DNA from: Alphaproteobacteria bacterium
GTDB taxonomy: Bacteria > Pseudomonadota > Alphaproteobacteria > UBA828
Length of the DNA stretch: 64,000 nucleotides
Assembly (NCBI GenBank): GCA_965214705.1
Contig: OZ243972.1
Coordinates: forward strand, 2,816,001 to 2,880,000
Reading direction: 5' to 3'
This document shows, one piece after another, positions 1-64,000 of this stretch. Both the position numbers and the translations under genes were made by a program. Below the pieces are notes generated by a model. That model was not told the DNA's origin. It saw only the letters and a program-made list of their open reading frames with translations, and did no database searches. The number at the start of each line of letters is the position of its first letter. The stretch's first letter is position 1.

Positions 1-240
1 ACACGGTAGGCCGTGCCGGGGGTCAGGCGTCGGCTGGCATGTCCCCGTGCGCGAGACGCGCATTGTCGACGGCCTCTTCCCGCGGCGCGTCCGCCGACCG
101 GCCTAGCGGCCGGCTCCCGCATCCGGCACCGTCCGCGCATGTCCCGGAACAGCGGCACCCCACCCTCGCCGGACCGGTCCGGAGGATCGGAGCTGACGGA
201 CGGACGCAGCACGCCGGGCACAGCCGCTCCGGGAGGCGGC

Positions 241-588
241 ATGGCGTTGCGCTACGGCTTGCCGTCCGATCTTTCCGGCTCGCTGCGCCGTCTCGACGAC
301 GGGCAACTCGACGGCCTGCTGCGCGCGGCCATTGCGGAGGCGCGCCGCCGCGGCCGCCTGCCGGACGCCATCGCCTCGCCCGAACCTCCGGGAGCGAAGA
401 AGGCGCCGGCGCGCGCCGCGCCCTCCGGGGCCAAGGCAGCAGGCAAGCCGCCGCTTCCGCCGGGACAGGCGAAGGTCATCCGTGCCGCGCTGGAGGCCGG
501 CGTCAAGCCCGCGGCCATCGCCCGGCAGTTCCGCGTCTCCCGTGCGCAGGTGGAGCGCATCGCCGGGGAGCGGCGCGACGGCGGCTGA
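241..588 (+). CDS. Small protein with C-terminal resolvase-type helix-turn-helix
   Basis: C-terminal VIRAALEAGVKPAAIARQFRVSRAQVERI is an HTH pattern; start uncertain (139 or 241). Confidence 0.55.
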   Translation: MALRYGLPSDLSGSLRRLDDGQLDGLLRAAIAEARRRGRLPDAIASPEPPGAKKAPARAAPSGAKAAGKPPLPPGQAKVIRAALEAGVKPAAIARQFRVSRAQVERIAGERRDGG

Positions 589-730
589 CCGGGCCGACGA
601 CTGCGACTTCGTCGGTACGCCAGCCCGACAATCCTTCAGGGCAACTGTTCCCTCGGTCATGCGCGGGTATCGGATCGTTGCCGGGCCGGCCGTGCGACGG
701 CGGTGGCGAGGCCGCCGTGTTGGTGATTGT

Positions 731-1513
731 TTAGAACCGCGCCCATTTTCTGAATTGGGCACATCGGTGCGGTGACGATGCAGCCCGCCAGCATGGCGGT
801 TGGCGGCGGTCGGACGGCGCACATATTGCGAACGATCGCCGTGTTCGGCCTTGGCGCCGGCGTGCCGGCGCAGTATCCAGCCGCTTTCGCCACACCATCG
901 GACCCCGCCGGCCTTCCGCCACCTCGCAGGTCACGGTCGCGCCCTGCAGCAGTGTGTCGTATCCGGCGTCCCGGACCGCCGAGGCATGGCAGAACACGTC
1001 AGGCGAGCCGTCGTCGGGAACCAGAAACCCGAAACCCTTCGCCGGATTGAACCACTTCACAGCAGCCACGACGCGGCGGTCGAAAGCTGAGGCCTGCTCG
1101 GCGTGCGGACGGCTGTCATCGCCGCGCGGCGGCCCGCCGCTCCCCGCCGGGCTCGCGGTCGCGGTCGAGGTATCGACGGCATGGATCTGCCAGACTTGCA
1201 GACCCTGGCGGCCCTGCTCGACCTCACAGGTGACGGTTGCGCCCTCGGGCAGAGTGTCGAAGCCCGCCCGCGACACCGCCGAGATATGGCAGAACACGTC
1301 GGGAGAGCCGTCGGCGGGCGCCAGGAAGCCGAACCCCTTCACCGGATTGAACCACTTGACCGTCGCAACGATTGTTGCGCCGGGCGCCGATTCTGAACCG
1401 TCTTCCCGCCTTCCGGACGACCTGCCTTCCGTGGATTGCCTGGGCCGGCCCGCCGCTGGGCCACCGGCCGAATGACCGCGGTGAAGCGGTCTCCGCCGCA
1501 GGGCCGCCATCAT
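731..1513 (-). CDS. Tandem cold-shock domain protein
   Basis: Two CSD copies VKWFNPxKGFGFL..DGSPDVFCHxSAV with RNP1/RNP2 motifs; start and C-terminal tail uncertain. Confidence 0.85.
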   Translation of the reverse strand: MMAALRRRPLHRGHSAGGPAAGRPRQSTEGRSSGRREDGSESAPGATIVATVKWFNPVKGFGFLAPADGSPDVFCHISAVSRAGFDTLPEGATVTCEVEQGRQGLQVWQIHAVDTSTATASPAGSGGPPRGDDSRPHAEQASAFDRRVVAAVKWFNPAKGFGFLVPDDGSPDVFCHASAVRDAGYDTLLQGATVTCEVAEGRRGPMVWRKRLDTAPARRRQGRTRRSFAICAPSDRRQPPCWRAASSPHRCAQFRKWARF

Positions 1514-1750
1514 AGCCACGGCCGGGAGGCGGCGACAGGCCAGCTGACGCCTCGTCTGTTTCCCTGCTGCCCCATGATGACGAAGCGCCAGCACCCTCCA
1601 CCCGCCGGCCTTTCGCCCCGACGCGCTCACCGTCAGCTCCCGCGGCCCGCACGCCGACAACAGGCAGAGGCCAGCCGGGATCGGGGCGGCGGGGCGGCGC
1701 TGCAGAGCGGGTCCCCGCCGTAGGCAGTCACCACCGGGGGAGACGGCACA

Positions 1751-2074
1751 ATGCGAACCGGCCGGACGTTCCATCGCGACGCGCAGACATTCTTGGTCCA
1801 CCTGTTCGGGCAAGGTCTCAAGGACGACCGCTACGTCGTCGAGAAATACCGCTCCCATCCAAACGGCGAGATCGAGCCCATCCAGGCGGAGCAGCCCAGG
1901 ACGAAGAGCCGGCGCAGGCAACGGCGCACGATTGCGAGCCTGGCCGCCGTCAAGCGGATGCGGCCCGAGCGCGACGAGATCATCGTGTGCACAGCGCTCA
2001 ACCTGAAGGACTCCGGCGTACAGCTTTGGGGGATCTCGGCCAGTGGTCTCCGCGCCGCCCGCCAGCTGCGCTGA
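1751..2074 (+). CDS. Hypothetical protein
   Basis: 107-aa ORF with GGAG upstream, ends 13 bp before the next gene; no recognised motif. Confidence 0.45.
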   Translation: MRTGRTFHRDAQTFLVHLFGQGLKDDRYVVEKYRSHPNGEIEPIQAEQPRTKSRRRQRRTIASLAAVKRMRPERDEIIVCTALNLKDSGVQLWGISASGLRAARQLR

Positions 2075-2087
2075 TCGGACGCCGGAC

Positions 2088-2900
2088 ATGCCGCCGGAGA
2101 AGCCTGACGAGGAGAGGGCGAGCGGACGCAGCCGCCAGCAGCAGCTCCGTGCCGAGCGAGTCGCGCGTGGGCGCTGCCCGCGTTGTGGCAAGTGTCCTCC
2201 CGAGCCCGGCCTCAAGTTGTGCCACAACTGCGGCGAGAAGCGCAGGGCCGCCGAACGGGCCCGCCGCGCGAAGGCCCGCGCAGAGGGCAAGCGATATGGC
2301 GGCCGTGATCCGGAGCAGTGCCGCCGCGCCGACCGCGCTGGCGACAGGCGCCGCCGCCGGGCGCGGCGGGAGGCGGGACTATGCACATCCTGCGGTCTCC
2401 GCCGGCCGTCGGACAACCGCTCCCTCTGCGAACCGTGCCGCGCGGCAAGCCGCGCCGCCGCCCGCGCGCGTTGCGCAGCCCGGAGAGAGGCCGGTGTCTG
2501 TGTGCGCTGCTGCCGGCCCACATTCGCAGGCTCTTCGCGGTGCGGGCGCTGCTCCGAGCTGGAAAGGGAGCGCGTCTCGCCCGAGCGCAATAAGGCCGCC
2601 GGCAGGAAGCGGTACGCAAGGCGTCGCGCGCGACGGGTATGCGTGGATTGCTCAGCTCCCGTGGCTGGCAGTGCACGATGCGGCAGCTGTGCGCGACGGT
2701 CCAACTCACGCGCCTCCGAACCTTTCCGCGCACCCGGGCCGTTCCCCGAATACACCGTGGTCGAGCTTGAGACGGGGGACGCGATCGGGAGCTTCGAGAC
2801 CGAAGCCGAGGCCGCCGCCTGCCTTGTCTTCGCGGGGCTGCGGCCCGAGCAGGTGGAGATACGCGCCAATGTCCCGCTGATGGCGTTGTCCCCGCCATGA
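2088..2900 (+). CDS. Arg-rich protein with four CxxC-x(9-11)-CxxC zinc-finger repeats
   Basis: CPRC..CHNC, CTSC..CEPC, CVRC..CGRC, CVDC..CGSC separated by basic helices; acidic C-terminal domain. Confidence 0.7.
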   Translation: MPPEKPDEERASGRSRQQQLRAERVARGRCPRCGKCPPEPGLKLCHNCGEKRRAAERARRAKARAEGKRYGGRDPEQCRRADRAGDRRRRRARREAGLCTSCGLRRPSDNRSLCEPCRAASRAAARARCAARREAGVCVRCCRPTFAGSSRCGRCSELERERVSPERNKAAGRKRYARRRARRVCVDCSAPVAGSARCGSCARRSNSRASEPFRAPGPFPEYTVVELETGDAIGSFETEAEAAACLVFAGLRPEQVEIRANVPLMALSPP

Positions 2901-3159
2901 ACGCGGCATCGCCGCAGGAAACTTACTGGGCAGCCCGCAACGCACTTGAGCGATCACCCCCGCCCTGCTTGCCGCTTGTCGCCATCGGGCTTCTGTCCTG
3001 TGCGAGCCGCGAGGCCTGCGTCCGTCCGGCGACCGTCGAGGCAGGCCGCAAGGCCAGAGTGAAGCGAGGCTTGGAGAAGTGAGCAGGGTGGGGCCGAGAA
3101 GAGGCTCCAGCCCGCTCATCAACCTTCGTCATCAACTCGAATCGACAGGAGACAAGACC

Positions 3160-3603
3160 ATGGCGTTCGGATTGAACAGGGCAGAAGTGATCGGCCGGCT
3201 GGGTGCCGATGCGACCATCGGCAACCTCGCCTCCGGCGGGCGCGTCGCCAATATGAGCATTGCGACCGACGAGTCGTATATCGACCGGCAGAGCGGCGAG
3301 AGGGTGGACAGGACCGAGTGGCACCGCGCGGTCAGCTTCCAGAGCGGGCTGATCGACATGCTGGAGAAGCACGCCAAGAAGGGCCGGCTCGTCTACGTCG
3401 CGGGCAAGCTGCAGACCCGCAGGTGGCGCAAGGACGGCGAGGACTCGGACCGGTTCTCCACGGAGATCCTGCTGGTGCCCGGTGGCCGCGTGCAATTCCT
3501 GGATCGGCCTGCCGGCGCCAACGGCAACGGTGCCCAGGCGCCCGACGGTGAGGCTACGCCGGCCGCCGACGCCGATCCCGCCGACAGCACCATACCTTTC
3601 TAG
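3160..3603 (+). CDS. ssb: Single-stranded DNA-binding protein
   Basis: LNRAEVIGRLGAD, TEWHR, KKGRLVYVAGKLQTRRW, acidic tail ending IPF; AGGAG RBS. Confidence 0.95.
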   Translation: MAFGLNRAEVIGRLGADATIGNLASGGRVANMSIATDESYIDRQSGERVDRTEWHRAVSFQSGLIDMLEKHAKKGRLVYVAGKLQTRRWRKDGEDSDRFSTEILLVPGGRVQFLDRPAGANGNGAQAPDGEATPAADADPADSTIPF

Positions 3604-3630
3604 TCCAGAGCGCGCCTCGCGCTCGCCCCC

Positions 3631-3674
3631 AGGGCCGACCACGCGTTCCTCCCGCGCGTGGTCGGCCCTTTCTC
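3631..3674 (+). terminator. Intrinsic terminator after ssb
   Basis: AGGGCCGACCACGCG / CGCGTGGTCGGCCCT stem followed by TTCTC. Confidence 0.6.
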
Positions 3675-3878
3675 GTTAACTCCCTGCCCACTCCTTGACG
3701 GGCCGGACGGCGCGCCGTGCGCTTCGCGCGCCGCCCCCCGTCCCGGCGCCGGCGAGAGGCCGGTCGTGGCCGGGACCGGGGCGCGTCCCACGCAGCGTCC
3801 GGAGAGGTCTCTCATGCGCCCCATCCCCGCTCACAGGTCCGGCTCCGCCGGTCCCCTTTCCGGCCCGAGGTGTGCATC

Positions 3879-4871
3879 GTGAGCGCCGCCGCTCGCGTCG
3901 CGGCCGCCCTCGGCGCACGCGCCGAGGAGGTGTGCCGCCGCTACCTGCCCCAAGGCCGCAAGCAGGGCCGATACTGGACCGCCGGCGACGTCTACGGCGC
4001 GCGGGGGCGGTCGCTCTTCGTCCGCCTGGCGCCCCCCGGCGTCCCGGGGAAGTGGACCGACGCAAGCAGCGGCGAGCACGGCGACCTGCTCGACCTCATT
4101 CGCATCGCCTCCGGCGCGGGCTCGCTCCGCGCAGCCCTCGCCGAGGCGCACGCCTTCCTCGCGTCGCCGCCCATGCCGTCCTCCGCCGTTCGCGAAGACT
4201 ACGACCGCACCGAGGCGGCCCGCCGTCTCTGGCAGCGCTGCCGCGCCATCGACGGCACCCATGCCGAGGCCTACCTCGAGGCGCGCGGTATTGAGCGCTG
4301 CCGCTTCGCGGCCCTGCGCTTCCATCCCGGCCTCTTCTGCCGCGACGACGGCGGCGTGCGCCGCCTGCCGGCCCTGGTCGCGGCCGTCACCGGCACCGAC
4401 GAAGCCGTCTGCGGCGTGCTGCGAACGTGGTTGCACCCGGCCAAGCCCGCCAAGGCGAATGTGAGTCGCCCGCGCAAGGCGCTGGGCCGCGTCCACGGCC
4501 GCGCCGTCCGCTTCGGCGCTCCCGGCGCCGGCACGCTGCTGGTCGGCGAGGGGATCGAGACCGTGCTCTCCATCGTCACTGCCATCCCCGACACCGTCGC
4601 CGCCGCGGCGCTGTCCGCCGGCAGCCTCGGCGCATTCGCGCCGCCTGCCGGCATCACGCGGCTGGTGATCGCGCGCGATAACGATCCCGAGGGAGAGCGT
4701 GCCGTCGAGCGCCTCGCCCGGCGCTGCGCGCGGGCGGGCGTCGCCGCCACCGTCATCGTGCCCGCGGGCGATGACTTCAACAGCGATCTCGTCGCCTTCG
4801 GCGCGCCGGCGCTTCGCGCCAGGCTCGCGCCGATCTTCCGCCGCCGGGTCTGTGCCGGGGACCGGTGGTGA
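3879..4871 (+). CDS. Plasmid/ICE primase-like TOPRIM domain protein (DUF7146/Toprim_3 type)
   Basis: GKWTDASSGEHGDLLDLI N-terminus; LLVGEGIET and IARDND TOPRIM acidic motifs; GDDFNSDL. Confidence 0.8.
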   Translation: MSAAARVAAALGARAEEVCRRYLPQGRKQGRYWTAGDVYGARGRSLFVRLAPPGVPGKWTDASSGEHGDLLDLIRIASGAGSLRAALAEAHAFLASPPMPSSAVREDYDRTEAARRLWQRCRAIDGTHAEAYLEARGIERCRFAALRFHPGLFCRDDGGVRRLPALVAAVTGTDEAVCGVLRTWLHPAKPAKANVSRPRKALGRVHGRAVRFGAPGAGTLLVGEGIETVLSIVTAIPDTVAAAALSAGSLGAFAPPAGITRLVIARDNDPEGERAVERLARRCARAGVAATVIVPAGDDFNSDLVAFGAPALRARLAPIFRRRVCAGDRW

Positions 4872-4969
4872 CGATCGCCCGGCGAGAGACCGGGAAGAGC
4901 AGGCGCCGGGCGAGCGGCGCAGAGAGGGAGAGAGGTCTCTCCCCGCCGCCATCACGCCAGGAGCGCAGC

Positions 4970-5206
4970 ATGAGCAGCACCATCACCTTCACGCGCGTCG
5001 GCGACGACGAGGCTCGCATCCTCGACGCCGACGGCGGCCACGTCGGCGACCTCTTCCGTCATCCCGACATCCTGAATCCTGCGTCGTCGTTCTTCGTGAT
5101 CCATCTCGACGAAGACCCCCGTGGCCCAGTGCGTGTGCACGAGCGCTCGCGCATTCGCCAGGTGGCCGAGGAGCGTATCCGCTCACACCCACTCTGGTCG
5201 TCGTGA
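4970..5206 (+). CDS. Hypothetical protein
   Basis: 78-aa ORF with AGGAG RBS and typical codon usage. Confidence 0.55.
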   Translation: MSSTITFTRVGDDEARILDADGGHVGDLFRHPDILNPASSFFVIHLDEDPRGPVRVHERSRIRQVAEERIRSHPLWSS

Positions 5207-5289
5207 TGCCGGCAGGCACAACAGAAACGGGGGCCGTGCGTGGGGAGAGAATAGCCACCCCGTCGTGATGGCCGAGTCTCACACACGTG

Positions 5290-5699
5290 CTTGTTCCAGC
5301 AACCCTGCGGGTCCTCCGGTCGCTCCGCTCCCTGCGGCCTGACCCAAGATGGTCTAAGGCGGGCCGTGAACGTCGCCGACCGTGAAGTTGGCTCGCGTGA
5401 ACTCTCCAACGCCTCGTCTGAGGCGCACCGGCCCCTGAAGCGCGGGGCCGGCGCGTCGGCCTGATGCTAGCAGTCCTGAAGAAGGCCTACTCGAAACGCG
5501 GCTACCCACCACGGCTGCGCATCAGGCCTCCCAGGCACAGAGAACGCCAACTTCCGCACCAACATCGGCGACGTTCCGCACCAACTCCCGCCTAAGACCA
5601 TCTAGGGCCAGGTGCTTCCACTGCGCGCGCGTGAAGAGAAACGACATCACGAAGGGGCACTGGGCCCCGGAGGATGAACATCCAGAGGGATGAAACAAG
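5290..5699. promoter_or_regulatory. Long nested inverted-repeat region upstream of the DUF2493 gene (candidate ssDNA promoter or structured RNA)
   Basis: Nested arms 5312-5319/5667-5674, 5338-5363/5587-5612 (23/26), 5368-5379/5565-5576, 5384-5392/5546-5554, 5458-5467/5519-5528. Confidence 0.55.
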
Positions 5700-5709
5700 G
5701 GAGGTCGAC

Positions 5710-6636
5710 ATGATCGACACCACAAACGCTACCCCGACCGCGTCAGCAACCGCTGCAGTCTGCGACAGCATGGCCCTCTACGGCGCAAGCCCCGAGCGCG
5801 GCGAGCTCGACAGCCGCGTCGTCTGGGACGAGGACGACGCCATCGATGCGCTGAACGAAGCCATCCGCGTCATCGTCGACGGCATCACCGTAGACGGCAC
5901 TCAGATGGCCGACGAGCGCGAGCCGCTGATGTGGGGCCTGACCAACATGCTGCACTCACAGGTCACACGCCTCGACCGCGCCGTCGACCGCATCGCGCCC
6001 GAGATGAAGGACCTCGAGAAGGCGCAGGACGGATCGGAGGTCAAGGCGTGGGAGCTGCAGACCCTCACGGACCGTGCGCAGAACCTCGGCGACCGCCGCG
6101 ACGCCTTCGAGAAGCTCCGCGACCTCGCCGCCGACGCCTACCGCGTCGAGACCGGCGACGTCTGGCGCCCAAGGCACGGATCGCACGCGAGCCAGACCGG
6201 CACGCTGACCTCCGCCGCCATCGACGCACGCGACTTCAGGCGCGCACGCAAGGACCGCGAGACCCGCGCGCACCTGCCCGAGGGCACCCTGGTCGCCGTC
6301 ACCGGCGGCAAGACCGTCAGCGATGCCGACGCCGTCTGGAGCACGCTCGACATGGCGCGCGCGAAGTACGGCGACATGGTGCTGCTACATGGCGGCGGTC
6401 CCGGCGTCGAGAAGATCGCGGCAAGCTGGGCAGAGGCCAGAGGCGTCAACCAGGTCATCTGCCGCCCGGACTGGAACGCGCACGGCAAGGCCGCGCCCTT
6501 CCGTCGCAACGACGACCTGCTCAACCTGCTGCCCAAGGGCGTCATCGCCTTCCCCGGCAGCGGGATCACCGGCAACCTCGTCGACAAAGCTCGGCAGCTG
6601 GGGATACCGGTCATGAAGGTTCAGCTCGCCGCATGA
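5710..6636 (+). CDS. DUF2493 / YspA-like SLOG family protein
   Basis: C-terminal VAVTGG, LLHGG.PGVEKIAASWA, PDWNAHGKAAPFRRND, IAFPGSGITGNL; GGAGG RBS. Confidence 0.85.
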   Translation: MIDTTNATPTASATAAVCDSMALYGASPERGELDSRVVWDEDDAIDALNEAIRVIVDGITVDGTQMADEREPLMWGLTNMLHSQVTRLDRAVDRIAPEMKDLEKAQDGSEVKAWELQTLTDRAQNLGDRRDAFEKLRDLAADAYRVETGDVWRPRHGSHASQTGTLTSAAIDARDFRRARKDRETRAHLPEGTLVAVTGGKTVSDADAVWSTLDMARAKYGDMVLLHGGGPGVEKIAASWAEARGVNQVICRPDWNAHGKAAPFRRNDDLLNLLPKGVIAFPGSGITGNLVDKARQLGIPVMKVQLAA

Positions 6637-6659
6637 CGATGGCGCCACCTGTCCACTAC

Positions 6660-6702
6660 GAGCCGATCGCTGCCTCTGCGGCGATCGGCTCCCCCTTTTT
6701 TT
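6660..6702 (+). terminator. Intrinsic terminator
   Basis: GAGCCGATCGC...GCGATCGGCTC stem followed by a C5T7 run. Confidence 0.7.
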
Positions 6703-7563
6703 GCCGTGCCCCCCTCGCGCATCGCGGCTCGGCGCATCCGCGCCTGCGCCGCTCGCGCTCGAACCGCCAACCCTCCCGGACGCGGCCTCGGCATCGCGGC
6801 CGTCACGGTGCTGCGCACCGTCGACGGACGCTCGCCTCAGGGCAGCGAAACCGACCGCGGTGACGTCCGCGCGGCCTCGCCCACGCTCCAACTTCACGTC
6901 GCCGTCGCCGACCGCCGTACCGGCGCGTGCATCGGCCGCGCCCCTTCGCTTGTGACCAGGACGACAACTGAGAGTGCGCCCGAGAGTGCGGCCGTTGCCG
7001 CCGTGCTGAACTTCACCTCCGCGAGACGAACTGCAAGACCCCTGCGCAGGGACCGCGTCAGCGCCGTCGCCGATGGCGACGAGCGCCGTGACACCCCGCC
7101 CGACAACGATGCCGCCGTGACTGCATGACCCTGCTTCACCCCGCTCGACACTGGCGACGACACTCGTGATGACGGTGGTGACGAGTCCGCTGCGCCGACC
7201 GTGATCGCGAGCCTCCGCACTTCGCCCCCTTGCCGTTCGGCACAACGTTTCTTCGTCGTGAGTGCTTCCTGCACTTGCAGCTCGGAGCCGTGCAACGACC
7301 TGAGGCACCGCTCCGCCGGATGCGTCGCGAGCCCCGACGCGAAGGCATCGATCAACCCGATCGCTTGTGCTGCAACGAGTTGGGGCCCTGACCGTTTCTA
7401 CTCCCCCCTCAAGTCCCGGATCTACGGCGAAGCCGCTTCGGTTGTCACACCCCACGCGCCTGAAGGCGCAGAGCTATTTTGAGGCGACATAGCCTGTCAT
7501 GGCCGGACACAAGAGGACAGAATTGTAGCGAATCCACAGGCAGTGGCGTTGGAACGAGCGAAG

Positions 7564-7635
7564 TACATTGAAATACGGCCTCCTAGCTACCTGATTGAAC
7601 GCATGTCTTGACAAGTGGAAATACATTGAAATACG
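7564..7635. repeat. 14-bp direct repeat TACATTGAAATACG x2 in AT-richer DNA upstream of the MobC-like gene (possible oriT/operator)
   Basis: Copies at 7564-7577 and 7622-7635; TTGACA at 7608. Confidence 0.5.
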
Positions 7636-7774
7636 AAGGAGCTTTGCGAATCCTACCGGCGCGTAGTTCTTTGAAACACGCGACTTGAACGGGCTGACAG
7701 GGCGACACATGTCCGCAATCCGGAACACGAAAAGATGAACGCCCAGCGAGACCGCCTTGCGGGAGAACGCGATC

Positions 7775-8158
7775 GTGACGAACAAGAGCAAGACAACACC
7801 CCGCTCCAAGACCCAAGTCGATGACAAACCGACCGGGACTCGCTCGCCGAGGACCATCAGATTCACAAATGCCGAGTGGGCGAAGGTCCAACGCGCAGCA
7901 GCAGAAGCCAAGATTTCGACCGCCACCTTCGCGCGCAACGCCGTCCTGAACGCCGTAGTCGAACCCACGGAGGCCTCGGACGGCGCCCTTCCGCCCGGCA
8001 TGCTCGAGCTGGTCAAGCGCACTTATCGCAGCGCCTACATCCTTTCGACGCTAAAGCGGGACGATATGATCCGCGAAGGGCGGCAGGAACAACTCGAACG
8101 TACGGTTCAGGCTGCGCGCGATGCCCAGGCTCACGTCCTCGGCGACGCGTCCGAGTAG
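7775..8158 (+). CDS. MobC-like ribbon-helix-helix protein
   Basis: RTIRFTNAEWAKVQRAAAEAKISTATFARNAVL is a typical RHH/MobC pattern. Confidence 0.65.
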   Translation: MTNKSKTTPRSKTQVDDKPTGTRSPRTIRFTNAEWAKVQRAAAEAKISTATFARNAVLNAVVEPTEASDGALPPGMLELVKRTYRSAYILSTLKRDDMIREGRQEQLERTVQAARDAQAHVLGDASE

Positions 8159-8166
8159 GTCGTAGT

Positions 8167-10190
8167 GTGTGCTGGGCAGCGCCCAGATCAGGTGGGTTCA
8201 AGTCCCACTGGCGCTCGGGTAAGGGGCGCCATATCCAAAAGTGGGGGTAATTCCTCACTGGCCGGAGTGAGCCGATAAGCGAAACTCTAAACGGGCACGA
8301 AGCCGGAAACGGCGGAGACAGCCAAGGGAGGAGCTAAGTTGGTCCACTGTCGAAAGACAACCGGAAGGCAGGGTGTCCACCGCGAGGTGGAATCTGAAGG
8401 GCTTGCGGAGAAGTACCGGGCCGTAATCGAGGGGGCCACCCCATGATGAATCGGTCGGCCAAAGACGGGGCAAGGTCGAGCCGGCACTATGGCGGCGAAG
8501 GCGTTCTTACCCACCCGTCGCACCAAGGTGTTTGCGAGCGGCACGGTACGGAAGATCTGGACGTGACCCCAGGAGGGCTCGCCGCGTTCCCGGGTGGCAC
8601 CGGGATAACGGACCCTATAAGCCGAAAGGCGAAATGGGAAAGGATGCGCGGCGAGCAATCGGACAACCGAATAGTACCTGAAGCCCGGCGAAAGCCGGGT
8701 GACCGCGCGAGCGGCGGCCGTGTGGGCCGGGGAAGTCGGTTGGCAGAGGTGGTCGGCGAGAGACAGCGATGAGTGAGTAAGGACCATGACGCGGACAAGT
8801 TCCTTGAGCGAAAGACCCGGACATCATGGCCCGAGGAGACTCATCGACTGGATCAACCCGGCGGGTGACAGGAAGGTCCACTCACTGGTGGACAAGGTGT
8901 ACAAGCGGAAGAACCTTGAGGTGGCCTGGGAAAAGGTGAAGCGCAACCGGGGTGCCGGTGGCGTGGACGGAGAGGATTTAGCGGCGTTCGAGGCATCGCT
9001 GGATGCAAATCTCGATCGCCTGCACCGGGAGTTGCGGGACGGTGAGTATCACCCGCAGCCGGTTCTCCAATGCCTGATCCCCAAGGCGGGCCAGCCGGGG
9101 AAGTTCCGCCCGCTCGGCATCCCGACAATCTACGACCGGGTGTGCCAGCAGGCGCTGCTGAACCGGCTGGAACCGATCTTCGAGCCGGTGTTCGACGATG
9201 CCAACTACGGGTACCGGCAAGGAAGGTCTGCCCATGGAGCGTTACGCAAGATATGGAGGGAACTGGACGAGGGCAACGAGTGGGTTCTCGATGCGGATTT
9301 GAAAGACTTTTTCGGGTCCGTGGACCACGAAAAGCTCCTCGAACTCGTCAACCAGCGAGTCTCGGATGGCCGGGTATTAGGTCTGCTCAGGCAGATGCTC
9401 ACGGCCGGGGTGGTGGCCGACGGTAAGAGGCTGCCGACCGAACAGGGCACTCCGCAGGGCGGCATCGTTTCACCGCTGCTCAGCAATATCTTGCTGACCC
9501 CGTTCGATTGGGAAATGCGTCGTCGCGGCTATCGACTAACGCGATACGCCGATGATTGGCTGATCACGTGCCGCACACGCGGGGAAGCCCGCGCAGCACT
9601 GGAGACGGCCAGGCGGATTCTGGCAAAGCTGGGTGTGTCCCTCAACGCCGGGAAGACCCGCATTGTCCATGTCAGGCACGGGTTTGAGTTCCTCGGCTAC
9701 AAGATCAAGCAGGGCGAGCGGCCTCTCCGGCTGTCGTCCTCCAAGATCAAGAGCGGGGTTCGCGGGGGAGCGCGCTACGCGGTTCCGCGTGAGAAATCCA
9801 TCCGGCACTTCAAGGACCAGATTCGCCAGCGTACCCGGCGCAAGGCTCCTGTCAGCACGCAGGAGCTGATTGACGAGATCAACCCGATCATTCGGGGATG
9901 GGGCCAATACTATTGCAAGGCCCACGTCCGCGGGCTCTTCCACCAGCTTGACGGCTGGATCGTGCGGTGGCTCTGGTCGCATCGTCGCAAGCGCTGGCGC
10001 AACGCTGGCTGGAAACAGTTGCCGGAGCGCAAGCTGATCGACGAATACGGGCTTGTTCGCCTGATCTCACTGGTTCCGTCCTTGAACCTTCGTTGAGACA
10101 CCTTTGTGAAAGCGGCTTACGGGAAAACCGTACGGGCCGTTTGAGCGGCGGACGGAGGCTAGCCTCGCGGGGCGCCTCCTCCGACCCGAC
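8167..10190 (+). mobile_element. Group II intron
   Basis: 5' GTGTG; domain V AAAGCGGCTTACGGGAAAACCGTACGGGCCGTTT (AGC triad, AC bulge); domain VI ending CCGAC; internal RT ORF. The 5' end could be 8165. Confidence 0.9.
8786..10096 (+). CDS. ltrA: Group II intron reverse transcriptase/maturase without endonuclease domain
   Basis: GAGGVDG, RPLGIPTIYDR, GTPQGGIVSPLLSNI, RYADD, FEFLGY, X domain NPIIRGWGQYY. Confidence 0.95.
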   Translation: MTRTSSLSERPGHHGPRRLIDWINPAGDRKVHSLVDKVYKRKNLEVAWEKVKRNRGAGGVDGEDLAAFEASLDANLDRLHRELRDGEYHPQPVLQCLIPKAGQPGKFRPLGIPTIYDRVCQQALLNRLEPIFEPVFDDANYGYRQGRSAHGALRKIWRELDEGNEWVLDADLKDFFGSVDHEKLLELVNQRVSDGRVLGLLRQMLTAGVVADGKRLPTEQGTPQGGIVSPLLSNILLTPFDWEMRRRGYRLTRYADDWLITCRTRGEARAALETARRILAKLGVSLNAGKTRIVHVRHGFEFLGYKIKQGERPLRLSSSKIKSGVRGGARYAVPREKSIRHFKDQIRQRTRRKAPVSTQELIDEINPIIRGWGQYYCKAHVRGLFHQLDGWIVRWLWSHRRKRWRNAGWKQLPERKLIDEYGLVRLISLVPSLNLR

Positions 10191-10516
10191 ACCCCGCCAC
10201 CTCAGCCTCTCGGCACGGCATTCGTCGAAGCGCTTGACGGCGGCAAGCGCACCGAACTGCTGTTCGTTGCCGACCGGCACGGCCATACGGCCGGAATGCA
10301 CAGGCTATTCGCGATCCGGAGGATATCGTGAGCCCGGAGCATCAGCGCCACTGACAGGACGGAGGTCCCACTCTTTCAATGACACAATCAAGTTAACCGT
10401 GCATGAGATCCTCTCGAGTAACTTGCCGCGACAATGCCGACGCGTGCGGGGGTGCCCGCTATGAGGCGACTCGAAGACCGGCGCTACGGTGCCGTTCTGA
10501 CCAATCCTCATAAGGA

Positions 10517-12018
10517 GAGCCACTTGCAAAATTCCGCATTTGAGCGGGATTTTGCCGCCGTGGCGGTCAGATTGTCCTGGAAATCGGGACCGCTCTCTGT
10601 TCCTGTCGGGTTTCGGACAACGTCGACGGAGAGGGCGGCCCCATGTCGCTGGGACAGACACTATCCGGATTCTGGCATCACATTCAAGCGGATCTTTTCC
10701 CGTGGCTTGAGGAGGAGCTCGGGCCGCTCGGCGAGAGGTACCGGCGCTTCGTCACCGTGCTTGAGCTTGCGCGGGTCGAGAGCTTCCTTCCCCATTTCCA
10801 TGGCCTGCCCGGTCGGCCGGTCGAGGATCGGGCGGCCTTGGCCCGCGCCTTCATCGCCAAGGCGGTGTTCGACGTACCCACGACGCGCGCCCTGATCGAG
10901 CGCCTTGAGAACGACAAGACGCTACGCCGTCTCTGCGGCTGGACCTATGCCGCAGAGATCCCGAGCGAGGCGACGTTTTCGCGGGCGTTTGCGGAGTTCT
11001 CCGAGAGTGCGTTGCCCGCTCGCGTGCATGAGGCGCTGATCAAGCAGACCCTCGGAGACCATCTGGTCGGGCACGTCTCGCGCGACTCGACGGCGATCGA
11101 GGCGCGCGAGAAGCCTCAGCCCAAGCCCAAGGCGGAGAAGCCGAAGCGCAAGCGCGGCCGCCCGCGCAAGGGCGAGGAGCGGCCCAAGGAGGAGCGCCGC
11201 GTGAAACGCCAGCTCACGATGAGCTTGCCCCAGATGCTCGACGACCTGCCGAAAGCCTGCGACGTCGGCACCAAGCGCAACGCCAGGGGCCATACCACAT
11301 CGTGGATCGGTTACAAGCTGCACATCGACGCCGCCGATGGCGGCATTCCGATCAGTTGCATCCTGACGTCCGCCTCGCTGCACGACAGCCAGGCCGCGAT
11401 CCCGCTGGCGAGTATGACCGCCGACCGCGTCACCAATCTGTACGACCTCATGGACTCAGCCTATGACGCGCCCGAGATCGGCTGGCACAGCTACCTGCTG
11501 GGCCACGTCCCGATCATCGACGTCAACCCTCGCGACAAGGAGTACAAGGAGGAGCTGGCGCGCGAGGCCAGGGCGCAGAGAGGCGTCGGTCACCGCCACC
11601 CGGCGGACGAGCGCTACAACGAGCGCTCGAACATCGAGCGCATCAACGGTGGGCTGAAGGACAACTGCGGGGGCCGCCATGTCCGCGTGCGCGGCCATGC
11701 CAAGGTTCATTGCCACCTGATGTTCGGCATCCTGGTGCTGACGGTCGACCAGCTGATGCGCCTCCTGGCCTGAGCGGCGCCTCCGTCGCTGTCACGCCGG
11801 CACGCCTCCCTCCGCGGAGGCGCAAAAAGCCATGTCCGCATCGCGACGGCGGGTCCAAAATGCGCCCGCATGGGCATCGGTTTGCGGCGAATCGGCGCCC
11901 CGGCGGCAGCCAGCGACGTCCGCTCGTCCCGAAGTTCATGTTACGTTCCGACCGTCAATGTCCTCACGCCGGGCTCTCGGGAAAAGCAGACCGCGCCTGG
12001 GAGTTTTGCAAGTGGCTC
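10517..12018 (+). mobile_element. IS1182/IS5-like insertion sequence
   Basis: TIR GAGCCACTTGCAAAA at both ends; 4-bp TSD AGGA (10513-10516, 12019-12022). Confidence 0.85.
10643..11773 (+). CDS. DDE transposase (IS1182/IS5-like)
   Basis: PSEATFSR, SRDSTAIEA, GYKLH, LMDSAYD, RYNERSNIERINGGLK. Confidence 0.9.
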   Translation: MSLGQTLSGFWHHIQADLFPWLEEELGPLGERYRRFVTVLELARVESFLPHFHGLPGRPVEDRAALARAFIAKAVFDVPTTRALIERLENDKTLRRLCGWTYAAEIPSEATFSRAFAEFSESALPARVHEALIKQTLGDHLVGHVSRDSTAIEAREKPQPKPKAEKPKRKRGRPRKGEERPKEERRVKRQLTMSLPQMLDDLPKACDVGTKRNARGHTTSWIGYKLHIDAADGGIPISCILTSASLHDSQAAIPLASMTADRVTNLYDLMDSAYDAPEIGWHSYLLGHVPIIDVNPRDKEYKEELAREARAQRGVGHRHPADERYNERSNIERINGGLKDNCGGRHVRVRGHAKVHCHLMFGILVLTVDQLMRLLA

Positions 12019-12124
12019 AGGAGACACGATATGTCCTCATTGAACGAGGCCGCTGCGCCGGCCGAGGCGGAGCAACGAGCTGTGGTCTATGGGGTTCCGC
12101 GATGCCGGTCAGGGGGACAAGTCG

Positions 12125-13485
12125 TTGACGTATTATGCTCATAGTGACGATAGCAAGGATCGGGAAGAATGGCATCGGTTGTCCGAACACCTTGAGGATA
12201 CAGGGGCAAGGGCGGATCGCTTTCTCGAATCTGTCGGATGCGGGGACCTCGCCAGGGCTGCGGGGCTGTTGCACGACATAGGCAAGTACAGCCGGGAATT
12301 TCAGGCGCGATTGGACGGCGGGCCGCGCTGTGATCATTCAACCGCGGGTGCGAAGCTTGCCATCGAGAGGTATGGCGATGGTGACGCCGGCAAGGGCTCA
12401 CTAGGTAAAATGCTGGCCTACGTCATCGCGGGTCATCACGCGGGTTTGGCTGACGGTGTAGGCGGAGACGGCCCCCGGCCACTTGCGGACAGATTGAATA
12501 CGCCGGTACCGAGGCTAGACCCGGTATGGGAGCGGGAAATCACGCTCCCAAGCCTCTCTCCTCCCCGCTTGAAGCCGGGTCATATTGAGATGGCAGGCTT
12601 TTGTGCAGCGCTCGCAACACGCATGATCTTCTCTGCATTGGTAGACGCGGACTATCTCGATACCGAAGCGTGGTACGAACGGAGCGAAGGCCGACCCATC
12701 GCGCGGGGACGCCATCCTTCGCTTCCCGAGCTTTCGGTGCGCCTGAGTGCCTATCTCGAAGGGCTGATGTCAGACGCACCGAACACGCAGGTGAACAGCG
12801 TGCGCCGGGAGGTGCTGACCTATGCGCGCGACAAGGCGACGGAGCAGCCTGGACTATTCAGCCTCACCGTACCCACGGGCGGCGGAAAGACACTTTCTTC
12901 TCTGGCTTTTGCCCTAGAGCACGCCGTGAACCACGGTCTAGCGCGCGTGATCTACGTGATTCCCTATACCAGCATCATCGAACAGACCGCGCGGGTGTTC
13001 CGCCAGGCGCTAGGTGGAACTGGGGACGACGTGTCGGACTTCATCATCGAGCATCACAGCGCCTTCGACGAAGAGCGCATCAGAGAACGGGAAGCGAAGG
13101 ACAAACTGCGGCTGGCCATGGAGAACTGGGACGCGCCGATCATTGTCACTACCGCAGTGCAGTTTTTCGAAAGTCTCTTCGCCAACCGTCCGTCACGCTG
13201 TCGCAAGCTGCACAACATCGCGCGCAGCGTCGTTATTCTCGACGAGGCGCAGACATTGCCATTGGGGCTGTTGCGGCCTTGCGTGGCCGCGCTCGACGAG
13301 TTGGCACGAAACTGGCGAACCAGCGTCGTACTATGCACCGCTACACAGCCCGCGCTCAACTCAGCGGACGGTTTCTCTGGTGGTCTGGAGGGACTGCGCG
13401 AGATCGCGCCGAACCCGGCGGGCCTGCATCGAATCCTAAAGCGCGTCCGAATATGTCGGGAGAGAGAAAAATTGGCGGATGCCCA
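12125..13485 (+). pseudogene. cas3: Type I-C Cas3 (HD + helicase), truncated by IS insertion
   Basis: YYAHS, LLHDIGK (HD), VPTGGGKT, LDEAQ, CTATQP; homology stops at the IS end at 13486 and the helicase C-terminal domain is missing. Confidence 0.92.
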
Positions 13486-13554
13486 GGGTGTGATTCTCGT
13501 ATGGCGATATGCCAGTCGTGATGGCGCTAAAGGATATGGGCTGGTTCATTTTGG

Positions 13555-14168
13555 TCAAGCAGCGAGTGCCAGGACTTCGGTTGGGCTGATGTTGTCGTTA
13601 GCTGGTCCGGATCGGGCGTCCATGAGCGCATCCCATGCCCGGTCGAAGAGGCCGGATTTGATCAGGGCGCGGAAGGTCAGAACCGCCTGCCCGCCGTCGA
13701 TCCGCCAGCGCATGCCCGAGCGTTTCAAGCGCTGCGCGACGAGGGTCTTGCAGGCCGCCTCGACCACACCCGAGCCGATGGCGATGCCCTCTTCCTTCAG
13801 GGCGTGGTAGCGCATCCGATGGCGGTGCTTTCGGAAGAAGGCCAGCTCGCGCTCGATCTCGGCCGGGTCCCCCTTTGCCCTGTCCAGGAGGTAGCGCAGT
13901 GCCCGGATCACCTTGTCGACGCCGCGGGGGTCGTGGCGCAGGATTTCGCGGTGCTTCTCGAACCAGTGGCGCGCCACCGCATGGTCAGAGGCCACGCGGA
14001 GATGCTCGCAAGCGTGCCAGAAGTCGATGACCTCGGTCTCGGGCGAGAGGCTTTCGAGGAAGGTCCAGTTGTCGGCGGCCCCGTCGGCGACGGCGCCGAT
14101 CCTGATCTTCGGGCTCACACGGCGGATATGGGCGACCTCGCTTGCAAGTTGCGCTTTCAGCGCGGCCT
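13555..14168 (-). pseudogene. ISKra4-like transposase, C-terminal part
   Basis: ADGAADNW, IDFWHACEHL, IGSGVVEAACK..RLKRSGMRW; rejoins the N-part in frame (PESGKAALKA). Confidence 0.85.
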
Positions 14169-14349
14169 TGTTGGCGATCACGCAAAAGCGCGCGTATTCG
14201 CTCATTTTGACAGCCTGATGTGGTGGAGCGTTGATCGGCGTGGCGCCGATCTGCAGTGCTGAGCGCGGTCCGGCTTGTGGTGTTGGTCGTCGTGATCGCG
14301 GTGGTGCGAGAGCGGCCCTGCAGGTTTGGCTGAGGGACCCTGTTGTTTT

Positions 14350-15270
14350 TCAGTCGATGAGCCGATCGTCGGTCTCGAGCATATTGCCTTCGAGGTCACG
14401 CCTGCGCATGTCGTTCCAGTCGTCACCGTCGAGGGCGGGCCGCACGCGGACGACCCTGCTGTCGCTTCGGAACAGCCGCTCGGCGGCGTCATCGCCGCCA
14501 GGGGTAGCGTCGTAGGCACAGAAGATGCGGCGGGGGTTCCAGTCCTCGATCCACGCGGGGAGGCTTGGAGTGACGGCGGCGATGGAGACCACGGCACATT
14601 CCCTGAGTTCGGCGGGCATGAGCTGGAGGGAGAGGGCGGACAGGGCGTCGATGGCGCTCTTTGCGATGAGCACGGAGTGCGGCCAGTCGAGCTCCCACGA
14701 TATCCAGAAGCCCCCGCGGGCGAGCGGGGATGGGGCAGCTTCGCCGGCGCCGGCAGCCGCTCCGCACCGGCCGCCGGTGGGGACGATCTCGGCGCCGGTC
14801 GCGACCCCTGCGGCGTCTCGACAGACGAACACGGCATTGGCGTTGCGGTCGGCGTGGACCAGGCGGAGGTCGCGGCACAGGGTGAGGAGCACGGGCGAGA
14901 GACCGCGCTCGTCGACGAGGTGGCGTTCCACTGCGGGCCAGTGCCGCTCCTGCGGATGCGGCAGCCGTGGGCAGGGGCACTGCGGGGGGCGCCGGGAAAG
15001 GCCCGGCAGTTTCGCGAGGAAGGCCAGGGCGTCGGGCACGGTGCAGCGTTGGGCATGGACCACCAGGTCGACGGCCCCGGCGCCGCCCTCGCCGCGCAGA
15101 TGGTCGTAGAACATGAAGCGGTTGATGGTGACGACCGATCCAAGACGCCTCCAGCGATCGGCGTCGTCGGGATCGCGGCGGTAGCCGAGGGCGCGGGCGA
15201 CGTCTTCGAGGGGACAGCCGCGCAGCCCCTCTGCCCGCAGCCGCCGCTCCCATGGGCGTAGCTGGCGCAC
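14350..15270 (-). CDS. DUF3991/Toprim_2-like protein with degenerate acidic motifs (IS21 passenger)
   Basis: [53 protein letters not shown]. Confidence 0.7.
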
Positions 15271-15282
15271 GGCTGCGCCGCC

Positions 15283-16077
15283 TCAGTCGTCCCCGGTGTC
15301 CTGCGGGTCGCCGGATCGCCGGCGCCCTTTCTCCTGGCGCCGGCGGCGGCGCTCTGTGCTGCGCTGCTTCTGGCGCTCCTCGGCCTCCTTGCGGCGGTAT
15401 GAATCGCCGTCGATGGCGATGATCTCGGCGTTGTGGACGAGGCGGTCGACCAGGGCCACGACGCAGGCGGCGTTGGGGAAGGCCTCGCCCCACTCGGCGA
15501 ACGGCCGGTTGGTCGTGATAATCGTGGAGTTCTGCTGGGTGCGGCTTGAGACGATGCTGAACAGCAGGTCGGCGTGGCGGTTGCTGTAGGAGAGGTATCC
15601 CACCTCGTCGATCACCAGCAGTTGCTGGCGGGCGTAGAAGCGCAGCTTTCGCTGGAGCAGGGTGTCGGAGTCGATGGCGGCGAGCTCGCCGAGCATGCTG
15701 GCAGCGGTGGCGAAGCGCACGGTATGGCCCTCGAGGACGGCGCGGTGGGCGATATTGGCGGCGATCGTCGATTTGCCGACGCCGTTGGGGCCGACCAGGA
15801 CGACGTTGGCGGCCTCCTTGAGGAAGTCGAGGCCCATGAGGTCCTCGACGGCCATGCGGTCGCAGCGGCGGGGCCAGTCCCAGTTGAAGTCGGCGAGCGG
15901 CTTGAAGTCACCGAGCCGGGCATCGGCGAGGCGGCGCTTGAGGCTTCGGGCGCGTCTCTCGTCTTCTTCCCAGGCGATGAGCGTGGTCAGCCAGTCGCAC
16001 TCGCCGACCTCGTCCCAGTGTGCGATGAGGCCGTGCAGGCCGAGGGCACGGGCCCGGTCCTTGAGGGTGTCGGTCAT
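15283..16077 (-). CDS. istB: IS21 ATP-binding helper IstB
   Basis: GPNGVGKS Walker [10 protein letters not shown] Walker [21 protein letters not shown]. Confidence 0.95.
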
Positions 16078-17579
16078 TCTTCGCTGTCCTCCTCCTCGCC
16101 CTCGCCCGCCAGCCCGTCGTAATCCGTCAGGTCGTGGTCGCGGACGGCGATGTCGCGGACCTTCGGATCGTCGGGCAGATCGACCGGGATGGGCGGCGGC
16201 TTGTCCTGCTGTTCGCGGCGCCTCGTCAGGCTCAGGCGCACGGCGTTGGGATGGGGGACGCCGCGCTTGAGCGCCTCGTCGATGCCGGCCTCGAGCTCGG
16301 CGGCGCCATACTCGTCGAGGAGGCGCAAGAGGGCGGCGACGATGGAGCCGAGATGGCCGCCGCGTTTGGCGGCCTCGTCGAGCAGGCGCTCGCTGTTCGG
16401 CGCAGCCTTGATCAGACGATCCTGCCCGCGAAGGCGCCGGGCGTGACGCTTTTTCTTGGCCAACTCGGCGATGTGCTCGGGGATCTCGATGCAGGCGCCC
16501 TTGTCGAAGCTGCGCGGATGGGTGGCAATGACGTCCGTGCCGTCGAGGATGCGGACCTCGTCCAGCGTCGCGATCACGACAAGGGTGTGCCGCGCATGGG
16601 TGTGGGGGACGCTGTAGTCGTTGAGATCGAACCGGGCGTAAGGCGTCTTGCCGATGACGACCTCGACCCGTTCGTCGACGGGGAAGCGGTCGCCGGGCAA
16701 GGCCATGAGAGAGCTGCGTTCCTTCTCGAAGGCCTCGCGCACGGTGATGGAGCGATCCTCGGGCCAGGGGCGGTCGGCGGCGATGCCCTCGCACCAGGCC
16801 TCGGCCTGGGCGTTGAGGTCGTCGATGTCGCGCCACTCCCGGGCGGCGAAGAAGCTGGCGCGTACATAGCGTATGGCCCGCTCGACGCGCCCTTTTTCGT
16901 TGCCGCGCGCGATCGCGACAGGCCGTGCCAGCACGCGGTAGTGGGCGGCGAAGTCGAGGTACCGGGGATTGAAGTGGACAGCGCTCCCGCGGCGCTCGAG
17001 CACGACGCTCTTCAGGTTGTCGCACCAGATCTCGCGCGGCACCCCCTGCCAGGCCTCGAAGGCGTCGATATGGCCGCGCAGGAAGTTGTTCATCCCTGCG
17101 CCCAGGTAGAAGCGCAGGAAGATGCGGCGCGAGTAGCTGAGCACCATCACGAAGCCCATCAACGGGCGCTCCGCGCGCCCGATCCTGACCTTGCCGAAGT
17201 GGGCCCAATCGACCTGGGCCTGCTCGCCGGGAAGGGTCTTCAGCCGCAGATAGGCCTCGGCTTCAGGCTTCGGCCGCAGGGAGGCGATCACACGACGGAA
17301 GTGGCTCTGGCTCCCCCGGTAGCCGCGCCCGCACACCATCTCGTAGAGCCGGCTGGCCGGCAGCGTCGGGTATTTCTTCAGTGTCTGGCGGATGAAGGGG
17401 ATGAAGGGATCGAGCTTCGAGGGCCGCGGCTTGTGCTGCCGAGGCTCCTCGGCGTCCCTGATCGCGCGCCGCACGGTGCCGTGATGGACGCCGAGCTGAC
17501 GCGCGATCGTGCCGATCTTCCACTTCTCGGCGTGATACAGCCGCAGGATCTCCGCTCTCGTCTCCTTGTCTGTGGTCAT
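16074..17579 (-). CDS. istA: IS21 transposase IstA
   Basis: N-terminal HTH, PGEQAQVDW, CDNLKS, NEKGRVERAIRY; 4-bp overlap with istB. Confidence 0.95.
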   Translation of the reverse strand: MTTDKETRAEILRLYHAEKWKIGTIARQLGVHHGTVRRAIRDAEEPRQHKPRPSKLDPFIPFIRQTLKKYPTLPASRLYEMVCGRGYRGSQSHFRRVIASLRPKPEAEAYLRLKTLPGEQAQVDWAHFGKVRIGRAERPLMGFVMVLSYSRRIFLRFYLGAGMNNFLRGHIDAFEAWQGVPREIWCDNLKSVVLERRGSAVHFNPRYLDFAAHYRVLARPVAIARGNEKGRVERAIRYVRASFFAAREWRDIDDLNAQAEAWCEGIAADRPWPEDRSITVREAFEKERSSLMALPGDRFPVDERVEVVIGKTPYARFDLNDYSVPHTHARHTLVVIATLDEVRILDGTDVIATHPRSFDKGACIEIPEHIAELAKKKRHARRLRGQDRLIKAAPNSERLLDEAAKRGGHLGSIVAALLRLLDEYGAAELEAGIDEALKRGVPHPNAVRLSLTRRREQQDKPPPIPVDLPDDPKVRDIAVRDHDLTDYDGLAGEGEEEDSEE

Positions 17580-17580
17580 C

Positions 17581-18027
17581 TCACCCCTCTCGTGCCGGGT
17601 GGCGCACCGTGCGCAGGCCCGGATGAACGAACACCGCGCAGAAGCGGCCGCAGATGCTGCAGCGGAAGCCCCCGGCGGGCTCCTCGTCCCCGAAGGGGCG
17701 TGTTCCGCGGCGCGTCCCTGGCGTCCGTGGCACGACAACACGGCGGTGCGCGCGCGTCGAAGGGTGATGCGTCACTTTCCGCCCGCAGCCCTCATCCTGA
17801 AGCGCCCTGCAGCGCTGCCGGTCCCGATAGCGTCTCTGGCGCTCCGCGTGCTTGCGGCGCCCCGGGCGCCCGTCCTGGTAGCGCCGCCCGGCGAGACGCT
17901 GCGACTCTCGGCGCGCGCTCTCGCTGCACTCCCTGGAGCAGTAGTGATTGCCGCGGTCGCAGCGGGGGCAGAGAACAACCTGCCGATGACACTGCGGGCA
18001 GTTGAAGATGCGGCCGAAGTTCCTCAT
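17581..18027 (-). CDS. Cys-rich basic protein directly upstream of istA
   Basis: CPQC..CPRCDRGNHYCSREC and CSICGRFC motifs; stop 1 bp from the istA start. Confidence 0.65.
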   Translation of the reverse strand: MRNFGRIFNCPQCHRQVVLCPRCDRGNHYCSRECSESARRESQRLAGRRYQDGRPGRRKHAERQRRYRDRQRCRALQDEGCGRKVTHHPSTRAHRRVVVPRTPGTRRGTRPFGDEEPAGGFRCSICGRFCAVFVHPGLRTVRHPAREG

Positions 18028-18451
18028 CGCGGCGGTCGATGAGAACGGGCTCGACCCCCGCAGAATCCAGCACAATACTGTGCATCTGGGCCGTGTCTGG
18101 CATGGCTCGGGGGTGCGGCGTCGGCTGTTGCGATCAGGCAAACGGGGCCGGCGCCGCATCGTTCTCAGCGGCCCGAGTCTACCCCCGGCGATCTCGATGT
18201 CAGGTGCGCAACGCTGCCGACGGCAAGCCCGCCGGACCTCAAAATCGGCAGGTCGCCTGGCCCAGCTTCCACACGACCGGCCGAAGGCCTGTGGACAAGT
18301 GGACAGCCGCTCCGCGCCTGACCACTTCCCCACAGGCCCAACAGCAACAAGCGCTCAAATCAGTGCGGACAAAAAACCCGTCAACTACATCGCCACCAAA
18401 ATCACGCGCCCTAAATGAGCGAATACGCGCGGGTCTAGACGGTCACCAACA

Positions 18452-19229
18452 CGGCCTTGCCGCTCTCGGGCATACGGCCGAGATAGAGGGTCTTCAGCCG
18501 TTGGCCCTCGGCGTCGTGGAAGGAGACCGTGCCGCAAGAGGCCTCGCGCCAGCACGCCTCGGCACGGCCGTCCTCGCCGGCCCGCAGCGCCACCATGACG
18601 CCGTCAAGGGAGACGGACGCGGTGACCGCATCGGGCGGTATGCCCTGGGTTTCACGGATGCTGGCCAGCGTCTCCGGGGCGACGCTCTCCCAGTGCTCAT
18701 GCATGCTCAGGGCCAGGCGCTGCAGCGTGCTCACCGACGGCGTCATTCCGCCCATTTTCGCGAAGAACTCCTCCGCTTCACGCGGCGTACAGTGGCCCAT
18801 CATCATCAGCCCGAGCTGCGCCGCCGGCCGCGTCAGGTAGTCGTCGATGAGGCCCAGGCTCTCGTCCACCGGCACCAGCGACGTGCTGCTCGCGCCGCTG
18901 CGATAGCGCGCACGCCGATAGGTCACGGGACCGAGCGTCGTCATGATCGTCTTCGGCGTCGCCGCCACCCGGACCCAGCTCTGTCCGTCGCGCTCGATCC
19001 GGCTCGCACCGTCGTCGCGGCTCTCGGCGAAGGCCCCAAGGAGCTTGCAACCCAAGCCGTTCATGGCGTCCCGCAGCCCCGTCTCAACCGTTTCGAACGT
19101 CTCGGCAGACGGGTCAGACCCAGCCTGTTCGCGACAGAACTCCACCACCTGGGCGACCGCTTCGGCGACTTCGGCAGGCAGGCCCAAAAGGTCGATGGAC
19201 GAGGCGATGAGAGACTGCGACACTGGCAT
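18452..19229 (-). pseudogene. ISKra4-like transposase, N-terminal part
   Basis: TTLGPVTYRRARY, VPVDESLGL, VSLDGVMV, WREASCG. Confidence 0.85.
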
Positions 19230-19453
19230 GGGAACGCTCCTGATGTTGGGTCTGATGTTGGGTTGTCGGCGCGGCATCCTACCGCATCTCGCGGTGCGGA
19301 GCGTTCCCACCCACCACTGCTGGATGCCGCCGTTGTGACAAAATCCGGCCCTGCACCGGCCGATTGTCACGAAAACCCGATTCTGGCTGCCTACGGCCAC
19401 CCGCCAATCGCGCTAAATCAATGACTTACGATCGCCATGCCAGACCTACACCC

Positions 19454-19832
19454 CCACGGATCCCCATGTGATAGAGCTTTGTGGGTTGACACGCGCAGGC
19501 AGGTCTCGATGTCGCGCAAGCTGGCCCGATAAGTGAGCTGAGCGAAGGCCATGCATCGGTACTGATCCGCGCAGGTGAACGACTTGATCTTGCGGTTTCC
19601 GTTGTAACGGGCCACGCAGCGACGGAAACTGTGCCAGGGTAGGTGATCCATGATTTGCGCGAAGACCAGCTTGCCGGAATACATCGGCCATCCTCTCCTG
19701 ATACATGTTGGACAGGAAAAGCGTGCCGAACCGGCGCTACGGTCTCAAGTCGGTGACTCCCTTGAACAGGATTTCTCGAACGAATATCAATCTGTTAACC
19801 GCACCAACTTCGAAAACGTTGGGACACTAGTG
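19454..19832 (-). mobile_element. IS4-family remnant (left end plus DUF4372-type transposase N-terminus, 19454-19684)
   Basis: MYSGKLVFAQIMDHLP..FTCADQYRCMAFAQLTYRASLRDIETCL; end motif CACTAGTGTCCC; cut by the ISKra4-like end. Confidence 0.8.
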
Positions 19833-19867
19833 ACTATTCGTATTTCTTGCAAAACGGTGAGGTTCTG

Positions 19868-20553
19868 GTCGCCCCCCACGCGGGGGGCGCGGATTGAAAC
19901 TGTGCACTGCCGTCGTCGAACGAGCCGAAAGGCTTATCCCCTTACATCCGGCTTCTCCATATGTGGGGTGCCGGATCGCTGGGCACTTTACGGGCAACCC
20001 ATTGAGACACGGAAGGAACTGCGACCGTGTCGGATACCGCCGCCGAGGTGATCGGTACAACATGTTGGGGAACCGGAGCCAGAGGGATAAGCCTTCGAGC
20101 CGATATGCACGTCGCCCCCCACGCGGGGGGCGCGGATTGAAACATCGCGGAGGCCAGGCTCGCGGGTGCGGTCTGGTGTCGCCCCCCACGCGGGGGGCGC
20201 GGATTGAAACAACTATCTGGCGCCCGGCGAGGAGCCGGATCCGGGTCGCCCCCCACGCGGGGGGGGGGGGGGGCGCGGATTGAAACATGCGCGGCCGAGT
20301 CCATGGCGGCGCCTGTCTGGTCGCCCCCCACGCGGGGGGCGCGGATTGAAACTTGACTCCACCAACCCGCACGTAGACCTGGCGAGTCGCCCCCCACGCG
20401 GGGGGCGCGGATTGAAACCGCTACTGGGACAGCGAGCACGTCGAGGCTGCGGGTCGCCCCCCACGCGGGGGGCGCGGATTGAAACGTCTGCGCATCCAGC
20501 GCCTGCGTCGTCGTCTTGGCGTCGCCCCCCACGCGGGGGGCGCGGATTGAAAC
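19868..20553 (+). CRISPR. Type I-C CRISPR array, 8 repeats / 7 spacers
   Basis: Repeat GTCGCCCCCCACGCGGGGGGCGCGGATTGAAAC at 19868, 20111, 20178, 20245 (G-run expanded), 20320, 20386, 20453, 20521; spacers 33-35 bp except spacer 1 (210 bp). Confidence 0.97.
19929..20095. mobile_element. 167-bp MITE inserted in CRISPR spacer 1
   Basis: TIR AAGGCTTATCCC/GGGATAAGCCTT, 8-bp TSD CGAGCCGA; removal restores a 35-bp spacer. Confidence 0.9.
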
Positions 20554-20838
20554 ACGTGTCGTCGGCGGTGTCGTGCAAAATCTGGCCTCATTTGACCGCA
20601 GTTCTGATTGAACGAAGCCGCTACGCGGAGTTGGCGGCTTAGGGTTCGCTAATTTCCGTGATGCTGCAGGTTCTGCTGGCGGGTGTCGCGTGCGTTTCTG
20701 GATTACGCCGAGCGCCGAAGTGCCGGTGAGGCGAGACGCCGGCAGCTTGCCGATCACCAGTGGTTAGCATCGATCTCCGAGACGGTCCGCCGTCGGAACG
20801 GTTCGGCGGCTCGCCGTCGCGATCACGGGAGATCGACG

Positions 20839-21717
20839 ATGACCGAGAAAGCCGCCAACGGGACAACCGGCACCCCTCTTCGCCAGAAGATGATCGACCA
20901 GATGCGCATTGCCGGTCTGGCCGAGAGCACGCAGGCCATCTACATCGGCGAGATCAAGCAGCTGGCCAAGCACTTCAAGGCCTCGCCGGCCGACCTCGAT
21001 GCCGACCAGCTGCGCACCTGGGTCCTGTCCGGCATCGAGCGCGGCCTGAAGCCGACGACGACCAACGTCACCGTCGCCGCCCTGAAGTTCCTCTACGCCG
21101 ACACGTTGGGGAGCCCCGAGCTCGTGACCGGACTGCGCGCCCGCAAGAAGCAGCGCAAGCTGCCACGTCACATGGCGGAGGAGGAGGTCGAGCGCATCAT
21201 CCTTGCAACGCCCGACCTCCGGTACCGCGCCGCCATCGTCACCGCTTATGGCTCAGGGCTTCGCATCTCCGAGACCGTTGCCATCAGGGTCGGCGACATC
21301 AAGTCGGACAAGAAGCTGCTACACATCCCTTCCGGCAAGGGCGGCACCGAGAGGATGGCACCGATGCCGGAAGCCGTCATCCATTACCTGCGCGGCTACT
21401 ACAAGAACATCTGGCCGGAGCCGGAGAGCTGGCTCTTCTATGGCGCCTCGCCCGACCTGCCCATCCGGACATCGGCCCTGCACTATGCCTTCAAGAAGGC
21501 GCGCGAGCGGGCCGGCATCGACAGCCGCTACAGCTTCCACTGTCTGCGGCATTCGGCCGCCACCCATCTTCACGAGCGCGGCGCCAACATGGAGGTGATC
21601 CGCGACGCGCTGGGCCATCGTCGTGCGGACACGACCCGCGAGTACGCGCGCTCGACCGCCAAGATGTTCGAGGGCCTCGACCACCCCGTCTCGGGCTTCC
21701 CGGTGCTTCGCAACTGA
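20839..21717 (+). CDS. Tyrosine recombinase of the type paired with IS91-like transposases
   Basis: TPLRQKMIDQM N-terminus, YGSGLRISE, GKG, HCLRHSAATHL, LGH, T.EY. Confidence 0.92.
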   Translation: MTEKAANGTTGTPLRQKMIDQMRIAGLAESTQAIYIGEIKQLAKHFKASPADLDADQLRTWVLSGIERGLKPTTTNVTVAALKFLYADTLGSPELVTGLRARKKQRKLPRHMAEEEVERIILATPDLRYRAAIVTAYGSGLRISETVAIRVGDIKSDKKLLHIPSGKGGTERMAPMPEAVIHYLRGYYKNIWPEPESWLFYGASPDLPIRTSALHYAFKKARERAGIDSRYSFHCLRHSAATHLHERGANMEVIRDALGHRRADTTREYARSTAKMFEGLDHPVSGFPVLRN

Positions 21718-21993
21718 GGGCGCGTGGCACGCGAGCGCGCCGGCAGCGCTTTCCGTGAGCGCATGGCCGGCCGGCTCGACGCTGGACGGCTCAAGGTCAT
21801 GGCGGCGATCGAGGCATGCCGCACCGCCGTGCTCGGTGGGCACATGTATGCCTGCGAGGGCTGCGGGCGGGAGCATCCGCTCTTCAGATACCATGAGCAC
21901 GGTGGCACCGAATCGATTCTGGCGGTTAGACAAGCTCGGAGAGAAGGCCAGCACCTTCTCTCCGAGCGGAATCGTCAACAACGGAGTGGACGG

Positions 21994-23190
21994 ATGTCGG
22001 ATGGTCCAGACACGACCGCGCTGACAGGCGCAAGTAGTAGCACGATTTATGTCGCGGTGGAGATCAGCCTCAAATCGTGGATCGTTGGCGTGCATTGCCC
22101 GGATGCCTCGGGTGGCAGCATCAGCATCCACACACTGGCTGCTGCCGACACGGCGGGACTGTTGGATCTCGTCGGGTCGGTGCGGGAACGGGTGGCGAGG
22201 GAGCTCGGCGCCCGTCCTCGGGTGATGCTGACCTACGAGGCGGGCTACGAGGGGTTCTGGCTTGCCCGCGATATCGAGCGCCGTGACGCGGAGATCGATA
22301 TCTTCATGAACGATCCGGCGAGCCTGCGGGTGAACCGGCGCGCCAAGAAGAAAAAGACCGACCGTATCGACGCGAGGAGGATGGTTCGGGCTCTGAAGGC
22401 ATGGGACCAAGGCGATTCGGAGGCCATGTCCTGGGTGCGCGTGCCCGATGTGGACCAGGAGGATGCCAAGCGCCTGCTGCGCGAGAGGGACACGCTGATC
22501 AGCGAGCGTACCCGCGTCAACAACCGGATCAAAGGGCTCTTGCAGTTGCACGGCATCTTCGATCTGGCGCCGCGCAAGCCGGACTTCCTCGAACGCCTCG
22601 CGACCGCGCGGACGGGCTATGGGGCGCCGTTGCCGCCGCGTGCGCGGGCAGAGATTGAGAGGGCGGTGGGGATGCTTCGCCTGGTTGAGGAGCATATCGA
22701 GATGATCGAGGCCGAGAAGAGGGCCCTGCTGAAGGCTGGCCGGAAAGCCCAGGACGCGACCAATCGTGACGGGACGGCGATGATCGCGGCGCTTACGCGC
22801 ATCCATGGCATCGGCCTCAATGACGCCACACTGCTGGCTGGCGAGGTGTTCTATCGGGACTTCCGCAATCGCCGGGAGTTGGGCAGCTGGGCCGGGTTGA
22901 CGTCGGTGCCGTGGGCGAGCGGAGATGTCGACCACGATCTTGGCATCAGCAAGGCCGGCCCCTCGCATGTCAGGAAGCACATGATCCAGATGGCTTGGCG
23001 CTGGCTGAAGCTGCAACCGGAAAGCGCGATCACGAAGTGGTTCCACGCCTACGTCGCCAGGGATGCCGGTGGCGGGAGGGACCGGCGAGCGAGGAAGCGG
23101 GCGATCGTGGGGGTCGCGCGCAAGCTGCTGATCGCGCTGTGGCGCTATGCCACCCAAGGACTGGTGCCTGAGGGCGCCATCGTCTCCTGA
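21994..23190 (+). CDS. IS110-family recombinase/transposase
   Basis: YVAVEIS, YEAG, KTDRIDA (DEDD-like), IHGIG, GLTSVPWASG, AIVGVARKLL. Confidence 0.92.
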   Translation: MSDGPDTTALTGASSSTIYVAVEISLKSWIVGVHCPDASGGSISIHTLAAADTAGLLDLVGSVRERVARELGARPRVMLTYEAGYEGFWLARDIERRDAEIDIFMNDPASLRVNRRAKKKKTDRIDARRMVRALKAWDQGDSEAMSWVRVPDVDQEDAKRLLRERDTLISERTRVNNRIKGLLQLHGIFDLAPRKPDFLERLATARTGYGAPLPPRARAEIERAVGMLRLVEEHIEMIEAEKRALLKAGRKAQDATNRDGTAMIAALTRIHGIGLNDATLLAGEVFYRDFRNRRELGSWAGLTSVPWASGDVDHDLGISKAGPSHVRKHMIQMAWRWLKLQPESAITKWFHAYVARDAGGGRDRRARKRAIVGVARKLLIALWRYATQGLVPEGAIVS

Positions 23191-23526
23191 GGGCACCGGC
23201 CGAACGAACGGGAAAATACAGGAGGTTCCGACGTGGTCGGACGCGGCCGCGGAGGATGCCGGGCAAGGCGTGTGACCGGGCAAGAGTTGGGTCGCCGCTT
23301 GGCACCGTTCTACAGATGGGTCCCGCCTCCCGGAACGTCACCACCGCTTGGATGCGGTATTGGGGTCACGGAGCCGGCAAGCGCCGGAGTTCCGAACCGG
23401 ATAAGAGCTGAGCAGCGTGGCGGATCGCTGCGTGGAAACGACGTTCTGCCTGGACATCGGCCGCGGATTCGAGTGGAGAGATTGCGAATGCCATTGACGT
23501 AGATGAAGCCGGGCCTTGCGGAGAGA
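23191..23526 (+). ncRNA. Candidate bridge/seek RNA region of the IS1111-type element
   Basis: ~340-nt non-coding 3' end, where IS1111-type elements encode their guide RNA; inferred from position only. Confidence 0.5.
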
Positions 23527-23675
23527 GCTCATAAGAACTCCTGCCGCAACCGGCACTGTCCGACCTGCCAGGGCATGGCTGCCATCCGCTGGAGCGAGGC
23601 GCGCGCCGCCGAGCTCCTGCCGGTGCCCTACTTCCACGTGGTCTTCACCCTGCCGAGCGAGGTCGCCGAGATCCC

Positions 23676-24047
23676 GGCGCACTCAACGAGGACAACGCCG
23701 CCGAGGCCGCGCGCTGGTACATGCCCGACGCCATGATCCGCCACGAGGGACGCACCGCGCCCGAGAACCTGCGCATCCTCGGCGCACGCGGCGATTCCAT
23801 GGAGCCCTTCATCGGAGAGGGCGACAGGATCGTGGTCGACATCTCCCGCCGCATGCCGGTGACCGGCGAGATGGTGGTGCTCTGGGACGGCGGCGGCCTC
23901 GTGGTCAAGCGGGTCGAGATGCTGGCCCGCTCCGATCCCCCCGCGATACGACTGCTCTCCGCGAACCCGGACTACGAGCCCTATACCTGCCTGATCGACG
24001 AGGCCCATATCGTCGGCAAGGTGATCTGGACCGTCAGGAAGGTCTGA
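23676..24047 (+). pseudogene. S24 peptidase domain of a cI/LexA-like repressor, HTH lost
   Basis: GDSMEP, GDRIVVD, VVKRV, LLSANPDY, IVGKVIW; abuts the truncated IS91-like gene. Confidence 0.75.
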
Positions 24048-24182
24048 GCCGGACCGTCAGACGCGAGGTCGCCGGCGCCCGGGTGCCGGCGCCTTCTCGA
24101 AAACACTTCTCGAAAATCATGTAGGCCGACCGCGCCGGGACCGCTAAAGTATTGACCAGTTGCATGACCACAAGGGGCTGTC

Positions 24183-24422
24183 GTGATCACCGTCAATCTG
24201 GCGCAGGCCAAGGCGCGCCTCAGCGAAATCCTGGACAAGGTCGAGTCGGGTCAGGACGTGGTCATCACTCGTCGCGGCAAGGCCGTGGCGCACGTGTCTG
24301 CCGTCGTCCGACCCAGGAATCCGCTGCCGCTGGGAGACCTGGCCGAGTTTCGGGCGGCCATGCCTCGCTTGCGGCGCCCTGCCGCCGACTTGCTCCGCGA
24401 GGTGCGGGACGAGCGTTTGTGA
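24183..24422 (+). CDS. Phd/YefM-family antitoxin
   Basis: VNLAQAKARLSEILDKVESGQDVVITRRGKAVA. Confidence 0.9.
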   Translation: MITVNLAQAKARLSEILDKVESGQDVVITRRGKAVAHVSAVVRPRNPLPLGDLAEFRAAMPRLRRPAADLLREVRDERL

Positions 24423-24440
24423 AGTCGGCAATCCCCTCGG

Positions 24441-24893
24441 ATGCGCTATTTCGACACCAGTTTCCTCGTGCCCCTCATCCTCCCCGAGGCCACCAGCGAA
24501 CCGATAGCCGGATTCTTCGAAAACCTGCCGGCCGACGAACTGGCGGTCAGCCACCGGACCCGGGTCGAGTTCGCCTCGCTGCTTGCCCGCGAGGTCCGCA
24601 TGGGCGAGCTTGACCCCTCAGCGGCGCACGAGGCGGGGTCACGGTTCGAATCCATGATCGAGGAGTCCTTTGTCGTCTTGTTGCCGGACCGTAACGATTT
24701 CGATCGGGCCAGGGATTGGGTCAACCGGTTCGAGACCGGTCTGAGGGTGGGGGACGCATTGCACCTCGCCATTGCGGACAACCACCGGGCCGATGCGATC
24801 CACAGCCTGGACAAGTCGATGGTGGCGGCCGCAACGCAGTTGGGCTTGCCCGCTACCGAAGGCATCCTCCTTTCGAGCCACGGCGATCGATGA
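24441..24893 (+). CDS. vapC: VapC PIN-domain toxin
   Basis: YFDTSFLV, TRVEF, LRVGDALHLAIA, SLD. Confidence 0.9.
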   Translation: MRYFDTSFLVPLILPEATSEPIAGFFENLPADELAVSHRTRVEFASLLAREVRMGELDPSAAHEAGSRFESMIEESFVVLLPDRNDFDRARDWVNRFETGLRVGDALHLAIADNHRADAIHSLDKSMVAAATQLGLPATEGILLSSHGDR

Positions 24894-24899
24894 CATCCA

Positions 24900-25309
24900 T
24901 CAGCGCGTTTGCCGACGAGAATGTCGACCGACCCCATGTCGCTCGACGCCAACGCGCCCGGCGCTGCACCGGCGCCGTCCATAACGTCTCGGGCTGGCCC
25001 CAATTCGGGACCACCTGGGGACGCGGTGGAGCAGCGACTTGCCGGATGTGACGGGCGCGAATATGAGCGGCACGCCTACGGGCAGCGTCGCTTCGATATG
25101 CTCGACCGTGCCCGGCCATTCGACTTCGCCCAGCGGTGCGTGGACGGCTACGAGTTGGGCGAGCGGGACGATCCGCGACAGCAGGATCGTCATGGCCTGT
25201 GAAGCCTTGCCGCCTGAATGAATGATTGATTGATGGCGACGAGGGCGCCGGCACGAATCATGTCGTCGCACCGCGGCGGCATGGGAATGTCGGCGATGCG
25301 GCTGGACAT
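24900..25309 (-). pseudogene. PAPS-reductase-family fragment, frameshifted and truncated
   Basis: ALVAIN/HSGGKASQAM..VAVHAPLGEVEWPGTVEHIE split across frames by TGAA/TGAT micro-duplications at ~25215-25235. Confidence 0.65.
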
Positions 25310-25476
25310 GGTTCGGTCTCCCCGGCGGTGGCGCGAGACGCCGCTCTCCGGCCCCCACGAGGCGCCTGGAGCAGGCCAACCTCGAACGCCTGAAGCCGCG
25401 CCGCGAGGCTTGGCAGTGCGACACGCCGGTGGCGTCGCTCCGGCAGGAAGAGGGCGGAATTGCCGCTGCCGGGATC
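25221..25476. repeat. Left copy of the long direct repeat flanking IS1634
   Basis: Matches 27394-27645 apart from 3 substitutions and one extra TGAT. Confidence 0.92.
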
Positions 25477-27393
25477 CCTGACTTCGACGGTTGAGCCGAG
25501 TTTTCGCTGGAATCCCGGTTCGGGATTCCAGTAAAGACAATGACTTGGCAGTTGCGGTGCGGTCAAGTCGGTTTGTTGTGCCTAGTAGTTATTTTGGGTT
25601 GTCCACGCCGCCGCTCGCTATGCTTCCCCCATGTTCGTGCGCATCAAGACCACCCCTAACAGCCCGCGACGCTCGGTCCAGCTCGTCGAGGGCGTGCGCG
25701 ACGGCGGCAAGGTCCGACAGCGCATCGTCCGCCACATCGGCGTCGCCATGGACGAGGACGAGCTCGAGCGCCTGAGGCAGCTCGGCGAGTACGTCAAGGC
25801 GAAGCTGGAGGACGAGCGCCAGCCCTTGCTGTTCGCGCCCGAGAAGATCGCCGAGCAGGTGATCCGCGTCGGCCGCCAGGGGGACGGCAAGCAGGAACTC
25901 CCGGTCGACCTCAAGCAGATCGAGGAGGAGCAGCGCCTGGTCACAGGCGTCCACGAGGTCTACGGCGAGATGTACCGCCTGCTGGGCCTCGACGCGCTGC
26001 TGCCGCGCTCGCGCTACCGCGCCTCGCACGACGCGCTGTTCCACGTGGTGATGGCACGGATCGCCAACCCCGACAGCAAGCGGGGCAGCGTGCGCCGGCT
26101 CGAGGAGGACTTCGGCGTGAGCCTGCCCCTCGAGAAGGTCTACCGGATGATGGACCAGCTCGACGCGAAGGTGATCGAGCGCCTGCGCACGCGCATCGGC
26201 GAGGCGAGCCGGTCGCTGCTGCCGGAGCCGGTCGCGATCCTCTTCTTCGATTGCACCACGCTCTACTTCGAGACCGCCGTTGAGGACGAGCTTCGCCAGC
26301 ACGGCTTCAGCAAGGACGGCAAGCACAAGGACTCGCAGGTCCTGCTGGCATTGATGGTGACGCGCGAAGGGCTGCCGATCGGCTACGAGGTCTTCCCCGG
26401 CGCCACCTACGAGGGGCACAGCCTGGTCCCGGTCCTGCAGGACATGCAGCGCCGCCACCAGGTGGAGCGCACTGTGTGTGTGGCCGACCGGGGCATGCTG
26501 AGCGCCGACAACCTCGACGCCATGGACAGGATCGGCGGCGAGTACGTCGTCGGCGCGCGGCTGCGCAAGCTGCCGCTCGCGCTGCTGAGGCAGATTCTCG
26601 ACCCGGACACCTATGCCCCGCTGGAGGGCTCGGAGAACCGCCGGGTCGGCGAATGGGAGTACAAGGGCCGGCGCCTGATTGTCGTCTTCTGCCCCGTGCG
26701 GGCGCGCAAGGACGCCCACGAGCGCCGCAAGCAGGTGGAGCGCGTGCTCGACAAGCTGGCCCGCAGCGACAATCCGAAGGAGCTGCTCTCCAATCACGGA
26801 GCGAAGCGCTTCATCGCCGTCGAGGGCGAAGCCCGGCTCACGGTGAACGCGGAGAAGATCGCCGAGGCCGAGCGATGGGACGGGCTCGCCGGCGTCATCA
26901 CCAATCTGCGCGACGCGAGCGTCACCGAAGTGATGTCTCACTACCACGGGCTCTGGCAGGTCGAGGAGAGCTTCCGCATCACCAAGCACGACCTCCGGGT
27001 GCGGCCCATCTGGCACTGGAACCCGGACCGGATCCGCGCCCACATCGCCATCGCCTTCATGGCCTTCGCCTGCGTCCGCCACCTGGCGTACCGCGTCGCC
27101 ATCCAGAAGCGGCGGATGTCCCCGGAGGTCATCCGCTCCGCCCTCGTCCACCGCCAATGCTCCGTCCTGCGCTGCCGGCAATCAGGAAACCGCTACGTCA
27201 TCCCCTCGAAGCCGACACCGGCGGCGGAACAGATCTACGCGACCATGGGGCTGCCCCTGACGATCACGCCGTACCAGCTCGCTTGATCGCCGGCGAAGCC
27301 CGGCCCGGACCCGAAATGCCGGATGTTGTGCCTAGCCAGAAATGAGAACTGGGTTATATCAACCACTTACGAAAATAAACCGTCGAAGTCAGG
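25477..27393 (+). mobile_element. IS1634-family element
   Basis: 16-bp perfect TIR CCTGACTTCGACGGTT; flanked by ~252-bp direct repeats. Confidence 0.92.
25631..27286 (+). CDS. IS1634-family transposase
   Basis: MFVRIK..LVEGVRDGGKVRQR, FFDCTTLYFE, GFSKDGK, VADRGM, YHGLWQVEESFRITK. Confidence 0.92.
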   Translation: MFVRIKTTPNSPRRSVQLVEGVRDGGKVRQRIVRHIGVAMDEDELERLRQLGEYVKAKLEDERQPLLFAPEKIAEQVIRVGRQGDGKQELPVDLKQIEEEQRLVTGVHEVYGEMYRLLGLDALLPRSRYRASHDALFHVVMARIANPDSKRGSVRRLEEDFGVSLPLEKVYRMMDQLDAKVIERLRTRIGEASRSLLPEPVAILFFDCTTLYFETAVEDELRQHGFSKDGKHKDSQVLLALMVTREGLPIGYEVFPGATYEGHSLVPVLQDMQRRHQVERTVCVADRGMLSADNLDAMDRIGGEYVVGARLRKLPLALLRQILDPDTYAPLEGSENRRVGEWEYKGRRLIVVFCPVRARKDAHERRKQVERVLDKLARSDNPKELLSNHGAKRFIAVEGEARLTVNAEKIAEAERWDGLAGVITNLRDASVTEVMSHYHGLWQVEESFRITKHDLRVRPIWHWNPDRIRAHIAIAFMAFACVRHLAYRVAIQKRRMSPEVIRSALVHRQCSVLRCRQSGNRYVIPSKPTPAAEQIYATMGLPLTITPYQLA

Positions 27394-27645
27394 AATGATT
27401 GATGGCGACGAGGGCGCCGGCACGAATCATGTCGTGGCACCGCGGCGGCATGGGAATGTCGGCGATGCGGCTGGACATGGTTCGGTCTCCCCGGCGGTGG
27501 CGCGAGACGCCGCTCTCCGGCCCCCACGAGTCGCCCGGAGCAGGCCAACCTCGAACGCCTGAAGCCGCGCCGCGAGGCTTGGCAGTGCGACACGCCGGTG
27601 GCGTCGCTCCGGCAGGAAGAGGGCGGAATTGCCGCTGCCGGGATC
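27394..27645. repeat. Right copy of the long direct repeat flanking IS1634
   Basis: Starts immediately after the right TIR. Confidence 0.92.
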
Positions 27646-27747
27646 GAAACGGCGGAGGTTTCGTGCTAACCGTGGGCGCCGGCCTCGGCTATGGTCTGTC
27701 GGGCGGATCGGGCGTTCCGAGAACGCGGCAACGCAGGGAGAGAACGG

Positions 27748-28030
27748 GTGAACAAGTCGGAGATCGCGGGCCTTGTGGCCGCCCGGACCGGAGTCGGAAA
27801 GTCCGCGGCCGGGTATGCGGTGGACGCCGTGTTCGAGGCGATCTCGGAGGCCCTGGCCAAGGGCGAGGATGTGCGGATCGCCGGCTTCGGCACCTTCGGC
27901 ACCAGGAGCCGCCCCGCCCGCACTGGGCGCAATCCCAGGACGGGAGAAAGCTGAACATCGCTGCCTCGACCGCACCGACGTTCAAAGCCGGCAAGCCGTT
28001 AGCGGGATGCCGTCACCGCAGGCGAATCAT
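27748..28030 (+). pseudogene. HU/IHF-family DNA-binding protein, frameshifted
   Basis: MNKSEI..GFGTF..RTGRNPRTGES, then LNIAASTAPTFKAGK in another frame; 3' end approximate. Confidence 0.85.
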
Positions 28031-28179
28031 GATCGGGGTGACGGGCGATCGAGGACAAGCGGGGACAGGAGGGGCCGCATGTTGAATTCGGCCGCTTGCC
28101 GTTCGAAGACAGCGCGAGGTCCGGCAGGATCGCCGTGCTGCGAGAAATCAAGCAGGGGTAAGGGGTTGGTGCAGGGATG

Positions 28180-28808
28180 GCGGGCGAGGTGAACTGGGTC
28201 GCCGGGTGATTGTGCTCGCTCAGCACCTTGAACTCGAAGGTGTCGATCGAGGCCAGCATCGGGCCGGTGCGGACGGAGAAGTGGCCCAGCGGAATACCGG
28301 GGAAGTTGTGCATTCCGAATACCGCGTCCACGGGAAACCGCTCGAACAGGCCGTCGCGAACCATCCGGTTGCCGCCGCGCTCCTCGTTGCCCGTCTCCTC
28401 GGCGGGCTGGAAGATGAAGCGGACGGTGCCGTCAAACCGCCTGTTCCGCGCCAGGTACCTGGCCGCGCCGAGGAGCATGGTCGAGTGCCCGTCATGGCCG
28501 CAGGCATGCATCTTGCCGTCGTTCTGCGAGCGATGCGCGAAGTCGTTCTCCTCCTGGAGAAAGAGCGCGTCCATGTCGGCCCGCAGGCCGATGACCCGCC
28601 CGTTGGTGCCGTGTGTCAGCGTAGCCACCACGCCGGTGCCAGCGAGACCCCTGTAGACTTCCAGCCCGAAGCCCGTCAGCTTCTCGGCAATAAAGTCAGA
28701 TGTGCGGCATTCCTCGAACGCCGTCTCGGGGTGCGCGTGGAGATCCCGCCGCCAGGCCGCCAGCTCCTCGTGCATGTCCCGAATGTCGCGCATCGCGTCC
28801 ATCGCCAC
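28180..28808 (-). pseudogene. M20D amidohydrolase (hippurate hydrolase-like), 3'-truncated
   Basis: RRDLHAHPE, LRADMDAL, MHACGHDGH, FQPAEE, GMHN; similarity lost after ~205 aa; truncation point approximate. Confidence 0.85.
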
Positions 28809-29010
28809 TGTCCCTCCGAGCCTGAAGCGGGATCACGATTGCACGCAGGCTCAGGGTCGGCAAGCAAACCTCGGAAGGCTGGGAGTCGCCCAATCGTGTT
28901 GGCCGTGTGATGGACAATTGGAGTACGCTTGCCGTGACGGACGCCAGACGCGAGACAGCCGATCGGGCGGACCGTCTTCGCAAGGATGAACACCCGATGG
29001 GAGGAACGTC

Positions 29011-30279
29011 ATGCTGGACATCGGCCTAGGGAAGCGCGTGCTGCGTGCCGCGAGGCTCAGCGGTGTCGCCGCTCTCGCGCTCGGACTCGCGTCCGCATTT
29101 ACGCTGGAAGAGGCGTCTACCGAAGACAAACTGGTCAAGATCGGTGTTCTCGCCGCCTTGACGGGCCCCGGTGCCGCCGACGGCGAGGAGACGGTGCGCG
29201 GCTCCACGCTCGCCTTGGAAGAATTCCAGGCCGCCGGCGGCATGCCGGGCTACACCTTCGAGATCGAGGTCTCGGACGTGCGCGATCAGACCTCGGACGC
29301 CGTTATGAGCGGCGTCGAGCGGCTGATGAACGACGACGCGGTCGATTTCATCATGACCGGCTATGCCAGCCTCTCGAACTTCGAGATCGAGTTCATGCGC
29401 GAGGAGGAGATGCCCTATTTCGTGGCGGCCAACTCGCAGCAGACTCGGGAGATCGTGAGCAAGGATCCGGAAGCATACTGGATGGTCTGGTCGCTGACCC
29501 CGTCATACGACGCCTATGAGACCGAGATGCTCCCGGTGGTGGAGGGACTCGCAGCGAGCGGGGCGATCGAGCTCAAAAACAAGAAGCTCGCGATCATCTC
29601 CTCCGACAATGCCTACTCGAAAACGATTTATAACGGGCTGAAGAAGAGCTTCTCTGGCGCGGGCTGGGAGATCGTCGTCGACGAGGTGATCCCGAGCGGC
29701 GAGGTCAACGATTGGCGCGCCTTCCTCGCCAAGGTCCGGCAGGACCCGCCGGATCTCGTGGTCAACACGGACTGGGTACCGGCCAATGCCTCGACCTTCA
29801 TCACCCAGTTCTTGGAAGATCCGACCGACAGCCTGGTCTTCATCCAGTACGGCCCCTCGGTGCCGGAATTCCTCGACCTCACCAAGGACAAGGCGACAGG
29901 TGTGATCTACAACCTGCTTGGCGGCCATGTCCCCACGATTCCGCGCACCAAGGAAGTGATGGGGAAATACGAGGAGCGCTGGGGCTCGGCGCCCGGTCCC
30001 TATGGCGTCGGTCTCTACGAGATGATGCAGCTTTACCTGGAGGTGGCGCAGAAGGTCGGTGATCCGACCGACCGCAGGGCCATGGCGAATGCGCTGTCGC
30101 AGACGGACAAGGTGGTGTCCGAAGGCCGGCTGGTGTTCGACCCGGCGACGCACCTCGCGCGTCAGGGCAACGACTATATCCCGATCACGTTCTACCAAAT
30201 TTGGGACGGTGAGCGGACGCTGTTCTACCCGGACCAATGGAAGAATGGCGAATTCAGACGTCCGCCTTGGATGCAGTAG
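29011..30279 (+). CDS. Liv-type ABC transporter substrate-binding protein
   Basis: Signal-like N-terminus, VKIGVLAALTGPGAADG; first gene of the ABC operon. Confidence 0.9.
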   Translation: MLDIGLGKRVLRAARLSGVAALALGLASAFTLEEASTEDKLVKIGVLAALTGPGAADGEETVRGSTLALEEFQAAGGMPGYTFEIEVSDVRDQTSDAVMSGVERLMNDDAVDFIMTGYASLSNFEIEFMREEEMPYFVAANSQQTREIVSKDPEAYWMVWSLTPSYDAYETEMLPVVEGLAASGAIELKNKKLAIISSDNAYSKTIYNGLKKSFSGAGWEIVVDEVIPSGEVNDWRAFLAKVRQDPPDLVVNTDWVPANASTFITQFLEDPTDSLVFIQYGPSVPEFLDLTKDKATGVIYNLLGGHVPTIPRTKEVMGKYEERWGSAPGPYGVGLYEMMQLYLEVAQKVGDPTDRRAMANALSQTDKVVSEGRLVFDPATHLARQGNDYIPITFYQIWDGERTLFYPDQWKNGEFRRPPWMQ

Positions 30280-30353
30280 GCAGTTCCAATCGTCGCCCGG
30301 TCGCCTCGTTGGGCGGCCGGGCGGCGTCCGCGTTCTTCCTGTAGTCTTCGGTC

Positions 30354-31094
30354 GTGGATTCGATCCTCGTCGTCGACGGCGTCTCCAAGTCGTTCGGCTC
30401 GCTCCGGGCTGTCGATGACGTGTCGCTCTCGGTCGAACAGGGCGAGATATTCGGCATCGCGGGGCCAAACGGCAGCGGCAAGAGCACGCTGTTCAATATC
30501 ATCACCTCCATCCCCTTCCCGGCCGATTCGGGCCGCATCGTCTTCGAGGGGAAGCAGATACAGCGCATGCGTGCAAACAGGATCTGCCGGTCCGGCCTGG
30601 CGCGTACCTTCCAGAAGGAAACCGCATTCGACACGCTGTCGACACTCGACAACGTGATCCTCGGCTCGACCTATGGACGCGGCACGTACGACAGCGCGGA
30701 GAGCCGGAGGCAGGCCAGCGAGACGCTTGAGTTCGTCGGCATCGGCGCGGACCAGTTCGAGAGGCCCGCGGCGGAACTATCCGTCTTCGACAAGAAGCGT
30801 CTGATGATCGCGTCCGCCATCGTCACGGAGCCGCGCGTGCTCCTGCTCGACGAGCCTGCATCGGGCCTGACCAAGCCGGAGATCGACGAGACGATCGATC
30901 TGATCCGGCGCCTGAACGAGCGCGGCGTGACGCTGCTCGTCATCGAGCATGTGTTGCCGCTGCTGCTGTCGGTGTCGGCGCGGTTGCTGGTGCTCAACCA
31001 CGGAAGCGAGCTCGTCACCGGCACGCCTGACGACGTCATCCGCGATCCCCACGTGGTCGAAGCCTATCTCGGCTCGCGTGCGAGTCATGAGTGA
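30354..31094 (+). CDS. ABC ATP-binding protein (LivG-like)
   Basis: GPNGSGKST, LLLDEP, VVEAYLG. Confidence 0.92.
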   Translation: MDSILVVDGVSKSFGSLRAVDDVSLSVEQGEIFGIAGPNGSGKSTLFNIITSIPFPADSGRIVFEGKQIQRMRANRICRSGLARTFQKETAFDTLSTLDNVILGSTYGRGTYDSAESRRQASETLEFVGIGADQFERPAAELSVFDKKRLMIASAIVTEPRVLLLDEPASGLTKPEIDETIDLIRRLNERGVTLLVIEHVLPLLLSVSARLLVLNHGSELVTGTPDDVIRDPHVVEAYLGSRASHE

Positions 31095-31114
31095 GCGCAA
31101 GAGGTCCACGCGGA

Positions 31115-31834
31115 ATGGCTGAGCCGATCCTCGATATCCGTGAGGTCTCGGTGGGCTACGGCAAGACCCAGGTCCTCTGGGACATCAGCCTCACGGTGCC
31201 CGAGGGTCAGCAAATCGGCCTGTTCGGCCCCAACGGACACGGCAAGACGACCCTACTGCGCACGATCTCTGGACTGCTCAGGCCCTGGAGCGGCGAGATG
31301 CATCTCAGGGGTCAGCGGATCGACAAGGCCCTGCCGCGCGCCATCGTCGATCGCGGCGTCGTTCAGGTGCCGCAGGGAAATGTGCTCTTCCCCGAGCTCA
31401 CCGTGGCAGAAAATCTGCGTCTCGGCGCTTATTGCAGGCGGGCACGGCCGCGGCAGGCGGACAATTTGGCGCGGGTCTACGACCTGTTTCCGCGTCTCAA
31501 GGAGCGCCGTCGCCAGCAGGCGAAGACCCTCTCCGGCGGCGAGCGTCAGATGCTTGCAATCGGCGCGGGCCTCATGGGCGAGCCCACGATGCTTATGCTG
31601 GACGAGCCGACACTCGGCCTCGCGCCGAAACTCAAGGACGAATTGTTGGATGCAATCGCGGAAATATCGCGCTCGGGCGTGCCGCTGATGCTGGTGGAGC
31701 AGGACCTGGAGTTCCTGCTCGCGCTTACGGACCGCCTCTACATGATCAACCACGGTGTGGTCGCGCTCGACCTCGACGCCGGCGAAGGCTTCGATCACGA
31801 CCAGATCATCCAGATGTATTTCGGCAAGGAGTGA
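31115..31834 (+). CDS. ABC ATP-binding protein (LivF-like)
   Basis: GPNGHGKTT, LSGGERQMLAIG, MLDEPTLGLAP. Confidence 0.92.
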   Translation: MAEPILDIREVSVGYGKTQVLWDISLTVPEGQQIGLFGPNGHGKTTLLRTISGLLRPWSGEMHLRGQRIDKALPRAIVDRGVVQVPQGNVLFPELTVAENLRLGAYCRRARPRQADNLARVYDLFPRLKERRRQQAKTLSGGERQMLAIGAGLMGEPTMLMLDEPTLGLAPKLKDELLDAIAEISRSGVPLMLVEQDLEFLLALTDRLYMINHGVVALDLDAGEGFDHDQIIQMYFGKE

Positions 31835-31837
31835 CCG

Positions 31838-32713
31838 GTGGACGCCGGCACAGCGCAATCGGTCCTACTGAGCGGCATCGTCCTCGGCTCGCTCTATGCG
31901 CTCATGGCGACCGGACTCTCCCTCATCTGGACCACGCTCGGCATCTTCAACTTCGCGCACGGCGTGTTCATGACCATCGGCGCCTTCATCGCTTGGCAGA
32001 TCGGCGCAGATCTTGGCTGGGGGATGGGGCCGGCGGCCGGCATCGCCGTCGCCATCGCCGCGTTGATCGGCCTGGGCTGCCTTTCAGAGTTCATTCTGGT
32101 TCGCCCGTTCCTGCGCCGGCCGGACGTGGTTCTCGTTGCCGTGATTACAACACTGAGCGCCGCCATCTTCCTGGAGAACTCGGCTCTCCTGGTGTGGGGC
32201 GGACGCTACAAACAGCTCCCGCCCCTGATCGAGGGCAAGGTGGGGATGCTGTCGACGGCGATCTCGACTCACGAGGTGCTGATCATCGCGGTAGCGCCGC
32301 TCACCCTCTTTGCGCTCTGGGCGTTCCTCAAGTTCACGCGAACCGGGTCCGCGATCCGCGCCGTCGCGCAGAACCGGGAGTCGGCGCTTCTCATGGGCAT
32401 GAACGTGCCGCTGCTTTACAGCTTGGCGTTCGGGCTCTCGGCGGCGCTTGCCGGCTTTGCCGGCATCCTGCTCGGCTCCATCCGCTTCATCACGCCGGGC
32501 CTCGGAAACGAGCCGTTGGTGAAGGCGCTCATCGTCGCCATCTTCGGCGGTCTCGGTAGTCTCGGCGGCACCATCGGCGCGGCCTACGTCATCGGCCTGA
32601 TGGAAGCCATCAGCATGTTCTTCATCGGGCTCTACTGGACGCCGGCGGTCCTCTTCGGCGTGATGATCATGGTTCTGCTGGGCCGGCCGACCGGCCTCTT
32701 CGGCAAGCGGTAG
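31838..32713 (+). CDS. ABC permease (LivH-like)
   Basis: GSLYALMATGLSL, FNFAHG, GGLGS. Confidence 0.92.
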   Translation: MDAGTAQSVLLSGIVLGSLYALMATGLSLIWTTLGIFNFAHGVFMTIGAFIAWQIGADLGWGMGPAAGIAVAIAALIGLGCLSEFILVRPFLRRPDVVLVAVITTLSAAIFLENSALLVWGGRYKQLPPLIEGKVGMLSTAISTHEVLIIAVAPLTLFALWAFLKFTRTGSAIRAVAQNRESALLMGMNVPLLYSLAFGLSAALAGFAGILLGSIRFITPGLGNEPLVKALIVAIFGGLGSLGGTIGAAYVIGLMEAISMFFIGLYWTPAVLFGVMIMVLLGRPTGLFGKR

Positions 32714-32719
32714 GGCACG

Positions 32720-33715
32720 ATGCGAGAGCTGCTCACCGGGCCGAACCTGGCGAGGCTGATCTGCCTCCTTATCCTGATCCTGCTGCCACTCGTCGTCCCC
32801 TCGCCCTACATCCGCCACCTGCTGATCATCACCTTCATCTACGCGATCGTGGCGTCGAATTGGGACTTGAGCCTCGGTTATGCCGGCGTGTTCAACTTCG
32901 GCCACATCGCCTTCTTCGCCGCCGGCGTCTACGGCTCGGCGATCATGTCCAAGACGATCGGCATCACGCCTTGGCTGGCGATTCCTCTCGCGGGCGTGAT
33001 CGGCGTCATCGCGGCGCTGATCGTCTGCCTGCCGGTGCTCCGGCTGAAGGGCATCTACGTCGTGCTTGTTACCTTTGCCTTCAGCCAGCTCTGCTTTCAG
33101 CTCGTTCTGAGTCAGGAGGAGATCACCGGCGGCTCGATGGGCATGCCGCTGCTGCCACCCCTCAAGATCGGGGACTACAATTTCGCGCGAGACGGCAAGT
33201 TCGGCTACTACTACGTCGGCCTGTTCCTGCTCGTCCTTTCCACCATTTACCTCCACCGCCTGGTTCGATCACGCTTCGGCACGAGCATCGTCGCGTTGCG
33301 CGACAACGAGGACTACGCGATCAGCCGGGGCATATCGCTCGCGCGTCAGCGCATGCTTACGCTCGGCTTGAGCGCGTTCTTCACCGGCATCGCAGGGGGC
33401 TTCTACTCAACCTACGTGCGGGTCGCCTCGCCGGAGATCTTCGGCTTCGGCTTTCTCTCCCTGGCACTCTCGATGCTGCTGCTGGGCGGGCTCAACAGCA
33501 TCTATGGACCGATCCTTGGTGCCTTCGTGATCACCCTGCTGTCAGAGGCGATGGTCGACCTTGGCCCTATGCGCTTCCTCATCATCTCGGCCCTGATCAT
33601 CTTGATGCTGCTGTTCTATCCGGGCGGCCTCATTAATGCCATTCAGCAGACGTCATCTTTGTTCTCGAAATCCGGCATGGCCGAAAAGTACATCCGAAAA
33701 CTTGTAGACAGATGA
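32720..33715 (+). CDS. ABC permease (LivM-like)
   Basis: GYAGVFNFGHIAFF, LRLKGIY, ALRDNE, LLGGLNSIYGP. Confidence 0.92.
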   Translation: MRELLTGPNLARLICLLILILLPLVVPSPYIRHLLIITFIYAIVASNWDLSLGYAGVFNFGHIAFFAAGVYGSAIMSKTIGITPWLAIPLAGVIGVIAALIVCLPVLRLKGIYVVLVTFAFSQLCFQLVLSQEEITGGSMGMPLLPPLKIGDYNFARDGKFGYYYVGLFLLVLSTIYLHRLVRSRFGTSIVALRDNEDYAISRGISLARQRMLTLGLSAFFTGIAGGFYSTYVRVASPEIFGFGFLSLALSMLLLGGLNSIYGPILGAFVITLLSEAMVDLGPMRFLIISALIILMLLFYPGGLINAIQQTSSLFSKSGMAEKYIRKLVDR

Positions 33716-33776
33716 CGTTCGTCACGGGCGCGAGTGAGGCGGCCAGGGTGGCAATCGAACCAAGGAGACCGATCGC

Positions 33777-35204
33777 ATGAGCATTGAACTCGAACAATAT
33801 GACGCCCTGGGTCTGGCCGATCTCGTGAGGCGCAAGGAAGTCAAGCCCATCGAGCTGGTGGAAGCAGCCATCGAGCGGATCGAACGCGTCGATCCCGAGC
33901 TCAACTGCGTGATGTTCAAGAACTATGACGCGGCGCGCGCGGCCGCCGAACAGCCGCTTCCGGACGGACCGTTCACCGGCGTGCCTCTGCTCCTCAAGGA
34001 CCTGTTGACGGCATACAAGGGCCTCCCGCTGACGGGCGGCTGCCGCTACCTCCAGGACTTCATTGCGCCCGTCGACAGCGTCATTGCCGAGCGCATCGCC
34101 GAGGGCGGCTTCATCCGCCTGGCAAAGACCGTCACGCCCGAGATGGGCTATTGCGTCGCATCGGAGCCGCCGCTCTACCCGCCGGGGCGCAACCCGTGGA
34201 ATCCCGACCATACGCCGGGCGGCTCCAGCGGCGGCTCGGGCGCCGCCGTTGCTGCTCGCATACTTCCACTGGCGACCGCCAACGATGGCGGCGGATCGAC
34301 CCGTATCCCTGCCTCCAACAGCGGCCTGGTGGGCCTCAAGCAGTCGCGCGGACGCACCACGACGGCGCCCTTCTACGGGGATCTGTGGTACGGCTGTGTC
34401 GTTGAGGGCTGCGTGTCGCTGAGCGTGCGCGATCAGGCGGCCTACCACGACCTGACCCAATATTCCGTGCCCGGCGACGCCAACGCGCATGCGCGGCCGG
34501 AGACTCCATTCCTGGACGAGGTCGGCAAGGACCCTGGCCGCCTCAAGATCGGGCTGATCACGAAGGCCGCCAACGGACGGACGGTTCATCCGGAGTGCAC
34601 GGCGGCGGCGAACAACGCGGCGAAGCTGTGCGCGTCGATGGGCCATGACGTGGAGGAGGTGGAGTACAGCTTCGATTTCGATGCGCTGGCAGAGGTCTTT
34701 TCGCGCATTGCCTGCGCGGCAACGGCGGCCGGCATTCACAGCTTGGAGCCGGTGATGGGACGCCCGCCGGGGGAGGGCGAGCTAGGCAACGTGATCCGGG
34801 AGATGGTCGAGCGCGGCGATCGAATGAGCGCGCCGGCCCTGGCCCAGGACATCGAGACCATGCACATGGCCGGCTGGACCATAGCCGGGGACTGCGCGCC
34901 CTATGACGCGGTCATCACTCCGACCATGCCCAACCCGCCGCACCGGGTCGGCTACTACGACATGTCGCTGCCGTTTGAGAGGTACAACAACGATCTCCTA
35001 CTGCCCGAGGTCGTCTTCACGCTGCCGCACAACGTGAGCGGTCTGCCGGCGATCTCGCTGCCGCTGCACTGGAGTGCGGACGGCCTGCCCTGCGGGGTGC
35101 AGTTCATCGCAAACCACGCAAACGACGCACTGCTGTTTCGCTTGGCAGCGCGCCTGGAAGAGGCGCAGCCCTGGTTCGAGAGGCTACCCTCCTTCCACGC
35201 CTGA
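33777..35204 (+). CDS. Amidase signature enzyme
   Basis: LLKDL, NPWN..TPGGSSGGS, NDGGGSTRIPAS. Confidence 0.93.
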   Translation: MSIELEQYDALGLADLVRRKEVKPIELVEAAIERIERVDPELNCVMFKNYDAARAAAEQPLPDGPFTGVPLLLKDLLTAYKGLPLTGGCRYLQDFIAPVDSVIAERIAEGGFIRLAKTVTPEMGYCVASEPPLYPPGRNPWNPDHTPGGSSGGSGAAVAARILPLATANDGGGSTRIPASNSGLVGLKQSRGRTTTAPFYGDLWYGCVVEGCVSLSVRDQAAYHDLTQYSVPGDANAHARPETPFLDEVGKDPGRLKIGLITKAANGRTVHPECTAAANNAAKLCASMGHDVEEVEYSFDFDALAEVFSRIACAATAAGIHSLEPVMGRPPGEGELGNVIREMVERGDRMSAPALAQDIETMHMAGWTIAGDCAPYDAVITPTMPNPPHRVGYYDMSLPFERYNNDLLLPEVVFTLPHNVSGLPAISLPLHWSADGLPCGVQFIANHANDALLFRLAARLEEAQPWFERLPSFHA

Positions 35205-35341
35205 GGCCTCGGCGTTCCGACCTCGCGGTCTTCGGCATCGCCGCTGAGGATTTCGCACCAAGCAAGGGGATAGGATCCGGCAGCGGAGATTCGAGACAGG
35301 AGAGCTGGCGACGAAGCGAAGCGGAGCGCGAGGAGGCCCCA

Positions 35342-36169
35342 ATGCTCGTTCGGACGATCGAAGACCACCGTGCCGACGGATGGGAGAAAGTGCTCGATGC
35401 AGGCAAGGTGCGCTCGGTGCGCTGCGTGACCGCGGCGGACCGGGTCGGCTTCTCCCTGCACTTGAACGAGATCACGGACGGTGACGGGCGCCAGCTCTGG
35501 TACAAGCATCACTGGGAAGCGAATTACATCGTCGCGGGCGAAGCCACCCTCGAGGATCTGGACCGAGGCGATTCCTGGCTGCTGCTTGCGGGATCGCTCT
35601 ACACCGTCGGTCCCACCGATCGGCACCGCCTTACCGGACAGAAGGAACTCCGCATCGTGAGCGTCTTCTGTCCAGCGCTGCGGGGCGACGAGGCGCACGA
35701 CGAGGACGGCACCTACACCCCGTCGGGCGAGGTGCCGGCGGGGCGCGAGCGTCTCTTCGTGCGCGACGCCGATGCCCTTCGCGCCGCGGGACAGGAGATG
35801 GTAGTGGCCAACGGCGAGGCGCGCACCCTGCGCATGCTGGTGAAGGACGACCGCGTCGGCTTCTCACTGTCCGATGTCCATGTCGCGGCCGGGGCCCGCG
35901 CCGCGCTCTGGTACAAGAACCACTGGGAGGCGAACGTGGTGATCGAAGGGCGGGGCACGGTTACCGAGGTCGCCAGCGGGCGCGAGTGGCCGCTCAGCTA
36001 CGGCACCACGTACCTCGTTGGGCCCGAGGACCGGCACGTCCTCAAGAGCATCGAGAATATGCATGTATTGAGCGTATTCTGTCCGCCGCTCGCCGGGGAC
36101 GAACAGCACGACGCCGACGGTGCCCTCGCCCCGAGCGGGCCGATCCCACCCGGCCCCGTCGAACCCTAA
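35342..36169 (+). CDS. Tandem double ectoine-synthase (EctC-like) cupin protein
   Basis: Two copies of DRVGFSL..LWYKxHWEAN..YxVGPxDRH..VFCPxLxGDExHDxDG. Confidence 0.88.
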   Translation: MLVRTIEDHRADGWEKVLDAGKVRSVRCVTAADRVGFSLHLNEITDGDGRQLWYKHHWEANYIVAGEATLEDLDRGDSWLLLAGSLYTVGPTDRHRLTGQKELRIVSVFCPALRGDEAHDEDGTYTPSGEVPAGRERLFVRDADALRAAGQEMVVANGEARTLRMLVKDDRVGFSLSDVHVAAGARAALWYKNHWEANVVIEGRGTVTEVASGREWPLSYGTTYLVGPEDRHVLKSIENMHVLSVFCPPLAGDEQHDADGALAPSGPIPPGPVEP

Positions 36170-36846
36170 TGAGGGCAGTTACACGCGAACTCTTCCGCTT
36201 TCCTCAATCAATAGCCCCGAAACTCAGCCCGCGGTGGAACTCGTTGAACTATGTGGGCTTTCTGTTCAGCAAAGAGGTGGGATTCGGCGGCTCCTGTATC
36301 CCATTGTATTCGCTTCGTTATTTGGCCGACCATCTTGTCAGCCCCACATGCCGCCCACCACGGCCGATCGGAACATGGCGGATTCCCCCGGGTGCCCCCG
36401 CACCATATCACGACATCACGGCGGTGCCCGACGCGCGCATCAACGGTGCCGATCCGGAAGGCGACCAGATACCGTCGTCGCCCTCGGTCAGCGCGAAATC
36501 TGGTCCGAAATCCTCGTCACGACTCGCCATGCGCGGAAATTAGCGCATGTCGAATCGCGTAACAGTCCCTAATGACTACATCTGGTGGTGCGGATGATGG
36601 CAGCCCCGATCTATGCTCCATCACGGGGAGACGAAAGCGCCGCACCGGAGCCGCCCAGGCGCGGCAGCATACAGATCCATGGGTGATGTCGGTGACCGCA
36701 TCACCCGATGAACGAAGGATTACGACCCTTCTCATACCCGGCCGCACAGAGCTCGACGTGTGTGTTGACTCAGTGTTTGCAGTGTAGTGAGCAATGCTAC
36801 ATCTGGGGAGAGTGTAATCGGTAATTCTCTGATTTTGCTCATTAAA

Positions 36847-38520
36847 CCTAAATCCCGCAGTTGGTTTCGGGGCCGATCACGAAAAAGCCTTGTAGGCTAG
36901 GGGCATGAGCGAATCGAAACAGGCCCTTGAGGCTCACCCTGCGGGTGATGGTCCCAGCACTGCGCGGGAGCTCGCCCGAGAGGCCGTGAAGGTGGACACC
37001 TTCGGCGGCACCGTCCACGTCGAATGGGACCCGGATGCGGCGGCCACACCGCTGGGTCATCTGGTGTTCTTCGCCGAATACCTGAAAGTCAGCGGCCGCT
37101 TCGACGCGCTGGTGGCGGACTGCCCGCTGCACTACACGAGCCCGAACGCGCCCTCGAAGCGGGACGTGCTGGGGACGGTGATGCTGTCGGCCCTCGCAGG
37201 ACACTGGCGCTACGCGCACATCACGGCGCTGCGCGGCGACGGCGTCAATCCGTCGCTGTTGGGCATGACCAAGGTGGCGAGCGAGGACTCGGTTCGGCGC
37301 GGCCTGGGACGGATCGACGCGGAGGACGGCGCTTCCTGGCTGCACGGCCATCTCGACGACACGGCGCGGCCCTTGCTGAGCGAGCCGTGGGTTCTGGATT
37401 GCGACACAACGATCAAGCCGCTCTACGGCCACCAGGAGGGGGCTGTGGTGAGCTACAACCCGAAGAAGCCGGGCCGTCCGTCGCATGCCTACCATGCGTT
37501 CCTGATGGCGGGCACGCGCCTTGTTCTGGACGTCGATGTCGCGCCCGGGAACCGTCACCACTCGAAGAACGCGGCGCCTTCGCTGTGGGCCTTGCTCGAC
37601 CGCCTCGGCCGTGAGAACTGGCCGCGGCTCGTACGGGGCGACAAGGACTGGGGCAACGAGGGCAACATGGCGTCGTGCGAGGGGGCGGGTCTCGACTATC
37701 TGTTCAAGCTGCGCCTGACCAAGGGCGCGCGCCGGCTTGCCGAGTGCCTGATGACGCGGGACGAGTGGACGGACGCGGGCCCGGGCTGGTCGGGGATCGA
37801 GGCCGAGCTTCGCTTGCATGGCTGGAGCCGGACGCGTCGCGTGGTGGTGCTGCGCCGTCGGCTTCCCGGGACGGTGGCGCTGACGCGCGCAGACGACGGT
37901 CAGGGCGATCTCTTCTGGGCCGACGCGCAGCCTGGCACCAAGGTGTGGGAGTTTGCGGTTCTGGCGACGTCTCTGGATCTGGAGGTTCTCTCGATCGCCC
38001 AGCTCTACCGGGATCGGGCGGACGCGGAGAACGGCTTCGACGAGTTGAAGAACCAGTGGGGCTGGGGCGGCTTCACCACGCGAGACCTGAAGCGCTGCCA
38101 GCACATGGCCCGGCTGATCGCGCTCATTTACAATTGGTGGAGCCTGTTCGTGCGCTTGGCGGACCCCGATCACCACCGCGAGGCGATCACCAGCCGACCG
38201 CTCCTGCTGCATGGGGTTGCCCGCCAGACCCATCACGCCGGTCAAACCCGGCTGACGGTGACGTCGAGCCACGGGCGGCGGGGGGCCGTGGTCGCGGCGT
38301 TGCGGCGGATCACCGGCTTCTTCCAGACTCTGCTGACAAGTGCGGAGCAGTTGAGCGCTGAGGATCGCTGGCGCCGGATCCTGGCGGAAGCGCTGAAGAA
38401 GTACCTCCGGGGCCGCCAGCCGGGTCGCCAGCCCTGGATTCCACCGCCTCGGCCTGCGCTGGCAGGCTGAAATTGAGCCCGGAAATCGACCGATCATCGC
38501 CCCCAACTGCGGGATTTAGG
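36847..38520 (+). mobile_element. IS1380-family element
   Basis: 18-bp TIR CCTAAATCCCGCAGTTGG; 5-bp TSD TTAAA. Confidence 0.9.
36905..38470 (+). CDS. DDE transposase (IS1380-like)
   Basis: LDCDTTIKPLYGHQEGA..YNPKKPGRPSH, VRGD, YRDRADAENGFDELKNQWGW. Confidence 0.9.
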   Translation: MSESKQALEAHPAGDGPSTARELAREAVKVDTFGGTVHVEWDPDAAATPLGHLVFFAEYLKVSGRFDALVADCPLHYTSPNAPSKRDVLGTVMLSALAGHWRYAHITALRGDGVNPSLLGMTKVASEDSVRRGLGRIDAEDGASWLHGHLDDTARPLLSEPWVLDCDTTIKPLYGHQEGAVVSYNPKKPGRPSHAYHAFLMAGTRLVLDVDVAPGNRHHSKNAAPSLWALLDRLGRENWPRLVRGDKDWGNEGNMASCEGAGLDYLFKLRLTKGARRLAECLMTRDEWTDAGPGWSGIEAELRLHGWSRTRRVVVLRRRLPGTVALTRADDGQGDLFWADAQPGTKVWEFAVLATSLDLEVLSIAQLYRDRADAENGFDELKNQWGWGGFTTRDLKRCQHMARLIALIYNWWSLFVRLADPDHHREAITSRPLLLHGVARQTHHAGQTRLTVTSSHGRRGAVVAALRRITGFFQTLLTSAEQLSAEDRWRRILAEALKKYLRGRQPGRQPWIPPPRPALAG

Positions 38521-38671
38521 TTAAACGAACGTCATAAACCAAGCAAAAAATAGCAGCGATAGGCGCGGAGCCAAGCGAGCGTCGCGCGAGTACGCGCGCG
38601 GAATCAAGAATCGAGCGCCCGCCGTTGAGGGAAACGAAAAAAGTGCGAGCGCCCGGCGCCTTATCCCACAT

Positions 38672-38765
38672 CGTCATGCCCGGACTTGATCCGGGCATCC
38701 CCCTCCACAACATACTGTAAAAAAGGAGAAAAACGTGGATGGCCGGGTCAAGCCCGGCCATGACG
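38672..38765. repeat. REP-like palindromic element (alphaproteobacterial type)
   Basis: CGTCATGCCCGGACTTGATCCGGGCATCC...GGATGGCCGGGTCAAGCCCGGCCATGACG. Confidence 0.85.
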
Positions 38766-38853
38766 GTGTGTGGGGCGGTGTCAGAGTGCGCCCCCGCCCC
38801 ACGCCCGAGGCTGACAAAAGCGCCGCAAGCCTTGCGGGCCGGGGCGGCGCCTC

Positions 38854-40311
38854 TCAGGCGAGTGGGAGCGTGGTGCCGTCGGGGCCGCGCGGGTCGATGG
38901 GCGTGCCGGCCGCGAGAGGAATCGCCTCCTCGATCGCGGCCGCCGCCCGCAGCACCGCTGCCTCGCCGCGCGGTGGGCCGAGGATCTGCAGGCCCACCGG
39001 CAGCCCCGCTTCGGTGAAGCCCACCGGCACCGAGGCGGAAGGACACGCGGTCAGCGTCAGCACGAAGGTGAGGCCCAGCCAATCCACGTAGTTGTCGAAG
39101 CGGTGGCCCTCGATCTCGTCGACCCAACGCGTGTCCACGTCGAAGGGCGGCACGATCACGCAGGGGCAGACCAGCACGTCGTGGCGGGCGAAGAAGCGCA
39201 CGCAGCGCTGGTATATCGCTCCGCGCGCTCGCTCGGCCCGCGCGATCTTGTCGGCGTCGAGCGCGAGTCCCTTCTCGATGTTCCAGACGATCTCGGGCTT
39301 GAGCGCGTCGCGGTGGGTCTCCAGTAGCTCGCCCTTGTCGGCGGCGAAGAGGGCGGCACGCAGCACCTGGAAGATATCGAGGGCGCCGGAGAGGTCGGGG
39401 CACGCCTCTGCGACCTCCATGCCCGCGCCGGCGAGCGTCTCCGCGGCGCCCTTGCAGACGGCGGCCACCTCGCGGTCCACCGGCAGCAGGCCCAGGTCCG
39501 GGCTGTAGGCGATGCGGCCGGGCGGCGGCAGCGATTCCAGCGCGTCGGCGAAGCCCTGCGCCGGGGCTTCGATGGAGAGCGGGTCCTCCGGGTGGGCGCC
39601 GCTCATCGCATCGAGCATGAGCGCGGCATCCCGCGCGTTGCGCGCCATGGGGCCGTCCACCATCAGCCCCTCGAAGGGCAGGCGCTTGGGCCCGTGGGCG
39701 ACGCGGCCCGGACTCGGCCGCATGCCGAAGACGCTGCAGAAGCTCGCGGGGATGCGCAGGCTTCCCCCTAAGTCCGAGCCCGTGGCGAGCCAGACCTGGC
39801 CGGTGGCCAACGCTGTCGACGAGCCGCCGGAGGAGCCGCCGCAGGTCTTGTCGGTGTTCCACGGGTTGCGGGTCTTGCCGAAGACCTCGTTGAAGGTGTT
39901 GGCGCCGGCGCCGAACTCGGGCGTGTTGGACTTGCCGATGACGATGGCGCCGCGCGCCTCCAGGGTCTCGACCGCGATGTCCGAGCGCGGCGGCACGTGG
40001 TCGGCGTAGATCGGCGAGCCCCAGGTGGTGCGCACGCCCTCGACCTCCACCAGGTCCTTGACCGCGATGGGCACACCGCCGAGCCAGCCGCGCGGGCGCT
40101 CGGTGCTGTGATCCTCCGCCATGATCCGCTCGGCGTGGGCCCGCGCCCTGTCGATGCAGAGCGTCGGAATGGCGTTGAGGTGGCCGTCGGTCGCCGCGAT
40201 CCGGTCTGCGCTCGCCTCCACCAGCTCCAGCGGCGAGACCTCGCGCCGCCGGAGCAGGTCGACGACCTCGGCCGCGGTCAGCCGGCAGAGATCGCCGCTG
40301 GCTGCTGCCAT
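38854..40311 (-). CDS. Amidase signature enzyme
   Basis: IAVKDL, GKSNTPEFG, TCGGSSGGS, GSDLGGSLRIPAS. Confidence 0.93.
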   Translation of the reverse strand: MAAASGDLCRLTAAEVVDLLRRREVSPLELVEASADRIAATDGHLNAIPTLCIDRARAHAERIMAEDHSTERPRGWLGGVPIAVKDLVEVEGVRTTWGSPIYADHVPPRSDIAVETLEARGAIVIGKSNTPEFGAGANTFNEVFGKTRNPWNTDKTCGGSSGGSSTALATGQVWLATGSDLGGSLRIPASFCSVFGMRPSPGRVAHGPKRLPFEGLMVDGPMARNARDAALMLDAMSGAHPEDPLSIEAPAQGFADALESLPPPGRIAYSPDLGLLPVDREVAAVCKGAAETLAGAGMEVAEACPDLSGALDIFQVLRAALFAADKGELLETHRDALKPEIVWNIEKGLALDADKIARAERARGAIYQRCVRFFARHDVLVCPCVIVPPFDVDTRWVDEIEGHRFDNYVDWLGLTFVLTLTACPSASVPVGFTEAGLPVGLQILGPPRGEAAVLRAAAAIEEAIPLAAGTPIDPRGPDGTTLPLA

Positions 40312-40325
40312 GCCGCCGTCCCCCT

Positions 40326-41723
40326 TCAGGCCGCAGGCGGCGTGCGGCTGTGCCAGTCGGTGTCCTGCTGGTAGGCGTGGCCGGCCTGCAGCAGCCGCTC
40401 CTCGCTGAGCTGCGGCCCCACGATCTGAAAACCGAGAGGCAAGCCGTCCTCGTCGAAGCCGCCGGGCAGGCACATCGCGGGCGTCCGTGCCATGTCGTGG
40501 GGGGCGGTGAACGAGATCAGCCGTTCGACCGAGCCTTCCTCGGCGCCCAACGTGTCCATGAAGGCGTTGGTGGGCGTCGGGTAGGGTTGCGAGGGAATGA
40601 TGATCGCGTCGACATCGGCGAAGACGGCATTGAGCGCGCCGACGAACTTGTCCCGCTCGATCACGATGCGCGCGTGGTCGACGCCGCTCAGCGCGAGCCC
40701 CACTTCGATCAGGCTGCTCAGCACCGGCCCGTAGTCGGCCTTGCGCTCGGCGTAGTAGGGCTCGTGCGCGATGGCCGTGTCCGCGCCGCAGAAATCGTTC
40801 CAGCGGTCGACCATGACCGTCGCATCGGGGAAGGCGATGGGCCGGATGTCGGCGCCGCGCCCGCGCAGCACGTCCGCCGCCTGCATGACCATGGCGGTCA
40901 CACGCGAATCCACCCCCTCCGAGCAATAAGCCTCGTCGAGGCCGATGCGCATGCCCTCGATGCCGGCGTCGATGCTGCCGAGGTAGTCCGGCACCGGCGC
41001 CTGCACGGTGGTCGGGTCGTCGGGGTCGACGCCGGCAATGACGCCGAGGATGGCGGCGCAGTCGGCCGCCGAGCGCGCCATCGGCCCGATGTGGTCGAGG
41101 GTCTCGGAGAGCGCGAAGGCGCCCGCCCGGCTCACCCGCCCCCAGGTGGGCTTGAGCCCGGTCACGCCGCAGGCTTGCGAGGGGAAGCGGATCGACCCGC
41201 CCGTATCCGTCCCCAGCGAGCCGTAGCAGAGCCGGGCCGTGGTGGCGACGCCGGAACCGCTCGACGAGACGCCGGTCCAGTAGTCAGGATGCCACGGGTT
41301 GACCGGCGGCGCGATGGTGGGGTGGTGCACCGCGTAGGCGCCCTCGGTCATCTGCAGCTTGCCGGCGAAGACCGTGCCGGCGTCACGCAGCCGCGCCACC
41401 ACGGTGCCGTCCACGCCGGGGCTCCAGTCGCGCAGCGCGACCGAGCCGACATGGGTCGGCGCATCCTTGGTCAGGCACAGGTCCTTGAGGCCGAAGGGAA
41501 CGCCGTGCAGCGGGCCCTTGACCGTGCCGCCCGCGATCTCCTGGTCCGCTTGCGCGGCCTGTTCGGTCGCGACATCGGCCATCACGGTGGCGTAGCTGCG
41601 GAGCGTGCCGTCCAGCCGCTCGATCCGCTCGAGCGTGTGTGCCGTCACCTCGGCAGCGGACACCTCCCGCGACTGAATTTTCGCCGCGACCTCGGTCAGC
41701 ATCAGCTCGTGCAGATCAGACAT
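40326..41723 (-). CDS. Amidase signature enzyme
   Basis: FGLKDL, WTGVSSSGSG, GTDTGGSIRFPS. Confidence 0.93.
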   Translation of the reverse strand: MSDLHELMLTEVAAKIQSREVSAAEVTAHTLERIERLDGTLRSYATVMADVATEQAAQADQEIAGGTVKGPLHGVPFGLKDLCLTKDAPTHVGSVALRDWSPGVDGTVVARLRDAGTVFAGKLQMTEGAYAVHHPTIAPPVNPWHPDYWTGVSSSGSGVATTARLCYGSLGTDTGGSIRFPSQACGVTGLKPTWGRVSRAGAFALSETLDHIGPMARSAADCAAILGVIAGVDPDDPTTVQAPVPDYLGSIDAGIEGMRIGLDEAYCSEGVDSRVTAMVMQAADVLRGRGADIRPIAFPDATVMVDRWNDFCGADTAIAHEPYYAERKADYGPVLSSLIEVGLALSGVDHARIVIERDKFVGALNAVFADVDAIIIPSQPYPTPTNAFMDTLGAEEGSVERLISFTAPHDMARTPAMCLPGGFDEDGLPLGFQIVGPQLSEERLLQAGHAYQQDTDWHSRTPPAA

Positions 41724-41869
41724 CCGAATCTCCCCTCTCCATGGTGGCGGCCGATTGAACGCCAAAGCCGCCGGCCACGCAAAGCCAATCTCTGCTTGCT
41801 GCGCGTGGCCGCAACGCTTAGCGATGACGCCGACACGCCTTGTCGTGCTGGTGGCATAATGGCGCAGCA

Positions 41870-42130
41870 ATGATGGTACGCACTCGGATCGCGCTGGACC
41901 CGGAACGGCATGCTCAGGCTCGTGCGCGTGCGGCCGCGCTCGGAATTTCGTTGGCCGAATATGTGCGCCGCCTCGTAGACCGTGACCTTGCCGAGCGGCC
42001 GAGCGGCGCCGATCGCTCCGTCGTCTTCGATCTCGGCCAGTCACGAGGCACCGATATCGCTTCGGAGAAGGCGCAGATGATCGGCGAGGCAACGGGAGCC
42101 GGAAAGCGCCGCCAAGCCGATACGCCGTGA
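41870..42130 (+). CDS. RHH antitoxin-like protein
   Basis: MVRTRIAL..ARAAALGISLAEYVRRLVDRDL; overlaps a GTG-STFVD stub resembling a PIN toxin start. Confidence 0.6.
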   Translation: MMVRTRIALDPERHAQARARAAALGISLAEYVRRLVDRDLAERPSGADRSVVFDLGQSRGTDIASEKAQMIGEATGAGKRRQADTP

Positions 42131-42255
42131 GCACTTTTGTCGACGGCGCCGCCATGCACGCAAAGCGAATCTCCTCTGCGCGTGGTGCGATTGCCCGGCC
42201 GGGCGGGCCATGATATCGACTGCGGCCCAAGTGCCGTGCGAGGGCGGGGGACATC

Positions 42256-42648
42256 ATGGCGGAGCGCTTCACAATGACCATCGACGGCCGCACGGTCGTT
42301 GCCGAACTGCTGGGTGGCAAGGCGCCCAACGTCGTCAAGGCGTTCACGGAAAGCCTGCCCTGCGACAGCTTCTCCGTGCACGCCAAGTTCGCGGGCGACG
42401 AGCTGATCGTGATGCTCCCGTTCTACTGCAACTCCGAGAACGAGATTCTCAACGTCAAGCCCGGCGACATCGGCTTTTATCCGGGGCGCCAGACCGCCTG
42501 CATTTTCTACGGCGACACCAAGCCGTTCGGAAAGGTCAGCGTGTTCGCGAAGATCGTGGAGGGCCTGGAGCACCTGAAGCCGGCGGGCAAGAAGATCCTC
42601 GCCAAGGGTCCGCTGCCGGTCCGGCTCGAACTCGTCGAGGGAGCGTAG
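42256..42648 (+). CDS. DUF3830 / cyclophilin-like fold protein (resembles the McbB/cucumopine synthase N-domain)
   Basis: VAELLGGKAPNVVKAF..LP..HAKFAGDEL, PGDIGFYP, IFYG. Confidence 0.75.
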   Translation: MAERFTMTIDGRTVVAELLGGKAPNVVKAFTESLPCDSFSVHAKFAGDELIVMLPFYCNSENEILNVKPGDIGFYPGRQTACIFYGDTKPFGKVSVFAKIVEGLEHLKPAGKKILAKGPLPVRLELVEGA

Positions 42649-42652
42649 CGCC

Positions 42653-43132
42653 ATGGCAGCAACCGAGACGACCGCGATCGTCGACCGGCTGGAGCGCTTC
42701 GGCCGGCGCAACTGGAAATCCGAGCCCGGTGACGTCACCCGGCTGCGCGCGCACAGCCTGCCCCCCATGGGCAACATGCCGCCCGTGCTCTACGCCAACT
42801 TCAACACCTTCTGGATGGGCGAGAACATCCAGGTCGTCCGTCAACTGGCGCTCGACAAGGCGTTGCCGCCGGCGGCGCTCAACGCCATGGCGGCGGCGCT
42901 GCTCAACCGCCACGCCGGGCGGCTGGCCAAGTGGAAGCTCACCGGCACGGTCAGGCTCGTGCGCGAGCTCGCCGCCTATTTCGAGGCGGGCGGCGCCAAG
43001 AGCCACGACGACGTGGTGCAGGTCTGCGAGGCGGCGATGGTCGCCTTCGACCGCATCAACGCCTGGATCGACGCGATGATCCCCTGGGCGCACCTCGACA
43101 AGAAGGTCAAGCTCCTGCCGGCGGCCGGTTGA
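42653..43132 (+). CDS. Helical-bundle protein resembling the cucumopine synthase/McbB C-terminal domain
   Basis: RRNWKSEPGDV and C-terminal DRINAWIDAMIPWAH match recalled McbB-type W..PP.EI and LNxWxxxxFPWxH patterns. Confidence 0.6.
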   Translation: MAATETTAIVDRLERFGRRNWKSEPGDVTRLRAHSLPPMGNMPPVLYANFNTFWMGENIQVVRQLALDKALPPAALNAMAAALLNRHAGRLAKWKLTGTVRLVRELAAYFEAGGAKSHDDVVQVCEAAMVAFDRINAWIDAMIPWAHLDKKVKLLPAAG

Positions 43133-43156
43133 CGGCGCCGCAGGCGAGCAAAACCC

Positions 43157-44062
43157 ATGTGCGGCCTCGGCGGCGTCTTCTTCAAGACCACGGAGCACCA
43201 TCGCCGGACCGGCGAGATCGCCTATCGCGTGCTGGACGGCATCTTCCGGCGCGGGCCGGATTCGACCGGGCTCGCCCTGGTCCAGCCGGCCATCGAGGAT
43301 CGCCTCTACGTCGGTATCAACTGCGAGGAGCCCGGCGGCGGTGGGCGGGCGCTCGCGCTGCTCGACGAGCTCGGCCGGGTCGAGCGCGCGACCGACGGCG
43401 AGGGCTTCATAAGGACCGCGATCCGCTACAGCGGCGACGATGAAGCGCTGGTGGACGCGGTCGATGCGTTGGGGCCCGCCTACACCGTCGCCAGCATCGG
43501 CCGCCACATCGAAGTGGTGAAGCACCTGGGGGGCGTCGAAACCCTCGAGGAGAATTTTGCGATCACGAATTACGACGGGCCGCTCGCCATGGGGCTCACC
43601 CGCTTCGCCACCGAGAGCATCATCGACTTCACCCACGGGCAGCCGCTGTCCGCCAGGCTGCACCGCGATCTCGCCATCATGCACAACGGCCACATCACGA
43701 ACTTCCACCATCTGCGCTATCACTTCGAGCGCGCGGGCTACACCTTCACCACCGGCAACGATTCCGAGGTGATCGCCGTCGCCATCGTCGATGAGATGGG
43801 GAAGGGCGCGAGCTTCCACGAGGCGCTGGAGCGCTCGGTGACGATCCTCGACGGCTGTTTCACCTACATCGCCGTCACCGCGGACGAGGTGGGCGTGGTC
43901 AAGGACCCCTACGCGGCCAAGCCGCTGGTGGTGGGCGAGACCGACCGGCTGGTGGCGGTCTCGTCCGATTGTTGGGCGCTACGCGACGGCATCGACGAGG
44001 ATATCGAGGTCTGGGAGCCTGGGGCCGGCGAGGTGGTGACGTGGCGAATTCCGCTGCACTGA
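43157..44062 (+). CDS. Class II glutamine amidotransferase-like protein (GlxB/MgsA-like)
   Basis: N-terminal MCG, RGPDSTG, TRFATES, MHNGHITN, TGNDSEV, LDGCFT. Confidence 0.88.
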   Translation: MCGLGGVFFKTTEHHRRTGEIAYRVLDGIFRRGPDSTGLALVQPAIEDRLYVGINCEEPGGGGRALALLDELGRVERATDGEGFIRTAIRYSGDDEALVDAVDALGPAYTVASIGRHIEVVKHLGGVETLEENFAITNYDGPLAMGLTRFATESIIDFTHGQPLSARLHRDLAIMHNGHITNFHHLRYHFERAGYTFTTGNDSEVIAVAIVDEMGKGASFHEALERSVTILDGCFTYIAVTADEVGVVKDPYAAKPLVVGETDRLVAVSSDCWALRDGIDEDIEVWEPGAGEVVTWRIPLH

Positions 44063-44745
44063 CCATCGACTGCGCCGGCCGGCCGACGCGCGCGATCAAC
44101 GAGGAGATTCGCCGCGCGGCGGACGACGGCGTGCCCCAGGTCGAACTGCTCAACCCGCAGGCGCGGCACAATCTCGGCGTCTCGGTCCTCAAGCCCATCC
44201 ACGTCGTCTACCGCGGCCACGTGGGCTCGTTTACCGCCGGGCTCTGCGACGGCATTACCGCGGAAGTCCACGGCACCTGCGGCTGGGGCGTGGCCGACAA
44301 CCTGATGAGCGGCGAGGTGGTCGTGCACGGCAACGCCGCCACCTCGGCGGCGCCCTCGATCCGCGGCGGGCGCGTCGTGGTGCGCGGCGATTCGGGGCCG
44401 CGCTCGGGCATGATCCTGAAGAAGGGCGAGCTCATCGTCGGCGGCAACACCGGCTACATGTCCGGCTTCATGATGCAGAACGGCCGCATGATCGTCTGCG
44501 GCGACGCCGACACCGGCCTCGGCGATTCCATGTATCAGGGCGTGATCTTCCTCGGCGGCAAGGCCAAGGAGCTGGGCTCCGGGCTGGAAGAGGTCGATGC
44601 CGAGAACGGCGAGCTCGACGATGTGGCGGCGCTGCTCGACCGCTTCGAGATCAAGGCGCCCCCAAAATTCCGCAAGCTGCAGTCGGACCGCAAGCTGTGG
44701 CACTTCAACAAGCATGACTTCGCGGCGTGGAAGGACGTGCTATGA
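44041..44745 (+). CDS. GXGXG-domain protein (GlxC/MgsB-like)
   Basis: NPQARHNLGV, GWGVADNLMSG, GLGDSMYQG, RKLWHF. Confidence 0.88.
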   Translation: MANSAALTIDCAGRPTRAINEEIRRAADDGVPQVELLNPQARHNLGVSVLKPIHVVYRGHVGSFTAGLCDGITAEVHGTCGWGVADNLMSGEVVVHGNAATSAAPSIRGGRVVVRGDSGPRSGMILKKGELIVGGNTGYMSGFMMQNGRMIVCGDADTGLGDSMYQGVIFLGGKAKELGSGLEEVDAENGELDDVAALLDRFEIKAPPKFRKLQSDRKLWHFNKHDFAAWKDVL

Positions 44746-46154
44746 GCGAGACCCCCGGCACACCGCCTCCGGCCCATGCGGGCGATTCCTCGGTCGAGGT
44801 TCTGGACGAGGCGGCACCGGCGCCCAACGGCGCCTATCCGCGGCCCGACAGCTTCAGCGGCGTCTGGCCGCCCGAGGTGATCGAGGAGATTCAGGAGAAG
44901 GCCGCGCTCGGCCGCTACCAGATCAGGGGCCAGGCGACCAAGCGGCGCGGCCTGCCCTCCTTCGACGATCTCGTGTTCGTGCCCGCCGGGCTCTCGCGCA
45001 TGCCGCTGGAAGGCTACCGGGAGAAGTGCGACACGCGCGTGGTGATCGGCGAGGGCAACTGCGAGAACCCGCTGGTGCTGGAGCGCCCGATCATGATCGC
45101 GGGCATGAGCTTCGGCGCGCTCTCGGTCCACGCCAAGCGGGCGCTCGGCACGGCGGCGAGCCGCTGCGGCATCTCCACCTGCACCGGCGAGGGCGGCATG
45201 CACCATGAGGAGCGCCGCTACTCCGACAAGCTGGTGATGCAGTACCTGCCGAGCCGCTACGGCATGAACCCCTACGACCTCAAGAAGGCCGACATGATCG
45301 AGATCGGCGCCGGGCAAGGCGCGAAGCCCGGCACCGGCGGCGTGCTGCTCGGGCTCAAGATGTCGGACGAGGTGGCGGAGATGCGCGACCTGCCCGAGGG
45401 CGTGGACCAGCGCAGCCCCTGCCGCCATCCCGACTGGATGGGCGCCGACGATCTCTACATGAAGCTGGAGGAGATCCGCGAGGTCACCGAGTACAAGGTG
45501 CCGATCTCGATCAAGGTCGGCGCCGCCAGGATCGCCAACGACGTCCGCATCGCGGCCAAGGCAGGCGTCGATGCCATCGTCTTCGACGGCATGGAGGGCG
45601 GCACCGCGGCCTCGCCCACGATCCAGCTCGACCACGCCGGCATTCCCACCGTCGCAGCCATCGCCGAAGCCTCCGAGGCGCTCGCCGAGATGGGCAAGAA
45701 GGACTCCATGAAGCTCATCGTCGGCGGCGGCATCCGCAACGGCGCGGACGCGGCGAAGTGCATCGCCCTCGGCGCCGACGTGGTCTACCTCGGCACCGCG
45801 CCGATCATCGCCATGGGCTGCCACAAGCCGATCTACCTGGAGGACTACGCCCGCCTCGGCACCTCGCCCTACGAGTGCCAGCACTGCCACACCGGTCTCT
45901 GCCCGGTCGGCATCACCACCCAGCTGCCCAAGCTGATGGAGCGCCTCGACGTGGACGAGGCGGCCGACAGCGTGACCAACTACCTCAACGCGCTCACCAT
46001 GGAGATCCAGCTCTTCGCCCGCGCCTGCGGCAAGAACCGGGTGAGCGATCTCGACCCCAACGACCTCCGCGCGCTGACCTACGACGTCTCGCTCATGACC
46101 GGCGTGGACATGGTTGGCCTCGGCGGCCGCACCCCCTGGTGGAAGAAGTTCTAA
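44742..46154 (+). CDS. FMN-binding glutamate-synthase-family protein (GlxD/MgsC-like)
   Basis: AGMSFGALS, TGEGG, GQGAKPGTGG, RHPDW, DGMEGGT, CQHCHTGLCPVGITTQ. Confidence 0.92.
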   Translation: MSETPGTPPPAHAGDSSVEVLDEAAPAPNGAYPRPDSFSGVWPPEVIEEIQEKAALGRYQIRGQATKRRGLPSFDDLVFVPAGLSRMPLEGYREKCDTRVVIGEGNCENPLVLERPIMIAGMSFGALSVHAKRALGTAASRCGISTCTGEGGMHHEERRYSDKLVMQYLPSRYGMNPYDLKKADMIEIGAGQGAKPGTGGVLLGLKMSDEVAEMRDLPEGVDQRSPCRHPDWMGADDLYMKLEEIREVTEYKVPISIKVGAARIANDVRIAAKAGVDAIVFDGMEGGTAASPTIQLDHAGIPTVAAIAEASEALAEMGKKDSMKLIVGGGIRNGADAAKCIALGADVVYLGTAPIIAMGCHKPIYLEDYARLGTSPYECQHCHTGLCPVGITTQLPKLMERLDVDEAADSVTNYLNALTMEIQLFARACGKNRVSDLDPNDLRALTYDVSLMTGVDMVGLGGRTPWWKKF

Positions 46155-46286
46155 GCGCCCCGATTAGGGCAAGCATCCCGCGAAAGTTCGTATGAAGTTG
46201 GCTTGGCGGGTCTATCCACCGACCCGACCATTCCCCCAACGCGACTATAAGGTTGATACACGAAGGCGTGTTGGCATTATTGGGGG

Positions 46287-46778
46287 ATGCGAAAGCATCT
46301 TCTCACTGCTTTTGGTATTGCCGTCGACGGACTCATCGCCGCGCTTTTCGGCTTGGAGGCGTTTGCAGTAGCAACAGCTGTGCTGGGCTTGGTATGCGCG
46401 TACGCATATCGGATCGAACTGCAGTCGACCTTTCGGTTTGTCCTGGGCAAATCGGGTCCGCCATGGGACGGCAAACATACCGCGCTCCAAAACCCGGGCG
46501 GCGGGATTCATATCGCGAAACTTCTCTCCAAAACAAAATGTCGCTCGGAGGCAGAAGATATTTTGGATATTTTCATCGACGCCCCGATCAAAGTAAACGA
46601 AGGGGCGGTCTATGCGGCATACGCGGCTGCGCTGGTTCGTTTCGGCGACCTTGTGAATGCGGGAGGAGTGTTAATCGCGGCGGATCGCAAAGAGGGTATG
46701 TCGAAAGAGGAACTCGATGCTTTCATGGATCGCTTCTACTACCCGAAGGAGCGGGGCGAGGAAGAACAAGATGTTTGA
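46287..46778 (+). CDS. Hypothetical membrane-anchored protein, AT-richer than its neighbours
   Basis: 163-aa ORF with a hydrophobic N-terminus; no recognised family. Confidence 0.5.
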   Translation: MRKHLLTAFGIAVDGLIAALFGLEAFAVATAVLGLVCAYAYRIELQSTFRFVLGKSGPPWDGKHTALQNPGGGIHIAKLLSKTKCRSEAEDILDIFIDAPIKVNEGAVYAAYAAALVRFGDLVNAGGVLIAADRKEGMSKEELDAFMDRFYYPKERGEEEQDV

Positions 46779-46841
46779 TTTGACGGAAGCAGAGGCATAG
46801 AGGCAGCCCGTGTGTAACTTTATGTTCGCGTTCCCTAATCT

Positions 46842-46934
46842 CGTCATGCCCGGACTTGATCCGGGCATCCGGGCATCCATATCGACCGGGTGCTGCGTCG
46901 CGACGTGGATGGCCGGGTCAAGCCCGGCCATGAC
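46842..46934. repeat. REP-like palindromic element
   Basis: Same arms as 38672, with an internal CCGGGCAT duplication. Confidence 0.85.
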
Positions 46935-47035
46935 AAGAAGGGGGCGAGAGTCGCTGCGCACCGCACAACGGTTGGCGTAGCCATGCGGTCTAATGTACTG
47001 AGTTCGCGTTCTTTTCTCTGCGCCGCTCCCCCTCT

Positions 47036-47130
47036 CGTCATGCCCGGACTTGATCCGGGCATCCATCTCTTTCAAGGGGTCCGTCGGAGTGTTGTGTGAA
47101 CACGTGGATGGCCGCAACACGGCCATGACG
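47036..47130. repeat. REP-like palindromic element (degenerate right arm)
   Basis: CGTCATGCCCGGACTTGATCCGGGCATCC...GGATGGCCG..CGGCCATGACG. Confidence 0.8.
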
Positions 47131-47189
47131 AGTGGAGGGTGCGGCGCAGACAGATTGAAACGTCTCGATCAGGACGCTGGGCAACCCGT

Positions 47190-48190
47190 TCAGGGTACGG
47201 CCAGGGGATCGAGCCAGGCGGCGAAACTCTCGCGGATTGCCGCGTCGTCGGCGCCGGCCATCAGCAGCAACGTGAGCAGCAGGCGGGCCTTGAGCCCGTC
47301 GAGCCAGCCGGCGCCGATCAGCCCGCGCGCCAGCAGGTCGATCTCCGAGCCCTTGAAGTCGTAGGTCTGGCGCAGCATCTCGCCCGCCCCGGTGCGGGAC
47401 GCCATGACCACCGGCACGCGCGCGGCCGCTTCGGCGAGCCTGTCGGCGACCCAGGCTGCGGCATGGCCGCCGCCGGTGCACTCCATCACGATCCCCCGGT
47501 AGCCCGCCTCCAGCGCCCGATCGATCAATCGGCCATCGTCGCCGAGCGTCACGGTGAGTAGCGCCACTGGCGCGACCTCGGCGTCGCGCGCCACCGCGAT
47601 GGTGCGGCGCGGGCCCGGCCGGCCGGCCAACCGCACCGCGCCCTCCGCGAACCAGCCGAGCGCCCCGGCCGGCATCGAGCGAAAGGCGGCGGGGTTCGAG
47701 GTGACGCCCTTCTGCACGTAGCGCGCGGCGTGGATCTCGTCGTTCATCGCCACCATCACGCCGAGGCCGCGCGCGGGCTCGTGCACGGCGAGGCGCACGC
47801 TGTTCAGCAGGTTCGCCGGCCCGTCCGGCCCGGCGAGCGTCGGGTTGCGCATCGCGCCGGTCAGCACCACCGGGGCATCCAGCGCCAGGATGCGGTCGAG
47901 CACGAAGGCCGATTCCTCCATCGTGTCGGTGCCGTGCGTGACCACCACGCCGTCCGCGCCGTCGGCCACCGCCTGCTCGATGGCGTCCGCCAGCGCGAAC
48001 AGGTCGGGGATCGTGACCTCCGGGCTCGCAGCAGGCGGAAGGTCTCGGCCTCGATGGACGCGACCTCGGCAAGCTGCGGCACCGCCTCCACCAGCGCGTC
48101 CGCACCCAGGGAGGGTTTGACGCCGTGTTCCCCACGCTCGGCCATGGCGATGGTCCCGCCCATGGCGAAGATCGAGACCTTCGGCAACAT
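47190..48190 (-). pseudogene. L-asparaginase, single frameshift near 48030 (may be a sequencing error)
   Basis: AMGGTIA in one frame; VVTHGTDTMEE and VLTGAMR in another. Confidence 0.85.
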
Positions 48191-48200
48191 GACGCGCGCC

Positions 48201-48776
48201 TCAGCCGCGCAACCAGGTCTCGGACCAGGCCAGGCAGCAGGAGCTCGCCGGGCGCCCGAACATGACATTCTCGTAAGCCCCGCCCTGGGCCCGCGTTCCC
48301 GCGACATCCAGCGTCGCGGTCCTGCACGGCACGAGGCAGCTGTAGACCGCCCACGGCCCGGTGTCGTCGTTGTCCGGCGGCAACGTCAGCATGAAGGGCT
48401 CGCCCATGTCGGACCAGCTCAGCTCGATGCGGCCATCGGCCGAGTCGACGATTTCGCGATAGGTGGAGCGGAAGGCGCCCTCGCGCGAGAACGCCGCCTC
48501 GGCGATCGGCATGGCGGTGTCGGCGAAGGGCGGGTTCAGGATCGACTCCAGCTCGCCCTGAAGCCACCGCGCCATGCCGACATTGTCCGCATAGAGCCTG
48601 ACCTCGCCGCCGGTCGCGTCGGAGCGGAGGAAGAGGCAGGTGCCGGGGCCGGCCGGCGAGATCAGCGTGCGCCAATGGGCGCAGACGGTGGTCTCTGGCC
48701 CGTCGGCCTCGGTCTTGAGCCGCAGGAACGAGTTCTCTCCGGTGAAGTGCACCGTGTTCGGATCGATAGCTGGCAT
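48201..48776 (-). CDS. Hypothetical protein
   Basis: 191-aa ORF with GGGAG RBS, typical codon usage, operonic with asparaginase. Confidence 0.7.
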   Translation of the reverse strand: MPAIDPNTVHFTGENSFLRLKTEADGPETTVCAHWRTLISPAGPGTCLFLRSDATGGEVRLYADNVGMARWLQGELESILNPPFADTAMPIAEAAFSREGAFRSTYREIVDSADGRIELSWSDMGEPFMLTLPPDNDDTGPWAVYSCLVPCRTATLDVAGTRAQGGAYENVMFGRPASSCCLAWSETWLRG

Positions 48777-48884
48777 TGCGGTCTTCTCCCTTGATGAGTT
48801 TCCCAGAGCTTAACCCGCATGTCTCACCACAGGCCATGACCGTCGTTAGAAATGCGGGCCGGGACCGGCTATTCTGACCGGGTG

Positions 48885-49520
48885 ATGAGCCGCTCTGTCA
48901 CCCGCCGATTGGCACTGACCGCGCTGGCGGCCGCCGGAAGCGCGGCAGCGGCGCCTTTCGTCGCCCGCACCGGCTGGGCCTCCCTGGGCTACGCGTTTTC
49001 AGGCCCGGCTGCCGACCGCGGGCTCGGGCTTGCGCCGCCAGTGGAATGCACGCCCGGAACGCGCGCACGGAGGGCGGGGCCGTTCTACACGCCGCAGACG
49101 CCGCGGCGGACCACACTGCGCGAGCCGGACACGCGCGGAGAGACGCTCATCTTTGAAGGGCTGGTGCTCTCGCACGACTGCCGGCCGCTTGCCGGTGCCG
49201 TGATCGACATTTGGCATTGCGACGAGGACGGCCGCTACGACAACCGGGGCTTCCGCTATCGCGGGCATCAGTTCACCGATGAGTCGGGCGCATTCCGGTT
49301 CGAGACCATCCGACCCGTGCGATATTCTGGCCGCACACAGCATATCCACGTGAAGGTGCAGGGCGAGCGGACCGACGTCTTCACCACCCAGGTCTTCTTC
49401 CCGGACTTGGAAGAGGAAAACGCCCGCGACCGGATTTTTCGGGACGACCTCGTGATGCGTCTCGACAGTGCCGGGGGCGCGTGGCGGGGGCGGTTCGACT
49501 TCGTGCTCCCGCCGGCCTGA
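48885..49520 (+). CDS. Intradiol dioxygenase-like protein with Tat-type signal
   Basis: TRRLAL, GPFYTP, IDIWHCDEDGRYD, TIRPVRYSGRTQHIHVKV. Confidence 0.88.
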   Translation: MSRSVTRRLALTALAAAGSAAAAPFVARTGWASLGYAFSGPAADRGLGLAPPVECTPGTRARRAGPFYTPQTPRRTTLREPDTRGETLIFEGLVLSHDCRPLAGAVIDIWHCDEDGRYDNRGFRYRGHQFTDESGAFRFETIRPVRYSGRTQHIHVKVQGERTDVFTTQVFFPDLEEENARDRIFRDDLVMRLDSAGGAWRGRFDFVLPPA

Positions 49521-49744
49521 GACCGCGCCATCGGACTTTCGATTGTTGTGGCCCGAGCGCGGGAGTACACTGATTCGCGCAGCCGGGGTGTACGGGAAGG
49601 ACTTCGGTTGCATCGGCTGGTAGGTGCGGGCTCGCGTTCGTCGCACGGGTGGCGACGCGAGCATGACGGAGCGCCGGCGCAACAATAACAAGATGAGCCA
49701 GGCGCGCTCCCTTCGCCGACAGCCGAGCGGGCAAGGGGGCGACC

Positions 49745-51058
49745 ATGACGCAGACGCTATTCACCAACATCTCGATCTTCGACGGCTCCGGCAAGAAGTC
49801 CTACCGGGGCGAGGTTCTGGTCCAGGGCAACCGCATCAAACAAGTGGTCAAGGGCAAGAAGCGCATCGAGCGGAACGGCGCGGACATGGTGGACGGCGGC
49901 GGCGCGACGCTCATGCCGGGCCTGATCAACGGTCACTCCCACATCGGCTATTCCGAGGAGGGGACGTCCCTCTACTCCCTCGGTGATACGCCGCCCGAGG
50001 AGAACACGCTGATCACGATGCAGCACGCCCAGATCCTGTACGACCACGGCTTCACCGCCCTGGTCTGCGCCGCGACGGGCAAGACCCGCATGGACATCGT
50101 GATCCGGAACGCGGTCAACGCCGGTCAGATCGAGGGGCCGCGCATCCTCGCCGCCTCGCCTGAGCTCACGGTCACCGGCGGCCTGGGCGATGCGCGCCAG
50201 CTCCACATGTACCACGGGGCATTCTCGATCATCTGCGACGGCGAGGAGCAGTTCCGCCAGACCGCGCGGATGCTCTGCCGCGAAGGCGTCGACATCCTCA
50301 AGATCATGCCGTCGAGCGACGAGTTCGTTTACCCCTACGGCAGGGGCGACACGACCGTGATGACGGAAGAGGAGGTCGCCGCGGTCTGCCAGGTCGCCAG
50401 GCAGCGCAACCGGCGGGTCTGCGCCCACGCGCGGACCTCGGAGGCGGTCCAGTTCTGCCTGAAGTACGGTGTCCACATCATCCACCACGCGACCTACGCC
50501 GACGACGAGACCATCGACATGCTGGTGGCGGCCAAGGACGATGTCTTCGTCGTGCCGGCAATCGGCATCACCCACAACACGGCTTACGAGTCCGCCGAAT
50601 TTGGCATGCCGCCGGAGTCCGAGATCGCGCTCAGGCACCACCACGAGCTCGCCATCGTCAGCGAGACCGTCAAGAAGCTGCACGCGCGCGGCGTCCGCGT
50701 GCTGCCCTTCGGCGACTATGCCTTCGCCTGGGTGCCTCACGGGACGGACGCCCGCGACTTCGAGCACTTCGTGAACTACTTCGACTTCACACCGGCCGAG
50801 GTGCTGCACGCCGCGACCAAGCTCGGCGGCGAGCTCTACGCCCACGCCAACGCGCAGGGCAGCGGTATCCCCGAGATGGGCGAGGTCAAGGAGGGCTATC
50901 TCGCCGATCTCATCATGATCGACGGCGATCCGCTGGCGGACCTCACGCTGTTCCAGGACAAGAACAACATCCTCATGATCATGAAGGATGGCACGTATCA
51001 CAAGCCGCCCCAGCCGCGGCGCGGTGCGGCACGCCGGGTGGCCGCCGCGGCGGAGTAA
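49745..51058 (+). CDS. Metal-dependent amidohydrolase (prolidase/imidazolonepropionase-like)
   Basis: LMPGLINGHSH, CAHAR, IHHA, GYLADLIMIDGDPL. Confidence 0.9.
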   Translation: MTQTLFTNISIFDGSGKKSYRGEVLVQGNRIKQVVKGKKRIERNGADMVDGGGATLMPGLINGHSHIGYSEEGTSLYSLGDTPPEENTLITMQHAQILYDHGFTALVCAATGKTRMDIVIRNAVNAGQIEGPRILAASPELTVTGGLGDARQLHMYHGAFSIICDGEEQFRQTARMLCREGVDILKIMPSSDEFVYPYGRGDTTVMTEEEVAAVCQVARQRNRRVCAHARTSEAVQFCLKYGVHIIHHATYADDETIDMLVAAKDDVFVVPAIGITHNTAYESAEFGMPPESEIALRHHHELAIVSETVKKLHARGVRVLPFGDYAFAWVPHGTDARDFEHFVNYFDFTPAEVLHAATKLGGELYAHANAQGSGIPEMGEVKEGYLADLIMIDGDPLADLTLFQDKNNILMIMKDGTYHKPPQPRRGAARRVAAAAE

Positions 51059-51207
51059 AGCGCCAGAGCGCGTCCGACTTTGACGGACGCGCGATAGGCC
51101 GCGACCGCGGCCCGCCGCGTCAGCGGCGCCCTCGCGGAGGCGCCGGCCGCAGGCCGGCTGCCGTGAGCGATAAAGGCGAGAGCGTTTCCGTGCGCGACGG
51201 AAACGCT

Positions 51208-52461
51208 CTAAGCCGCGGCGATGTCGCGGCGCTCGATCCCGCGGTGGAGGTAGAGCAGCCCCACGATAGCGACGCTCACGGCGCCGAGGAGCCCCAGGCC
51301 CGCGTCGAACCCGCTTGTCAGGTCCCACATCGCGCCGATCACGAGCGGCCCCAGCACGCCGCCGATCTCCGCTGCCGAGAAGAACAGGCCGACGGCCGCC
51401 CCGGTGTTGCGCGGATCGACGCCGCGCGTCTCCATCTGCACTAGGATCAGGACCGCGATCAGCGAGCCGCGGCCGATGCCCTGCAGCACCATCGCCACCA
51501 CCAGCGCCGGCACGCCCGTGGCCAGCAGCAGCAGCGCGCCCGCGCCGGTGCAAAGCGCGAGCGCGATGAGGATCGCGAAGCGCCTGGGCGGCGTCGCGAG
51601 CCTCGGAATCATCAGCGCGCCCACGATGCCGACGGCCGTCGGCAGGGCCGACCAGATGCCGGCCTCATCCGGCGCCATGCCGCCGGTGCGCAGCATCTCC
51701 GGCAGCCAGTTGGCGAGCGCGTGATGCAGAAAGAAGGCGCCGATGCTCATCGCCAGAATGACCTGAATGTTCGGCAGGCGTAGCAGCGCACCGAAGACGG
51801 CCAGCTGGCCCGCGATGGTCTCGCGGCGGAGCCCGGCCTGCTCGACCACGCGGTTGATCGGGTGGCTCGCGAGCAGGAACCAGGCGATGCCGCAGGCGAG
51901 GATGAAGCCGGAATAGATCAGCAGGACCAGGCGCCAGTCCCCGTCGAGGAACGGCATCAGGACGCTGTTGGTCAGCGCCAGCGCGAGGATGTGGCCTAAG
52001 AAGGGGCCCGTGATATAGACGCCCATGGCGAAGCCGCGCTCGGCACCCTCGAACCATTGCGCGATCGCCTTGGGCGCGCCGATCGAGACCAGCGGCCCGC
52101 CGATGCCGAACAGCCCGACCGCCACGAACATCGAGACCGCGTCGAAAGCGACGACGCGCAATCCGCCCGATGCGGTAATGATGAGGGCGGCCAGGAACAG
52201 CGACCACTTGAGCCCCACACGGTCGACGAAGGCGCCGCAGGGCGCGGCCGCCACGATATAGACCAGCGGCCAGGCGCCCAGGATGGCACCCATCGTCGTG
52301 TAGCTGAGGCCGAGGTCGCGGCTGATGGGATCGACCAGCGGCGCCATGGCCAGCGACAGCAGGCCGAAGCCGAAATAGATCAGCCACACCCCGCCCAGCA
52401 TGGCCCAGCGATAGCCATGCTCGTGGGGCGGTACAGTGGGTGAGGGAGTGGCGGGCGGCAC
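51208..52461 (-). CDS. MFS transporter (CynX-like)
   Basis: About 12 hydrophobic segments, GAFVDRVGLK, WFEGAERGFA; start approximate. Confidence 0.88.
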   Translation of the reverse strand: MPPATPSPTVPPHEHGYRWAMLGGVWLIYFGFGLLSLAMAPLVDPISRDLGLSYTTMGAILGAWPLVYIVAAAPCGAFVDRVGLKWSLFLAALIITASGGLRVVAFDAVSMFVAVGLFGIGGPLVSIGAPKAIAQWFEGAERGFAMGVYITGPFLGHILALALTNSVLMPFLDGDWRLVLLIYSGFILACGIAWFLLASHPINRVVEQAGLRRETIAGQLAVFGALLRLPNIQVILAMSIGAFFLHHALANWLPEMLRTGGMAPDEAGIWSALPTAVGIVGALMIPRLATPPRRFAILIALALCTGAGALLLLATGVPALVVAMVLQGIGRGSLIAVLILVQMETRGVDPRNTGAAVGLFFSAAEIGGVLGPLVIGAMWDLTSGFDAGLGLLGAVSVAIVGLLYLHRGIERRDIAAA

Positions 52462-52605
52462 GGGGCGCGACCATAGCGACTGGCGCGCGCATCGCATAGG
52501 CGGGCACCCATGACGCGACGCATGGCATCTCAACTGGGGCTGTAGCCGGCACCGGCTCGGTGGCATCATTGCGCCGCAACACGCGCTGACGAAGGGGAGG
52601 GCGGC

Positions 52606-53646
52606 ATGCCGGGCAATCACGTCGATCTCAGGAGCGATACGGTCACGCGGCCGACGGCGGCCATGCGTCAAGCCATGGCCGAGGCCGAGGTCGGCGACGA
52701 GCAGCGCGGCGAGGACCCCACCGTCAACGCGCTCCAGTCGCGCGTGGCCGAGCTGCTGGGCAAGGAGGCGGGAGTCTTCCTGCCCTCCGGCAGCATGTGC
52801 AACGAGATCGCGTTGCTGGTGCACTGCCGCCCCGGCGAGGAGGTGATCTGCGACCGCACGGCGCACATCATCACGTCGGAAGGCGGCGGCCCGGCGGCGC
52901 TCGCCGGTGCCATGGTGCGCCCCCTCGACGGCGAGGCCGGCGTCTATTCGCCGGAGCAGCTCGCCGATGCGGTCCGCGCCGTGACCCGCTACGCGCCGCG
53001 CTCGCGGCTCGCCGTGGTCGAGCAGACCTCGAATCAGGGCGGCGGCACGATCTGGCCGCTGGAGACCATCGAGGCGGTGGGCGAGGCGGCCAGCGCGCAT
53101 GGGCTGCTCCTGCACATGGATGGCGCGCGGCTCCTCAACGCGGTGGTCGAAACGGGCGTGGACGCGGCCCGCTACGCCGCTCCCTTCGATTCCGTCTGGG
53201 TGGACTTCAGCAAGGGCCTCGGCTGCCCGGTCGGCGCCGTGCTCGCCGGCTCCGCCGAGTTCATCGAGGCCGCGTGGCAGTGGAAGCAGCGCCTCGGCGG
53301 CTCCATGCGCCAGTCCGGCATTCTCGCCGCCGCCGGGCTCTACGCGCTCGACCACAATGTCGCGCGCCTCGCCGAGGATCACGCCAACGCCCGCAGCCTC
53401 GCCGACAAGGTGCGCACGCTGTCGCAGCTCAGCCTCGACCAGCGGCGGGTCGACAGCAATCTGGTCTTCTTCGATTGCACCGAGACCGGGCTGAGCGCGT
53501 CCGATCTATCGGAGGCGCTGCGGGCCAAGGGTGTGCTGATCGGCGCCGTGGGCCGCCACCGGCTGCGTGCGGTCACGCACCTCGATGTCGATGCGGCGGC
53601 GGTCGATGCGGCAGGCGAGGTGCTGGAGGCGGTGGTCGGCGGGTAG
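52606..53646 (+). CDS. ltaE: Low-specificity L-threonine aldolase
   Basis: [35 protein letters not shown]. Confidence 0.9.
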
Positions 53647-53676
53647 GGGAAGGGGCCTGCAACGCTCCGTCTGGTG

Positions 53677-54363
53677 TCAGCGCAGATACAGCCCCAGGTA
53701 CTGCCGGATCGCCTTCTCCTGGCTCGCGTTGTAGTCGTGAAGTAGCGCCCGCACGACCTCGTCGTAAGTCCGTTCGCGCTCTGCGAGCGTGATACCTTCC
53801 AGCAGCGTGCGGGAGCGCCGGGCATCGGCTGTGGCGCTGCCGTTGACTTCACCGCTCTCGTCGATCGCCTCGATCGTCACGCGCAGCCGCACGTCCAACC
53901 GCTCGGCCTGCTCCTCCGTGAACAGGCCCTTGAGGTCGGTATTGGTCTTGAGCGGCGTGATCCTGGCGCTGGCTCTCTCGATCGTTACCCGCAGCAGGCC
54001 GAGGTCTCCGCTCGTCCGCAGCCGGTCCTCTACCCAGAGCCGCGCGGCGACAGCCGGCGGTGTCGAGAAGAGGTGGTCGACGTCGGAGGGGTGCGGCGTG
54101 GACCTGCGCTCGACGACCTTGATCCCGCCCAGGTCGAACACCAGCGGCGGCAGTGCCGCGAAGGAGAGGGGCTCGCTCTCATAGCTCGGCGGCGGCTGGC
54201 AGGCGGCGACGATCGCCGTCACCGCAAGCATTGCGGCTCCGGCGAGACCCGCCCGCGCGAGACCGCGCCGCGATAGCGGAAGACGTTTCCCCAACCTCTT
54301 GCCGTTCACACTGTGCCTCCTCTGACGGCGGCCATTTTCATGCGTGACCGCGAATCGACCCAT
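53677..54363 (-). CDS. Putative lipoprotein
   Basis: Basic-hydrophobic signal ending IVAAC; start uncertain. Confidence 0.65.
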   Translation of the reverse strand: MGRFAVTHENGRRQRRHSVNGKRLGKRLPLSRRGLARAGLAGAAMLAVTAIVAACQPPPSYESEPLSFAALPPLVFDLGGIKVVERRSTPHPSDVDHLFSTPPAVAARLWVEDRLRTSGDLGLLRVTIERASARITPLKTNTDLKGLFTEEQAERLDVRLRVTIEAIDESGEVNGSATADARRSRTLLEGITLAERERTYDEVVRALLHDYNASQEKAIRQYLGLYLR

Positions 54364-54491
54364 GACGTTGCTGCCATAGGTGCGCACCGGCGCCCCGCAA
54401 TTCAAGTCGGGACGAGAGACGAGAGGCACGAGGAATGGCCCGCACGGTGCGCGCTGCGCTACACTTGGCCGCGGCGACGGAGAGGCGCGCC

Positions 54492-55295
54492 ATGATGCCG
54501 ACGCAAGCCGAAATCGAGGCCTATCGCACCGACGGGGTGGTGTGCCTGCGCGACGTGATCGACCAGGACTGGATCGAGCGGCTGCGCGAGGGCGTCGCCG
54601 CCGACATGGCGGCACCCGGCCCCCATGTCGAGATCTACACCGAGGACTCCGACCCCGGCCTCTTCTTCAACGACTTCGACCTCTGGCGCCATGTGCCGCA
54701 GATGAAGGCGTTCGCCCTGGAGGGTCCATGCGCCGGGATCGCCGCTGCGCTCTCAGGCGCATCCACCATCACGTTCTTCTACGACCAGGTGTTCGTGAAG
54801 GAGCCCGGCACCGAGGGCCTCACCCAGTGGCACCAGGACCAGCCCTACATGGCGGTGGACGGCCAGCAGTTCTGCTCCAACTGGATCCCGCTCGACCCCA
54901 TCACGCCGGAGACCACGCTGGAGTTCGTGAGGGGCTCCCACCTCTGGGGGCGCTGGTTCGCGCCCTTCGACAGCATGCTGGACGGCGCCCGTCATCCCGG
55001 CACCGCGTTCGAGCGCTGCCCGGATATCGAGGCCGCGCGCGAGGACTACGACATTGTCTCGTGGGACCTGGAGCCCGGAGACTGCATCTTCTTCCAGGGG
55101 CTGATCGTGCACCAGGGCCGCAATAACCCCACGCGGGATACGCGCCGCCGCACCCTGACCCACCGCTGGCTCGGCGACGACATCCGCTTCGTCCTGCGCG
55201 ATCCGCCGGCCGAGTTCCCCAAGCATCCCACCGCGCTCCGCGCCGGCCAGCCCTTCCACGAAGACTCGCAGTACCCGGTCGTCTGGCGGGCGTAA
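54492..55295 (+). CDS. Phytanoyl-CoA dioxygenase family Fe(II)/2OG oxygenase
   Basis: YRTDGVV, TQWHQDQPY, WIPLD, LEFVRGSH, LEPGDCIFF..VH. Confidence 0.9.
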   Translation: MMPTQAEIEAYRTDGVVCLRDVIDQDWIERLREGVAADMAAPGPHVEIYTEDSDPGLFFNDFDLWRHVPQMKAFALEGPCAGIAAALSGASTITFFYDQVFVKEPGTEGLTQWHQDQPYMAVDGQQFCSNWIPLDPITPETTLEFVRGSHLWGRWFAPFDSMLDGARHPGTAFERCPDIEAAREDYDIVSWDLEPGDCIFFQGLIVHQGRNNPTRDTRRRTLTHRWLGDDIRFVLRDPPAEFPKHPTALRAGQPFHEDSQYPVVWRA

Positions 55296-55366
55296 GCCTG
55301 GCCGGCCCGCTTTCCCGCCGCTTTGTGATCTGATAGGGACGACGCACGGTCACGAAGGAGCGGGCG

Positions 55367-56035
55367 ATGGGCGACGGAACCGGCGAGTTGGTCATGGTCC
55401 ACACGGTGGCGGGGCTGATCGATCTGTTCGACGAACTGCGTGCCGAGATCGATCCCGAGGTTCCGGTGCGCCATGTGGTTCAGGCAGCGCTGCTGACTGA
55501 CGCGATCGACGAGGGCGGACTGACCGACGAGATCAGGGCGCGTACGAGAGACGCGCTGCTGCAGGAAACCAACGGCGCCGCGCTCGTGCTCTGCACGTGC
55601 TCCACCGTCGGCCCCGGCGCCGACGACGCGGCGGCGCGGGCGGACGTGCCGATCCTCCGGGTGGACCGGCCAATGGCCGAGGCGGCGGTGGCGGCCGGCC
55701 GGCGCATCACCGTTGCCGCGACGCTCGCCACCACCATCAGGCCCACCGCTGATCTGGTCGCAGACGCCGCGCGCCGCGCCGGCAAGGAGGTGGAGATCGA
55801 CTCGGTCGTCTTCGCCGAGGCCCGCGCCCGGCTGGTGGCGGGCGATGCGGAAGGCCACGAGCGCATCATCGCCGACGGCCTGCACGAGGCGGCTTCTTCG
55901 GCCGACGCCATCGTGCTCGCCCAGGCCTCCATGACCCCGGCGCTCGTTCGCTGCGCCGACATCGAGGTGCCGCTCCTGACCAGCCCCCGCTCAGGGCTCG
56001 AAGCCGCCATCGCGCGCTACCGCGCGGCGGCGTAG
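55367..56035 (+). CDS. Asp/Glu/hydantoin racemase-family protein
   Basis: VMVHT, LCTCSTVG, LRVDRPMA, IVLAQASM, LTSP. Confidence 0.75.
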   Translation: MGDGTGELVMVHTVAGLIDLFDELRAEIDPEVPVRHVVQAALLTDAIDEGGLTDEIRARTRDALLQETNGAALVLCTCSTVGPGADDAAARADVPILRVDRPMAEAAVAAGRRITVAATLATTIRPTADLVADAARRAGKEVEIDSVVFAEARARLVAGDAEGHERIIADGLHEAASSADAIVLAQASMTPALVRCADIEVPLLTSPRSGLEAAIARYRAAA

Positions 56036-56066
56036 CGGCGCTGGGGCACGAAAGGCGAGGGGGCCG

Positions 56067-56546
56067 ATGCCCGCGGCCAAGACGCTCTATCTGGCGAACC
56101 CCTACGGCTTCTCCGCCCAGCAGAAGGACGGGCCGCTGCAGGCGCTGGTCGCGGCGCTGGAGGCGCTCGGCGCGGAGGTATGGGAGCCCTTCGCCCGCAA
56201 CAACCAGATCGACAAGGCCACTGCCGGCTGGGCCTATCGGATCGGCCAGGCCGACCTGCGCGACGTGCGCGATGCCGACGGCATCTTCGCCGTGGTCAAC
56301 GGCTGCCCGCCGGACGAAGGCGTGATGGTGGAGCTCGGCATGGCCATCGCCTGGGAGAAGGCGGTGTTCCTGTTCCGCGACGATTTTCGGCGCTGCACCG
56401 ACAGCGAGGCTTATCCGCTCAACCTGATGGTGTTCACCGGCCTGCCCGAGATCGGTTGGGAGGACTACTGGTACGGCTCGGTGGACGAGATCGCCGATCC
56501 CGACAAGGCGCTCGCCCGCTGGCTTAAGGATGCCCAGCCGGCCTAG
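56067..56546 (+). CDS. Nucleoside 2-deoxyribosyltransferase family protein
   Basis: LYLANPYGF, DLRDVRDAD, PDEGVMVELGMA, NLM. Confidence 0.85.
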   Translation: MPAAKTLYLANPYGFSAQQKDGPLQALVAALEALGAEVWEPFARNNQIDKATAGWAYRIGQADLRDVRDADGIFAVVNGCPPDEGVMVELGMAIAWEKAVFLFRDDFRRCTDSEAYPLNLMVFTGLPEIGWEDYWYGSVDEIADPDKALARWLKDAQPA

Positions 56547-58192
56547 CCCGGATTTCTCACGAGCGTCCATCGTTGGGTTGTTTGGTGTTTGTCGTGGGTT
56601 TGGTTAGAGAGTTGCGGTGTGGGCCGGGTAATGGCGCAGGAGTGGCGGTGGCGCCGGGGGCGCGGTTGAGGCTGGAGCGGGTTTTTGGTTGTTGGCGGGA
56701 GGGTGGCAGCGGGCCTGAGGCTCGGCTCAGGTGCATAATCGGGCGTGAGCACGTGCGAACTCGGGCGCGTGGGGTGCGCCTGAGGCCATGGCGATGCGGA
56801 TGCGGCGGGTACTCAGGCGGACCTGGGCGCCGATCTTCAGCAGCTTGAGGCGGATCGAGCCGCAGGTAGCGCGGGTAAGGCGAGTTCCGGCGAGCGCGAT
56901 GCGCCTGAGCGCTGCGAGCAGCACGTAGGCCATGGCGGCGAACCAGAGACGGAGCTGGTTGGCGCGCATGGTCTGAGCCGAGGTGCGGTCGGCGAAGAGG
57001 TCGAGCTGGCACTCCTTGATGCGGTTCTCCATGTCGCCGCGGGCGCAGTAGAGGGTCTCGTAGAGTTCCCGCCGGTCGATGGCGGCCGCGCTCAGCGAGG
57101 TGACGACGAAGCGGGGGTTGGCGCGGCCCGGCATCCACTCCGCCTTGCCGACGACACGGCGCGGGCGCGACCAAGTCTTGCACGTGCGGTAGCGGAACTC
57201 GGTGAACAGCCGCGCCGGCTGGCCGCTCTCCCGCGAGCGGGCTTCGGCCAGGTCCAGGGCCGGTTGCAGGCGGTCCGTGAGCCGCGGGTTCCGGGCGAGC
57301 CCGAAGACATAGTCCACCCCGTTCGCCTCGCACCAGGCCATCAGTCCCTCGCGGGCGAAGCCAGAGTCTGCGCGCAGCACGATCTCGACGGCGGGCCAGC
57401 GGGCGCGGATGCGCGCGACGATGCGCGCCACCTCTTCGGCCGCGCCGGCGCTGGCGTCGATGTCGGCCCGCCTCAGCTTGGCGGCCAGCAGGTGATCGCC
57501 GCAGAAGATGTAGAGCGGCAGGTAGCAGTAGCAGTCGTAGTAGCCGTGGAAGAAGCGGCCTTCCTGATGGCCGTGCAGCGGGTCGTCGGTGGCGTCCAGA
57601 TCGAGGACCAACCGCTCAGGGGCCTGCCCGTGGGCGTCGAGGAAGAGATCGACGAAGAGCGTCTCGATCGCCTCAGGCTCATGACCGATCCGGCGATAGC
57701 GATGGGCGCCCGAAGGCGCGTGCTCCAGCCGGTTCAGCGTCGACTTGCCCGCAAGCGGCGCACAGCCCGCACGCCCGGCCTCCAAACGCCCCAGCACCAC
57801 CCCCAGCACGGGGTCGTGGCGCAGCGCGTCGTGGTCGATCAAGTCCTCGTAGCCCAGCGCGATCCCGAACACCCGCTGGCCCACCAGGGTGGCAACGTCG
57901 TGCACCACACGAGAGGCCGCGCGCCCGTCCGAGAAGCAGGCGGCGAAGCAATCCACCAGTCCGATCGCCCGGTCCGTGGCGCCCAGCAGCAGGGCGCCCG
58001 CGTCCGAGGTCATCACCCCGCCGCCGAAGTCGGCCACCACATCACGCCCGTTCAGGCGTGCAAACTGCATCGCGGGCGGGCTACACTCTGCAGGCATCGG
58101 GGAACTCCTCTGCAGCCGGTGAAGTCTTTGTTGCAGAAGAACTTTCTCACGAGCAGAGCCCCGATGCACACCATACTTGTGAGAAATCCGGG
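56547..58192 (-). mobile_element. IS1380-family element
   Basis: TIR CCCGGATTTCTCAC at both ends; flanks CTAG and CTGC do not match. Confidence 0.88.
56727..58097 (-). CDS. IS1380-family transposase
   Basis: FGGGVMTSDAG, LDLDATDDPLHGHQEG, LRADSGF, YCARGDMENRIKE. Confidence 0.95.
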   Translation of the reverse strand: MPAECSPPAMQFARLNGRDVVADFGGGVMTSDAGALLLGATDRAIGLVDCFAACFSDGRAASRVVHDVATLVGQRVFGIALGYEDLIDHDALRHDPVLGVVLGRLEAGRAGCAPLAGKSTLNRLEHAPSGAHRYRRIGHEPEAIETLFVDLFLDAHGQAPERLVLDLDATDDPLHGHQEGRFFHGYYDCYCYLPLYIFCGDHLLAAKLRRADIDASAGAAEEVARIVARIRARWPAVEIVLRADSGFAREGLMAWCEANGVDYVFGLARNPRLTDRLQPALDLAEARSRESGQPARLFTEFRYRTCKTWSRPRRVVGKAEWMPGRANPRFVVTSLSAAAIDRRELYETLYCARGDMENRIKECQLDLFADRTSAQTMRANQLRLWFAAMAYVLLAALRRIALAGTRLTRATCGSIRLKLLKIGAQVRLSTRRIRIAMASGAPHAPEFARAHARLCT

Positions 58193-58356
58193 CTGCGTCC
58201 GTCGATCACGGACGCGCGACCGGCTGCACCCGCGGCCCGTCGCCCCTGCGGCTTCCGTGGTCTTGCTGACACCCTTCAACTAACATTCGAGCCGAACCGT
58301 CCCATGGAAGCCGGGCGCATTGGCGTGCGGCCCGACGAGGAACGAAAGGCCAGACC

Positions 58357-58803
58357 ATGAAGCAGATCAGTTACGTCATCCAGTTTCGCGGAAGTGCGGG
58401 CCCCAAGGAGGGTGTGGAAGGTGTCTTGAGCGCCTCGACGAGCGGGTCAGCGTCGAGGATTTCCACGGCCGTGGACGACAGCGCGGTTGACGCCACCATC
58501 GAGGCCATCGCGGGTAACAGCGTGAGCTTCGAATCGGACGTCTTTCCCAATGAGGATGGCAGCTTCACGGAGTCGGGTACGATCGACTTCGGCGGAGGCA
58601 ACAGCTTCACCTTCAGCACGCGTGGAACAGGGGCGATGGGGCCGAGCGCAGATTCGAACCTGACGCACGGCGGGATCTCCTGGCAGGTCGATTCCGGCGC
58701 CGGCATATTCGAAGGCGCGACCGGGATTATCACCTCCAATTTCACGGTAAGCGGCAGTGGCGAGGTGGTCGACAACCAGTGGGGCGTGATCTTCTTGAAG
58801 TAG
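58357..58803 (+). CDS. Hypothetical beta-rich protein
   Basis: 148 aa; GAGIFEGATG motif resembles dirigent/AOC-like barrels. Confidence 0.65.
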   Translation: MKQISYVIQFRGSAGPKEGVEGVLSASTSGSASRISTAVDDSAVDATIEAIAGNSVSFESDVFPNEDGSFTESGTIDFGGGNSFTFSTRGTGAMGPSADSNLTHGGISWQVDSGAGIFEGATGIITSNFTVSGSGEVVDNQWGVIFLK

Positions 58804-58850
58804 TGTCGCACCCGCCGGCGAGCGACAGCCGAACGGATTGAGGCGGACTC

Positions 58851-59201
58851 ATGTGCGCGTTCTGCACCATGTTCTCGAGCGGGCCTCACTGGACCGAGGC
58901 GGGCACGGACGTGGGGCGCAGCGGGGTCGCGCCGGTGGGCAATGCGAGATTTGTCGACCGCGCCTATCGTCTGAAACTCATCAACAAGATTCTGCGTCAC
59001 TACGGCTGCAAGGTCGACGACTGGGCCGGCGGTCAATACTTGGTGCACAGTCATCGCGGACGGACGGAAGTCGTCGAGCAGCTGCCGCAAATCTGGATGA
59101 CGGTCGAGGCCATCGCCATGAAGCCGGTCGACCCGCTCGATCCGCAGCTCCTCTCGCTGCTCGGCGAAGCCGGGCCCGTGACACGGAGCGAGACCGCGTA
59201 G
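58851..59201 (+). CDS. Conserved-type hypothetical (MCxxC...HWT...DPLDP)
   Basis: GAGG RBS; pattern recalled from hydantoinase/deacetylase gene neighbourhoods. Confidence 0.65.
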   Translation: MCAFCTMFSSGPHWTEAGTDVGRSGVAPVGNARFVDRAYRLKLINKILRHYGCKVDDWAGGQYLVHSHRGRTEVVEQLPQIWMTVEAIAMKPVDPLDPQLLSLLGEAGPVTRSETA

Positions 59202-59323
59202 GCGACCAAACGGACGTTCCGAGGGCGCGGAGGCGGATCCGCGATGGGCGAGGGCCCAGTTCGCGGGATCCGCCTCTCGATTGCACCCGGACGAAAAAAC
59301 TGTCGTCGGCGAACTCTCGCCAG

Positions 59324-60202
59324 CTAGCGCGGGTTGCGCGCCCGGAAACCGTCGCAGATCTCCTTCAGGGTCACGAATCGAACGCCCTCGTGGCAACGCA
59401 TGTGATCGATCAGCCGCTCCAGCATCATCAGCATTTGCGGATGGCCCGATGCGTCGGGGTGCAGACAAGCGTTGTAGATGCCGTAATCGCAGTTGCGGTA
59501 CACCCAATCGAACTGATCCGTCCACATCTGACCGATGGAGCGCGGGCTGACCCAACCGTGGCTATTCGGGAATTTCTTCACGAACATGACCGGCGGCGCG
59601 TCGTCCAGATACCAACTGCAGGGGATCTCGATAAGGTCGGTTTCCGTCCCCCTCTGCCACGGCTTCATCCACGTCTCTGCCGGCTGCGAATAGTCGATTT
59701 TGGTCCAGCTGTCGTCTCGCCGGAGATAATAGGGAGAATGATCGTTCTCCATCAGACTGTGGTCGTACTCGATGCCCTTTTCCAGGAGCAAGTCGATGGT
59801 GTTGGGGCTCAGTTCCCACCAAGGTGCGGAGTAACCCTTGGGCGGTTTGCCGCACAAATCGACGACCAGATCGAATGTCTTGTTCAGGATGGCCTGCTCC
59901 TGTTCCCTGGTCATAGCCAGAGGATTTTCGTGGGTATATCCATGCAGGCCCAACTCGTGCCCGGCTTGAACGACCATCTCCGACTCCTTGGGAAAACTCT
60001 CGATCGAATGACCGGTAATGTTCCACGTGGTCGTGATGTCGTACTTGTTGAGCAGATCGAGCAGACGAGGCGTACCCACTTGGGCTGCGTGAACGCCGCG
60101 TGAAATATCGCATGGCGAGTCCTCACCACCGAAAGACCCGATCCAAAGCGAAACGGCGTCGAAGTGGACGTTGAAGCAGACCTGAATGTCCTTGTCCGGC
60201 AT
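59324..60202 (-). CDS. Polysaccharide deacetylase family (PgdA/PuuE-like)
   Basis: HFDAVS, HELGLHGYTHE, GYSAPWWE, WYLDD, LHPDASG. Confidence 0.9.
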   Translation of the reverse strand: MPDKDIQVCFNVHFDAVSLWIGSFGGEDSPCDISRGVHAAQVGTPRLLDLLNKYDITTTWNITGHSIESFPKESEMVVQAGHELGLHGYTHENPLAMTREQEQAILNKTFDLVVDLCGKPPKGYSAPWWELSPNTIDLLLEKGIEYDHSLMENDHSPYYLRRDDSWTKIDYSQPAETWMKPWQRGTETDLIEIPCSWYLDDAPPVMFVKKFPNSHGWVSPRSIGQMWTDQFDWVYRNCDYGIYNACLHPDASGHPQMLMMLERLIDHMRCHEGVRFVTLKEICDGFRARNPR

Positions 60203-60688
60203 GTGTCTCTCCCCGGTTAGCGATCGACCAGGCGCCTCAGGATTGTCCGGGCGCTCCTCGGAGCCGCTCTAAGCGACCACAGTTCATTGCACTACAGAAC
60301 GAACACACACGCAATCGGTGTCCATGGAAGGGCGAAGCGATTCGGACCACGAGGCCATGCCGCCGAAATGACGACCGCAGCGCGGAAGACCTGCCCTGGC
60401 GGGCCGTCCCATGCAAGCATCCGCACCTCGCCGCCAATCTGGCCCCGACGGCCGGTTCAGCGTCAGACAGCGTGCCGGAGCTCTTGTAACGATACGAGCC
60501 TGCCCTTGATCCTCATCTGCGCCGCAGCTTAGGATGTGCTGGGAGGGTCGGCCCCCGTCACCATGACTTTACATTGGCGGCAAGACCACCGATTGATAGG
60601 CGAAGTTCGCGGCCACGCGCCGAAGCCAAGCGGCGGACCTGCGGCCGAATCGGACGATTGGCCCCGGAGTCTTCAAGGAGATTGAACC

Positions 60689-61591
60689 ATGTCCAGGAAC
60701 GTCTCGATCGCAGCGTGTCAGTTCGTTGTCAGGCCCGTCGGCAGCTTTGACGAATTTGCGGCTCATGCGCGCGGGCTATTGGACCAGGCGAAGGGTGCCG
60801 ATCTGGTGTTGTTTCCGGAGCTCTTTACGGTCGAACTGTTTACGACGTTCCCGGACTGGAAGGACTTGCCGGTTTCCGAGTTGACCCGCGTTCATCAATA
60901 CGGGAACACAAATTATACCGAGGATTACCGCCAGCTATTCGAGAGCGAAGCCAAAGAGCGTGGGCAGCACATCGTTGCCGGCTCCCATCTGGAACTGAAA
61001 GACGGAAGATACCTTAACGTTGCCTATCTTTACGGTCCCGACGGGCTGATTCATATGCATGACAAAACGCACATCTTCCCGGCTGAGGCGCAATGGTCGA
61101 CCGAGGAAGGCGATACGGTCGAGATGGTCGAGCTCCCGTTCGCCAAGGTCGGATTCAACGTGTGCTACGAGACGGAAATTCCGGAGTGTGCCGCAACTCT
61201 GGTCGAGCAAGGTGCCGAGATCATCTTGTGCCCCTCCTTCACCTTCACGGAGTACGGATTCTGGCGCGTCCGTCACTGCGCCCAGGCGCGTGCGATCGAG
61301 AATCAGGTGTATTTCGTGCATTGCGCGACGGGTGCCGACGTGCCCTCCGACGGGCCGCTGCCGCCCGGCTGGACGCGCAGCTCCATCCTGAGCCCTTGTG
61401 ACACTCCTTGGGCTGCTCCTAACGGCGTCGTCGCAGAATCGCCCGAGGCCAACATCGAGACGGTGGTGCACGGCGTGGTCGATCTCGACAAGATCTACGA
61501 GAATCGCGAGAACGGCGTCGCACCGACCTTCCGGGATCGCCGTCGGCGCGCGAATCTTTACAGAGAGTGGCCTTCGCACATGAATGCGTAG
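60689..61591 (+). CDS. Carbon-nitrogen hydrolase (nitrilase superfamily)
   Basis: FPELF, HDKTH, VCYETE (E-K-C triad), ARAIENQ. Confidence 0.9.
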   Translation: MSRNVSIAACQFVVRPVGSFDEFAAHARGLLDQAKGADLVLFPELFTVELFTTFPDWKDLPVSELTRVHQYGNTNYTEDYRQLFESEAKERGQHIVAGSHLELKDGRYLNVAYLYGPDGLIHMHDKTHIFPAEAQWSTEEGDTVEMVELPFAKVGFNVCYETEIPECAATLVEQGAEIILCPSFTFTEYGFWRVRHCAQARAIENQVYFVHCATGADVPSDGPLPPGWTRSSILSPCDTPWAAPNGVVAESPEANIETVVHGVVDLDKIYENRENGVAPTFRDRRRRANLYREWPSHMNA

Positions 61592-61753
61592 GCTCGGCGC
61601 GCAAGTGCGACAGCGAGCGGGCTGTTTGCAATCGTCGCCTCGACGCATAAGGGCCGTCCCCTGCGCGGCTCGTAGCCGCCCCCCGAACCGGGTATCTGCC
61701 GTGGCGCATGACGCGGTCGGCACCGTGCGTCCGTCGAGAGACTCGGCACCGTC

Positions 61754-63031
61754 ATGATTCTCTTCCGCAACTGTTCCATCGTCGATGCGGCCCTGCCGGA
61801 GGCGCGCGAGGGCTACGACGTGCTGGTGGAGAACGAGCGTATCCGGGAGGTGTCGGATACGAGGCTCGAGGTTCACGGCGCCTGGGAAGTGGCCGTCGAT
61901 GGCCGCACGTTGATGCCGGGGCTCATCGATGCCCACGCGCATGTGATCCTCGGCAGCTACAATCTCCGGGAACTCGAGGATGTCGCGCCCACGTTGATGA
62001 CCGCGCGAGCGGCACAAGTCATGCGCGGCATGCTCGATCGGGGCTTTACCAGCATACGGGACGCGGGCGGCGCCGATTGGGGCCTGGCGAAGGCTGTGGA
62101 CGACGGCCTCCTCGCGGGGCCGCGCCTCTTCATCTCAGGCCGTGCCCTCAGCCAGACCGGCGGCCACGGGGATTTTCGCCGGAGGACGCAAGACTTCGTC
62201 GAGCCCTGCCTCTGCGGGCATCCTCTGCACTTCTCGTCCCGCATTGCCGACGGTCTCGAGGCCGTCCTCTCTGCAACGCGGGACGAGCTGCGCAAGGGGG
62301 CCTGCCAGATCAAGGTCATGGCCTCGGGAGGCGTCGCCTCGCCCCACGATCCGCTCAAAAGAACCCAGTTCTCCAAGGAAGAGCTTCGCGCGATCGTTCG
62401 AGAGGCGGAAGCCTGGGGCACCTACGTGATGGCACACGCCTATACGGCCGAAGCCGCCGTTCACGCGGTCTCTTGCGGCGTTCGCTCCATAGAGCACGGC
62501 AATCTGATCGATCGAGAGGCAGCGTCTTTCATGGCGGCGGAAGGGGCTTATCTCGTGCCGACCCTTTCCACTTATGAAGGGATGCGTCGGCACCGGGCGG
62601 AGCTGCGTCTGGGCGAAGCCAGCCTTCAAAAGCTTCAGTCCGTTCTGGAGGCGGGCTTCGCGGCCATCGAATTTGCGACCGAGGCCGGCGTGCCAATCGG
62701 GTTCGGCTGCGACCTGCTCGGGCCCCTGTACCACTTGCAGCCGTTGGAGCTGGCTCTGCGCGCCGAGGTCGAGGGTGCGCACGACGTGATTACCGCAGCG
62801 ACCAAAACCAACGCCGGCCTTCTCGGCCGGGACGATCTTGGCGTGATTGCCCCCGGTGCGCTCGCCGACATCCTGATCGTCGACGGTGACCCGCTTCGTG
62901 ATTTGAGCGTGTTCGACGAGAAGGGACGAAAACTTCCGGCAATCATGAAGGGCGGCGTCTTTCACAAGAACGAACTGACCACGACCTATCGCGATGCGCA
63001 GATCGTGCCTGCCGGACCACCGGTCGGCTGA
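61754..63031 (+). CDS. Metal-dependent amidohydrolase (prolidase-like)
   Basis: LMPGLIDAHAH, IKVMASGG, MAHAY, SIEHG, GALADILIVDGDPL. Confidence 0.92.
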   Translation: MILFRNCSIVDAALPEAREGYDVLVENERIREVSDTRLEVHGAWEVAVDGRTLMPGLIDAHAHVILGSYNLRELEDVAPTLMTARAAQVMRGMLDRGFTSIRDAGGADWGLAKAVDDGLLAGPRLFISGRALSQTGGHGDFRRRTQDFVEPCLCGHPLHFSSRIADGLEAVLSATRDELRKGACQIKVMASGGVASPHDPLKRTQFSKEELRAIVREAEAWGTYVMAHAYTAEAAVHAVSCGVRSIEHGNLIDREAASFMAAEGAYLVPTLSTYEGMRRHRAELRLGEASLQKLQSVLEAGFAAIEFATEAGVPIGFGCDLLGPLYHLQPLELALRAEVEGAHDVITAATKTNAGLLGRDDLGVIAPGALADILIVDGDPLRDLSVFDEKGRKLPAIMKGGVFHKNELTTTYRDAQIVPAGPPVG

Positions 63032-63316
63032 CGTGCCGATCGTTCGTGTGTCCTGCCCCGAGCGTCAGGGCCCGTAAGGGACAGACACCAACAAACAGCG
63101 TTTGCGAACGCAGCGGACGAACGCGTATCATCCTTGCCGATCAGGATATGGGTGCGGCCATGAGACGACCGCGCCGATGAGGGAGGAGATAACGGTCGTT
63201 TACGCTTGCGCCTCTGCTGAACAAAAGTGTTGGTAATGATAGTGGAGACAATTGCCGAAACGATCGGTGCCGATGACAAAGGGGAGGCAAACTAGATGCT
63301 TATCAAATCAGGGCTG

Positions 63317-64000
63317 ATGAAGAACACTGTGGATGCAAGACGCCGCAGATTCTTGAAAGGCGCTGCGCTGGCGGGAGCCGGCACGATGGTTGCCGGTGCA
63401 ACCACGCTGGCCGACATCAACGATGGGGCGAAAGCGCAAGGGTCGCCGATCATGGTCGGCGGCATAACGCCGCTCACGGGCCCGGGCGCGCCGTCCGGCG
63501 CCGAGGCCAAGCGCGGCCTTGAGATGGCGTGCGAGGAAGTCAATGCCATGGGCGGCATCCTCGGCCGTCCCGTCGAGCCGGTCTTCGGCGACAGCAAGAA
63601 CCGCAGCGCCGACGAAGTGGTCTCCGCGGCCAACCTCCTCATCGATCGCCACGAGGTTCACGCCATCATCAACGGCCACAACATCGGCTCGAACAACGCC
63701 GAGTATGACCTCGTTGCCGATGCGTCCGTGATGTACATCCACACAAATACATTGCGGCAGCACGATGAATGGATCGAGAACAACCCGGGCAAGTATCCGA
63801 CAATCTTCATGAGCGATCCGGCGGAGTTCTGGTACGGACCGGGCTGGATCAAGTTCATCTCGTGGCTGCGCGATACCGGTCAGTGGACACCGCAGAACAA
63901 TACGATCGCTCTCGTTTCAGGCTCGCTTCCCTACAGCACCGTGATTTCCAACGCTGCCGCCCAGGTCGCGGCGGATCACGGATGGGAAATCGCTTGGGGC
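63317..64000 (+). CDS. Liv-type ABC substrate-binding protein with Tat signal (runs off window)
   Basis: RRRRFLK, IMVGGITPLTGPG, VNAMGGILGRPVE; my own translation, not in the ORF track. Confidence 0.85.
   Translation, partial: MKNTVDARRRRFLKGAALAGAGTMVAGATTLADINDGAKAQGSPIMVGGITPLTGPGAPSGAEAKRGLEMACEEVNAMGGILGRPVEPVFGDSKNRSADEVVSAANLLIDRHEVHAIINGHNIGSNNAEYDLVADASVMYIHTNTLRQHDEWIENNPGKYPTIFMSDPAEFWYGPGWIKFISWLRDTGQWTPQNNTIALVSGSLPYSTVISNAAAQVAADHGWEIAWG

Follow-up and report, generated by a model that had tools for sequence, protein, structure and literature searches.

A split McbB-fold gene pair beside GlxBCD-type genes: candidate component of an undescribed amine pathway

To our knowledge, the McbB fold is known solely from bacterial alkaloid-forming and opine-forming enzymes. 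The Puu and Pau pathways of polyamine gamma-glutamylation employ a GS-like ligase, a DAO-type oxidase, an aldehyde dehydrogenase and a class-I amidotransferase-type hydrolase, and we know of no GlxBCD and no McbB-fold protein in them. According to PMC12012969, the substrates of McbB, KslB and cucumopine synthase include 2-oxoglutarate or carbonyl compounds related to it, E274 of KslB is essential, with R256 and K264 serving as 2-oxoglutarate ligands, and domain order is already permutable within the McbB/KslB family, KslB carrying the same two domains in swapped order. Here we describe an alphaproteobacterial locus, contained in a 64,000-nt stretch of DNA (hereafter the window), in which a predicted split McbB-fold module heads a set of GlxBCD-type genes.

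The operon and its gene calls

All five genes described previously as tightly coupled were found on the + strand of positions 42256-46154, forming the translationally coupled series ORF1, ORF2, GlxB, GlxC and GlxD (Table 1), with spacers of 4 nt between ORF1 and ORF2 and 24 nt between ORF2 and GlxB. GlxB begins with MCGLGG, placing a Cys directly after Met1, and is syntenic at every locus compared. The start of GlxC is most likely GTG 44041, which gives a 22-nt overlap with GlxB, because homologous relatives align from that position (about 235 aa). GlxD, for which the longest ORF starts at GTG 44727, likely begins at ATG 44742, overlapping the GlxC stop as ATGA. Four Cys residues of GlxD, including those of a C-x2-C-x4-C-P motif, are invariant among 15 orthologues, and this FMN subunit probably carries an Fe-S site. 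RNA-library contigs of relatives (4 runs) bridge ORF1-ORF2 and GlxB-GlxC-GlxD, which records presence in the library and does not imply a single transcript.

Table 1. Genes of the operon and its upstream neighbors, with positions in the window
Feature	Position	Strand	Description
Amidase-signature amidase A	38854..40266	-	Pfam Amidase E 7.5e-100; best NCBIfam PRK07486, 419 bits, cut-off 465
Amidase-signature amidase B	40326..41723	-	Divergent from operon; Pfam Amidase E 2.2e-94; below every NCBIfam cut-off
Small ORF between amidase B and ORF1	41870..42130	+	About 86 aa; ribbon-helix-helix-like by eye; variably present
ORF1	42256..42648	+	130 aa; predicted DUF3830 cyclophilin-like beta-barrel half of McbB-fold module
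ORF2	42653..43132	+	159 aa; predicted helical-bundle half of McbB-fold module; without Pfam family
GlxB-like class-II (Ntn) amidotransferase subunit	43157..44062	+	Pfam GATase_6 + GATase_7
GlxC-like GXGXG beta-helix subunit	44041..44745	+	Inferred start; Pfam GXGXG E 1.2e-11
GlxD-like FMN-binding glutamate-synthase-domain subunit	44742..46154	+	Pfam Glu_synthase E 4.6e-98

The McbB-fold module and its active-site positions

The reading of ORF1 as DUF3830/cyclophilin-like agrees with its Pfam matches to DUF3830 (E 1.1e-12; 48.5 bits, cut-off 26), Cyclophil_like (6.6e-11) and Cyclophil_like2 (3.3e-6), and its sequence matches in the PDB are TM1367 (6e-7) and 3kop (4e-6). Across 33 homologues, 25 of its residues are invariant, including K44, E49, E61, D71, Q79, T80, C82 and P90. 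ORF2, which ends in ...DRINAWIDAMIPWAHLDKKVKLLPAAG, matched no Pfam family at E<=1, Cucumopine_C included, and its close homologues (n=64) are all annotated as hypothetical proteins. Its AF2 model (pLDDT 91.9) nonetheless bears out the proposal of a helical counterpart of the McbB C-domain, aligning with McbB 3x27_D, for which VIA gives Z 17.5 (151 residues on McbB 155-311, rmsd 2.6 A), and with KslB at Z 15.3-15.9 (KslB chain 2-148), with the best unrelated fold at Z 11.4; the Foldseek E-values are weak, the best being 3.7e-3. Forty-five ORF2 positions are invariant across 29 sequences, among them R86, H87, R90, K93 and W94, as well as the motif D133-R134-x-N136-x-W138-I139-D140...P144-W145.

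The preliminary description had matched the two ORFs to the N- and C-terminal halves of McbB-type proteins, and natural fused homologues, in which ORF1 corresponds to the N-terminal half, support the match. One of these (L051), with 47% identity to ORF1 and 45% to ORF2, yields a model (pLDDT 91.4) that aligns with the whole of McbB at Z 30.3 (rmsd 2.6 A, 287 of 295 residues). In searches with profiles of the fused family, McbB scores E 2e-16 and 5e-18, and KslB is recovered as two permuted stretches with E of about 1e-14. All 11 'longer' ORF1 relatives are fused forms of 291-333 aa, an N-terminal DUF3830 or Cyclophil_like domain is present in 8 of 10 long homologues, and the fused loci belong to Chloroflexota (6) and Desulfobacteraceae (1). 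Judged by these models, ORF1 and ORF2 together make up one McbB/KslB-fold protein, ORF1 as its barrel half and ORF2 as its helical-bundle half, encoded here as two polypeptides and elsewhere as one chain. The split/fused relationship supports an association of ORF1 with ORF2, and the pair may, as suggested earlier, be a heteromeric enzyme with opine-like chemistry.

HMM alignment places YGDTKP of ORF1 opposite YGPLTE of McbB and YGPTTE of KslB, in keeping with the earlier observation that the catalytic Glu is missing: KslB E274 and McbB E97 correspond to an invariant Pro, P90 of ORF1. The wider mapping from KslB, drawn from low-scoring HMM alignments (E 0.48 for the ORF1-only profile versus KslB), pairs S225 with A46, Y230 with I51, R256 with G73, K264 with T80, T273 with K89 and E274 with P90 in ORF1, and F89 with R90, Y92 with K93 and N93 with W94 in ORF2. 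P90, R90, K93 and W94 are invariant across the module family, the indole-pocket F89 and Y92 of KslB thus being replaced by invariant Arg and Lys. Because the general-base Glu, the 2-oxoglutarate ligands and the indole ligands all map to other residues, the module is predicted not to be a Pictet-Spenglerase. Its mapped pocket would contain the invariant basic residues R86, H87, R90 and K93 of ORF2 and K44 of ORF1.

Linkage to GlxBCD and neighboring genes

When co-occurrence with glxBCD in other genomes was checked, as had been proposed, we found that the pair adjoins GlxBCD at 34 of 35 loci on genome contigs from Alphaproteobacteria and Chloroflexota MAGs; these loci span two phyla and three gene orders, with split or fused genes. 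The five genes have identical order at 14 of 14 loci from relatives, with ORF2 identity down to 56%, so the arrangement is not due to chance. Of six further Chloroflexota loci, four have GlxBCD beside the pair and the contigs of the other two end early. Between phyla, McbB-linked GlxD proteins share 61-63% identity, more than the 52% between the linked GlxD and its paralogue within this genome, and unlinked GlxD proteins of 25 other genomes of the class are 50-58% identical. A tree agrees in making the linked GlxD a distinct group, as judged among genome homologues and with no characterised MgsABC sequence in the comparison. GlxD at 50% identity or more occurs in 27 of 151 class genomes, and only 2 of the 27 have the adjacent pair, so canonical-type GlxBCD clusters evidently work without the McbB-fold module. 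Distant relatives of the module in two genomes (G809 and G730) lie on different contigs from their GlxD, and two fused forms (L058 and L088) have no Glx genes nearby. The module forms a constant part of a gene set that is shared horizontally and comprises a GS-family gamma-glutamyl ligase, GlxB, GlxC and GlxD, often with a DAO flavoenzyme and an amide hydrolase.

The preliminary description had noted no gmaS or mgd beside GlxBCD, which holds for the window, where none adjoins the operon and no GS, DAO or BMC genes lie next to it. A gmaS-like GS gene nevertheless belongs to the module, being adjacent at 12 of 35 loci, and this genome has an orthologue (62.5% identical) 1.86 Mb away. The orthologue scores 250 bits against the type-III GS model (cut-off 469.6) and 236 bits against gamma-glutamylputrescine synthetase (cut-off 650); it reaches the cut-off of no named NCBIfam model and matches no named equivalog. 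The divergent amidases, suggested earlier as possibly feeding the pathway, are lineage-specific neighbors: the amidase pair is present at 12 of 35 loci, all from the same genus or near relatives, and different hydrolases stand near the module in other lineages (AS amidases, PTE, Amidohydro_3 and S15 peptidase overall). The small ORF matched no Pfam family, and a homologue is present at some but not all loci of the same genus (L020, L024, L025, L032, L033 and L036). Within an examined subset, a DMFase-like hydrolase occurs at 4 loci and a DAO flavoenzyme at 4 loci, and DAO matches were found in 5 of the 6 further Chloroflexota loci, one being a 132-nt fragment only. In G552, a Chloroflexota genome, a tandem BMC shell protein comes immediately after the helical subunit, and an aldehyde dehydrogenase and two EutN/CcmL genes come next; the genome has no BMC-domain matches outside this group. 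Of the 5 genomes searched for BMC genes, 1 had them, and none were found in G663, which shares the N-terminally extended helical subunit of G552. The DAO, hydrolase, GS and BMC genes are non-universal neighbors.

Proposed function and relation to described systems

The occurrence of McbB-fold halves lacking the catalytic residues beside a glutamate-synthase-like set in two phyla points to an undescribed step of amine breakdown, and we found no printed description of an McbB-fold module beside GlxBCD in the literature. We propose, with a probability of about 50%, that the module is a non-Pictet-Spengler McbB-fold unit responsible for an imine/iminium step of an amine pathway that runs through gamma-glutamyl / N-alkylglutamate compounds, for which we infer the following substrate class, C=N chemistry and order. 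A hydrolase would free an amine that is then gamma-glutamylated, and GlxBCD would move the amine to a glutamate/2-oxoglutarate skeleton to give an N-substituted (imino)glutamate. This anionic amino-acid-type intermediate would be bound by the module, which would form, exchange or hydrolyse the C=N (imine/iminium) bond, equivalent to the first half of the Pictet-Spengler reaction without ring closure. The end products would be glutamate and an aldehyde or transferred amine.

Loss of every mapped Pictet-Spenglerase catalytic and binding residue, tight gene coupling to GlxBCD (4-24 nt spacers and overlaps) and strict co-inheritance would also suit a pair that lost enzymatic function with the catalytic Glu and became a structural, assembly or regulatory subunit of the GlxBCD complex, such as an amine-tunnel gate or metabolite sensor. 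We consider this unlikely given that many of the 45 invariant positions of ORF2 and 25 of ORF1 are polar or charged and cluster where the KslB active site is lined, a pattern more typical of a ligand site; moreover, the fused forms L058 and L088 have no Glx gene nearby, and neither the 125 representatives nor the 11 longer forms included a fusion of the module with a Glx subunit. Quite unlikely, in our estimate, is a variant N-methylglutamate pathway for methylamine, with the GS as GmaS, GlxBCD as N-methylglutamate synthase and the pair (plus DAO where present) replacing accessory functions of MgdABCD by handling a formaldehyde/iminium product. Subunit composition equal to that of MgsABC, the adjacent GS-family gene (12 of 35 loci), the DAO flavoenzyme adjoining the pair at several loci and the DMFase-like genes near it at 4 loci favor such a variant, known DMFase relatives releasing methylated amine; the three GlxBCD clusters of this genome also lack a SoxD-type gene, with two SoxD-type genes at C1:753854 and C1:525075. 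However, the GS orthologue reaches only 250 of the required 469.6 bits with no named equivalog, the linked GlxD proteins form a group apart from the common type (50-58%), the neighboring hydrolases are diverse, and the acylating-type aldehyde dehydrogenase and BMC genes of G552 would suit a C2-or-longer aldehyde more than formaldehyde.

That the pair is a true but divergent Pictet-Spenglerase or opine synthase, condensing an aromatic amino acid with GlxBCD-supplied 2-oxoglutarate in a biosynthetic role, seems highly improbable. The pair does have the fold of McbB, KslB and cucumopine synthase and a homology to them that can be detected, and 2-oxoglutarate or a related carbonyl is a substrate of these enzymes (PMC12012969), but an invariant Pro stands in place of the catalytic Glu, other residues occupy the positions of the 2-oxoglutarate ligands and of the indole-stacking Phe and Tyr, and the surrounding genes encode transporters, hydrolases, a GS-family ligase and DAO, no tailoring or biosynthetic genes being among them.

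Several described systems share features with the module and its neighbors. Its GlxBCD partners resemble MgsABC in having three subunits with GATase-II, GXGXG and FMN Glu_synthase domains and, as in MgsABC/GmaS clusters, a GS-family ligase gene that in many genomes belongs to their cluster; unlike the N-methylglutamate pathway, they always have the extra McbB-fold module and no adjacent mgdABCD-type genes. As in Puu/Pau polyamine gamma-glutamylation, a GS-family ligase, DAO, aldehyde dehydrogenase and class-I GATase/Peptidase_C26 recur around the module, but not universally. In sequence, ORF1 is nearest to the cyclophilin-like proteins TM1367, AF2241 and 3KOP (PF04126, DUF3830), whose function is unknown, with a common GD..Y.P...C.F.G...P core and, for the fused-homologue model, structure scores of Z 18.6 (3kop) and Z 17.7 (TM1367). 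Those proteins are stand-alone barrels with no helical partner described, whereas ORF1 has an obligate helical partner and the family-specific AKFAG.E and RQT motifs. With McbB (PDB 3X27), KslB/AsKslB (9NS6, 9K0A, 9UWA) and cucumopine synthase, the module shares a cyclophilin-like barrel plus helical bundle, and with McbB/KslB a ...W-x-D...P-W motif at the C-terminus of the helical domain. It differs from McbB/KslB in being split here into two polypeptides and in the replacement of E274/E97, R256, K264, S225, Y230, F89 and Y92, and from cucumopine synthase in that ORF2 lies below Pfam Cucumopine_C detection. Finally, its gene context is catabolic, in contrast to the alkaloid or opine biosynthesis of McbB, KslB and cucumopine synthase.

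A split McbB-type module at the head of the operon

There is strong evidence that the DUF3830 cyclophilin-like barrel encoded by ORF1 and the helical bundle encoded by ORF2 together make up one McbB-like unit. ORF1 passes the Pfam gathering cut-offs for DUF3830 and a cyclophilin-like family (PF12903 and PF04126, with 48.5 bits against 26 and 42.6 against 27), as well as that for Cyclophil_like2 (27.6 bits against 22.7). By sequence, ORF2 is far less recognizable: its 64 close relatives (52-94% identity) are all unnamed or ‘hypothetical’, it has no match to Pfam Cucumopine_C at E ≤ 1, and its family profile found only chance-level matches to hemolysin E in the PDB (E about 0.7). The AF2 model of ORF2 from alignment A1 is all-helical with a pLDDT of 91.9. 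When this model was searched against the PDB with Foldseek, nothing was returned at E ≤ 0.001; every match listed down to rank 16 was a KslB or McbB entry, with no other protein ahead of rank 34 (E 0.26). The KslB/McbB identity of the fold is clear from VIA-align Z-scores, not from Foldseek. On McbB (3x27_D) ORF2 reaches Z 17.5 with an rmsd of 2.6 Å over 151 residues, covering residues 155-311 of the chain, which is the C-terminal half to which the preliminary description had assigned it. It scores Z 15.3-15.9 on seven KslB entries (residues 2-148) and Z 11.4 over 102 residues on the best unrelated fold, the CheA phosphotransfer domain.

Naturally fused homologues join the two halves. An exhaustive profile search with A1 yielded 125 representatives at E ≤ 1e-3, many of them 285-333 aa long with the ORF2-like part C-terminal. 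Eight of the 10 long homologues checked carry an N-terminal DUF3830 or Cyclophil_like domain, two of 10 fused homologues match Cucumopine_C below its cut-off (E 0.028 and 0.039), and all 11 of the ‘longer’ ORF1 relatives are fused barrel-helix proteins. One of the fused homologues bears the label Ktedonobacteraceae. The fused-form profile aligns with McbB over its entire length (E 2e-16 and 5e-18) and, at about 1e-14, with two stretches of KslB-type chains whose order is permuted; KslB has its helical domain first and its barrel second, the reverse of McbB, according to excerpts of the KslB paper (PMC12012969). The single-chain homologue at L051:8515-9399, 47% identical to ORF1 and 45% to ORF2, gave a confident model (pLDDT 91.4, pTM 0.90) that superposes on whole McbB with Z 30.3 and an rmsd of 2.6 Å over 287 of 295 residues. 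The fold of ORF1 was assigned from Pfam and its identity to this folded homologue, rather than from a model of its own. Since fused forms exist, ORF1 and ORF2 probably associate physically.

Features of the operon and its surroundings in the window
Feature	Position	Strand	Description
DDE_Tnp_1_4-type transposase	36905-38470	+	
Small ORF	41870-42130		between amidase B and ORF1; ribbon-helix-helix-like by eye; no Pfam family
ORF1	42256-42648	+	130 aa; DUF3830 (E 1.1e-12), Cyclophil_like, Cyclophil_like2 (Pfam)
ORF2	42653-43132	+	159 aa; 4 nt 3' of ORF1; no Pfam match at E ≤ 1
GlxB	43157-44062	+	24 nt 3' of ORF2; GATase_6 and GATase_7 (Pfam)
GlxC	44041-44745	+	GTG start, placed where the relatives' alignment begins; GXGXG (Pfam); 22-nt overlap with GlxB
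GlxD	44742-46154	+	ATG start, overlapping the GlxC stop as ATGA; Glu_synthase, 4.6e-98 (Pfam)
176-aa ORF	46253-46783		low-GC stretch directly 3' of GlxD; no Pfam family
DDE_Tnp_1_4-type transposase	56727-58169	-	

The remaining operon genes encode three separate GlxBCD subunits, by Pfam a class-II amidotransferase with Cys1, a GXGXG beta-helix protein and an FMN Glu_synthase domain. GlxB begins with MCG in the window and in L051, so that Cys becomes residue 1 once Met is removed. An NCBIfam search of all five genes returned no specific model for GlxB, GlxC or GlxD and nothing for ORF1 or ORF2. Two amidase-signature amidases (Pfam) are encoded upstream on the other strand, and downstream there are genes for an asparaginase (minus strand), a dioxygenase and an amidohydrolase. 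Contigs from 4 RNA libraries (4 studies), 88-99% like the window, fall on the operon: one of 921 nt spans 42289-43113, including the ORF1-ORF2 junction, and two of 1216 and 1115 nt cover GlxB, GlxC and GlxD. These are relatives' sequences and no proof of a single transcript. The bins at 41857-42013 and 46253-46400 are without cover in the 4 runs.

The small ORF ahead of ORF1 is found only in some same-genus loci and may therefore be an insertion or a variable regulator. Between the two transposases is an 18-kb segment comprising the amidases, the operon and the three downstream genes, together with a beta-eliminating lyase and a PhyH dioxygenase. At 36-37 kb and 46-47 kb of the window, GC content dips to 0.58-0.60. 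A promoter and terminator scan of 41600-47100 gave nothing exceeding shuffled expectation, its sole promoter-like site lying at the start of the 176-aa ORF. The genome itself (G000) comprises 7.92 Mb in 3 contigs, with 98.5% completeness and 8.7% contamination.

Replacement of the Pictet-Spengler active site

Because KslB chain 9ns6 carries the numbering of the KslB paper, HMM alignments map directly onto the described residues. According to excerpts of that paper (PMC12012969), the E274Q mutant of KslB is inactive, E274 corresponds to McbB E97, and the carboxylates of 2-oxoglutarate are held by R256 and K264. The general-base position falls on a proline within YGDTKP of ORF1 that is invariant in 33 homologues, and the change from YG..TE to YG..KP is the same in three independent alignments, which upholds the earlier reading by eye that the catalytic Glu had been replaced. 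The 2-oxoglutarate ligands and indole-pocket residues of KslB are likewise replaced in the pair, at modest alignment confidence; individual KslB-ORF1 equivalences are somewhat uncertain, since ORF1 on its own aligns weakly with KslB (E 0.48).

Residues of KslB, their roles as given in excerpts of PMC12012969, and aligned positions in the pair
KslB residue	Role in KslB	Pair residue
S225	hydrogen bond to product alpha-nitrogen	ORF1 A46
Y230	Trp carboxylate binding	ORF1 I51
R256	2-oxoglutarate ligand	ORF1 G73
K264	2-oxoglutarate ligand	ORF1 T80
T273	active-site closure with partner's Y92	ORF1 K89
E274	catalytic base	ORF1 P90
F89	indole stacking	ORF2 R90
Y92	gate, from dimer partner	ORF2 K93
N93	near active site, mutation without effect	ORF2 W94

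Conservation within the family is strong, with 25 invariant positions in 33 ORF1 sequences (including K44, E49, E61, D71, Q79, T80, C82 and P90) and 45 in 29 ORF2 sequences (including R86, H87, R90, K93 and W94). Taken with the loss of the Glu and the indole residues, the invariant basic residues suggest that a pocket once aromatic, with Glu as its base, is now basic and strongly conserved. To judge by its aligned active-site residues, the pair is not a Pictet-Spenglerase.

Linkage to a distinct GlxBCD group and variable neighbours

ORF2 is present in 23 of 41 related genomes, among them 18 of the 20 congeners of G000, 2 of 4 genomes from other genera of its family and 2 of 5 from the sister family. 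The order ORF1-ORF2-GlxB-GlxC-GlxD is kept in all 14 loci fetched from related genomes. We also scanned species representatives, which gave 35 loci, all from sequences titled as MAGs and mostly from Alphaproteobacteria, Rhodospirillales, Dehalococcoidia and SAR202. Glx genes directly adjoin the pair in 34 of these 35, bearing out the co-occurrence that the preliminary description had expected. The exception (L058, Desulfobacteraceae, 30% identity) is a fused form that adjoins an Amidohydro_3 gene, without Glx. Gene order takes two other forms: six SAR202/Dehalococcoidia loci have the module fused and 3' of GlxD (PTE-type hydrolase, GS-family ligase gene, MFS on the other strand, GlxB, GlxC, GlxD, fused module, with housekeeping flanks), and another Chloroflexota clade has split genes in the order GlxB-GlxC-GlxD-x-DAO-ORF1-ORF2-GS, in which the flavoenzyme gene DAO stands directly 5' of ORF1. 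A helical-family profile found members in 4 of 151 genomes of the class and, among 301 genomes each of Chloroflexota and Desulfobacterota, in 3 and 1 respectively. The McbB-fold clade of the pair is separate and rare, and spans phyla.

The pair-linked GlxD proteins of the window and of Chloroflexota share 61-63% identity; those of the other two GlxBCD clusters in G000 are 52% (second) and 42-44% (third) identical to the window GlxD. In the GlxD tree, whose base is unresolved, linked GlxDs fall into three short-branched, well-supported clades, with the G000 paralogues outside them on long branches. Of 151 class genomes, 27 have a GlxD of at least 50% identity, all at 50-58% except G000 and one same-family genome (92%), the only two of the 27 in which the pair stands beside it. 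By sequence, then, the GlxD of pair-linked clusters is a group of its own. Four Cys, including C-x2-C-x4-C-P-V-G-I-T-T-Q, are invariant in 15 orthologues (alignment A4, window about 45850-45960); this stretch is the region of 3Fe-4S cluster binding in glutamate synthase, so that GlxD may carry an Fe-S centre.

The other G000 clusters have neighbours of their own. At C1:2377492-2382126 (L061) DAO, a GS-like gene, GlxB, GlxC and GlxD are followed by a 130-aa gene, which was rejected as an ORF1 or ORF2 relative (hhalign probability 0.1-0.2), and a DMFase-like orthologue (68% identity to the L042 gene) lies about 11 kb upstream. At C3:1850081-1852905 (L062) GlxB and a fused GlxC-GlxD occur with a GltD-like Fe-S/FAD protein, LarA and an aldehyde:ferredoxin oxidoreductase.

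The absence of gmaS and mgd, remarked on from the sequence alone, holds for the window operon, which has neither a GS-family nor a SoxD-type gene beside it, but not for its relatives as far as ligases go: a GS-family gene (Gln-synt_C) is adjacent in 12 of the 35 loci. No annotated locus has an mgd-like four-gene set. The G000 orthologue of the GS-family gene (62.5% identity) is at C1:1000426-1001754, between a 2OG-Fe(II) oxygenase and an LLM-class oxidoreductase, and a luciferase-like gene is 3' of the GS gene in L011. Other neighbours vary. The amidase pair is seen in 12 of the 35 loci, each of them from the same genus or a near relative; a DMFase-like large subunit (DMFA2_C, E 1e-97) with a small protein in L011, L042, L043 and L046; DAO in four loci of the annotated subset (L014, L047, L048 and L049, of which L014 and L049 are one contig, as are L013 and L047); a class-I GATase/Peptidase_C26 gene 3' of GlxD in L047; and three APC permeases in L068. 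Amide hydrolases are highly paralogous in G000, with more than 40 amidase-signature matches (tblastn, either window amidase) and six DMFase-like large-subunit paralogues. A second DUF3830 gene in this genome (C1:3825465-3825860, minus strand; 46.1 bits, open frame 231 aa) lies about 5 kb from the amidase paralogue at C1:3831214.

Distant helical-family members occur as a fused type in L088 (G809:C41) and as a barrel and helix pair in L089 (L089/L090, G730:C31). In G730 and G809 they are on contigs other than that of GlxD, and none of the query set (Glx, GS, DAO, hydrolase) is adjacent in L088-L090, which suggests that the family as a whole extends beyond GlxBCD clusters. Many alphaproteobacterial ORF2 homologues in A1 (e.g. 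P0050, P0051, P0053, P0054, P0055 and P0056) have Lys/Ala/Pro/Arg-rich N-terminal tails of 20-80 residues; P0034 and P0056 have a precomputed PF07382 match, and the window ORF2 is without such a tail. In the helical variants P0066, P0067, P0068 (L069:7110-8036), P0072 and P0073 the barrel either has its own gene or is not visible, and the N-terminus is extended by a region that matches no Pfam family and carries a conserved ..TPLARD.. motif; in P0066 and P0067 the C-terminus is extended too, by a Cys-rich stretch ending in an amphipathic helix.

One of these variants is linked to a microcompartment. The helical subunit P0068 of G552 (locus L069) is 308 aa long, with about 150 extra N-terminal residues that start with an amphipathic helix, presumably resembling microcompartment encapsulation peptides. 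Directly 3' are genes for a tandem BMC shell protein, an aldehyde dehydrogenase, a 180-aa protein with a P0068-type N-terminal region (31% identity, E 4.5e-4) and two EutN/CcmL proteins. BMC-domain matches in G552 are confined to this locus, and BMC-domain genes occur in only one of five genomes searched, with none in four relatives, including G663 with its extended helical subunit. No such set of shell genes (BMC domain, EutN/CcmL) and aldehyde dehydrogenase stands by the window operon, and tblastn found no BMC-protein match in G000.

Proposed role and relation to known systems

In the reading that we prefer, an amine freed by a hydrolase would be gamma-glutamylated by the GS-family enzyme and moved onto a glutamate skeleton by GlxBCD. 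The module would bind an anionic amino-acid-type ligand (glutamate, 2-oxoglutarate or an N-substituted derivative) and carry out the C=N part of Pictet-Spengler chemistry, namely imine/iminium formation, exchange or hydrolysis, with no ring closure. We put the probability of such an imine/iminium module in a gamma-glutamyl/N-alkylglutamate amine pathway at about 0.5.

The constant company of Glx genes would also suit a pair that serves as a non-catalytic GlxBCD subunit; the conserved basic pocket is more typical of a ligand site. We consider this a doubtful reading, if a serious one. A complex prediction of GlxC, GlxD and the L051 fused module (A5, A4 and A3), run without controls, scored 0.00 against a mark of 0.32 and speaks neither for nor against an association. 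A methylamine-specific variant of the N-methylglutamate pathway, whose mechanism overlaps that of the imine/iminium module, would fit the MgsABC-like subunits and the adjoining ligases. Cluster-type GS proteins score 244-273 bits against the type-III GS/GmaS model (TIGR03105; cut-off 469.6) and are also under the cut-offs of the gamma-glutamylputrescine synthetase (GGputSyn) and GlnA models, and this variant seems to us rather unlikely. That the pair is a true Pictet-Spenglerase, as its fold alone might suggest, is highly improbable given its active-site residues.

The DAO neighbour, together with the aldehyde dehydrogenase and microcompartment of G552, suggests an aldehyde output in at least some lineages. 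An extended form of the imine/iminium reading, which we regard as unlikely but worth stating, would make the module the signature enzyme of a hitherto unrecognised, PLP-independent amine-to-aldehyde route: GS and GlxBCD would load the amine onto a glutamate skeleton, and the module would resolve the N-alkyl(idene)glutamate iminium to glutamate and aldehyde, enclosed in a microcompartment in some Chloroflexota, with Pictet-Spenglerases as a specialised offshoot of an older iminium-handling family.

If the module acts on an N-substituted glutamate imine/iminium, it would supply a missing step in the gamma-glutamyl/N-alkylglutamate catabolism of amines by uncultured marine Alphaproteobacteria and SAR202, offer an evolutionary origin for Pictet-Spenglerases and give C=N biocatalysis a new scaffold. 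The one variant linked to a microcompartment would represent a metabolosome of a new type. We found nothing in a literature search combining BMC terms, glutamine synthetase and Chloroflexi, and the main text of a BMC catalogue (PMC8217296), whose locus types are in its supplements, does not contain the terms glutamine synthetase, glutamate synthase, cyclophilin, amidotransferase or amine. Our searches found no paper on DUF3830 and none linking cucumopine-synthase-like proteins with glutamate-synthase-like genes, and a search on glxBCD returned works that, by their titles, concern other subjects. To our knowledge, only a few Pictet-Spengler enzymes, which make beta-carbolines and opines, have the McbB fold. 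The component parts of the present system belong to known kinds. What appears to be undescribed is the clade, together with its changed active site, its split into two polypeptides and its fixed association with GlxBCD.
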